From contig CAYUJZ010000006.1 of NCBI GenBank assembly GCA_964445165.1, forward strand, positions 1 through 51,318: DNA of 51,318 bases, given 5' to 3'. The translations under genes were made by a program, and so were the position numbers. Shown here in pieces: positions 1 to 51,318 of the stretch. The notes under the pieces were generated by a model. It had not been told where the DNA came from. It made no database searches and saw nothing but the letters and a program-made list of their open reading frames with translations. The DNA is from an uncultured Methanosarcinales archaeon (GTDB lineage Archaea; Nanobdellota; Nanobdellia; Woesearchaeales; JASKKU01). Position 1 is the stretch's first letter. Every line of letters begins with the position of its first letter.

Positions 1-51
1 GGAATAAAATACTTATAACCGCCCTCTAAAAGGCTTACCCAATCCGCTTGA

Positions 52-125
52 TGAGCCCGCGGGGATTTGAACCCCGGACCACTTGATTATCAGTCAAGCA
101 CTCTACCAGTCTAAGCTACGGGCTC
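52..125 (-). tRNA. tRNA-Ile (GAT)
   Basis: Reverse complement GAGCCCG...CGGGCTCA folds as a cloverleaf; anticodon arm CTTGA-CTGATAA-TCAAG; T loop TTCAAAT; TTTATAAA box 24 nt upstream; no encoded CCA. Confidence 0.95.
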
Positions 126-274
126 ATAGTTCGTGAGTTTAGGGTTTTATTTATAAAGTTTGCTTTTAGTTTGCTCTGGATAAGGGTCTGCTTTTAAATA
201 AAAGCAAAAAGTATTTAAACCAGCGATGAAAAAAGTATATTAGTCTATTGGTATTTAAAAAAAGGTGATATGAA

Positions 275-589
275 ATGAGAAAAGCACAGGGCTTAAGCCT
301 GAACTTCGTTATCGTAGGAATAATAGCACTTGTAGTGCTTGTAGTGATTATTCTGGTTTTCACAGGAGGACTAGGGAACTTCGGCGGAGGGACTAGTGAG
401 GTAAGGTATAATAACCTGAAGCAGGAATGCGATGATAAAGGAGGAAAGTGGGAGATCGCTGATAATCCGGATTGTACTGACTTCAGTGATCACTACAGAG
501 AGCCAGGGATACCAACAGTAACAGTCCCAAGAGGATTGCCTGAAGAAGGCAAAAAAGCAATCTGCTGTGTTCCAGAAATAGGTGGATAA
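275..589 (+). CDS. Type IV pilin-like protein 1 (class III signal peptide, Cys-rich head)
   Basis: MRKAQ-GLSLN followed by a ~22-aa hydrophobic helix; C-terminal C..GG.W...C...CC; AGGTGA SD. Confidence 0.85.
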   Translation: MRKAQGLSLNFVIVGIIALVVLVVIILVFTGGLGNFGGGTSEVRYNNLKQECDDKGGKWEIADNPDCTDFSDHYREPGIPTVTVPRGLPEEGKKAICCVPEIGG

Positions 590-591
590 AA

Positions 592-921
592 ATGAAAAAA
601 GCACAAGGATTAAGCCTAAACTTTGTAATCGTTGGGATTATAGCTCTTGTAGTTTTGGTTGTTATTATTTTGATATTCACTGGGGGCTTAACTCCAGTGG
701 ACAAGGACTCAGAAGAACTGCTGTACAACCAGCATATGGCAACATGCGAGCGAGAGTTTCAGGGAACATTAAAGCTAGAATGTGGTGATAAAGAAAACCA
801 AGTATTAAGGCTAGGCTCAGTAACCTATCAGAATGAAAGGTATGTTTGCTGTGTGGAAGCGGATGATAAAGAAGTTGATTCAGGAGGTAGTGAAGGCTCT
901 GTTCAAACCCAGTCTGCGTGA
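592..921 (+). CDS. Type IV pilin-like protein 2 (probably truncated by a frameshift; second Cys domain continues in the -1 frame to 995)
   Basis: MKKAQGLSLNFVIVGIIALVVLVVII N-terminus; C...C...CC head; the -1 frame at 900-995 encodes CSNPVCVSDDDCAEGLKCDTGFGPTQGTCIN. Confidence 0.85.
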   Translation: MKKAQGLSLNFVIVGIIALVVLVVIILIFTGGLTPVDKDSEELLYNQHMATCEREFQGTLKLECGDKENQVLRLGSVTYQNERYVCCVEADDKEVDSGGSEGSVQTQSA

Positions 922-1077
922 GTGATGATGATTGTGCAGAGGGTCTTAAGTGTGATACTGGTTTTGGTCCAACTCAAGGAACTTGTATTAATTAATAATT
1001 GTCAGAACATGTACTAATTTCTTTTTTTTCTTTTTTAGAAACTTATTTAAACCTGCTCTGCTGGGAGTGCTGTTGCT

Positions 1078-1482
1078 ATGAGAAAAGCACAGGGCTTAAG
1101 CCTAAACTATGTCATCGTGGGCATAATTGCTCTTGTGGTGCTTGTTGTGGTTATCCTCATCTTTGCAGGAGGCCTAAACCCTTTTCCTTCAGTGGTTTCA
1201 GAGATGCAATTTAACCAGTATGTAGCCAGGTGCAGGGAGCAGGGAGGGCAGGCAGATACAGAATGTGCAGGCAACCAGCTTTTAAAGGTTGGGTCTGTAA
1301 GCTACAACAACCAGAGATACATCTGCTGCAAGGATTCTGGGCAAGTGAATACTGATATAGGACGTTTAGGGTGGGGAGAATCTTGTGACAAAGACGGAAG
1401 CCCTTTGGATATTTGTGGAGAACCTTATCGATGTGAATACAATCCTGATGAAAATGCATATTTCTGCAGATATTCATCATAA
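1078..1482 (+). CDS. Type IV pilin-like protein 3 with two Cys-rich domains
   Basis: Same class III signal and hydrophobic helix; C-REQGG..C..CC head plus a second 4-Cys domain. Confidence 0.85.
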   Translation: MRKAQGLSLNYVIVGIIALVVLVVVILIFAGGLNPFPSVVSEMQFNQYVARCREQGGQADTECAGNQLLKVGSVSYNNQRYICCKDSGQVNTDIGRLGWGESCDKDGSPLDICGEPYRCEYNPDENAYFCRYSS

Positions 1483-1567
1483 CCTCACAACATCTCACTC
1501 ATTAATAACAGAAACCTTTTTATATCTGGCTTCCCAAAAGGCATATTAACGCTTAAGGAGTGTTAGA

Positions 1568-1822
1568 ATGAGAAAAGCACAGGGCCTGAGCATGAACTAT
1601 GTCATCGTGGGCATAATTGCCCTTGTTGTTCTGGTTGTAATTATAATAATCTTTGTTACAGGAATGAGAGAGCCATCGGAATTTGCAAGAGGCTCACCTG
1701 AGTACGCTTCAGCCAATGCCTGCGACACAGCAGGAGGCGTATGGCACAAGGAAGAGCCGGATAGCTGCAACAGGATTCTTCAGACAGTTATAAAGGCAGG
1801 GTTTTGCTGCAAGAGGGAGTAA
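1568..1822 (+). CDS. Type IV pilin-like protein 4
   Basis: MRKAQGLSMNYVIVGIIALVVLVVII; CDTAGGVW...C...CC; AAGGAG SD. Confidence 0.85.
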   Translation: MRKAQGLSMNYVIVGIIALVVLVVIIIIFVTGMREPSEFARGSPEYASANACDTAGGVWHKEEPDSCNRILQTVIKAGFCCKRE

Positions 1823-1970
1823 TCCTGATTATTCTGTTATCTTGTATTCCAAAAGCCAGATAAATATGAAAAAAACCAATAATTTTTATATAAGTTAATA
1901 CTACTTCTTATATGTTTTATATAATTTAAATATCTACACATAATTAAATAAAAAGCCAGGAGGAGAAAAA

Positions 1971-2192
1971 ATGCCAACCATAACCCTGTCTGTGCCAGAA
2001 GACCTTAAGCGGCAGATGGATGAGGAAAAGGAGATAAACTGGTCAGAAGTAGCCAGGTCAGCAATAAAAAATAAGCTGTCCCAGCTAAAAATTCTAAGGG
2101 CAATCTCAGCCAAGTCAAAGCTTACAGAGAAGGATGCTTTGGAACTGGCAAAAAAGATTAACAAGTCCCTGCAGGAAAAGTATGCAGAATAA
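1971..2192 (+). CDS. Antitoxin, ribbon-helix-helix type (VapB-like)
   Basis: MPTITLSVPEDLKRQM...INWSEVARSAI RHH pattern; directly upstream of a PIN gene; AGGAG SD. Confidence 0.8.
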   Translation: MPTITLSVPEDLKRQMDEEKEINWSEVARSAIKNKLSQLKILRAISAKSKLTEKDALELAKKINKSLQEKYAE

Positions 2193-2193
2193 A

Positions 2194-2598
2194 ATGCAAC
2201 TAGTTGTCGACGCAAATGTCTTAATGTCTGCGCTTATTGCAACCCAGGGAAAAACCTTTGACTTGATATTTAATGATAGAATAAAGCTCTTCGCCCCGGA
2301 ATTCCTATTTGAGGAATTCCAGAAATACAAAGCAGAAATCTTGAGAAAGTCTGGGCTTTCAGAACCAGAGCTTAGCTTGTTCTTGACTTTAGTTAGCTCG
2401 AGAATAGAAACAGTGCCAAGGCAAGAGTTTAAACAGCTAATTAAAAAAGCAGTAGGCTCTATTACTGACAAAAAGGACGCCCCATATATAGCATTAGCTT
2501 TGCATTTATGCTGTAGTGTCTGGTCAAACGATAAAAAGCTTAAGGAGCAGGATTTGGCTAAGGTTTACAGTACAACCGAATTGCTTAGGCTATTCTAG
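2194..2598 (+). CDS. PIN-domain ribonuclease toxin (VapC-like)
   Basis: LVVDANVLMSAL, DKKDAPYIALAL and WSNDKKL PIN motifs; start set at ATG 2194, 1 nt after the antitoxin stop. Confidence 0.88.
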   Translation: MQLVVDANVLMSALIATQGKTFDLIFNDRIKLFAPEFLFEEFQKYKAEILRKSGLSEPELSLFLTLVSSRIETVPRQEFKQLIKKAVGSITDKKDAPYIALALHLCCSVWSNDKKLKEQDLAKVYSTTELLRLF

Positions 2599-2673
2599 CT
2601 TCATTCCTTAACTTTTCCCCCAAAACAGAAACCTATTTAAACAACCGTGCCAGAGAAAGCCAAAGGTGAAAGC

Positions 2674-2931
2674 ATGAAAAAAGCACAGGGCCTGAGCATG
2701 AACTATGTTATCGTAGGCATAATCGCTCTCGTAGTTTTAGTGGTTATAATACTGATATTCACGACCGGAATGAGAGAGCCAGCAGAAATGTCCAGGGACT
2801 CGCCTGAATACGCAGCAAGAAATGCCTGTGACCTTGGCGGTGGGGTCTGGTCTGATGCCGATGAATGCCCAACTGGCAAAAAGCAAATTCTCGAAGCGCA
2901 GATAAGAACAGGAGTCTGCTGCGAGAAATAA
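2674..2931 (+). CDS. Type IV pilin-like protein 5 (closest paralog of pilin 4)
   Basis: MKKAQGLSMNYVIVG...; shares TGMREP and SPEYA.NACD..GGVW with pilin 4; AGGTGA SD before ATG 2674. Confidence 0.85.
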   Translation: MKKAQGLSMNYVIVGIIALVVLVVIILIFTTGMREPAEMSRDSPEYAARNACDLGGGVWSDADECPTGKKQILEAQIRTGVCCEK

Positions 2932-3834
2932 CTACATCTTTTCCAGTGCCTTTATCCTGTCCTCGGTGGCAGGGTGGGTGCTGAATGCCTTTTTTATTAT
3001 CTTATGCGGGTCAGAGATGTACATAGGCGCAACGCTTTTGTCAATCTTTGTCTGCCTTTTCGTAGTGTAGAAATCCTCAATCTTCTTCAGCGCATTAATC
3101 AGGCCTTTAGGGTTTCTCGTCAGCTGTACCGAGCCGGCATCAGCCATGTACTCCCTTTTCCTGGAGATGGCGAAATACACAATCCTCAGCACAATAGGCG
3201 CAAGTATTGCCAGCAGTATGCCAATTATAATAAGCAGGAAGTCGCCCCCGCCGTTCTTTCCGCCTCTTCTGCCTCCAATCCCGCCCCAGAAAAGGCTTCT
3301 TAGCATTATCTGCGATACAATCGCAACCAGGCCGACCACAACAGTAACAATAGTAATGTACCTGATGTCATAATGCTTAATGTGGCTGAGCTCGTGCGCA
3401 ATAACCCCTTCAAGCTCGTACTTTGTAAGTGTCTCCAGTGCCCCTTCTGTAACACAAACCACTGATTTATCAGGCTTTGTGCCGGCAGCGAATGCATTAA
3501 TCTCCTTTGACGGCATCACATAAACCTTGGGCTTTGGTATGCCTGCAGCCATGGAAAGCCCTTCCACAAGATTGTTAAGCACAGTAAACTTTGCGCCTTC
3601 AGCAGGGTAAGCCCTAGCAGAGGCAAGCGCAATCCTGCTTGAGTTCGTGTATGAGATAAAGGTAATTATAATGGATATTGTGCTTGCAATAATCAGCATA
3701 AAGAAAGGGTCATAGCCAAAGGCTACTGTAATAACCCAGATAAAGCCGCCAGTTAGGATGAAAGCCAGAATAAGAAAAAAGAAAGAAAGAACATTGTTCC
3801 TCCTGATTTGGTCCTGAAAATGTGCTTTCGCCAT
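2932..3834 (-). CDS. htpX: HtpX / M48 zinc metalloprotease
   Basis: INAFAAG, HELSH, SRKREYMADAG and STHP motifs; TM helices; downstream of lemA. Confidence 0.93.
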   Translation of the reverse strand: MAKAHFQDQIRRNNVLSFFFLILAFILTGGFIWVITVAFGYDPFFMLIIASTISIIITFISYTNSSRIALASARAYPAEGAKFTVLNNLVEGLSMAAGIPKPKVYVMPSKEINAFAAGTKPDKSVVCVTEGALETLTKYELEGVIAHELSHIKHYDIRYITIVTVVVGLVAIVSQIMLRSLFWGGIGGRRGGKNGGGDFLLIIIGILLAILAPIVLRIVYFAISRKREYMADAGSVQLTRNPKGLINALKKIEDFYTTKRQTKIDKSVAPMYISDPHKIIKKAFSTHPATEDRIKALEKM

Positions 3835-3835
3835 T

Positions 3836-4387
3836 TTAGAAGCTTACTTTTGGCACTACCTTGTCTTCCTGCGGAATCTCCAGGTATTTCTTCCCGTCTT
3901 TCTTCATCATCCCGGCAACAAGGTTTGAAGGGAACTTCTCCACAATGTTGTTGAAGCTCAGCACAGAGTCATTGTAGTGCTGCCTTGCATACGCAACCTT
4001 GTCCTCAATCCCTGAAAGCTCATGCTGCAGGTGCAGAAAGTTCTCATTTGCCCTTAGCTGAGGGTAGTTCTCAGCAACCGCAAACAGGCTCTTAAGGGTT
4101 TTCTGCAGCTCGTTGCCTGCCTTTGCCTTCTCTTCAAGGTTCTTTGCATTCACCACAGAAGCCCTTGCCTTGGTAATGTTCTCCAGGAGCTCCTTCTCGT
4201 GCTTTGCATAGCCCTTTACAGTATTGATAAGGTTAGGCACAAGGTCAGCCCTTTTCTTCAGCTGCACATCAATCTGCGAGCCGGCATTGTCAATTCGGTT
4301 CTCCAGCACAACTATCCTGTTGTAATAGCCAATAAAAAAGAGCACAACCAGGATTACAAGTATCCCAAGTATTATTATTCCTATCAT
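3836..4387 (-). CDS. lemA: LemA family protein
   Basis: N-terminal TM; IDVQLKKRADLVPNL, AVAENYPQLRA and ARQHYN motifs. Confidence 0.95.
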   Translation of the reverse strand: MIGIIILGILVILVVLFFIGYYNRIVVLENRIDNAGSQIDVQLKKRADLVPNLINTVKGYAKHEKELLENITKARASVVNAKNLEEKAKAGNELQKTLKSLFAVAENYPQLRANENFLHLQHELSGIEDKVAYARQHYNDSVLSFNNIVEKFPSNLVAGMMKKDGKKYLEIPQEDKVVPKVSF

Positions 4388-4475
4388 CTTGCAGGAATGA
4401 GAATTATCTTGTTTAAATAGTTTGTGGAATTATTAGAAAACAAAATAAAAAAAAAGAAAAAAACCTAAGCAGAGC

Positions 4476-6665
4476 TTAGTTTACTGTTACATCGCTCAGG
4501 GTTGCCCCGGATATCTCGACTTCTGTCTTGCCTGCAAAGTCATCTGCAAAGCTTGCGAAATCTGCAAGGACTTCGGTTGCAAGCACGGTGTCAGCGCCTT
4601 CGTAGCCCGCGACAAGCAATGCGTAGCTGTCCTCAAACTCAAACAGCTTAATCATTGCCTTGCCTGGCTCAAACCCTTCAGCGCAGTTCTCTGGGTTGCC
4701 CAGAAGTGCAGCTGCTGCGGTGTTTGCGCATGGCCCGCCGATTACGATGTAGTTTGCAGTCTTTACTGCTTCAGGTGTTGCAAGCTCGGTGTCCATAATA
4801 GCCAAGCCTACTGGCAGTGCAGAGCCGCCGACAGAAACAATCTTTCCATCAGGCACTACATCTCCTACGCCAACTGTAACCTTTCCAGCCTCAGTTGCAA
4901 GGACATCCTTTCCTGCGTAAACCCTGTATCTGACGATATCGTCAGGCAGTGCAAACTTGGCAATCCTTGTCTCCCTGTTGTAGCTGACAACCTCTATGCC
5001 TTCGTCGCTCTTGTGCTCAGACCTGTAGATGTTTCCAGGGGTGTCATAGATGTATGTCTCGTCCCAGTAGCCATCTACAGGGTCGTTGTCCAGCTCAATG
5101 GTAAAAGTCCTGTCGTTGCTTCCATCATTGTCGACATCTGCTTCAAGGTAGAAAGTTGCGTTAGATCCAAGTTCTCCATTAAAGCCGAAGGTATACTTTG
5201 CGTCTCCTACTGCGAAGTTGATTTCATCGGTTCCTAGCTTAAAGTCGTCGAACTTATCCTTGTCAGCGCCGCTCATTGCATAGACGAACCAGGTGTTGTC
5301 GTCTGTTCCGTTGTACTCCAGTGTTGCGCTTGTTCCCCTGAATCTCTCGTTGCCAAACTCAACATTTTTTATTCCTGCATCAAATTCCAGCACAACCCTG
5401 TCAACTCCTGCAGTGGTTGCTGAGGAGGTGGTCTGCCTTATATCAAAGTTCCCAAACTTCTGCTGCGTCAAGCCAGTGAATCCCACTGCTGCATAGCCCA
5501 GCATGCTAATCTGGTTTCCTTCGTAGATTTTTACAATATCGGCAGTCTCTCTCTCAACCTTGCCTTCCTGCTCCCATTTGTCGTCATCAGAGTTAAGAGC
5601 TACTTCAATGTGGATTGTTTCTGCAGTCTTATTAACAACAAGGGCGGTCAGATTCCAGATTTTGTCAGAGTCAAGCCAGTCTCCAACGTCCATCTTTCCG
5701 CTCTCAAGTGAGAACCTTGCGGTGTACTCGCTTGTCTGGGCGCTAAAGAACACGTTTTCGAGGTAAACCCTTACATCAATATCAGCACCCCTGTCTCTTA
5801 GCTTTGCATTTTTTCCTTCTTCAATGGTTTCTGTGTCTACGATTAAGCCATCCTCGTCAAGCAAGGAGAATGTTACATAGCCATCAAGCCCTGCTGACCC
5901 GGCTTCGTAGATCTCCTCTATCACAAGGGTGTATCCCTCATAGCCGTATGGCCCAAGTGCAACCTCGTCTGCTACTTTTTTATGCAGGTTTACATTTGCA
6001 AGCTGCAGTGTCTCGTTGTCAAACTTCTTGCTGTCGTCGTCCCAGTCAGCTACGACATAGTAGACTTTTCCTAACAGCTCAATCCTGTACTTGAACTCGT
6101 CTCCTGCTTCTGCATCCTTTACAAAGTCGTCTATCTCTTCCTGGACATCGTCGTCTCCAAAGGTTATGTTATATCCCATCTTTGCATAGACAACAGGGAC
6201 TGAGTCCGAGTCTTCATAGGCATGAACCCGAAAGTCAAGGTTTTCCTCTATGTCATCTTCGCCATAGCCCACAAAGTGGTTCCAAACGCTGTCGTCTTCG
6301 TCGAATAAGAGCTTCCTGTATTCGCCCTTTGCTGGGAAGTCGTCTACATTGCCATCAGTGCTATTCCAACCAGTAAGTTCTCTCTCGTCGAATGCAACTG
6401 CATTTACTACAAGGCCTTCCTCGCCTTCTATAACTACGGTACCTTCTCCTCCTGCGGCTGAGAAGCTTGCTGCGATATTGACGGCACCAATGACGTCAAT
6501 AACAGCGGCTTTCTCGCCGAGAACCAGCTGAGACTCCACTATCCCATCCTCTACGAATGGGGCCGGATAGTCTCCCAGGTCAACTGCTGCTCCAAAAGTG
6601 GATGCCCCAAAAATAACGGCAACACCAAGGGCAGCAATTTTTGTTATTCCCTTTAGTCCTTTCAT
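4476..6665 (-). CDS. S-layer protein (S_layer_N/S_layer_C type)
   Basis: Signal peptide; DLGDYPAPFV...VLGEKAAVIDVIGAVNIA N-terminus; IVIGGPCANTAAA...LLVAGYEGADT C-terminus; acidic; GGAGG SD before ATG 6665. Confidence 0.88.
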   Translation of the reverse strand: MKGLKGITKIAALGVAVIFGASTFGAAVDLGDYPAPFVEDGIVESQLVLGEKAAVIDVIGAVNIAASFSAAGGEGTVVIEGEEGLVVNAVAFDERELTGWNSTDGNVDDFPAKGEYRKLLFDEDDSVWNHFVGYGEDDIEENLDFRVHAYEDSDSVPVVYAKMGYNITFGDDDVQEEIDDFVKDAEAGDEFKYRIELLGKVYYVVADWDDDSKKFDNETLQLANVNLHKKVADEVALGPYGYEGYTLVIEEIYEAGSAGLDGYVTFSLLDEDGLIVDTETIEEGKNAKLRDRGADIDVRVYLENVFFSAQTSEYTARFSLESGKMDVGDWLDSDKIWNLTALVVNKTAETIHIEVALNSDDDKWEQEGKVERETADIVKIYEGNQISMLGYAAVGFTGLTQQKFGNFDIRQTTSSATTAGVDRVVLEFDAGIKNVEFGNERFRGTSATLEYNGTDDNTWFVYAMSGADKDKFDDFKLGTDEINFAVGDAKYTFGFNGELGSNATFYLEADVDNDGSNDRTFTIELDNDPVDGYWDETYIYDTPGNIYRSEHKSDEGIEVVSYNRETRIAKFALPDDIVRYRVYAGKDVLATEAGKVTVGVGDVVPDGKIVSVGGSALPVGLAIMDTELATPEAVKTANYIVIGGPCANTAAAALLGNPENCAEGFEPGKAMIKLFEFEDSYALLVAGYEGADTVLATEVLADFASFADDFAGKTEVEISGATLSDVTVN

Positions 6666-6837
6666 TTTTTTTATTCCTCCATCTAACAAAGACGCGCAGA
6701 ATTCAGAGTTTTGCTAATATCTAAATAGCCAAATAGCACCGCTTATATATAAACCTTTCGGAATACTTAGGTGCTTTTGGGCTGATTATAGTGAATAAGC
6801 CGCCAGGTTTTTAAATATTCCCTTGCTTTCATTATGA

Positions 6838-7839
6838 ATGCGAAACAGGTTTCCTGATTGGATGCAACTTGACAATTACTCAAAGAGCTATTCCACCCCT
6901 GAAGAATATGCAAAGCACAGGGTTGATTTAATTTTAAGAATCTTCGGCAGCAGAAAGACAGCAGACATCTCCTGCGGGGCAGGCTCCCAGCTGATTTATC
7001 TCTGCCAGAAGCTGAAGGCAATTGGCATAGAAAAAGACAAGGCAAGGTTCCAGCTCGCACAAAAAAACACCGAAGAGGCTTTTAAGAGAGGAATTATTAA
7101 ATACAGGCCGGAAATCCTCAACATCGGCTTCCGCCAGGCAAAAGACTTTCTCACAGATGCAGAAATCATCTTGTCAGACCCGTACAGGAATAAGGAAAGC
7201 ATTTCTCCCTCATTTAACGAAGTTTTAGAATTTTTCCCAAAAAAGAAAATAGCCTACGAGTTCAGGCCTAGGGAAACATTAGCTATTCTCTTAAGCAGGC
7301 ACCCGCAGCTTAAGCAAGCCACAATAGAGTTCTACGGAGAAGCCCAGAGGTGCTCCCGGCTTACAGCCTTTTACCCAGTTAAAGACCCGAAGGCAGTTTT
7401 TTACCAGCATGACGAAGCACTGAATCTTGCTTTAAGCTTTCCTATGGGCGAAGCAGAAATAATACTAAAAAAGCCCATCAGGCAGCTCCAGAGCTTTCCG
7501 GATTCCTTTACTATAATAAATAGGGCAGTCACAGAAAACGGCTTCCACACCCGGCTAAAAGGCGCTTTCCTTAAGCTGGATGAAAGAAGGCTTATTTACA
7601 CAGGAAAAGATGTGCCAGCCAGGTACAGGACTATCTTTTCATCAGCAGAGGCATCAGAAGTTTCAGCATACCTGCACAAGGCATTCTCGGATTTTGCCAC
7701 AGAGCTAAGGCTCAGCATCCCTCCAGGAGAATACTGGAAGTTTATGAATAAGCACAATCTGGCAAATAACCCAAACTCAAAAAACAGGCTTAGCCTATTC
7801 TATTTTAATAATATCTATTACCTGGCCAGGGATTTGTAA
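6838..7839 (+). CDS. Class I SAM-dependent methyltransferase, probably RNA-acting
   Basis: ADISCGAGS motif I, GIEKD acidic motif II, LSDPYR motif IV-like; substrate not determinable from sequence. Confidence 0.7.
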   Translation: MRNRFPDWMQLDNYSKSYSTPEEYAKHRVDLILRIFGSRKTADISCGAGSQLIYLCQKLKAIGIEKDKARFQLAQKNTEEAFKRGIIKYRPEILNIGFRQAKDFLTDAEIILSDPYRNKESISPSFNEVLEFFPKKKIAYEFRPRETLAILLSRHPQLKQATIEFYGEAQRCSRLTAFYPVKDPKAVFYQHDEALNLALSFPMGEAEIILKKPIRQLQSFPDSFTIINRAVTENGFHTRLKGAFLKLDERRLIYTGKDVPARYRTIFSSAEASEVSAYLHKAFSDFATELRLSIPPGEYWKFMNKHNLANNPNSKNRLSLFYFNNIYYLARDL

Positions 7840-7904
7840 AAATCCTGCATGCAATTCAGAAAGATTTTTAAACTCCGGCTGAAATGAAGGAGCAAGGTGA
7901 TAGG

Positions 7905-8063
7905 ATGATACCCTTAGAAATACTACTCTTTCCAAGCATGACCGATATGGGCCCAACTGCCTGGTTTAAGGGGCTTTTATTTGGCATTATCCTTATGACG
8001 ATAGTCTTTGCCCTGCTGCTTATAGGCATCATACCGTTCCCTTTCCACCTCTGCATTGGCTAG
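7905..8063 (+). CDS. Small single-pass membrane protein (52 aa), not in ORF track
   Basis: MIPLEILLFPSMTDMGPTAWFKGLLFGIILMTIVFALLLIGIIPFPFHLCIG; AGGTGA SD; TTTTTAAA box upstream. Confidence 0.6.
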   Translation: MIPLEILLFPSMTDMGPTAWFKGLLFGIILMTIVFALLLIGIIPFPFHLCIG

Positions 8064-8166
8064 TGGGTTTTTGCTTATTCTTTTTCACACTTCAGTTTAA
8101 TTTAAATAAGAGTGTGCTTTCTCTTTTCACTAGTGGGCATTGTTCCTACACTTTCGAGGTGGACAA

Positions 8167-9126
8167 ATGTTTAAGCTAGGAATACCGCAAAGCCAGGAAG
8201 CTGTTGATACAGAAAAAGCCTATCAGGCTGTAATCATCGGGAGAGGATCAGCTGCATACACAGCAGCGATATACTCAGCAAGATACAAGCTGGATTCACT
8301 AATAATCGGCAAGGAGCATGGAGGCGCAATCACAGATGCCCACCTTGTTGAGAATTATCCCGGCACTCTGAAAATCTCGGGCGCTGGCTTAATGAATTCT
8401 TTTCTTGAGCATGTAAAGAAATACAAAGTGCCAATCCTTGAAGACACAGTAGTAGATATAAAAAAGCAGGATTCCCTTTTCCATATCACAACAAGGCAGA
8501 ACATCATAATCAAATCCCGCTCAGTAATAATTGCAACAGGAACAAAAAGAAGGCAGCTTGACGTTCCCGGCTCAGAGAAGTTTTTGAGAAAAGGCATCAG
8601 CTACTGCGCAATCTGCGACGGGCCTTTCTATCAGGACAAGGAAGTCGGCGTAATAGGCGGCTCAGACGCAGCAGCAAGCTCAGCAGTCCTGCTCTCCCAG
8701 TACGCAAAGAAAGCTTACATCATTTACAGGAGAGACAAGCTCAGGTGCGAGCCTTACTGGCTTGACTTAATTAAAAAGCAGCCAAACATCGAGATAATCT
8801 ACAACAGCAATGTTGTAGGGCTTATAGGCGAAGAAAAGCTTGAGAAAGTGAAGCTTGACACAGGCAACACACTTGAGCTGCAGGGCCTGTTTATAGAAAT
8901 AGGATCAGTACCCTCAAGCGAGATGACAAAAAGCCTTGGCCTGGCACTAGACAAGCCAGGATTTATTGTGGTTAATGCAGAGATGAAAACAAACATCCCT
9001 GGAATTTACGCAGCAGGAGATATCACAAGCCTGCTCCCAAGGTTCAAGCAGGTTGTAGTTTCAGCAGCCCAGGGAGCAACAGCAGCAAACTCTGCCTATG
9101 ATTATATTAAAAGCTTAAAAGATTAA
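8167..9126 (+). CDS. trxB: Thioredoxin reductase
   Basis: FAD-binding IIGRGSAAYTAA, IIATG, CAICDG redox motif, GGSDAA, YAAGDIT. Confidence 0.92.
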   Translation: MFKLGIPQSQEAVDTEKAYQAVIIGRGSAAYTAAIYSARYKLDSLIIGKEHGGAITDAHLVENYPGTLKISGAGLMNSFLEHVKKYKVPILEDTVVDIKKQDSLFHITTRQNIIIKSRSVIIATGTKRRQLDVPGSEKFLRKGISYCAICDGPFYQDKEVGVIGGSDAAASSAVLLSQYAKKAYIIYRRDKLRCEPYWLDLIKKQPNIEIIYNSNVVGLIGEEKLEKVKLDTGNTLELQGLFIEIGSVPSSEMTKSLGLALDKPGFIVVNAEMKTNIPGIYAAGDITSLLPRFKQVVVSAAQGATAANSAYDYIKSLKD

Positions 9127-9138
9127 GGAGGCAAAAAA

Positions 9139-18943: not shown

Positions 18944-18986
18944 GATACCCTATCTTATTAATTCTTTCACAAAGTAAAATAAAACC

Positions 18987-19000
18987 TTTTCGAAGGAATA
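18987..19000 (+). repeat. Right copy of 14-bp direct repeat TTTTCGAAGGAATA
   Basis: Identical to 12024-12037; 44 nt after the hsdM stop. Confidence 0.65.
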
Positions 19001-19105
19001 AGCCATTCTTTATTTCTAAAATTAAGTAGTTCAATAATTGAATGAAATTTATAAATCTAATTTTTTTGCATTAACTTTTTTAAATAAAAGCAAATACCTT
19101 TAATT

Positions 19106-19555
19106 ATGGAAACCAAAGGCCGGGCCATCCGAGGCACAGGAGCAGTCATAACAGACACAGGCAAGCAGCTTTTCTACCTGCAAAGAAAATGCAAGCATTA
19201 CAAGCCAGAGGAATACAGGGGCGCTTATGCTTTTTTTGGCGGAGTTATAAATGGCGGAGAATCCTCCCGGGAGGCCTTGGAGCGGGAGCTTTCCGAGGAG
19301 TTTCAGCTACCGTTTTCAAGGATTGTCTCTGAGAGCCTAACTTTCCTTAATAACTTTGCAGTTGAATCAAAATACGGAAACTGCATTTATTCCCTTTATG
19401 AGTGCATTCTGGAAAAGCCAACCCTGGTTGACATGTCAAAGCTTGAAGCTCTCGAAGGGGAAGGAGTCCTTCTCACAAGAGACGAGCTGAAAGGAATAAA
19501 GATGATTTACAACCAGGAGTCTCTTTTGAGGGAGTACCTGAATGGGTTAAGATAA
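19106..19555 (+). CDS. NUDIX hydrolase
   Basis: Nudix box GGVINGGESSREALERELSEEF. Confidence 0.85.
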   Translation: METKGRAIRGTGAVITDTGKQLFYLQRKCKHYKPEEYRGAYAFFGGVINGGESSREALERELSEEFQLPFSRIVSESLTFLNNFAVESKYGNCIYSLYECILEKPTLVDMSKLEALEGEGVLLTRDELKGIKMIYNQESLLREYLNGLR

Positions 19556-19639
19556 AAAGAAACCTTTGAATCAGGCTTAATGATTCCACTAAAAGATGTT
19601 TTTTTAATCTCAATTTTGATGTTCTAGCCTGAATACTTT

Positions 19640-20623
19640 TCAAACCCTGTAAATCCCTTTATCATAATAGCATTCAAGCCTGTACTTAAAATCGTTCTTT
19701 TTCTCAACCTGCTTCATTATCTTTCCAAATTCCTGCTCTGATATGTTTCCCAGGACCTCAAGGCAAATGCTTCTTCTTTCCCCGTTCTGGTGGCAGATAA
19801 TCTCAAGCGGGGGAAAGTTCATTTTCTTGGCATAATGCTTAATAGATTCCTTTACCTTATGCTGAACCTCTGGCGGGGTCCTGTAAATAGTCAGCCAGTA
19901 AGACTTGTACTCCTTAAGCCTTTCTTCTATTTTTTGCGCAGTGTCCAGAATCTTCTCACCAATGAAGCTATGGAGCATTTCTTCATTTTCTGAAGGCGCC
20001 CATACTGAGCTGGCACCTTTCCTTCTGTCTTTGATTGTGCCTTCCATTAGCTTGATGTATTCCTGCTTTTCATCCCTTTTTATCATATAAGGCGGGTATC
20101 CCTTCTGGGCAAGCAGGAGATTAGAAACAAGCCTTGCAGTCCTGCCGTTGCCGTCTTCATAAGGATGAATATTTACAAGTTGTATGTGTGCCTCAAGAGC
20201 CTTTAAGAGGATATGGCTGCCCTGGGATTTTATATACTCAAATAAACTGTAGAGGAGGTAGGGCACTTTCTGTTTTTCTTCGCCATTGAATGGCCCATAA
20301 TCTACTTCTACCCTTCTTAAACTCTTGTAGGGGTGTTTTTCTGGCTCAATAATGTGCCCTAACTCATAGAAGGTTTCAGGCTTTATTCCGGTTTCAGAAA
20401 GCCACTTCCACGCTACCATTATGTTCTGATGGTCCCTTTTGAGTTTTTTTCTTCCTTTACTATCTAGATAATCAGCTTCTTCTATCTCAAGGTCAACGGA
20501 GTGCCTCATTGCCTCGCGAAAAAGGTTTTCGTCTATTCTTGATTTTAGGGTCTTAGAATACTTTGGATGAATGTTAATCCTGTCTACGATGTCGTCAATT
20601 GAAGCGATGAGTTCCTTTTTCAT
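19640..20623 (-). CDS. Fic family protein
   Basis: Canonical HPYEDGNGRTAR motif; N-terminal SVDLE may be the auto-inhibitory motif. Confidence 0.9.
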   Translation of the reverse strand: MKKELIASIDDIVDRINIHPKYSKTLKSRIDENLFREAMRHSVDLEIEEADYLDSKGRKKLKRDHQNIMVAWKWLSETGIKPETFYELGHIIEPEKHPYKSLRRVEVDYGPFNGEEKQKVPYLLYSLFEYIKSQGSHILLKALEAHIQLVNIHPYEDGNGRTARLVSNLLLAQKGYPPYMIKRDEKQEYIKLMEGTIKDRRKGASSVWAPSENEEMLHSFIGEKILDTAQKIEERLKEYKSYWLTIYRTPPEVQHKVKESIKHYAKKMNFPPLEIICHQNGERRSICLEVLGNISEQEFGKIMKQVEKKNDFKYRLECYYDKGIYRV

Positions 20624-20669
20624 CAGCCCTGTTAAGCTATATGCCTTTATATATTTTTTGTTTTTGTGA

Positions 20670-21752
20670 CTACTTTAAGGAAACAAATTGCTGGGGTTTG
20701 GAGCATTTATGCCTGTCAACAATATCTTCGAGGATGATTTTATCAGAGCCGAACTTCCCCATGTGCGGTCCGCTTCCCTTTGGCCCGTGGCAGTCAGAGC
20801 CCAATGTTGTAATCAGGCTCAGCTTGGAAGCAAGCCTGGAAAAGTACCTGTTAATGAGCTCCTGGTCATCTGCATGCGGCTTGTCATTTCCACTATAGAG
20901 ATAAAGCTCAACCCCGTCTAAACCGTGTTTTTTAAGGTCTTCAATAAATTTCAAAGGCGTTAGTGCTTTCTCAGAAGAAGAAAACCAATTATCCTCATCC
21001 TTTTCCCATTCCTTAATCATTCCGTTTTTATAGCCTTTTGATAACCCCGGATGCGCAACAACAGCAATCCCCCCGGCATTTTTCACAGCATCAATAGCCT
21101 CATAAAAACTGGGTTTTTTGTTTTCATTGTTCTCAAACAAAAAGCCATACTCTTTTTTCAGCTCCTATAAAAATTCCCTGTTTACAGATTTAGACTTTCT
21201 CTCGCCCTCAGGATCGCCTGAAAAATTCTCAGCAATGTACTTAACAACATCAATCTTGGACAAAAGCGGCTCAGGGTTGTTGTAATTGTCTTTTTTATTC
21301 TTCCAGTCAATTAACTCTTCTACAGAAAGCAGAGCAGGCATCTTTAAAGGAAACCTGCTTCCTCTGTTTTTCTCCTCAAAATCCGGAGAGCTGAAATATT
21401 TATTTAAAGCCTTAATGTAATGTTCTAAAGACCTCTTTCTCTCATCAGCCCTTTTTCTAGTGAATTCTAAGATTTTATCATTTATCCCAAGGCTAAGCAG
21501 CTCGATGTCTTTTACTTTGCCTTTTTCAGACTCATACTCGGCATCAATTTCGATGCCCAGGATAACAATTGCCTCTTGGCTGTAGCTTTCTTCTATTACT
21601 TCAGGAAGCCCATAGATAGTGTCATGGTCAGTTAGGGCAATTGCCTTAGGCCCTCTTGCCCTGGCTTGCCTCACAACTTCACTCGGTGCCCAGGCACCAT
21701 CTGAGGCTTTTGAGTGAATATGTGTATCCATGATTATGTTAGGCTTTCTCAT
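20670..21752 (-). pseudogene. PHP-domain phosphoesterase interrupted by one in-frame TAG (21165-21167)
   Basis: N-half has DTHIHSKASDG and ALTDHDT; C-half has GGIAVVAHPG, GLDGVE and GSDCHG; halves are in one frame: REFL*ELKKEYGFLFEN. Confidence 0.8.
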
Positions 21753-21804
21753 AATCGAATAGGATAAGGGAGAATTATTTATATTGTTTTGTTTTTTTTT
21801 GCAA

Positions 21805-22575
21805 CTAACGAGTAGTCTTTTTCTTGATTTTCTTTAGTGATTCTTCTTTGCTTATAATCCTTTTTCCGTCTAGGTACTTAACCTCTTTTACTTTAAGGCT
21901 GCCAACACAGTCCTGGGGAGAATTAAGCATAAGCTCACGTACGCCCCAGAGATCAAGCGATTCAGAAAAACTCTCCATTACAAATATAGCAGTAGAAAGG
22001 CATTTTCCATTGTAGCCTCCGGCAAAAAAAACAGAGTCTTTCCTGTACTCATAAAGCCCTCTATCTTCAATCGGCATTCCTGAATCGTACTCAGTAAAAA
22101 AAACAGAGTCAACAAAGCCTTCCTCTAAAAGCGAGCTTGTAGAAGCAGCATAATGATGTATAGTGTCAAAAAGCACAACCTTAGCACCCAGCTCCTGAGA
22201 CTGCTCTACGAAATCAATAAGCTCATCAAGATAATCATTCATCTCGGAGAGTGCATCTTCACCACTAACTTTGTCAGGGTGGCTGAGATGGGCATAAAAA
22301 GGGTGCACAAGCATTACAGTTGCATCAAGGTTTTTTTCTCTTTGATTTGAAAATGCGCCTGCATGTGCTCTGCATTCTTTAAGCAGTTTCCTGTCTTCCC
22401 CCCAAAGGTACTTGGAGCCACATTCTGGGATGCGCTCCTCAAGGTTCTTTTTTATGTGCTCCTCAAACTTTCCAAAATAAGGATGATTAAACTCTAAGAA
22501 CCTTTGATTTGTTGCAAGGCTCCTATACCTTAAAGGAATATAGCTGTTTATATCTTCAGCACTTTCGGATTCCAT
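21805..22575 (-). CDS. Hypothetical protein (weak resemblance to cysteine-hydrolase fold)
   Basis: Long ORF; LVHPFY and FAGGYNGKCLSTA segments; function not assignable. Confidence 0.55.
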   Translation of the reverse strand: MESESAEDINSYIPLRYRSLATNQRFLEFNHPYFGKFEEHIKKNLEERIPECGSKYLWGEDRKLLKECRAHAGAFSNQREKNLDATVMLVHPFYAHLSHPDKVSGEDALSEMNDYLDELIDFVEQSQELGAKVVLFDTIHHYAASTSSLLEEGFVDSVFFTEYDSGMPIEDRGLYEYRKDSVFFAGGYNGKCLSTAIFVMESFSESLDLWGVRELMLNSPQDCVGSLKVKEVKYLDGKRIISKEESLKKIKKKTTR

Positions 22576-22729
22576 TTTTTGAGGTGTGCTTTTCTCATTC
22601 TTAAAGGCTTTGTTTTTAATCACTCGGCAAGGACTACCAGAATTGTTTTTAACAAGAGACCTTTTTCACTTTTCCTGATTTTTATTGGAAAAACAAACCT
22701 TTAAAAACTAAATTATACCCTATCCGGAA

Positions 22730-24010
22730 ATGAGCTGCAAAAGCACGTCATTCCTATTATTATTTCTGGCGATTTTAGCATCGCTTTTATTCACTGGCTG
22801 CGATGAGTTTTTCACATCAACAGACCCATGCAAAGGCGACCCTAACCCAAACAGCTGCTATATGCGGGTGGCTGCGCAAATGAATAGCTCTTTTTATTGC
22901 GGGAAGATTGGCTCACAGGATGAAAAGCCGGACAAGAGCCTTATCTCATTGAAAGACGAGTGCTATTCTACGGTTGCAATGAACACAGGCGACTACTCGA
23001 ATTGCGATGAGATCGTTGGGGGCAAGGATTCTAAGCATACAAGAGACAGCTGCATACTCTCGGTTGCAACAGCAAAAGAAGACCCGGTTGCATGCACGCT
23101 TCTCACAGGAAAGAGCCAGAGAGAGTGCTTTGACAAGCTTGGCTCAATGATTAAAATCTCAGACTTTGAAAGCCTCCAGGAAAAGATAAACAGAATGGAA
23201 GAAGCAGTAAGGAATAATCCAAGAGACCGGGACTTAAGGGATGAGCTGAAAAAGCTCAAGGAGCAGAAAGACACTATATACAATAACGCCCCGGGAATTG
23301 TGCAAAGGGATTATTTCAGGCAGCAGAGAGAAGAAATACTGTCTAGTATCTATGATGAGGATGTTCGCCGGGCAATTGCAAAGGATTATATAAAATACAG
23401 GAATGAGGTTGGTGAGGAATCCATAACCCAGCTTCTGGAAGGCTTAAGCCAGATAAAAGAAACCCAGGATACGATAAAAAGAATTGATGAGCAGGCAAAT
23501 GCCCTGATTGACAAGCTCAAGGAAGGCGCTATTGATTATGCAAAGGATGGCGCCGGGGTTGTAGCAGAGGAAGGCTGGAAATGGGCTTGGCAAAGAAGCA
23601 GTGAGAACATGAAATGGGAGATGGCCCGCCTGGAAGGGCTTAAAGACAAGTACGACAAGGCAAGCGCCCAGTACCAGGCAATAAATAAAAAAATCCAGCA
23701 GTTCAAGAAGATATATGATGAGGTAAATGGCGTTTACAAGCAGGTGAAGAAGTTTGATGACCTGCTCGCACAGAGAAAAATACAGGAAGGCCATGCTGAG
23801 GTTCTTAAGGGAGCAGTTTTCCTTGGTAAGGGCCTTGAGTACGCAACATCATATGTCCCTGTATTCGGAAGCACTGCTTCAACCATATCAAAAGAAACAT
23901 TTGAGGTAGTGGTTAAGCTTGCAACAGAAAGGGCGCAGAGAAGCACCTCGCTTGAGGACTGCTTTTCTGACCCTGCAAACTGCGATACCGATGGAATTAC
24001 AGCATACTAA
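22730..24010 (+). CDS. Predicted lipoprotein with Cys-rich repeats and coiled-coil C-terminus
   Basis: Lipobox LLFTGC; repeated C(Y/I)..VA.......C units; long helical region. Confidence 0.75.
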   Translation: MSCKSTSFLLLFLAILASLLFTGCDEFFTSTDPCKGDPNPNSCYMRVAAQMNSSFYCGKIGSQDEKPDKSLISLKDECYSTVAMNTGDYSNCDEIVGGKDSKHTRDSCILSVATAKEDPVACTLLTGKSQRECFDKLGSMIKISDFESLQEKINRMEEAVRNNPRDRDLRDELKKLKEQKDTIYNNAPGIVQRDYFRQQREEILSSIYDEDVRRAIAKDYIKYRNEVGEESITQLLEGLSQIKETQDTIKRIDEQANALIDKLKEGAIDYAKDGAGVVAEEGWKWAWQRSSENMKWEMARLEGLKDKYDKASAQYQAINKKIQQFKKIYDEVNGVYKQVKKFDDLLAQRKIQEGHAEVLKGAVFLGKGLEYATSYVPVFGSTASTISKETFEVVVKLATERAQRSTSLEDCFSDPANCDTDGITAY

Positions 24011-24019
24011 GGCATAAAA

Positions 24020-24886
24020 ATGGCAACCACCGCAATAAAAACTCTTGGAATTGCAATTGCGCTTCTATTGATAGTCCCTTTGGCATTTGCTGCCAGCCAG
24101 GAAAGGCAAATTGACTCAAAGAATGCTGAGATTCTTGAAAAGCTGCTTGAGCTTGACGGGGTAAAGGCAGAAGAAATCTCTATATCCGGAAACACAATCT
24201 TTGTAAGCATAGAGGCAAGCGGCGCAGACAGCTATGACACAGAGCTAATTGCCTGGTGGGCTTCCATATTCGCAAACTCAGCACTGCTAAGAGGGCATGA
24301 AAAAGATTACCTGTTTATTGTAATAGAAAATACTGTGAATAAAGTTCCCTATGCATATGTAAGCGTTGCAACAGTAACAGTGCACGACCTTATGGAAGGC
24401 ATAATCAATGACTTGTTGTTTTGGGATGAGGTTTTAATCTCAGAAAAAAACCCAAGGGAAAGAGATATCGCAGAGGCATCCGGGCTCCCCTCAGAGCTTG
24501 TATACCAGTCAGAAGGAAAAAGGATTAGTTCGGGGTTTCTCACAGCTTTGCTTTGGGTTGCAATTGTGGTTGCATTGGCAGCCGGGCTTTTTTTTCTGTT
24601 TAAGAAAAACCCGGACAAGGCAAAAAAGGCATTTGCCAGTGTTAAGAAAAAATCAGCTGAGGCATGCAAGGCAATAAAGCACGCTTCAAAGAAGCATGGC
24701 AGCAAGGCAGCTAAGTCAATAGCTCATCATTCAAAGAAGTTGGCCCACCATGTGAAAGACAAAAGCAAAAAGCTATCGGAAAAGGCAACCGAGCAGGCTA
24801 AAAAGCTGAAGGAAGCAAAAAAGCAAAAAAAGCTCGAGCCAAAAGCAGAAGAAAAGAAAGAAGAGAGCAAGGACAAGAAAGATTGA
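24020..24886 (+). CDS. Membrane protein with signal peptide, TM helix and Lys/Ala/His-rich tail
   Basis: N-terminal signal, TM around aa 170-195, highly basic low-complexity C-terminus. Confidence 0.7.
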   Translation: MATTAIKTLGIAIALLLIVPLAFAASQERQIDSKNAEILEKLLELDGVKAEEISISGNTIFVSIEASGADSYDTELIAWWASIFANSALLRGHEKDYLFIVIENTVNKVPYAYVSVATVTVHDLMEGIINDLLFWDEVLISEKNPRERDIAEASGLPSELVYQSEGKRISSGFLTALLWVAIVVALAAGLFFLFKKNPDKAKKAFASVKKKSAEACKAIKHASKKHGSKAAKSIAHHSKKLAHHVKDKSKKLSEKATEQAKKLKEAKKQKKLEPKAEEKKEESKDKKD

Positions 24887-24975
24887 TTATTTCTGCACAA
24901 GCTTGTTAAGTTAGGCAGTAACCTTCTATCAGTTAAGAGAAACTATTTAAGCAGTTCAGAGGAAAAGATAGCTGA

Positions 24976-25416
24976 ATGAACACATTTCTCATCTTCGTCT
25001 GGATTTACCTGGCGGTCATTGCAATGTCTTTCTGGGAAGCTTATGTCGAGGGCAGGAATTCCTGGGACAAGAAAAAGCTCGGATGGAAGTTCAGGATAGG
25101 AAAGAGATTCGTGCTTACTGCTTACCACTTCTACATCTTCTGGGTGATGTGGCCGCTTATGCTTACCTTGCCTTTAATAGTTTACGGATGGAATACAAGG
25201 CTGTTTGGAATAATCCTTAGCGCTTATTTCTCTGGCCTGGTTATTGAAGACTTCTTTTGGTATGTTGTAAACCCAGAGGTTAAGCTAAGGGAGTTCTGGT
25301 CAAGCTTCTCAGACTATTATCCCTGGCTCAGAATCAAGGGAGTGAAGATACTCCCATGGGGCTATATCTTAGGCATTCTCATGTCAGTTGCATGCTGGCT
25401 TTTGCTGTGGAGGTAA
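24976..25416 (+). CDS. Hypothetical multi-pass membrane protein
   Basis: Four hydrophobic segments; Trp-rich; EDFFWYVVNP motif. Confidence 0.7.
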   Translation: MNTFLIFVWIYLAVIAMSFWEAYVEGRNSWDKKKLGWKFRIGKRFVLTAYHFYIFWVMWPLMLTLPLIVYGWNTRLFGIILSAYFSGLVIEDFFWYVVNPEVKLREFWSSFSDYYPWLRIKGVKILPWGYILGILMSVACWLLLWR

Positions 25417-25439
25417 GAAAAATAAAAGAAAAATCAGGG

Positions 25440-25949
25440 TTACTCATCACCTATCATTTCATGCTGCTGCTTCTTCAGGTCGTCCTCAATCTCCTTGAGC
25501 AGCTTAGCCCTGTCCTTGATGCCGGTTGAGCCGAAGCTTTTGTCGCTTCTCTCAGTGTCAGGCAGCTCATCCACTTCCTCCACATCAACCCTTGCTGCAG
25601 GCACGATTATCATCTGCGCGATTCTCATGCCCTTTTCAACCATAACCTCGTTTTCCCCAAAGTTTACCAGCCCGATAGTAACCTCTCCCCTGTACTCAGG
25701 GTCAAAAGTTCCGGCCACAGTATGAACATTCATCTTGCTGACAATGCCAGCCCTGTCCCTGATTAGGCCAACATGGTTTTCAGGGATTATTACAGCAACT
25801 CCTGTCTTTACATGCTTCTGCTCCATGGGCTTAAGCGTAACATCCTCGTTAGACCTGAAGTCCAGCCCCACATCAGACTCATACATGTACTCCGGAAGCT
25901 CAGCATTATCAGACAGCTTTTTTACCTTTATGCTCAGTTCTCTTGCCAT
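25440..25949 (-). CDS. dut: Trimeric dUTPase
   Basis: GLDF, KTGV, GTFDPEYRGE, RIAQMII and FGSTG motifs. Confidence 0.9.
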   Translation of the reverse strand: MARELSIKVKKLSDNAELPEYMYESDVGLDFRSNEDVTLKPMEQKHVKTGVAVIIPENHVGLIRDRAGIVSKMNVHTVAGTFDPEYRGEVTIGLVNFGENEVMVEKGMRIAQMIIVPAARVDVEEVDELPDTERSDKSFGSTGIKDRAKLLKEIEDDLKKQQHEMIGDE

Positions 25950-26267
25950 TTTAGCTGGCCTGGATTCAGCTCTTTATAAATTTAACTCAAAAAGAAGGGA
26001 AATAATGATACAATTAGCTTTAGCGGTGAGCAGGTAAAAGTCCGCGTTTAAATGAAGCTTCCTGTTCTCTCCGGAATTGAAGTAGTTAAAAGGCCAGTCT
26101 TCTAAGGAATATGCTTTATAACATCGCTTAGGTTGCTTGTTTGCACCACATAACTCGCTACCTTCTTTAAATCACCTGAATCTGAATTGAAGGCTCAATA
26201 AAGCAAAAAAGCATCTCCCTCCTTAGAAAAGAGATAAAAAGCGTCAGGGATTTTTTCAGTTAAGCGT

Positions 26268-27563
26268 TTACCCAAGCACAATCTTCTTAATCTCATCAAT
26301 TTTGTCAAGCCCAGCCAGCTGCTCTTTTCCTGTCTTCATATCCTTTAGCTTCAGCTTTCTGGACTTAAGCTCTTCCTCGCCGATAAACGCAACGAACGGA
26401 ATCCCCTGCGTGTTGGCATAGTCAAGGTTTTTGCTCACGCCCCTTCCGCTCAGGTCTACCTCGGTTTTTACTCCTGCATCTCTCAGCTTCTCAGCAATCG
26501 CCAAAGCCTCATTTCCAATCCCAATTGGGATTATAAAGATATCAGTAACAGTGCCTCTTGCCTCTTCCTGCCTGTCTTCAATAGCATCGTAAATCCTGGA
26601 CAGCCCAAACGAGATGCCAACACAGGGAAACTCTTTTTTAGACTCAAGGAACTGCGAGATTATCCTGTCATACCTGCCCCCGGCAGCCACAGAGCTCCTG
26701 ATTTTGCTTTCAGGCAGGAAAACCTCAAACACAGTGCCGGTATAAAACGAAAGCCCTCGGGACAGGCTCGGCTCAAACACATAATTCTTTATGCCATACG
26801 CATCAAGAAGCGAGAAAAGCTCCTCAAGCTCCTGAATCCCTTCCTTTCCGGATTCAGAAGTGATCTCTTCTTTTAGCATCCCAATCTTTTCCTTATTAAT
26901 TCCCTTTAGGGAAAACAGGTCAAACAGCTTAAACACCTGGCTCTCGCCCATTCCCAAGCCAGAAAGCTCTTTTTCAATCTCGCTTCTGCTCACTTTTTCC
27001 AGCTTGTCAATCGCAAGAATAATTTCTTCTTTATTATTTTCAATCCCGATAGACTCAAGAATCCCGTTCAGTATTTTTCTGTTGTTGACACAGATTTTGC
27101 ACTCAAGCCCGAAAGCATCGAAAGCCCTCTTGGCAATCGCAAGAATCTCAGCATCAGCAGGCACCTGCTTAACCCCTACAACATCAACATCACACTGCAG
27201 AAACTCCCTGTACCTTCCGGCACCCACAGGCCCGTCTCTCCACACCTTGTCAATCTGGTACCTCTTGAAAGGCATCTTAAGCGAAGGGTTCATCCCGACA
27301 ACCCTGGCAAAAGGCACAGTAAGGTCATACCTAAGCCCAAGGTCCCTTCCCCCTTGGTCGCTAAGCTTAAATGTCTCCTTAAGAATCTCAGCCCCTCCTG
27401 CATACTTCGCAGAGAGCACATCAAGCCTTTCAATAGCAGGCGTGTCAAGCGGGGAAAACCCATAAAGCTCAAAAATTCCCTTAAGCCTGTCAATCATTCT
27501 CTGTTTCCTGATCATATCCTGCGGAAGTGAGTCCTTCATTCCTTTAGGAAGGCTAAGCTTCAT
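26268..27563 (-). CDS. hisS: Histidyl-tRNA synthetase
   Basis: PKGMKD, LRYDLTVPFAR, GRYREFLQCDVD, RGLSFYTG, AGGRYD; anticodon-binding C-terminal domain. Confidence 0.96.
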   Translation of the reverse strand: MKLSLPKGMKDSLPQDMIRKQRMIDRLKGIFELYGFSPLDTPAIERLDVLSAKYAGGAEILKETFKLSDQGGRDLGLRYDLTVPFARVVGMNPSLKMPFKRYQIDKVWRDGPVGAGRYREFLQCDVDVVGVKQVPADAEILAIAKRAFDAFGLECKICVNNRKILNGILESIGIENNKEEIILAIDKLEKVSRSEIEKELSGLGMGESQVFKLFDLFSLKGINKEKIGMLKEEITSESGKEGIQELEELFSLLDAYGIKNYVFEPSLSRGLSFYTGTVFEVFLPESKIRSSVAAGGRYDRIISQFLESKKEFPCVGISFGLSRIYDAIEDRQEEARGTVTDIFIIPIGIGNEALAIAEKLRDAGVKTEVDLSGRGVSKNLDYANTQGIPFVAFIGEEELKSRKLKLKDMKTGKEQLAGLDKIDEIKKIVLG

Positions 27564-27690
27564 CTTTTTCACCTTAGTCTTAGCATTATTCTCATCCTCA
27601 AGGATTCAGGATACTTTAAAAACTTGTTGGTAGATAGCCGGAGCTGCAAAAAAATAAGCTTTTTAACCTTGATTTTCACCTACTATAAGT

Positions 27691-28754
27691 ATGCCTATAT
27701 TCAACCCTGTCTAAAAGAACATAGCTGTGTCGCTTTATGGGATAAACCTAATTCCAAACCGCCAGATTAACCACCAGTTCTCAGTTGCTAACCTGAAGAA
27801 AATCATTCAGGAGAGCAACGCAAACATTGATGGCAGGCTAACAGGCCTTAACGAAAACCCTCAGGAGAAAACCAAGCCTGAAGAGATAGACAAGAAAAGG
27901 TATGTCGCGATGCTTTCAGAGAGCACAGCTTCAGTCTCCATATTTCCCAAGCAAAAATATGCATCGTTTTTCCTGTCCACCTTTGGTTTACCTAACCCAG
28001 TGCTCTCCCTTGACCTGTTAATCTCGCTTTTCCTGCTATGAAAGCCGAGATAAGAATCTTTATGTCTTCCTCAATAAGCACAGTCCTTGGAACCCTCTCA
28101 GCAGATGAAGAAGAGTTCTGGAGCAGGTTTGATGAGCAGCGTGTCTCTTATTTTTACACGATGAAAAGTGCAGAGAAAGACAAGAACGGCATATACTTTG
28201 ACCTTTTTAGCGAGCTTCATGAACTAAAGCCAATCCCTCTTCTTGATGAGAAAAGCAGCCCTGTTGAAAAGATCATGATAGTGTCAATGTACGACTCAGA
28301 CATGGATAAGAGAGCTAAGAGAAAGGTGCTCCCTCCAAGAGCTGGAAGGAATAATTGAAGAAACAGGCAATAAGGTAATTGGAAGAATGTCCGAGATTTT
28401 TAAGCCGCTTGACAATTCAGGCATTGAAGGCTTTAGTTATGTAGGCATGATGGACAAGGCCAGGCTGCTTACCATGTAACCCCAGAGCATGCTTACTCCT
28501 CTTTTTACATCTCAGGATATTCAGACACAAACCCTTACAGGTCACTAAAGCCCTTGCTTAGCCTTTTTAGCCCTCAGAAAGCAGAGGTAAGAATCATTGG
28601 CTCATCCCCGCTTGACAAGATCGATAAAATCTCTTACAGGGACTCAGCGAATTTCTGGGAAGAGTTCCAGAAAGAGGAAATCCCATCATCTTTTCAGATA
28701 AAAGACCTTGAGAAAGCCACAAACGAGCTTTATCTTGAGTTGGTTAGAGAATAG
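27691..28754 (+). pseudogene. Decayed two-domain S-adenosylmethionine decarboxylase-like gene
   Basis: Reconstructed across one stop (27712) and about three frameshifts: FNPV*K, YVAMLSEST, then a second repeat with PVEK, FKP..GFSYVG and HVTPEHAYSSF. Confidence 0.65.
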
Positions 28755-28760
28755 CATCAA

Positions 28761-31520
28761 CTATTCAAACCTGACCTCAACGCCCTGCAGGTTAGCCTGC
28801 TCCCGGAATTCGCTTGCAATCATTTTCTTGATAATCTCTGAAACGACTATTACCAGGGAGCTTACCCCGATGATTATTGCCCATTCCTTTCCAGACAGCG
28901 GCACAGTCCCAAGAACGCTTTGCAGGAACCCATTGTAAACAGCAAGCACAGTCAAGCCTATTGACGTGCCGATAGCGATGAACAGGTGCTTATTCCTGAA
29001 TAGGTTTTTGTTGAAAATGGATGTGTGAAGCGACTTTGCATTGAACGCATGGAACATCTCAACCATTATAATTCCAACAAAAGCCAGTGTTCTTGCTTTG
29101 TCAATCGATGGGTCAGGCCCTCTCATTTCCCAAAGGAACAGGGAGAAAGTCCCAAGAAACAAAATAGGAACCAGCACAAGAATCTTCTCAACAAGGTAAA
29201 ATGACAGTATCTTCTCTTTAGGGTTCCTTGGCTTTTGCCTCATAACTTTAGGGTGCATCGGCTCAACGCTTAACGCAAAGGCAGGAAGCGAGCTTGTAAC
29301 AAGGTTGACATACAGCACCATTAGCGCAGTTAGCGGCGAAGCCAGGCCGATAAGAACAGTAATCACAAGGAGCGAAACCTCAGTCATATTGCCAGCAAGA
29401 AGGTAGTAAAGGAACCTTCTTATGTTGCTGTATATCCTTCTTCCTTCCTTCACAGCGTTTACAATCGTGCTGAAATTGTCATCAGCAAGCACCATATTTG
29501 AGGATTCCCTAGCAACATCTGTGCCATTCTTGCCCATGCTTATCCCAATGTCTGCCTGCTTTAGCGCAGGCGCATCGTTGACGCCATCTCCCGTCATTGC
29601 AGCAATCTCCCCCTTTCTCTGAAGAGAATTCACAATTCTCAGCTTGTGCTCAGGAGTGCTTCTTGCAAATATTGCAACCCTGTCAATCACCTCATCAAGT
29701 TCTTCATCTGTCATCTTGTCAACTTCGGTGCCTTCAATAATAAGGTCATGCTCTTCATCAATAATACCTATGCTCTTGCCGATGCTCTCAGCAGTCTTCT
29801 TGTGGTCGCCAGTAACCATAATTACTCGGATCCCAGCCTGGCGGCATTCTTTTACAGATTCTATCACTTCGTGCCTTATCGGATCCTTTATAGCAACCAT
29901 TCCCTCAAAAACATAATTTTTTTCCAGCCCCTTATTTGGGTTCTTTTTGTCAAAAGAGCCCATCACTTTTGTCCCAAAGCCCAGAACCCTGTAGCTCCTG
30001 TCAGTAAACCTTGCAACATTCTTATGAATACCATTTAGCTCTTCAGGTGTAAGCTTCTTCACTTTTCCACTTGAGGTTCTGATATAGGCGCATTTTGAAA
30101 GCACCTTCTCAACAGCTCCTTTCAGGAAAGAAACAGGCCTTGCCCCAACAGTATTAACGGTTATCATAAACTTTTTGGAGGGATCAAATGGAATTTCGTA
30201 AAGCCTCTGGAAATCCTCTTTTATAATCTCATCATCAAGCCCGGCACTTTTTGCTAGCGCAATCAGGGCGCCTTCAGTAGGCTCGCCATTAAGGCTCCAC
30301 TCTCCATCTTCCATTTCAATTCTTGCATTATTGCAGAGTATGCTTGCCCTGAAAAGCTGCTCAGCGCACTTTATGTTTTTAGGGCTAATCCTCTTGTTTC
30401 CTTTCATAAACTCAGAATTGGGCTCATAGCCTTTGCCTTTAACTTTGATAATTGTTCCGTCCGCCAGTGCAATCCTTTCAACAACCATCTTGTTCTGGGT
30501 AAGCGTGCCGGTTTTGTCTGTGCAGATTACTGTTGTTGTTCCAAGCGTTTCAACAGAATTCAGGTCTTTTACAATGGCGTTATGCTTTGCCATAGTCTTA
30601 ACGCCCTGTGATAATGTAACAGTTAGTGCCAGAGGCAGGCTTTCAGGGATTCCGGAAACAGCAATCACGCTTATCAGCAGCAGGCTGCCTGCCACAGGCT
30701 CTCCCCTTGCAAGGAGGTAGAAAAAGAAGAGTATGGCAATCATTATTACGGCAATCGATATCCTTTTGCTTACATGGTTCATCTGCCTGTGCAGCGGGCT
30801 TGGTTTTTCCTTGATGGTTGCAAGCTGCTTTGATATTTTTCCCAGCTCAGAGCCCAGCCCAACTTCAACAACCACTCCGATTCCTGAGCCGTTTGCGACG
30901 CTCGTCCCGCTGAAGGCCATGTTGTCCTGGTCCGCCACGGGAATATCCTGCTTTCTCAGTTTTGCTGTTTTCTTGTATTTCTGTACAGACTCGCCGGTTA
31001 GGATAGACTCATCAATAGATAATGTGCTTGTTTCGATTATCCTCAGGTCAGCAGGAACAATCATGCCTCTTTTAAGAGAAACAATGTCTCCCCTGACCAG
31101 CTGAGTGGCATCAATTTCCTTCCATTTTCCAGAGCGCAGGACATAAACTTTCTTTGCAGTAAGCTTTGACAGGGCCTGGATAGATTTCATAGCCCTGAAC
31201 TCCTGGAAAAAGCCGAGGAAGCCAGTAAAAAGAATAATTATCATGATAGCAACAAACTCAACAAAGTGGTCAGAGAATATGGAAATAATAGCAGCAGCTA
31301 GCAGCACATATATCAACAGGTTATTGAAGTTTCGTGCAAGAATCTTTAAGAATTTCAGCTTATCTTCTGTTGCAAGTGTGTTCAGCCCGTCCCTTTTTAT
31401 CCTCTCTTCTGCTTCAGCATCGGTGAGCCCTTCCCTTGAGGTATTTAGGTCTTTTAACACTTCCTGCTCGCTTCTCAAGTACCAGTACTTGTAAAGCTCT
31501 TCCTTCGCGCTGCCCTGCAT
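28761..31520 (-). CDS. P-type cation-transporting ATPase (type IIA, Ca2+-like)
   Basis: DESILTGES, IPESLP, DKTGTLT, KGAVE, MVTGD, TGDGVNDAPAL; GAGGAG SD before ATG 31520. Confidence 0.93.
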   Translation of the reverse strand: MQGSAKEELYKYWYLRSEQEVLKDLNTSREGLTDAEAEERIKRDGLNTLATEDKLKFLKILARNFNNLLIYVLLAAAIISIFSDHFVEFVAIMIIILFTGFLGFFQEFRAMKSIQALSKLTAKKVYVLRSGKWKEIDATQLVRGDIVSLKRGMIVPADLRIIETSTLSIDESILTGESVQKYKKTAKLRKQDIPVADQDNMAFSGTSVANGSGIGVVVEVGLGSELGKISKQLATIKEKPSPLHRQMNHVSKRISIAVIMIAILFFFYLLARGEPVAGSLLLISVIAVSGIPESLPLALTVTLSQGVKTMAKHNAIVKDLNSVETLGTTTVICTDKTGTLTQNKMVVERIALADGTIIKVKGKGYEPNSEFMKGNKRISPKNIKCAEQLFRASILCNNARIEMEDGEWSLNGEPTEGALIALAKSAGLDDEIIKEDFQRLYEIPFDPSKKFMITVNTVGARPVSFLKGAVEKVLSKCAYIRTSSGKVKKLTPEELNGIHKNVARFTDRSYRVLGFGTKVMGSFDKKNPNKGLEKNYVFEGMVAIKDPIRHEVIESVKECRQAGIRVIMVTGDHKKTAESIGKSIGIIDEEHDLIIEGTEVDKMTDEELDEVIDRVAIFARSTPEHKLRIVNSLQRKGEIAAMTGDGVNDAPALKQADIGISMGKNGTDVARESSNMVLADDNFSTIVNAVKEGRRIYSNIRRFLYYLLAGNMTEVSLLVITVLIGLASPLTALMVLYVNLVTSSLPAFALSVEPMHPKVMRQKPRNPKEKILSFYLVEKILVLVPILFLGTFSLFLWEMRGPDPSIDKARTLAFVGIIMVEMFHAFNAKSLHTSIFNKNLFRNKHLFIAIGTSIGLTVLAVYNGFLQSVLGTVPLSGKEWAIIIGVSSLVIVVSEIIKKMIASEFREQANLQGVEVRFE

Positions 31521-31659
31521 ACACTCCTCTTTAGCCCGTTTTGTTTTTAAAGGTTTTGTGTTATCCTTGAGTGATTTAGAAGCCTTTTTTATTGTGAAAA
31601 CGCACATTGCTTTTTTAAATTGATAAGATTTATAAACAAGCTTTAGTTATCCTTTTCTG

Positions 31660-31963
31660 TTAAACAGTAAGATTGTTCGGATGGGTCCTTGCACAAGGGC
31701 TTATAAACAGCCTAAATGAGTGTGAGACATCCCCGGGCAATTCAGGCCCACCACGAGAGTACTCAAAGGAGCTAACGATAAACTCAAGCTATGAGTTTGG
31801 GAGTTAGTGTTGTGGGCCCCATTGTTTTTACAAAATGGGGGGCAGGCCAAATCTCATTCATCATTTCATCAAAACATTGTATTTCAGGAAAGGATGAGTC
31901 TTAAGCATAACTTGTGCTTAGTGAGTGGCTAGTTCTCCCTCTAGAAGCAAAGAGGTGAATTAA
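31660..31963 (+). ncRNA. Candidate ~300-nt structured 5' leader or ncRNA upstream of dnaG
   Basis: TTTATAAA at 31629-31636; many hand-identified helices with G-U pairs favouring the plus strand; terminal CCUCU/AGAGG hairpin covers the SD. Confidence 0.6.
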
Positions 31964-33241
31964 ATGGGAAAAATAAGCATAGTTTCTGCAAAGTACATTA
32001 TTCATGCAGATATAAAAATTGACGGAATGGTTGATAAGCCAGATGTGATAGGAGCGGTCTTTGGCCAGACTGAAGGGCTTTTGGGCTCAGACCTGGAGCT
32101 AAGAGAGCTTCAGAGAAGCGGCAGGATTGGCAGGATTGAGGTAAACCTGGAATCAAAAGGCGGAAAGAGCAAGGGAGTGATAACAATCCCCTCTTCACTT
32201 GACAAGGCTGAAACCTGCATAGTTGCTGCAGCTTTGGAGATTATCCAGAGAATCGGACCGTGCAACGCCACAATCACAGTCAACAATATAGAAGATGTAA
32301 GAATCTCAAAGAGAAAGTATGTTGTTGAGAGAGCAAAAAACCTTCTTAAAAACCTAATGGACAAGATGATGCCAGACACCCAAGAGATAGCAGAGGAGGT
32401 TTCCTCTTCAGTCAGGGTTATGGAAATTGGCGAGTACGGCAGGGACAGGCTTCCGGCAGGCCCGGCAGTTGCAGAGTCTGATGAAGTGATTGTTGTTGAG
32501 GGCAGGGCAGATGTTATTACGCTTGTTAAGAACGGCTTTAAGAACGTTATCGCAATGAACGGCTCTTCTGTGCCAGATACAATCATTGAGCTCTCGAGGA
32601 AAAAGACGCTTACTGCATTCGTTGACGGAGATAGAGGCGGCGACCTTAACATCAAAGAGCTCTTGTCTGTGGCTGACCTGGATTTTGTTGTGAAAGCCTC
32701 GGACGGCAAAGAGGTTGAGGAGCTTACAAAGAAGGAAATCCACAAGGCTTTGAGAAGCAAGATAGCAGCAGAGCAATACAGGCTTGACCATAATATACCT
32801 GAGTTAGATGGCTCTAACGGCAAAAGTAATAACGATAAGAGGCAGCAGGATTCCCAAAAAAGCTCAAAGGGAGACGACCGGGACAGGAGAAGAAACGATA
32901 ACCGAGGGCAGCAGAGGCAGCAGCCGGCCAGCAAGCCAGCCCAGATCTCAGCAGCAGAGAAGGAGAAATTCAAGCAGCTCTCAGATGAGCTCGTAGGCAC
33001 AAAAGGCGCCTGCCTGCTTGACAGCAAGATGGAAATCCTGGCAAAGATACCGATAAACGAGCTTCAGTCAACAATTAAGGATTTAAGCACAGATATCCAT
33101 GCTGTTGTGATTGACGAAAGCATCTCAAAAGACCTCGTAAAAGCCTGCGAAAGGGCAAAGGTAAGGTATCTTGTAGGGACAGAGTCAAGCGTAAGCAACG
33201 CAAGCACGCCTATAAGAATCTTAACTTATGATGACTTGTGA
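31964..33241 (+). CDS. dnaG: Archaeal DnaG (TOPRIM; primase-like, exosome-associated in studied archaea)
   Basis: VDKPDVIGAVFGQTEGLLG, LRELQRSGRIGRI, IVVEGRADV, FVDGDRGG. Confidence 0.95.
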   Translation: MGKISIVSAKYIIHADIKIDGMVDKPDVIGAVFGQTEGLLGSDLELRELQRSGRIGRIEVNLESKGGKSKGVITIPSSLDKAETCIVAAALEIIQRIGPCNATITVNNIEDVRISKRKYVVERAKNLLKNLMDKMMPDTQEIAEEVSSSVRVMEIGEYGRDRLPAGPAVAESDEVIVVEGRADVITLVKNGFKNVIAMNGSSVPDTIIELSRKKTLTAFVDGDRGGDLNIKELLSVADLDFVVKASDGKEVEELTKKEIHKALRSKIAAEQYRLDHNIPELDGSNGKSNNDKRQQDSQKSSKGDDRDRRRNDNRGQQRQQPASKPAQISAAEKEKFKQLSDELVGTKGACLLDSKMEILAKIPINELQSTIKDLSTDIHAVVIDESISKDLVKACERAKVRYLVGTESSVSNASTPIRILTYDDL

Positions 33242-33298
33242 GAAAGGTTTTTGTTTTTTTTATTTCTGTTTTTTATTTAACCGAATTATATTCAATTT

Positions 33299-33943
33299 TT
33301 AGAAGCCATTTGAAATATAATTTTCAATAAAATTATTATAATTGGGTTCCTCTTTTTTAAGCAGGATAGGAAACTTTTCTTCCAGATATCTCTTTTTCTT
33401 TTTTATTTCCGGATCGTTCTCAATAAATTTTTCACTGCAATTAACTATGTAGCTAACGAGCGGCAAGTTATCTCTCTTCTTTAGGTTTTGTTCATCAAAG
33501 GCCTCAATTATTTTAACATATTCTTTTTTTATTTTCTTTTTTTCTTCTTCTTTTGTTTTTAAATAAAGGTTTAGAGTCCCTGAAATAGTAGCTGTAAATT
33601 CTTCTGCGCCAAGAACCTTTTTTGTTATAATAGGCTTCCAAAGTATAAGGTCTGTTAGCTCTTCAATAACACTGCTTTCTCCCCAAATTTTATTGTATTT
33701 TTTCTCGTTTTTATTAATTAATTCATTAATACTATTGCTTTTTTTGTCAATGCGCCCGTAGTATTCTCGTATGAGCTCTTCATTCTCTTCACTTTTCGGA
33801 TCTGAAACCTTTTCAAGAAGCTCTGCCTCCAAGATTTTATATTCTAAGTTAGAAATATAAAGCTTATAGAAATCATAAATAAACAAGGAAAAGTAGCTAG
33901 GGGGATGAGTTTCAATTCCTTTATTTTTTCCTTTGCCAGGCAT
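33299..33943 (-). CDS. Hypothetical AT-rich, Lys/Glu-rich protein
   Basis: 214-aa ORF, compositionally distinct from neighbours; no recognised motif. Confidence 0.6.
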   Translation of the reverse strand: MPGKGKNKGIETHPPSYFSLFIYDFYKLYISNLEYKILEAELLEKVSDPKSEENEELIREYYGRIDKKSNSINELINKNEKKYNKIWGESSVIEELTDLILWKPIITKKVLGAEEFTATISGTLNLYLKTKEEEKKKIKKEYVKIIEAFDEQNLKKRDNLPLVSYIVNCSEKFIENDPEIKKKKRYLEEKFPILLKKEEPNYNNFIENYISNGF

Positions 33944-34090
33944 TTCATTACTACGAAACAGTAGATATTTATATTCCTTTCGTTTTTCTTCGGCTTTTGG
34001 TTGTTTTTATCTTTTCTTCTTTCTCTTTTGCATTCTCGCCATTCTTATCAAAAACTTTATAAAAGGATTCCTTTCTCTATCTTAATTGCA

Positions 34091-34168
34091 GGGGCTGTGG
34101 GGTAGCTTGGTCTAGCCTCTCTGGCTTGGGACCAGAAGACCCCGGTTCAAATCCGGGCAGCCCCACCA
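34091..34168 (+). tRNA. tRNA-Pro (TGG), CCA encoded
   Basis: GGGGCTG/CAGCCCC acceptor; TCTGG-CTTGGGA-CCAGA anticodon arm; ACCA end. Confidence 0.95.
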
Positions 34169-34184
34169 GCACTGGGTGGCTAAA

Positions 34185-34412
34185 ATGAAGAAAATATCAG
34201 GGAACACCACAAAGCGGTTCGGAGCAAGGTACGGAAGCAATATAAAGAGAGACTTCCTCAAGATAGAGCAGATGCAGAGGTCCAGGTATGACTGCCCTTA
34301 CTGCGAGGGAAAAAGCTCAGTGAAAAGAGCTTCAATGGGGATATGGGAATGCAGGAAATGCGGCAAGAGATTTACCTCAAAAGCCTATTCAGTTGAGGCG
34401 AAAAAATGGTAG
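34185..34412 (+). CDS. rpl37ae: 50S ribosomal protein L37Ae (eL43)
   Basis: RFGARYG, CPYC and GIWECRKCG zinc ribbon. Confidence 0.93.
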   Translation: MKKISGNTTKRFGARYGSNIKRDFLKIEQMQRSRYDCPYCEGKSSVKRASMGIWECRKCGKRFTSKAYSVEAKKW

Positions 34413-34543
34413 AGTACAAATGCTTTATATGCTCAAAGAGCGTACCTTTTCAGCTTGTAAAAAAGAAGGTAAGGTGCCCTTACTGTGGCAGCAAGATCCT
34501 TTACAAGCCTAGGAGAATCATCAAAAGAGTCAAGGCACGATGA
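34406..34543 (+). CDS. rpoP: RNA polymerase subunit P (Rpo12), not in ORF track
   Basis: MVEYKCFICSKSVPFQLVKKKVRCPYCGSKILYKPRRIIKRVKAR; conserved position after L37Ae. Confidence 0.93.
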   Translation: MVEYKCFICSKSVPFQLVKKKVRCPYCGSKILYKPRRIIKRVKAR

Positions 34544-34857
34544 GCTATAAGGCAACAATAACAACCGACTTAGACCCGGAACAGCTTTACAAGGTATTTG
34601 CTCCTGAGCTTGAAGACGCAAAAAAAGGCTTCAACGACAGGGCTTCCTACAGCGTTGAAAAAAAGCCAGGGAAGCTCATGTTTAAGGTTGAGGCAAAGGA
34701 CAGCACATCCCTTAGGGCGGTGCTGAACAGCATAACAAAGCTGGTATCAATATATGAGCGGGTAAGAAATGTGGTAGAAAATGAAAGAAACACTACAGCA
34801 GATAAAAGAAATAGAGCAAAGCCTGCAGACCCTGCTCATGCAAAAAAACGCGATTAA
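34540..34857 (+). CDS. pcc1: KEOPS complex subunit Pcc1
   Basis: VEAKDSTSLRAVLNS motif; syntenic between rpoP and prefoldin beta. Confidence 0.85.
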   Translation: MSYKATITTDLDPEQLYKVFAPELEDAKKGFNDRASYSVEKKPGKLMFKVEAKDSTSLRAVLNSITKLVSIYERVRNVVENERNTTADKRNRAKPADPAHAKKRD

Positions 34858-35116
34858 TTCTCAGTTATTCGAGCTTGAATCCTCTTTAAGTGAGCTTGGC
34901 TCATCTTCCGAGTCCTACAGGATTATAGGAAGCATTATGGTTAAGTCAGACAAGGAATCCCTGAAAAAACAGCTTTCTTCCTCAAAGGAAAGCCTGGACA
35001 TAAGGCTTAAGTCAATCCGGGGCCAGGAAGAAGCACTCAGGAAGCGCCTTTCTTCGCTTCAGGAAGAGGTAATTAGCAAAAGCAAGAAACAAGGTGATGA
35101 AAATGCCAAAGGCTGA
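34781..35116 (+). CDS. pfdB: Prefoldin beta subunit
   Basis: Coiled coil - YRIIGSIMVK hairpin - coiled coil; synteny. Confidence 0.88.
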   Translation: MKETLQQIKEIEQSLQTLLMQKNAINSQLFELESSLSELGSSSESYRIIGSIMVKSDKESLKKQLSSSKESLDIRLKSIRGQEEALRKRLSSLQEEVISKSKKQGDENAKG

Positions 35117-35363
35117 ATCCTGCGGGGCCCTGGATGAGGTCTCCGAGTTTATTACTGAGCTGAAAGAGGACATGACAGTGCCAAGAAACATAAGGAAAAA
35201 GCTGGATGAAATAATAGACATCCTTAATAACAACGAGCTTGACGTGTCGCTAAGGGTTGACAAGGCAGTATTCATACTTGATGAAATGAATGAGGATTCC
35301 AATGTTCCTGCTTTCACAAGGACACAGATATGGAGCCTTGTCTCAATGCTTTCAAGGTTTTAG
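35103..35363 (+). CDS. UPF0147 family protein
   Basis: DMTVPRNIR and DSNVPAFTRTQIWSLVSML motifs. Confidence 0.85.
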   Translation: MPKAESCGALDEVSEFITELKEDMTVPRNIRKKLDEIIDILNNNELDVSLRVDKAVFILDEMNEDSNVPAFTRTQIWSLVSMLSRF

Positions 35364-35441
35364 CAACAGGAAATTCCATATAATTTACCCAAAATTTTAT
35401 AAAACCCATCATTTTCAATCACAAATCAGGCAGGTGCAAAA

Positions 35442-35762
35442 ATGGACATAAAAATCATTTCAGAAACAAAAACCGAGCTCGTGTTCGAGCTTCCGGGTGA
35501 AGACCATACAATCCTTAACCTTCTTAAAGATGAGCTAAACAAGATTGATGGCGTGAATTCTGCAGGCTACAATATCAGGCACCCTCTTGTTAAAGTCCCA
35601 AAGTTTCTGGTCCACACCACAACCAAGGTTGCCCCAAGGGATGCGCTCAAGGAAGCCATAAAAAACATAAGAAAAAACATAAAGAGCGCGCATTCCTCAA
35701 TAGAAACAGCTACAAAAGCAAAGCCAAAGGCCTCATCAAAAGCCAAAAAAGCCAATAAATAG
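35442..35762 (+). CDS. rpoL: RNA polymerase subunit L (Rpo11)
   Basis: GEDHTILNLL and AGYNIRHPL motifs. Confidence 0.93.
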   Translation: MDIKIISETKTELVFELPGEDHTILNLLKDELNKIDGVNSAGYNIRHPLVKVPKFLVHTTTKVAPRDALKEAIKNIRKNIKSAHSSIETATKAKPKASSKAKKANK

Positions 35763-35771
35763 TTTATTCTC

Positions 35772-36332
35772 ATGTTATCTTCAGAAGAACAGAAAGGCCT
35801 GCTTTCTCTTGCCAGAGGCTCGATTGCCTCAGCACTTTCTTCTAAAGGCTTTACTGCAGAGCAGCCTCTAAAGGAAAACTTCAGCGAAAAAAGAGGCTGT
35901 TTTGTAACGCTCAAGAAAAGCGGAATGCTGAGAGGGTGCATAGGCTTTCCCTACCCAATCATGCCTTTATGGGAGGCAGTTGCCAAGGCAGCCGTTGCAG
36001 CAGCCCTGGAAGACCCGAGGTTTCCGCCTGTATCAGAAGATGAGCTAAAAGGCATTTCCATAGAGATATCTGTTCTCAGCCAGCCAGAGGAGCTTAAAGA
36101 TGAAGACAAGGAAAAGCTTCCTGAAAAAATAACCAAAGGAAAACACGGCCTGATTGTAAAGAAAGGCTTCTACTCCGGGCTTCTCCTGCCACAGGTTGCA
36201 GAAGAGTTTAACTTCAGCCCGAAGCAATTCCTGGAAGAGGTCTGCCTTAAAGCAGGGCTGCCCAGGTCAGCCTGGCTGGAAAAGGGCACAAGAATTTACA
36301 GATTTGAGGCAGTTGTTTTCGGAGAGGAATAA
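35772..36332 (+). CDS. AMMECR1 / AmmeMemoRadiSam protein A
   Basis: GCFVTL, LRGCIG, EDPRFPPV, GLLLPQVA, CLKAGL. Confidence 0.92.
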   Translation: MLSSEEQKGLLSLARGSIASALSSKGFTAEQPLKENFSEKRGCFVTLKKSGMLRGCIGFPYPIMPLWEAVAKAAVAAALEDPRFPPVSEDELKGISIEISVLSQPEELKDEDKEKLPEKITKGKHGLIVKKGFYSGLLLPQVAEEFNFSPKQFLEEVCLKAGLPRSAWLEKGTRIYRFEAVVFGEE

Positions 36333-36338
36333 GGAGAG

Positions 36339-37079
36339 TTAGGCTTTCTTACCGCAGATTCTGCATGAAGGGTCTTTTTTTATCTTTAGCTTTTCTATCT
36401 TAAGCTCTGCCACGCTAATCCTGTAAAGAGCATTTTTTTCCTTATAATCCCCAATCAGCCAGCTGAGCGCCAGCGTTGCCTGGAGCCCGGCAACAGAAAA
36501 AGGCACAGTACCAAAAACATTAGTCTCTTTATTATTATGCTCTTGATTTTCAAGGCTTTTCACAAAGCAGGCAAGGCATGCCCCTTCATAGGGAGCAATC
36601 AGGGAAACATAGCCAATAAATCCCTCAACGCTTGCATATACAAAAGGCCTTTTTGCATCAAGGCACGCTTTGTTAATTATCTCCCTGGAAGAAAAGTTAT
36701 CAGTGCAGTCAAGAACAATGTCTGCTTTTCTTATAAGCCCAGGTGCATTGCTCTCATCAAGCCTTGCCCTGGCAGCCTCAGGCTCCTTCCTTACAATCCT
36801 GCTGATTCTTTGGGCGCAGCACTCAGCTTTGGGCTTCTCCAGCTCATCCATGGTAAAGTTCTGCCTCTGGATATTATCAAGTGAAACAACATCGTTATCA
36901 ATAAGAATAACGCTTGTTCCAGACCTCGCAGCAAGCTCACCTGCAAAAGAGCCCAGGCCCCCGCAGCCAACTACCAAAACAACCTTCTGCTGCAGAACCT
37001 TTCTCTTTTTCATTCCAATAATCTTGTCCTGCCTGCTGAAAAACTCAGCTTCCCACTGCTCAATTATTTCCCTGCTCAT
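36339..37079 (-). CDS. ThiF/MoeB/UbaA family E1-like adenylyltransferase
   Basis: FSRQ, VGCGGLG, NIQRQ, DCTDNF, CLAC and CRIC zinc ligands. Confidence 0.9.
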   Translation of the reverse strand: MSREIIEQWEAEFFSRQDKIIGMKKRKVLQQKVVLVVGCGGLGSFAGELAARSGTSVILIDNDVVSLDNIQRQNFTMDELEKPKAECCAQRISRIVRKEPEAARARLDESNAPGLIRKADIVLDCTDNFSSREIINKACLDAKRPFVYASVEGFIGYVSLIAPYEGACLACFVKSLENQEHNNKETNVFGTVPFSVAGLQATLALSWLIGDYKEKNALYRISVAELKIEKLKIKKDPSCRICGKKA

Positions 37080-37135
37080 TTTTTCAAACCCATCAACTTA
37101 TCAAAAAGTTTAATAATCCTGCTGTTTTTTGAAGG

Positions 37136-38302
37136 ATGATGATTTACATTATTAAGTTTTCCGTGGCGTTTCTTTACCTGCTTGTCTCAAGCATAAAAGA
37201 CATAAAGTCAAGAGAGGTGTGGAACTGGCTGAGCTATACGCTTATAGCGCTTGGTTTTTCTCTTAATGCTTTTTTTTCAGTTTTCTACATGGACTCTTCA
37301 TTCATTTTGGGTTCCCTGGCTGGCTTTTTTGCTGCAATGGGCTTTTCTTTCCTGATGTATTTCTCAGGCCAGTGGGGAGGCGGTGATGCTAAGGTGCTCA
37401 TGGGTCTTGGGGCTTTGCTAGGGATTCCGCTTTCACTTGCTCCTGGAGAGCATCTGCTTTCGCTAAGCTTTTTCCTGCTCTGCTCAATCTTTGCCGGGGC
37501 TTTTTATGGGATGGCGTGGGTGACTTATACCGTATTAAAAAACAGGAAGGCATTTGCAAGGGAGTATAACAAGCTTGCAAAGAAGTACTCTAAGCTTAGA
37601 AAGGTAATTCTGACAGCCTGCCTTTTTCTTGTTTTAATGTCCCTCTTCCTGCCTATCTCATTGAGATATTATGTTGCAGGCTCAGCATTGATGTGCCTGT
37701 TTGTTTTCCTGCTTTACCTTTCGCTGAAAAACCTTGAGTCCGTGGCGATGCTGAAAAAGATTCCTGTTTCCAGGCTTACAGAAGGAGACTGGGTAAAAGA
37801 GGAAATCAGGGCAAAAAGGAAAGGCATGAGCTACCTTGACTATATTATATACAAGCAGTATGACAACCTGGATTCAATTTCTTATATATATACACTTTAT
37901 TACAGGCTTTTGAGGCTTATCCCTCTTGGGAAGAACCGCCCCGAGAACCCGAAAGAGTTCCAGAGACAGCGGATTGCAAAGAGGCTGGCTAAGGAGCTAA
38001 GGCTTTCAGTAAAGGATATTGAAGCAAAGGGCTACACACAGGTTTCAGAAAAAGCCAAAAAGAAAATGAAGGAAAACGGCTTCCTTGTAGATTCAGATGA
38101 GATTGTGGTGTGCGGCACAGGCGACCTTGGGCTTCTTAATTCCCAGATAGCAATGCTGAAAAAGCTTTTTGGCAGCTCGTATACACTTAAAGTAAAAGAA
38201 GGCATGCCTTTCCTGCCATCTTTCCTGCTGGCGCTGGTGTTTCAGATTATCGCCTATTATATAATAGCAACGGTGCCGGGATTATTTCTGCTTTTCCCCT
38301 AA
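37136..38302 (+). CDS. Prepilin peptidase (A24, PibD/FlaK-like)
   Basis: DIKSREV and GGGDAK catalytic aspartates; LTEGDW; MPFLPSF C-terminal motif. Confidence 0.88.
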   Translation: MMIYIIKFSVAFLYLLVSSIKDIKSREVWNWLSYTLIALGFSLNAFFSVFYMDSSFILGSLAGFFAAMGFSFLMYFSGQWGGGDAKVLMGLGALLGIPLSLAPGEHLLSLSFFLLCSIFAGAFYGMAWVTYTVLKNRKAFAREYNKLAKKYSKLRKVILTACLFLVLMSLFLPISLRYYVAGSALMCLFVFLLYLSLKNLESVAMLKKIPVSRLTEGDWVKEEIRAKRKGMSYLDYIIYKQYDNLDSISYIYTLYYRLLRLIPLGKNRPENPKEFQRQRIAKRLAKELRLSVKDIEAKGYTQVSEKAKKKMKENGFLVDSDEIVVCGTGDLGLLNSQIAMLKKLFGSSYTLKVKEGMPFLPSFLLALVFQIIAYYIIATVPGLFLLFP

Positions 38303-38344
38303 AAAAGGAAAGTTTATATATAAAAGACAAGTAAAAGATATTGA

Positions 38345-40024
38345 ATGGCTGCTCGAAATGCTAATAACCTTGTAAAGAACGCTCTTTTTGCTTTGCTGAT
38401 TCTTTCATTCTTCGCTGCGCCTGCGCTTGCGCAGTGGGACTTTTCCGGCAGGATTGGCTATGCTACTGAAAGGGGAAGCTTTTCCCTTATCTTCGGGCAG
38501 CAGCCTGACGAGACTGCAAATGTTTTTGTGCGCTTCTTCAGCCAGAGAGTGCCTCTTTTGATAAATATCAGGACATTCCAGTACACCACAAGGCAGGCGG
38601 GCGCTCCTCTCTGGGCGATGCTTCTTGTTTTCGCTGCAGTTTTCTCTTTGGTTTATGTCCTGGTGAAAAAGGTGCCTATGTTTAAGGATTCAGGCAATGG
38701 AAGAGAGAACAAGGCGCCTCTAGTTATATTCTGCCTTGCGCTTTCTCTTATGTGTGTTTTTCTGACTCCCATCCCGTTTATATTCCTGACTTTCCTTGCC
38801 TGGATAGGCGCTATCACAGGCTTTGGGGCAGGGGCTGTAATTTTCTTTTCAGTCTGCGTTACCCTGCTCGTATGGTTTCTTGGCAGCCTCGGGCAGGCGC
38901 ACAAGGGGGTTTCTGACTTTAAGAGGGACTGGAGGGCTAACAGGGTAGAGCCAAAAAAGCGGCCGCGCAGGGATGATGGGGATGATGATGGTGGTGATTC
39001 TAACAACGACCCAGGAAAAAACCCTCCGACGCGTGGTCCCGGCAGGCCCAGGCCGTCCTGGCAAGTTCATCAAGAAACCCAGGGAAACAAAAAGGGAGAG
39101 CCTATCAATGATGATGACTCTGAGAATATTGACGAGCTTATCGATAAGCTTGCAAACCAGGTCGTTGATACGAAATGGGCAGGCCTTGTGTCAAGAAGAT
39201 TAAAAGTAGACCTGCAGATTTTACAGCAGATTCTGGATAAGTCTTTTGAAGACCTTAAGAATTGCTCAAGCCAGCTTAATGATATACTGCTTTCACTTAA
39301 ATTGCTGATCCCTCTTCTTAACAGCAATCCGAGCGATGCAAAGGAAAAGGAAAAGATGAAGAGCGCCATTAACAAAGCTGCAAAGAACGGCATTGTTGCA
39401 CTGGCTAAATGCCTGAGGTCATATAAAAGCAAGAACGACAGCATAAAAAAAGTTATCGATGGCGAAGGAAAAATTCTGGAAAAGCTTGAACAAAAAACCT
39501 CAATACTGGCTACCCGGAGAAAAAGGTTTATGGAGTTCGTTAAAAAGATGGAAGACCAGCTTGGCTCGCTCCCGAATTCTGACAGGGATGAGCTAGATTC
39601 AATTGTTAGTGATTACGAAGAGATGAATAAGCGTATGAGTGCAGAGATCAAGGAAGGTGAGAAACTGCATGATGATCTAAAAGAAAGCAGGAAAGAGAAA
39701 GAGAGCTTTATGAAAGTTGCTCAATCAAGCTACAGGCACCTGGAAGACCTGCTGAGTGTTCTCAAAGACATTCTTGCTTCAAATTTCTCTTCTTCCGAGG
39801 ACCTTATAAAGCTGAAGTCTGAGATGGATGGCATTTGGCAGGAATTTATTAGTGAAAAGAGAATAGTAGGAGAAAACAGGCACATATGCAAGGAGCTCGA
39901 AGCCAGGGAGACCTTCCTATTTGACATTCAGGTTACATATAGCAGAGTTATTGCAAGAAAAGTTGCACAGGTAAAGAAAAAGATAGATGAATATCAAAAA
40001 ACCCGAAAAAATAATAAGAAATAG
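38345..40024 (+). CDS. Multi-pass membrane protein with low-complexity linker and long coiled coil
   Basis: Signal peptide, 3-4 TM helices, Pro/Arg/Asp-rich linker, coiled coil; zinc-ribbon remnant follows the stop. Confidence 0.75.
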   Translation: MAARNANNLVKNALFALLILSFFAAPALAQWDFSGRIGYATERGSFSLIFGQQPDETANVFVRFFSQRVPLLINIRTFQYTTRQAGAPLWAMLLVFAAVFSLVYVLVKKVPMFKDSGNGRENKAPLVIFCLALSLMCVFLTPIPFIFLTFLAWIGAITGFGAGAVIFFSVCVTLLVWFLGSLGQAHKGVSDFKRDWRANRVEPKKRPRRDDGDDDGGDSNNDPGKNPPTRGPGRPRPSWQVHQETQGNKKGEPINDDDSENIDELIDKLANQVVDTKWAGLVSRRLKVDLQILQQILDKSFEDLKNCSSQLNDILLSLKLLIPLLNSNPSDAKEKEKMKSAINKAAKNGIVALAKCLRSYKSKNDSIKKVIDGEGKILEKLEQKTSILATRRKRFMEFVKKMEDQLGSLPNSDRDELDSIVSDYEEMNKRMSAEIKEGEKLHDDLKESRKEKESFMKVAQSSYRHLEDLLSVLKDILASNFSSSEDLIKLKSEMDGIWQEFISEKRIVGENRHICKELEARETFLFDIQVTYSRVIARKVAQVKKKIDEYQKTRKNNKK

Positions 40025-40262
40025 ATAGTCCCCAGCAAAGTTTCAGGGGGCACGGTTGTACCTTTTAAGTATATTTGCTTTGGACTGTAATCAAAAGTTT
40101 AGAGCATCAAAAATAAAAGAAAAAACCTGTCCTTTTTGTCATTCCAATAACATAAAGATAAATTCATATTACTGTACAACTAGTGGCTGCGGTGTTTTGT
40201 ATAAGCCAGATTCCGATGCTGCTAAGTCAGGGATATGCTCTCATTGTAATAAATCCAGTTAG
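40025..40262 (+). pseudogene. Disrupted double zinc-ribbon segment, probable former C-terminus of the upstream protein
   Basis: Reading through TAG 40022-40024 gives IVPSKVSGGTVVPFKYIC; removing one T at 40079-40081 continues as LDCNQKF...CPFCHS...CTTSGC...CSHC. Confidence 0.5.
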
Positions 40263-41602
40263 TTGCTCCAAATAACCCCCTTCAGCTCTTTCATAAGCTC
40301 ATCCAGCTTATCGCTGCTCTCTGCCTCTGCATTCAGCCTTACCAATGGCTCTGTGTTGCTCTTCCTTATGTTGAACCAGGCATGGCTGTCCAGCTCCACA
40401 GTTATCCCATCCGTCTCATCAATCTTGCTTCCTGAGAACTTCTCCTTAATCCTGCTTATTGCTGCATCGGCATCCTTAACCCTGAAGTTGGTCTCCGGGC
40501 TTTTTGCAAAAATCCGGTAAGAGTGCAAAATCCCAGAAAGGTTTCTCCTGTCCTCCTCAAGCGCTTCAAGGATTTTCAGCAGCGCAAATATAGCGTCATC
40601 AAGGCAGAAGTTTTCCTTAAACATCACATGCCCTGAAAGCTCAGCACCAAACAGCCCGCCCTGCTCACGCAGCAGCTTCTTGTAAAAAGGGTTCCCAACC
40701 CTAACCCTCACAGGAATGCCGCCGTTGTCTTTTATCACCTTTTCCACAGCCCTGCTGCACCTGAGGTCATAATATACCTTTTCACCCTGATGCTCCTTCA
40801 GGCAGTGCTCAGCAAGAAAAGCGATAATATAGTCCATCTGGTGAAACTCTCCCTTTTCATCCACAATCCCCAGCCTGTCACCGTCTCCATCGAATGCAAA
40901 GCCTAAATCAGCCTTCTCCTCCATAACCTTCTTCTTAAGTACCTCCAGCGTCTCTTCCTTGATAGGGTTTGCCTCATGGTTAGGGAAGTCACCGTCAGCC
41001 TCCAAGAAAAGCGGATAAAACTCAAGCCCAAGCACTTTCGCAACCCTGTTAAACACCGGCCCGGCAATCCCGTTCCCGAAGTCGATAACAATCTTGCTGT
41101 TGTATTTTGTGTTAAACTTTCTGGCAAGGTATTCAGAATAAACAGAAACAACATCTTCTTCAAAAACACTCCCTTTGTTTCTCGGCTCTGAAAAGCTCTT
41201 TGCTGAATATATTTCCTCAATCTCCTTAAGCCCATTTTCAGAGAAAATCATTTCGCTTCCCCTGGAAAACTTCAAGCCGTTGTACTGCTTAGGGTTATGT
41301 GATGCAGTAACCATAATGCTAAAGTCAGCAAGCCCAGCCTCAACAGCATAATAGCTCAGGAAAGTGGTAACCTCGCCAAGCAGCACAGCATCAAAACCAG
41401 ATTCAATCACACCCTTAATCACAGAATTATAAATCCCCGGAGAGCTTCTCCTTGCATCCATGCCTATTGCAATCCTGCATCTTTCGAGCTTGTGCTTCTG
41501 CTTAATAAACTCAGCAAAAGCCCTGGCAATCTCGTAGCCTTTCTTCTCATCAATTTCATCCGGGTAAACCCCCCTTATGTCATACGCGTGGAAAATTCCC
41601 AT
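40259..41602 (-). CDS. Phosphomannomutase/phosphoglucomutase
   Basis: AYDIRG, TASHNP, FDGDGDR, AELSGH, RKSNTEP. Confidence 0.94.
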   Translation of the reverse strand: MGIFHAYDIRGVYPDEIDEKKGYEIARAFAEFIKQKHKLERCRIAIGMDARRSSPGIYNSVIKGVIESGFDAVLLGEVTTFLSYYAVEAGLADFSIMVTASHNPKQYNGLKFSRGSEMIFSENGLKEIEEIYSAKSFSEPRNKGSVFEEDVVSVYSEYLARKFNTKYNSKIVIDFGNGIAGPVFNRVAKVLGLEFYPLFLEADGDFPNHEANPIKEETLEVLKKKVMEEKADLGFAFDGDGDRLGIVDEKGEFHQMDYIIAFLAEHCLKEHQGEKVYYDLRCSRAVEKVIKDNGGIPVRVRVGNPFYKKLLREQGGLFGAELSGHVMFKENFCLDDAIFALLKILEALEEDRRNLSGILHSYRIFAKSPETNFRVKDADAAISRIKEKFSGSKIDETDGITVELDSHAWFNIRKSNTEPLVRLNAEAESSDKLDELMKELKGVIWSN

Positions 41603-41616
41603 TCTTTCATCACCTT

Positions 41617-42813
41617 TTATCCTCTTGCGTGAATCTCTATCACATCCCCGCTTTTCAGGACATGCTCTTTTCCTATAGTCTGCTTTCTCTTTACATCTGT
41701 TGCTTTAATAAAGTTGTCTCCCAGGTCAGAGTGCACTTTGTAGGCAAAGTCCAGCGCAGTGCTCCCTTCAGGCAATATAAAGCAGTCAGGCAGCACATTC
41801 CCGAACTGGTCGGCAAGCTTGCTAACCCCGCCAGGAAAGACATAAATGCATTTCAGCACAGAGAACACAGCCTCATTCAGCACATCCTGCACTCCGGTGC
41901 TCTTAAGCCTGCCAAGAATCTTCTCTTTCACAAAAGAAAGCGCAGCCTTTTGCTTTTCAGACAAAGCACTCTCATCCTTAATCTCAAAAGAGCTGTCACC
42001 AGGAATGTATTTTATCATCCCTTTGAGAGAAGCCTCCCTCAGCGCAAGCTCAGACTCAGAGCTGGTTGCTATAATCGTGGTTTCCCTGAATCTCTCCTTA
42101 AGCGATTCCAGGTTTTTCTCAGCCCCAGGATAATCTATCTTGTTTGCAGCAATTATTATCGGCTTGGTTTTCTTTCTCAGCAGGGATGCAAACTTCTTAA
42201 GCTCAGGCTCACTCCATTTGGTGATCTCATTTGAAAGCCCAAGCTCCCTGAAGCATTCCTTAACAATATCATCAGTTGCATTTAATCCTGAAAATTGCTT
42301 TACAATCGCCTTCACAGGATCAGCATGCTCAAGCGCAACCTGCTTTGAAAACTTGTTCCAGACTTTCATGAATATCTGGAAAAACCACATATCAAGCTCA
42401 TTTTCCAGGAAAAGCACATCATTCTCAGGATTATAAGATAGCGGCTCAACAGGCTCCCCGTTTTCATTTGTAGAGCCCGACACATCAATCACATGCACAA
42501 GCACATCAGCCTGCCTTAAGTCATCAAGAAACTGGTTACCCATCCCTTTTCCCTCATGCGCACCAGGCACCAGCCCTGCAACATCAAGAAGCTCGACAGG
42601 AACAAACCGGTTATGCTCAATGCAAAACCCTTCCCTCGGCTTGCATTTCGTGTTAAAAAACTTGTCAGCGCACTCAACCCTTACATAGCCAACCCCCCTG
42701 TTAGGCTTGATTGTCACAAAAGGATAATTAGCGATTTCAGTGTTTGCAAGAGTGCACGCCTTAAAAAAAGTGCTTTTCCCTACATTAGGCTTTCCTACAA
42801 TCCCTATCAGCAT
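41617..42813 (-). CDS. Obg-family P-loop NTPase with TGS domain (archaeal YchF/Ygr210-like)
   Basis: GKPNVGKST, NYPFVTI, DVAGLV, NKID; C-terminal TGS domain. Confidence 0.92.
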   Translation of the reverse strand: MLIGIVGKPNVGKSTFFKACTLANTEIANYPFVTIKPNRGVGYVRVECADKFFNTKCKPREGFCIEHNRFVPVELLDVAGLVPGAHEGKGMGNQFLDDLRQADVLVHVIDVSGSTNENGEPVEPLSYNPENDVLFLENELDMWFFQIFMKVWNKFSKQVALEHADPVKAIVKQFSGLNATDDIVKECFRELGLSNEITKWSEPELKKFASLLRKKTKPIIIAANKIDYPGAEKNLESLKERFRETTIIATSSESELALREASLKGMIKYIPGDSSFEIKDESALSEKQKAALSFVKEKILGRLKSTGVQDVLNEAVFSVLKCIYVFPGGVSKLADQFGNVLPDCFILPEGSTALDFAYKVHSDLGDNFIKATDVKRKQTIGKEHVLKSGDVIEIHARG

Positions 42814-42956
42814 TCTGCCTCACTCAGCAAGCATCCGCCAACCCCTATCTTTTAATATTTTCTGTTTAGTGTTTAGTAAAGTTTAAATAGTAAAGTATTC
42901 AGTTATTGTATAGGTTATAAGAGTATAGATATTTCCATATTTTGAGGCGCGTTCAA

Positions 42957-44171
42957 ATGCCAAAGAAAGCGGTTTTTATTGTAATAGACGGCCTGGGAGA
43001 TTTGCCCTGCCCAGAGCTTAAAGGCAAAACCCCGCTGGAAGCAGCAAAAAAGTCGGTAATTGACTCCATGTCAGAAGAAGGCGAAACAGGCTTTATGAAT
43101 ACAATAGCCCCCGGGGTTATCCCAGGAAGCGATACAGCCCACCTTGCATTGTTTGGCTATAACCCCTACCTTTTCTATTTTGGCAGGGGAATTTACGAAG
43201 CATTGGGCGCAGGCTTTGAGCTCGAGGAAAGTGATGTAGCCTTCAGGGCTAACCTTGCAACTCTTGAGAACGGCATTATTACAGACAGGAGAGCAGGCAG
43301 GAATGACAGCCACATGAAAGAGCTCTACTCTGCTGTTGATGGAATGAAAATAGAAGATATCCATGTTATCTCAAGGCACACAAGCGAGCATCGCGGGGTT
43401 GTTATCTTCAGGGGAAACGGCCTCTCAAACCTTATCACAGACATTGACCCGCACAAGACAGGTGAAAAGCCGCTTGAAAGCAGGCCGAAGGACAACTCGT
43501 TACAGGCAGACAAGACAGCAAGAATCTTAAATGAATTCACCCGAAGGATTATTGGGATACTCAATAATTCAGAATGGAACAAAAGAAGGCAAGAAGAAGG
43601 CCTTTTGCCTGGCAATGTTATCCTTCTCAGGGGTGCAGGAGCGTACAGGCAGGTTGATTCGGTTGAAAAAAGGCTTGGGATAAAAATGTCCTGCATAGCA
43701 GGCGGCGCCCTGTACAAAGGCGTAGCCAGGTTTGTCGGCATGAATGTCCTGAATGTTCCAGGCGCAACAGGAGATAAAAACACAAGCCTGAAAGCCAAGC
43801 TGGATGCAGCGCTTAAGGCAAAAGAGGAAAGCGACATTGTATTTCTTCACCTAAAAGCTCCTGACTCATTTGGCCATGATGGAAAGCCTGTTGAAAAAAA
43901 GCAGTTTATAGAAAAAATAGACAAAGAAGTAATGAAAGGGATAAAAGAAAATTTTGATGTTGTGCTTATTACAGGAGACCACTCAACCCCATGTGCAGTG
44001 AAGGAGCATTCCGCGGATGCAGTCCCTATCCTTATGTGGGGAAAGAACTGCAGGAAAGACAACGGAATATTCTCAGAGTCAAACCCCTCGCCCACGCTCT
44101 TTGTAAGAGGGCTTGATGTGCTCAATATCCTGCTCTCAAAGATAGAAAAGCTGGATAAGTTTGGAGAGTAA
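42957..44171 (+). CDS. apgM: 2,3-bisphosphoglycerate-independent phosphoglycerate mutase (archaeal type)
   Basis: IDGLGD, PGSDTAHL, HLKAPDSFGHDG, TGDHSTP. Confidence 0.94.
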   Translation: MPKKAVFIVIDGLGDLPCPELKGKTPLEAAKKSVIDSMSEEGETGFMNTIAPGVIPGSDTAHLALFGYNPYLFYFGRGIYEALGAGFELEESDVAFRANLATLENGIITDRRAGRNDSHMKELYSAVDGMKIEDIHVISRHTSEHRGVVIFRGNGLSNLITDIDPHKTGEKPLESRPKDNSLQADKTARILNEFTRRIIGILNNSEWNKRRQEEGLLPGNVILLRGAGAYRQVDSVEKRLGIKMSCIAGGALYKGVARFVGMNVLNVPGATGDKNTSLKAKLDAALKAKEESDIVFLHLKAPDSFGHDGKPVEKKQFIEKIDKEVMKGIKENFDVVLITGDHSTPCAVKEHSADAVPILMWGKNCRKDNGIFSESNPSPTLFVRGLDVLNILLSKIEKLDKFGE

Positions 44172-44180
44172 AAAGAAAAA

Positions 44181-44756
44181 ATGTACAGCGTGCTTGAAGA
44201 TATAACCGAAGAAGAGTTCCCTGATGTAGTGAGAAGGCTCAAGACAGTAGAGTCTGAGCCAGGCAATGTAGTTAAGACATTCGAAGAAGAAGACGCCTCA
44301 ACCTCTTACCTTGTCGGGAGAGGCTCAAAGCCCCGTAGCGACCTAGCAAAAGAAATAACTAAAAAAGAATGCGAGATGCTTTTTTTGAATGGAGTAATTC
44401 ACGCAAAAGCAAGGGATGCAGCGCTTAAGACACGGCACGGAAAGCTTACCCACAGGGAATGGCTCTTCAGCCACAGCTACAGGGACTTCCCGGAGAAGCT
44501 CAGGAAGCGCCTTGCAAAAATCTCGGCAGCAAAGCTGATGTCTGCGGTTTTGCTTGTGTTATCAGGAATATTTTTCATCGCCTCAGGCTCGTCAATAACA
44601 GGCAACTTTGTTGCAGGAAACATTTTCTCAGATGCCGGCGACTACCTTCTTTTCTCTATTGTAGCTTTTTCACTGATTATTTTCAGCATATTAAGCGTAG
44701 CCAAGTCAAAAGAAGAAAGGCTGCAAAGCCTTGCAAGGGCAGTGCACGGGTTCTAA
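44181..44756 (+). CDS. Hypothetical membrane protein with C-terminal TM-SITGNFV-TM segment
   Basis: Two C-terminal TM helices flanking an ITG motif. Confidence 0.65.
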   Translation: MYSVLEDITEEEFPDVVRRLKTVESEPGNVVKTFEEEDASTSYLVGRGSKPRSDLAKEITKKECEMLFLNGVIHAKARDAALKTRHGKLTHREWLFSHSYRDFPEKLRKRLAKISAAKLMSAVLLVLSGIFFIASGSSITGNFVAGNIFSDAGDYLLFSIVAFSLIIFSILSVAKSKEERLQSLARAVHGF

Positions 44757-44787
44757 AGCACGCAAGAATAAGCAACGCTTCATGGCA

Positions 44788-45072
44788 CTACAGGTTGAAT
44801 TCATCGACAAATCCCTTTATCACTGCATATTTCTCAAGATACTTGAAGCCGTTGTCAGTAAGCGTTATGTACTTTCTGCCTTTCTTGTCATAAATCTCCT
44901 TGATTAGTTCTTTCTCTCTAAGCTCATTAAAGTAATCGCTGAAGCTTTTTGAGGAAAGGTTTGACTGCCTCAGCAGGCGGGTAGGCCTGATAGAATTATG
45001 GTTGTCGTTGATAATCTTAATTATGTCATAAATGATTTCCAGCCTTTCCCTTTTCCTCTCTACTTTGCCCAT
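44788..45072 (-). CDS. Winged-helix DNA-binding protein (HTH_45-like)
   Basis: KRERLEIIYDII...PTRLLRQSNLS...ITLTDNGFKYL. Confidence 0.85.
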   Translation of the reverse strand: MGKVERKRERLEIIYDIIKIINDNHNSIRPTRLLRQSNLSSKSFSDYFNELREKELIKEIYDKKGRKYITLTDNGFKYLEKYAVIKGFVDEFNL

Positions 45073-45701
45073 TTTAAGACCTTTGCTATGAAATAGCTAA
45101 GCAGTATCACTGAAAGCACCTGGAAGACCAGCTTTGCCTCAAAAGAAAGCAGGCTCCTGGTGTACAGGATAATCATGTTAAATATCCAGAACAAAGAAAC
45201 AAGCGAGTAGAGATACCTTATTTTCTTGCCTCTGTTAACTATAAAGATTGCTGCAATCATCCCTAGCTGGATAACAATAAAAAGCAGCAGCGAAAACCCA
45301 AGAGGGAAAAGCAGAATCACCATAAAGGCGAAAAGGTGGATAAACACCAGAAACTTCCAGTGCTCAACCTTTTTCCAGATGCTGCTGTATATTAAGTAGC
45401 CTATAGCTACAGAGCCGAAGTAGCTCACCAAAAACAGCGAAATCACGGAAAGCACCCTCCCAGGAACATGATACTCTGAAGCAACCAGCATTAGCTTTAC
45501 AGAGTGATAGAGTATTCTTGAGGCGTAGGCAAGCGCAAAAAACAGGAAAGCGTTCCTGAAATACCTTATGCCCCTGTACTTGGATATTTTAAACAGGCCT
45601 TTTGTTTTGAGATAAATAAACAGGAACATGATAACAATAACTACAGAGTAAGCAAACTCTGTCCCAAACCTGAGCAGGTCAAAGTGCTGGTAAGCTGACA
45701 T
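45060..45701 (-). CDS. Polytopic (about 7 TM) membrane protein, possible sensor
   Basis: Seven hydrophobic segments; YRGIRYFRNAFLFFA motif; overlaps the start of the wHTH gene. Confidence 0.7.
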   Translation of the reverse strand: MSAYQHFDLLRFGTEFAYSVVIVIMFLFIYLKTKGLFKISKYRGIRYFRNAFLFFALAYASRILYHSVKLMLVASEYHVPGRVLSVISLFLVSYFGSVAIGYLIYSSIWKKVEHWKFLVFIHLFAFMVILLFPLGFSLLLFIVIQLGMIAAIFIVNRGKKIRYLYSLVSLFWIFNMIILYTRSLLSFEAKLVFQVLSVILLSYFIAKVLKWAK

Positions 45702-45855
45702 TTTTTTTAACCCCCAAGTCACCCTGTCTATTTAAAGCTTTATAAAAAAAGTGGACTTCAAGTGTATATCTGTCTTTCTCTGCATTTAAATACCTGCGGC
45801 ATAAATCATATCATGAGCGGTTTGAAAAAACCGTAAAAGCAAAAGAGGTAAAGAA

Positions 45856-46251
45856 ATGAAAAAAACAAATCTATTTGGAATGACAGCGCTCGCAGTCTTT
45901 GGGCTGCTGCTGTCGATGTCCCTGGCAAGCGCCTACAGGGGAGACTACAGCATTCCGGGACCGGAGCACAGTGAGGAGAGGCATGAGCTGATGGAAACTG
46001 CTTTTGAGAGCCTTGACTATGCTGGGTGGTACTGGATTATGACAGAGAACGGAAGAATGCCCAGAGTGGTATTAGTAGTGACCGAAGACAACTTTGATAG
46101 GTTTGTGGCTGCCTGGCATGCAGGGAAGAGCGGAGACATAGAGGCTGCGCTTGATATCAGGGCTGAGCTTGGGCTTGGAAGCGGCCAAGGCGCCAGCGCG
46201 AAGTTCGGCGAACAGGCGCTTATCTCAAAACAGGTTAGAGGCAGAAGATAA
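45856..46251 (+). CDS. Predicted secreted helical protein
   Basis: Signal peptide ending ASA; divergent from the TM/wHTH pair; AGAGG SD. Confidence 0.7.
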   Translation: MKKTNLFGMTALAVFGLLLSMSLASAYRGDYSIPGPEHSEERHELMETAFESLDYAGWYWIMTENGRMPRVVLVVTEDNFDRFVAAWHAGKSGDIEAALDIRAELGLGSGQGASAKFGEQALISKQVRGRR

Positions 46252-46276
46252 TTTTTTTATTTTTTTATTTTATTTT

Positions 46277-46693
46277 TCACGCACCCAGCAGCTTGTCAAA
46301 GTTTTCATCAAGCTCTTCGCTTACTTTCTTAATCTTTTCAAAGCTCCTGCTTACCTGACTTTCGAGGTGCTCAACCATCTCTTTCACAGAGCTGCTCACC
46401 AGAAAATACCTGTTTTCCTGGGACTCTATAATTCCGGCTTCCTGGAGCTTGTGAAGGTGGTGTATCACGGTCCCCCTGGAAACCTTAAGCCGAAAGGAAA
46501 GGTCGTCACTGCTTACAGCAATATGCTTTTTTGAGTTCCTCAGCAGCTCAAGAAAGATCCTGAAGCAAGTCTTGTCCTTGTCCCTGGTGGAAAAAAAACC
46601 CAGCGAAAGGGCTATCCACTGAATTCTTAAGTTTATGCTGTCTTCATCCGGCGGAACAGCATTTACAACAGTAACCTTTCTGAACCTTGCCAT
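46277..46693 (-). CDS. Winged-helix transcriptional regulator (ArsR-like)
   Basis: SSDDLSFRLKVSRGTVIHHLHKLQEAGII HTH. Confidence 0.8.
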   Translation of the reverse strand: MARFRKVTVVNAVPPDEDSINLRIQWIALSLGFFSTRDKDKTCFRIFLELLRNSKKHIAVSSDDLSFRLKVSRGTVIHHLHKLQEAGIIESQENRYFLVSSSVKEMVEHLESQVSRSFEKIKKVSEELDENFDKLLGA

Positions 46694-46745
46694 GCATACA
46701 CCCTATATCGGTTAACTATATAAATACTGCTGTTTTTTATTCTTT

Positions 46746-47438
46746 ATGCTTAAAAAAAAGCCAGAGACACTAAAAATCGGGGCATTATTCTCCGGAGGAA
46801 AGGACAGTGTTTATGCAATGAACTTGCTTAACCTGTCCGGAAATGAGATAGCCTGCCTGATTTCCCTTATTCCTGAAGGAGATGACTCGATGCTTTTTCA
46901 TGTCCCGTTTACAAGCCAGATAGACACGCTTGCCCAGGCGCTTGAGCTTCCCCTTGTGAGAGCAGTTGCCGGGAAAGACGAGCTTTACTCGCTTAAGAGA
47001 GCGCTAAAAAAGGCAATGCAAAATCACGGCATTAATGCAGTATGCACAGGCGCAATCGCTTCTGACTACCAGAGAATGCGCATAAGCATGGTTGCAGAAG
47101 AGCTGGGATTAAAAGTGCTTTCTCCGCTCTGGCACAAAAGCCAGGATAAAATCCTGCTGGAAGAAGCAGAATACATGAAATTCATTCTCGTAACCGCAAC
47201 CTCGGAAGGCATCAGCAAGTCTGTTTTGGGAAAGCATTTTCAGCAGCAGGACGCAGATGAAATATTAAGGCAGAAAGTGCTGACCAATAAGGCATTTGAA
47301 GGTGGCGAGGCAGAAAGCCTTGCCCTTGACTCACCCTTGCACAAGAAAGAAATACAGCTAGTGGATACAGTGAGCAGAAGCGATTCGGAGTTTGAGCATT
47401 ACCTTTCAGGAAAAGCTGTTTTGGTGGACAAAAAATGA
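46746..47438 (+). CDS. Diphthine--ammonia ligase (Dph6-type PP-loop ATPase)
   Basis: LFSGGKDS, SMLFHVP, GAIASDYQ, SPLWHK, EGGEAES. Confidence 0.88.
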   Translation: MLKKKPETLKIGALFSGGKDSVYAMNLLNLSGNEIACLISLIPEGDDSMLFHVPFTSQIDTLAQALELPLVRAVAGKDELYSLKRALKKAMQNHGINAVCTGAIASDYQRMRISMVAEELGLKVLSPLWHKSQDKILLEEAEYMKFILVTATSEGISKSVLGKHFQQQDADEILRQKVLTNKAFEGGEAESLALDSPLHKKEIQLVDTVSRSDSEFEHYLSGKAVLVDKK

Positions 47439-48694
47439 TACTTAAAAACTGCAGGTTTGTAATAACCCAGGATGCATCAAGGAAAATCCTTGAGAATGTT
47501 GACATACATATTGAAGGCGGCAAGATAAAGAAAATCTCAAAAGCCAGCAAAAAGAAGCCTAAAAAGACAATTGACTGCTCAGATAAAATAGTATTTCCTG
47601 CTTTCACGAATGCGCACACCCACACAGCAATGACCCTTTTCAGGGGATTCGAGGACAGCCTCCCGCTTAACATATGGCTGGAAAAAGTAAGCCCCCTGGA
47701 GGAAAGGCTAACCCCAAAGCTGATTTCGATTTCATCAGAGCTAGGTATAATGGAAATGCTTTCAAGAGGGGTTGCTTCGTTTGTTGACATGTGCTTTTCC
47801 TCAAAAGAAACCTTGCTTGTTGCAGAAAAATACGGAATCCGCTGTATGCTTGGCCCGGGGTTTTCAGGCGAATCATTTGAAAAAGCCCTTGAATCAGCCG
47901 AATCCCTGCTCAAGCTAAAAAGCCTGATGTTTGAGCCCTGCATCAGCCCTCACTCTGTCCACACCTGCTCAGAAAAGACCCTGGTTAAGTCAAGGGACTT
48001 TGCAAGAAAGCATAGGGTTAAGCTTAACATCCACGCAGCAGAAACCAGGAGAGAAGTGTTTGAGTGCTACAAGAAAAACAGGATGTTTGTGATAGAGTAC
48101 CTTGACTCTTTAGGCTTGCTGGATAATTCCATTCTTGCTCACTGCGGCTGGATAACTAAAGGCGAGGCAAGAACGATTAGTGAAAGAAATGCTGTTATTG
48201 TACATTGCCCTGTTTCAAACATGAAGCTTGCAACAGGCGCATTCTTTCCTTATGCAGAGCTGGCTTCCCAAAAAGTTCCAATAGCGCTTGGCACAGACAG
48301 TGCAGCCAGCAACAACTCACTCAGCATGTTTGATGAGATGAAGGCAATGTGCCTGCTTAACAAAAACAATTACTGGGATGCATCACTGGCAGGAGCCCAG
48401 GATGCGCTGGATTCAGCAACCATCCATGGTGCAAAGGCAACAGGGTTTGCCAACGGCAGCATCGAGCCGGGAAAGCAAGCAGACTTGGCAGCAGTAAGCA
48501 TAAATTGCCTGGAATTAATGCCACTGAGAAAAGAGAGCCTAGTGAGCAGCCTGGCTTACTCTTTCAATTCCCGTGTTGAGTTTACCGTAGTTGCCGGAAA
48601 GCTTGTGTTTGAAAAAACAATGCTTCCAGATTGGCATCAAAGAGCAGGAAAGATATCAAGGGAGCTAAGCCGGTTTATTGAAAAGAACCGTTAA
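47435..48694 (+). CDS. Amidohydrolase, MTA/SAH deaminase-like
   Basis: NAHTH, SPHS, IHAAET, HCPVSNMKL, LGTDSAASNN. Confidence 0.88.
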   Translation: MILKNCRFVITQDASRKILENVDIHIEGGKIKKISKASKKKPKKTIDCSDKIVFPAFTNAHTHTAMTLFRGFEDSLPLNIWLEKVSPLEERLTPKLISISSELGIMEMLSRGVASFVDMCFSSKETLLVAEKYGIRCMLGPGFSGESFEKALESAESLLKLKSLMFEPCISPHSVHTCSEKTLVKSRDFARKHRVKLNIHAAETRREVFECYKKNRMFVIEYLDSLGLLDNSILAHCGWITKGEARTISERNAVIVHCPVSNMKLATGAFFPYAELASQKVPIALGTDSAASNNSLSMFDEMKAMCLLNKNNYWDASLAGAQDALDSATIHGAKATGFANGSIEPGKQADLAAVSINCLELMPLRKESLVSSLAYSFNSRVEFTVVAGKLVFEKTMLPDWHQRAGKISRELSRFIEKNR

Positions 48695-48695
48695 C

Positions 48696-51318: not shown

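Follow-up and report, generated by a model that had tools for sequence, protein, structure and literature searches.

The window analysed here, a stretch of 51,318 nucleotides, contains a non-coding region at 31608-31963, in which all open reading frames are 49 amino acids or shorter. It is bordered by a divergently transcribed gene for a P-type ATPase and by dnaG, which encodes a 425-aa archaeal DnaG-type Toprim protein with matches to the Pfam models Toprim_4, Toprim_2 and Toprim (Table 1). The plus strand of 31640-31966 folds with -102.6 kcal/mol compared with -82.95 +/- 4.7 kcal/mol for 100 shuffled sequences, none of which was as good (z -4.18), while the minus strand reaches a z of -1.39. 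The view of the initial annotation that dnaG is preceded by a non-coding, heavily structured stretch is thus borne out. When the region was searched with all 4227 Rfam families, nothing reached the gathering threshold, and 31450-32100 had no match even at E <= 10; the Rfam models for archaeal H/ACA RNAs are lineage-specific. The SRP RNA and the RNase P RNA of the same genome were found on other contigs (C25 and C18, respectively), in agreement with the earlier statement that neither lies at this locus.

Table 1. Position and strand of the features in and around the dnaG upstream region
Feature	Position	Strand	Remarks
P-type ATPase gene	28761-31607	-	divergent neighbour of 31608-31963
TATA box TTTATAAA	31629-31636	+	predicted sRNA promoter
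H/ACA hairpin SL1	31671-31744	+	alignment A2, covariation, A-loop pocket
SL1 P1	31671-80/31733-42	+	
SL1 5' guide AUGGGUC	31681-87	+	
SL1 P2	31688-94/31720-26	+	
SL1 K-turn	AA 31695-96, bulge 31714-17, GA 31718-19	+	
SL1 3' guide ACAUCC	31727-32	+	
SL1 hinge CA	31743-44	+	(U)CA at 31742-44, not ACA; distance from pocket correct
H/ACA hairpin SL2	31745-31821	+	alignment A1, model R1, helix-69 pocket
SL2 P1	31745-51/31812-18	+	
SL2 5' guide CACGAGAGU	31752-60	+	
SL2 P2	31761-67/31796-98 + 31801-04, GG bulge 31799-800	+	
SL2 K-turn	GGA 31768-70, bulge UAU 31790-92, GAG 31793-95	+	
SL2 C-stem	GCU/AGC	+	
SL2 3' guide UAGUGUU	31805-11	+	
SL2 box CCA	31819-21	+	ACA in most relatives; distance from pocket correct
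Local hairpin and U5 run (31825-31829)	31819-31842	+	sequence
Third domain	31837-31939	+	basal stem, repeats, two internal hairpins; candidate dnaG leader or processing element
Third-domain basal stem	31837-49 with 31926-39	+	3' strand holds the conserved motif, which reads CUAGUUCU in this case (31929-36)
Third-domain pyrimidine/A repeats CUCAUUCAUCAUUUCAUCA	31853-71	+	
Shine-Dalgarno AGAGGUGA	31951-58	+	upstream of dnaG
dnaG start codon	31964-66	+	
dnaG	31964-33241	+	425-aa archaeal DnaG-type Toprim protein

Structure of the two hairpins and their predicted protein partners

The comparison with related sequences supports both hairpins, SL1 and SL2. In alignment A2 (50 sequences, 21 pairs), 86.9% of the SL1 cells are paired versus at most 46.5% for slid pairing, both-sided changes occur in 20/21 pairs, and 0/500 shuffles reach the observed scores. 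The corresponding values for SL2 in alignment A1 (20 sequences, 19 pairs) are 89.7% versus at most 49.4%, 10/19 pairs and again 0/500 shuffles; SL2 scores 97.2 bits with model R1. The outer helices of the initial annotation, which form P1 of the two hairpins, are correct and covary in relatives. Its inner helices GUCCUU/AAGGGC, CUUAUA/UGUGAG, GCUAAC/GUUAGU and AAACUCA/UGAGUUU found no support there; relatives back instead the pairings CUUGCAC/GUGUGAG, ACUC/GAGU, AAA/UUU and GCU/AGC together with K-turn bulges, and the tandem G-A pairs that had been noticed before are genuine K-turn elements.

Reading of the SL1 alignment gives a family consensus K-turn of GA, a 3-nt bulge and GA, placed 9 nt above the pocket, from which the non-bulged strand in the window departs with AA. 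In SL2, sequence and alignment place the distal G.A pair at the 10th nucleotide of P2. Overall, the upper stem of both hairpins measures 9-10 nt up to the tandem G.A pairs, and the box follows 14-16 nt past the pocket. The box one nucleotide past P1 of SL2 reads ACA in 78/101 loci, xCA in 20/101 and AxA in 3/101, and an ACA hinge is likewise present in most rows of the SL1 alignment. According to the consulted parts of a study on Haloferax volcanii, archaeal H/ACA RNAs carry the distal G:A pair 9-10 positions from the P2 base and obey the n+15 rule (PMC7075261). The upper-stem length and the box spacing of SL1 and SL2 fit these rules.

The genome encodes Cbf5, with DKCLD, TruB_N, TruB_C_2 and PUA domains, and Nop10. 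L7Ae was not found in the 41-contig assembly with PF01248, TIGR03677 or tblastn, the latter giving nothing below E 1.8 when the proteins of two relatives were used as queries; it is present in 17/20 relatives, including the same genus. A 90-aa ORF matching PF01248, flanked by the genes for an RNA-polymerase subunit and a KH-domain protein, was not taken as L7Ae, since from its gene order it is presumably L30e. The Pfam model for Gar1 had no match in the genome, in a search that also missed the Sulfolobus control.

The two-part pockets, covariation, K-turns, the ACA boxes of most relatives and the presence of Cbf5 and Nop10 together lead to the reading as an H/ACA guide. Counting against it are the departure of both boxes in the window from ACA, the AA in the SL1 K-turn, the short helix-69 pairing, the lack of an Rfam match and the negative searches for L7Ae and Gar1. 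The segment from about 31660 to 31829 very probably encodes an archaeal box H/ACA guide sRNA that consists of two hairpins and has a TATA promoter of its own, and its core, 31671-31821, belongs to a trans-acting RNA type that is already known but had previously not been annotated here. Cbf5, Nop10, L7Ae bound to the K-turn, and probably Gar1 would come together on each of the hairpins; the internal loop would then pair with 23S rRNA, allowing Cbf5 to turn one unpaired U into pseudouridine. The initial annotation had named a match to a known family as speaking against its interpretation, and the RNA does belong to one in kind, namely box H/ACA, although no Rfam model matches it.

Predicted rRNA targets and related guide RNAs

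The metagenome-assembled genome has no assembled rRNA, hence the targets were read from the rRNA of relatives, with about 1000 U's scored per genome. The SL1 pocket fits the A loop (helix 92) of 23S rRNA, which it would guide with the pairing GGGUGU|UC|ACCCAU, i.e. 6 + 6-7 bp around an unpaired UC. The guide in the window scores 24 and the consensus guide 25, while the next-best U reaches at most 16, and 0/300 shuffled guides attained the A-loop score. We take the target U to correspond to U2555 of E. coli; in variants it would be U2554. SL2 would guide helix 69, which is the top LSU site in 4/4 relatives with a score of 20 (next best at most 15). Its pairing AACUA|UA|ACUCUC around an unpaired UA, corresponding to E. 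coli U1917, is short (4 + 6 bp), and its score was matched by 12/300 shuffled guides. In an alternative register SL2 might reach U1915, as in Haloferax. A-loop-type SL1 occurs in 51/101 loci, and elsewhere SL1 is missing or carries a different pocket. For another 5' hairpin type, found in locus L012 with AGCCUGA / GACGAAA as its pocket, no rRNA target was convincing, with scores of at most 12.

Guides for both rRNA loops exist in other organisms. The yeast A-loop Psi2923 is reportedly guided by snR10. This RNA and the helix-69 guides snR191/U19 target the same rRNA loops as the sRNA described here, but they are eukaryotic H-box/ACA snoRNAs without K-turns. The assignment of snR191/U19 to helix 69 is given in the accessed parts of PMC7075261; the portions of the literature on archaeal H/ACA RNAs that we consulted contain no archaeal A-loop guide. 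In Haloferax volcanii, the 3' hairpin of sR-h45 guides Psi1940 and Psi1942 of helix 69, the equivalents of E. coli 1915/1917 (Majumder 2020, PMC7075261, as far as accessed). Similar to the present RNA, sR-h45 has K-turns in both hairpins and uses the 3' one for helix 69. It differs in possessing a linker of 56 nt as well as a genuine H box. Psi2605 is the target of its 5' hairpin, where the present RNA bears an A-loop pocket, and the pairing of sR-h45 with helix 69 leaves UNUN unpaired, compared with UN in the best register here; the accessed parts describe no linkage of sR-h45 to dnaG (PMC7075261). Another helix-69 guide is motif 3 of Pyrococcus abyssi Pab40 and P. furiosus Pf7, for which the sections seen report in vitro action at Psi2016 in 23S stem-loop 69 (Muller 2008, PMC2377435). 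It resembles SL2 by description as an H/ACA hairpin for helix 69, however, it is part of a three-hairpin RNA from another phylum.

A likeness in architecture comes from Nanoarchaeum equitans, which according to the accessed text has a single two-hairpin box H/ACA sRNA of 159 nt (Randau 2012, Genome Biol 13:R63; PMC3491384). As in our case, that RNA is described with two extended hairpins with K-turn bulges, only ACA between them instead of a full H box, and its own box-A promoter. By the record names (Nanoarchaeota / Nanoarchaeia / Woesearchaeota) both organisms belong to the same broad lineage, with the sRNAs likened by description. The N. equitans gene lies between the genes for tyrosyl-tRNA synthetase and a hypothetical protein and ends at a T-stretch (PMC3491384, parts accessed), whereas here a conserved third domain and then dnaG follow.

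Linkage to dnaG and the third domain

SL2 occurs in one copy in 133/151 genomes of the order, including the unpublished G135, and in 107/116 high-quality genomes. In a phylum sample it was found in 141/151 genomes, with 27/34 from other orders of the class. Using the first 200 aa of DnaG as query, dnaG was located on the same strand 88-565 nt 3' of SL2 in 99/101 loci, and the same arrangement was seen in 19/20 loci of other orders. In a relative, at locus L193 of genome G181, the two hairpins with ACA and a T-run are kept with no dnaG behind them. Genes for guide RNAs do not usually show such a near-absolute linkage, and the guide function does not account for it. The literature covered, which was partial, contained no publication on this guide RNA in Woesearchaeota or on the dnaG linkage. 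The proposal of a structured non-coding RNA associated with dnaG holds, and this RNA is genuine and conserved.

The TATA box noted in the initial annotation is present as TTTATAAA, and transcription is predicted to start near 31660. In 93/99 loci, the 130 nt in front of the RNA include a TATA-like motif, which starts at a median of 35 nt before the first stem in loci with A-loop-type SL1. The local hairpin and U5 run behind SL2 possibly act as a partial terminator, giving an sRNA of approximately 170 nt. T-runs within 40 nt past SL2 are not a family feature (T5+ in 9/99 loci, T4+ in 28/99), and the AT-rich spacers between SL2 and dnaG contain TATA-like matches in 44/99 cases without any positional preference. 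Given these numbers and the same-strand dnaG in 99/101 loci, dnaG, which apparently lacks a conserved promoter of its own, is most likely expressed by transcripts that start at the sRNA promoter and read through. Termination or processing would free the sRNA, which would then be shielded by its proteins. Expression, pseudouridylation, co-transcription with dnaG and any role of the third domain are what we infer here.

Only the third domain is left as a candidate leader element of dnaG. Between the sRNA and dnaG, a stem AGAACAAG/CUUGUUCU of 10-12 bp is conserved, accompanied by a UUAGGU-like motif and by repeats of the UCAY type. Its 3' strand CUUGUUCU keeps its sequence, while the 5' strand retains pairing via A-to-G changes; the flanking pairs covary, and the domain recurs in further orders of the class. 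CTTGTTCT was found in 62/99 spacers, and pairing of the motif with an upstream AGAACAAG-like strand has a median z of -3.71, with z < -2 in 56/65 loci. Elsewhere in the genome the motif has 58 loose matches, and the 22 of them with a possible upstream partner did not stand in a similar context. An antisense guide function was rejected, because exact rRNA complements of 8-11 nt are scattered and their site differs in each of 4 genomes. RNase III was dismissed as the enzyme processing the long stem, as it was not found in 21/21 genomes searched.

There is about an even chance that the third domain is an independent element and not a passive spacer, and three options can be named for it: a processing or stability stem that sets the 5' terminus of dnaG mRNA, a binding site for an RNA-binding protein, possibly DnaG itself, or the frame of a short leader peptide. 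The conserved 3' strand with its compensating 5' strand, the recurring UCAY-type repeats and the loss of the domain where dnaG is missing (locus L193) argue for independence, against which stand the missing RNase III and the lack of consistent rRNA complementarity in the 4 genomes. A leader peptide is suggested by short ORFs with Shine-Dalgarno and AUG in 41/99 spacers, often starting with MFI, MII or MFT, but conservation of the peptide ends at 3-4 residues, and the window has AUU at the position of the AUG in family members L004-L006. As 5' leader of the dnaG mRNA, which it would be in the case of read-through, the domain might serve as a processing/stability stem or as a regulatory site. 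Extending this to the Nanoarchaeia searched, we tentatively suggest, at somewhat less than even likelihood, that guide and dnaG mRNA are made on one transcript, and that the third domain is a new cis-element setting the split between guide and mRNA.

Two further explanations assign the hairpins themselves a role in cis. In the first, dnaG expression would be tuned by Cbf5 and L7Ae as they bind the leader during its synthesis, which would couple the ribosome-modification capacity to DnaG, with guiding being secondary. The class-wide synteny and the scarcity of terminators past SL2 fit this idea, but trans guiding alone accounts for the strict conservation of the rRNA-matching guides, and the RNA is kept at the locus lacking dnaG, which makes it very improbable. 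The second goes back to the initial annotation, in which the whole stretch of about 300 nt was seen as a cis-acting dnaG leader, i.e. a riboswitch or protein-responsive element, whose last hairpin CCUCU/AGAGG hides the Shine-Dalgarno sequence. That hairpin does form in our thermodynamic model of the window (pairing probability of the Shine-Dalgarno 0.82), but it does not exceed shuffles (z -1.65), and it is not conserved. Across loci the median pairing probability is 0.56, and the duplex between Shine-Dalgarno and upstream sequence has a median z of -0.16 over 98 loci, with z < -2 in 5/98, so that a riboswitch or translational leader with a conserved Shine-Dalgarno-pairing expression platform was rejected. 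Despite dnaG being downstream in nearly all loci and the absence of a conserved internal promoter, this explanation is likewise very improbable. Against it, the anti-Shine-Dalgarno pairing does not exceed shuffles, conservation among the unpaired nucleotides falls exactly on both halves of rRNA-complementary H/ACA pockets, locus L193 retains both hairpins, ACA and T-run without dnaG, and SL1 varies between loci in presence and pocket, a behaviour of modular guides and not of a single aptamer. Of the earlier interpretation the structured RNA tied to dnaG remains, whereas the riboswitch or anti-Shine-Dalgarno leader does not apply to the core, since about 150 of the approximately 300 nt are H/ACA RNA.

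Implications for ribosome modification and DnaG

The H/ACA guide reading fills a gap in annotation, as it adds a near-universal, single-copy guide that is undetected by Rfam to a large group of archaea that are tiny and uncultured. A further prediction is that their reduced genomes retain RNA-guided pseudouridylation at helix 69 and at the A loop, two functional centres of the ribosome; from the A-loop pocket in about half of the loci, a pseudouridine in the archaeal A loop is predicted, which can be tested. The fixed place before dnaG and the third domain are the sole parts that known biology leaves unexplained. DnaG in archaea is tied to RNA decay as well as to priming. If true, the synthesis of guide and dnaG mRNA on one transcript would link ribosome modification to DnaG; the dnaG linkage and the third domain are the place to look for co-transcription and processing of sRNA and mRNA in DPANN archaea.

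The structured non-coding region

Between the P-type cation ATPase gene and dnaG (31608-31963), the longest ORF has at most 49 aa. The plus strand of 31640-31966 folds to -102.6 kcal/mol compared with -82.95 +/- 4.7 in 100 dinucleotide shuffles (z -4.18), while the minus strand reaches a z of only -1.39. Rfam returned no family for this region, neither at gathering scores nor at E <= 10, and the SRP and RNase P RNAs of the window's genome are located on other contigs. Hence, the initial annotation was correct in placing a strand-specific, strongly structured non-coding region here that represents neither of these two RNAs. Its proposed hairpin masking the Shine-Dalgarno (SD) sequence of dnaG gained no support from comparison. 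In the window the SD is paired with a probability of 0.82 in the thermodynamic model, but the z of -1.65 is not better than shuffles, and among the related loci the hairpin is not conserved (median z -0.16; z < -2 in 5/98).

Elsewhere in the window, Rfam detected the tRNA genes included in the table and a DUF3800-X RNA (RF02984) at 15555-15624 on the minus strand (62.4 bits, gathering score 38.2). The third tRNA gene in the table directly precedes a pair of small ORFs of zinc-ribbon-like type (34176-34412 and 34406-34543), whose products look like ribosomal protein L37Ae and subunit P of RNA polymerase.

Positions of the features around the predicted guide RNA, in the window unless a locus is named
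Feature	Position	Strand	Details
tRNA gene	52-125	-	Rfam
tRNA gene	11799-11871	+	Rfam
P-type cation ATPase gene	28761-31607	-	left neighbour of structured region
SL1 hairpin	31671-31744	+	lower stem GAUUGUUCGG/CCGGGCAAUU; pocket strands AUGGGUC and ACAUCC; upper stem CUUGCAC/GUGUGAG
SL2 hairpin	31745-31821	+	lower stem GGCCCAC/GUGGGCC; pocket strands CACGAGAGU and UAGUGUU; upper stem ACUC-AAA/UUU-(GG)-GAGU; K-turn with GGA on non-bulged strand, C-stem GCU/AGC, UAU bulge, then GAG; apical mini-hairpin
UCAY-type repeats	31853-71		inside third-domain stem
dnaG, Toprim domains	31964-33241	+	right neighbour of structured region
tRNA gene	34091-34165	+	Rfam
tRNA gene	50932-51006	-	Rfam
L7Ae/L30e-family ORF, 90 aa	L205 (G000:C7) 1486-1758		between RNA polymerase A''-like and KH-domain NusA-like genes (names presumed from typical archaeal gene order)

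Two hairpins with box H/ACA anatomy

A DNA search in 41 related genomes gave matches in 26 of them, mostly at 31745-31820 and with 75-92% identity across different families. The loci extracted from relatives contain two hairpins, SL1 and SL2, that are built like archaeal box H/ACA guides. The box after SL2 reads CCA in the window and ACA in most relatives, the hinge of the window has CA immediately 5' of SL2, and the SL1 K-turn shows AA in the window compared with GA in most relatives, facing a bulge plus GA. Among 20 aligned SL2 sequences, standard pairs fill 89.7% of the pair cells versus at most 49.4% with the partner slid; both sides change in 10 of 19 pairs, and the covariation score was reached by none of 500 shuffles. 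The SL1 alignment (50 sequences, after removal of the long row L109) behaved similarly, with 86.9% of cells paired versus at most 46.5% when slid, both-side changes in 20 of 21 pairs and 0/500 shuffles as good.

Within the order, the covariance model R1 built from SL2 found a single copy in 133/151 genomes, a count that takes in the unpublished G135, and in 107/116 of the high-quality genomes; two matches exist in G050. A phylum-wide sample gave matches in 141/151 genomes, including 27 of 34 from other orders of the class. Among named records, the SL2 core motif is carried by MAGs of Woesearchaeota, Nanoarchaeia or Nanoarchaeota, in part under the label 'Methanosarcinales', and by chance in a few bacterial records. 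Of 101 distinct loci, 51 have an SL1 of the window's type (AUGGGUCC, at most one mismatch); others have another 5' hairpin, or none and a TATA box directly upstream of SL2. Such presence, absence and replacement is the modular behaviour expected for guide RNAs. A second 5' hairpin type (L012, L010/L099 and others) displays the pocket AAGAAGCCYGAWUU, for which a search for rRNA targets gave nothing convincing; it may address tRNA or another RNA.

Regarding the protein partners, the window's genome encodes Nop10 and a 332-aa Cbf5 with DKCLD, TruB_N, TruB_C_2 and PUA domains. The Pfam model for Gar1 had no match in this genome, and it also misses the Sulfolobus control. L7Ae was not found in the assembly (G000; 41 contigs, 98.5% complete by markers) but in 17/20 relatives, the same genus included, and we read this as a gap in the assembly, as for the rRNA operon. 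The 90-aa ORF of the L7Ae/L30e family is probably L30e.

Predicted rRNA targets

The 16S and 23S rRNAs are absent from the window's assembly and present in relatives; therefore, targets were read from four relatives with complete LSU rRNA, using a simple pairing score computed for every U and the complete SSU rRNAs of three of them (the partial 16S of G026 was excluded). The SL1 guide fits GGGUGU|UC|ACCCAUU in the A loop (helix 92), the matched U being presumably E. coli U2555. The score is 25 for the consensus and 24 for the guide as it stands in the window, with the runner-up site at 16 or below and 0/300 shuffled guides as high. G021, which does not have the window-type SL1, has a different sequence in the A-loop stem, and there too this site comes out on top (score 20-21).

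For SL2, AACUA|UA|ACUCUC in helix 69 is the best LSU site in 4/4 genomes (score 20, runner-up at most 15). In a second register, GUUA would pair with UAAC and expose the U1915 equivalent. Alone, this complementarity is only modestly significant, because 12 of 300 shuffled guides score equally, however, the assignment gains weight from the near-invariance of the guide strands across the alignment and from H/ACA precedents. The 3' hairpin of Haloferax sR-h45 makes helix-69 Psi1940/1942, a single pocket modifying both U's (PMC7075261), and the H/ACA hairpin Pab40 motif 3 of Pyrococcus makes Psi2016 in helix 69 (PMC2377435).

Linkage to dnaG and the third domain

In 99 of the 101 distinct loci, dnaG follows SL2 on the same strand at a distance of 88-565 nt, and in the other two less than 260 nt of sequence remain. 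dnaG likewise follows in 19/20 loci taken from the class's other orders. The sole exception, L193 (G181:C1:339193-340769) from a 0.49-Mb single-contig genome, has the two hairpins, the ACA and a T-run, and neither dnaG nor the third domain (31837-31939 in the window). A TATA-like box lies 5' of the RNA in 93/99 loci, while the SL2-dnaG spacers contain such matches in 44/99 without preferred position, and a run of five or more T within 40 nt 3' of SL2 exists in 9/99, including the window (31825-29). This arrangement suggests that dnaG is usually expressed via read-through from the sRNA promoter.

Within the third domain, CTTGTTCT occurs in 62/99 spacers (in the window as CUAGUUCU) and pairs with a AGAACAAG-like strand upstream (median z -3.71; z < -2 in 56/65 loci). 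A-to-G changes in the 5' strand of this stem retain pairing, flanking pairs covary, and many loci have a UUAGGU-like motif inside it. Short ORFs with SD and AUG are found in 41/99 spacers, often starting with MFI, MII or MFT, their peptides not being conserved beyond these starts. At L004-L006, L034, L042, L079, L093, L132 and other loci, an SD-like run is followed by AUCAUGUUCAUC 70-170 nt upstream of dnaG, opening ORFs of 12-32 aa that begin with MFI, MFT or MII. The AUG of the closest relatives L004-L006 is AUU in the window, which has a different 12-aa ORF at 31894-31932. Because the conserved nucleotides reach upstream of the AUG, AUCAUGUUCAUC may represent an RNA motif and not the start of a peptide. 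The third domain showed no consistent complementarity to rRNA in four genomes and did not recur at other places in the window's genome; RNase III was looked for in 21 genomes and found in none. The most economical guess is that this domain would act as a stem in processing or stability, or as a site of regulation in the dnaG leader.

The nearest described RNA, likened by description, comes from N. equitans, whose single H/ACA sRNA measures 159 nt and has two hairpins, an ACA-only hinge, identical K-turn bulges and a promoter of its own; its neighbours are TyrRS and a hypothetical gene (PMC3491384). Our search found no literature on this RNA in Woesearchaeota or its linkage to dnaG, within partial coverage of the literature. 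Collectively, the RNA upstream of dnaG is of an ordinary kind, a predicted box H/ACA guide that was missed by databases, and its near-fixed place before dnaG and the third domain are the two features that this reading leaves unexplained.
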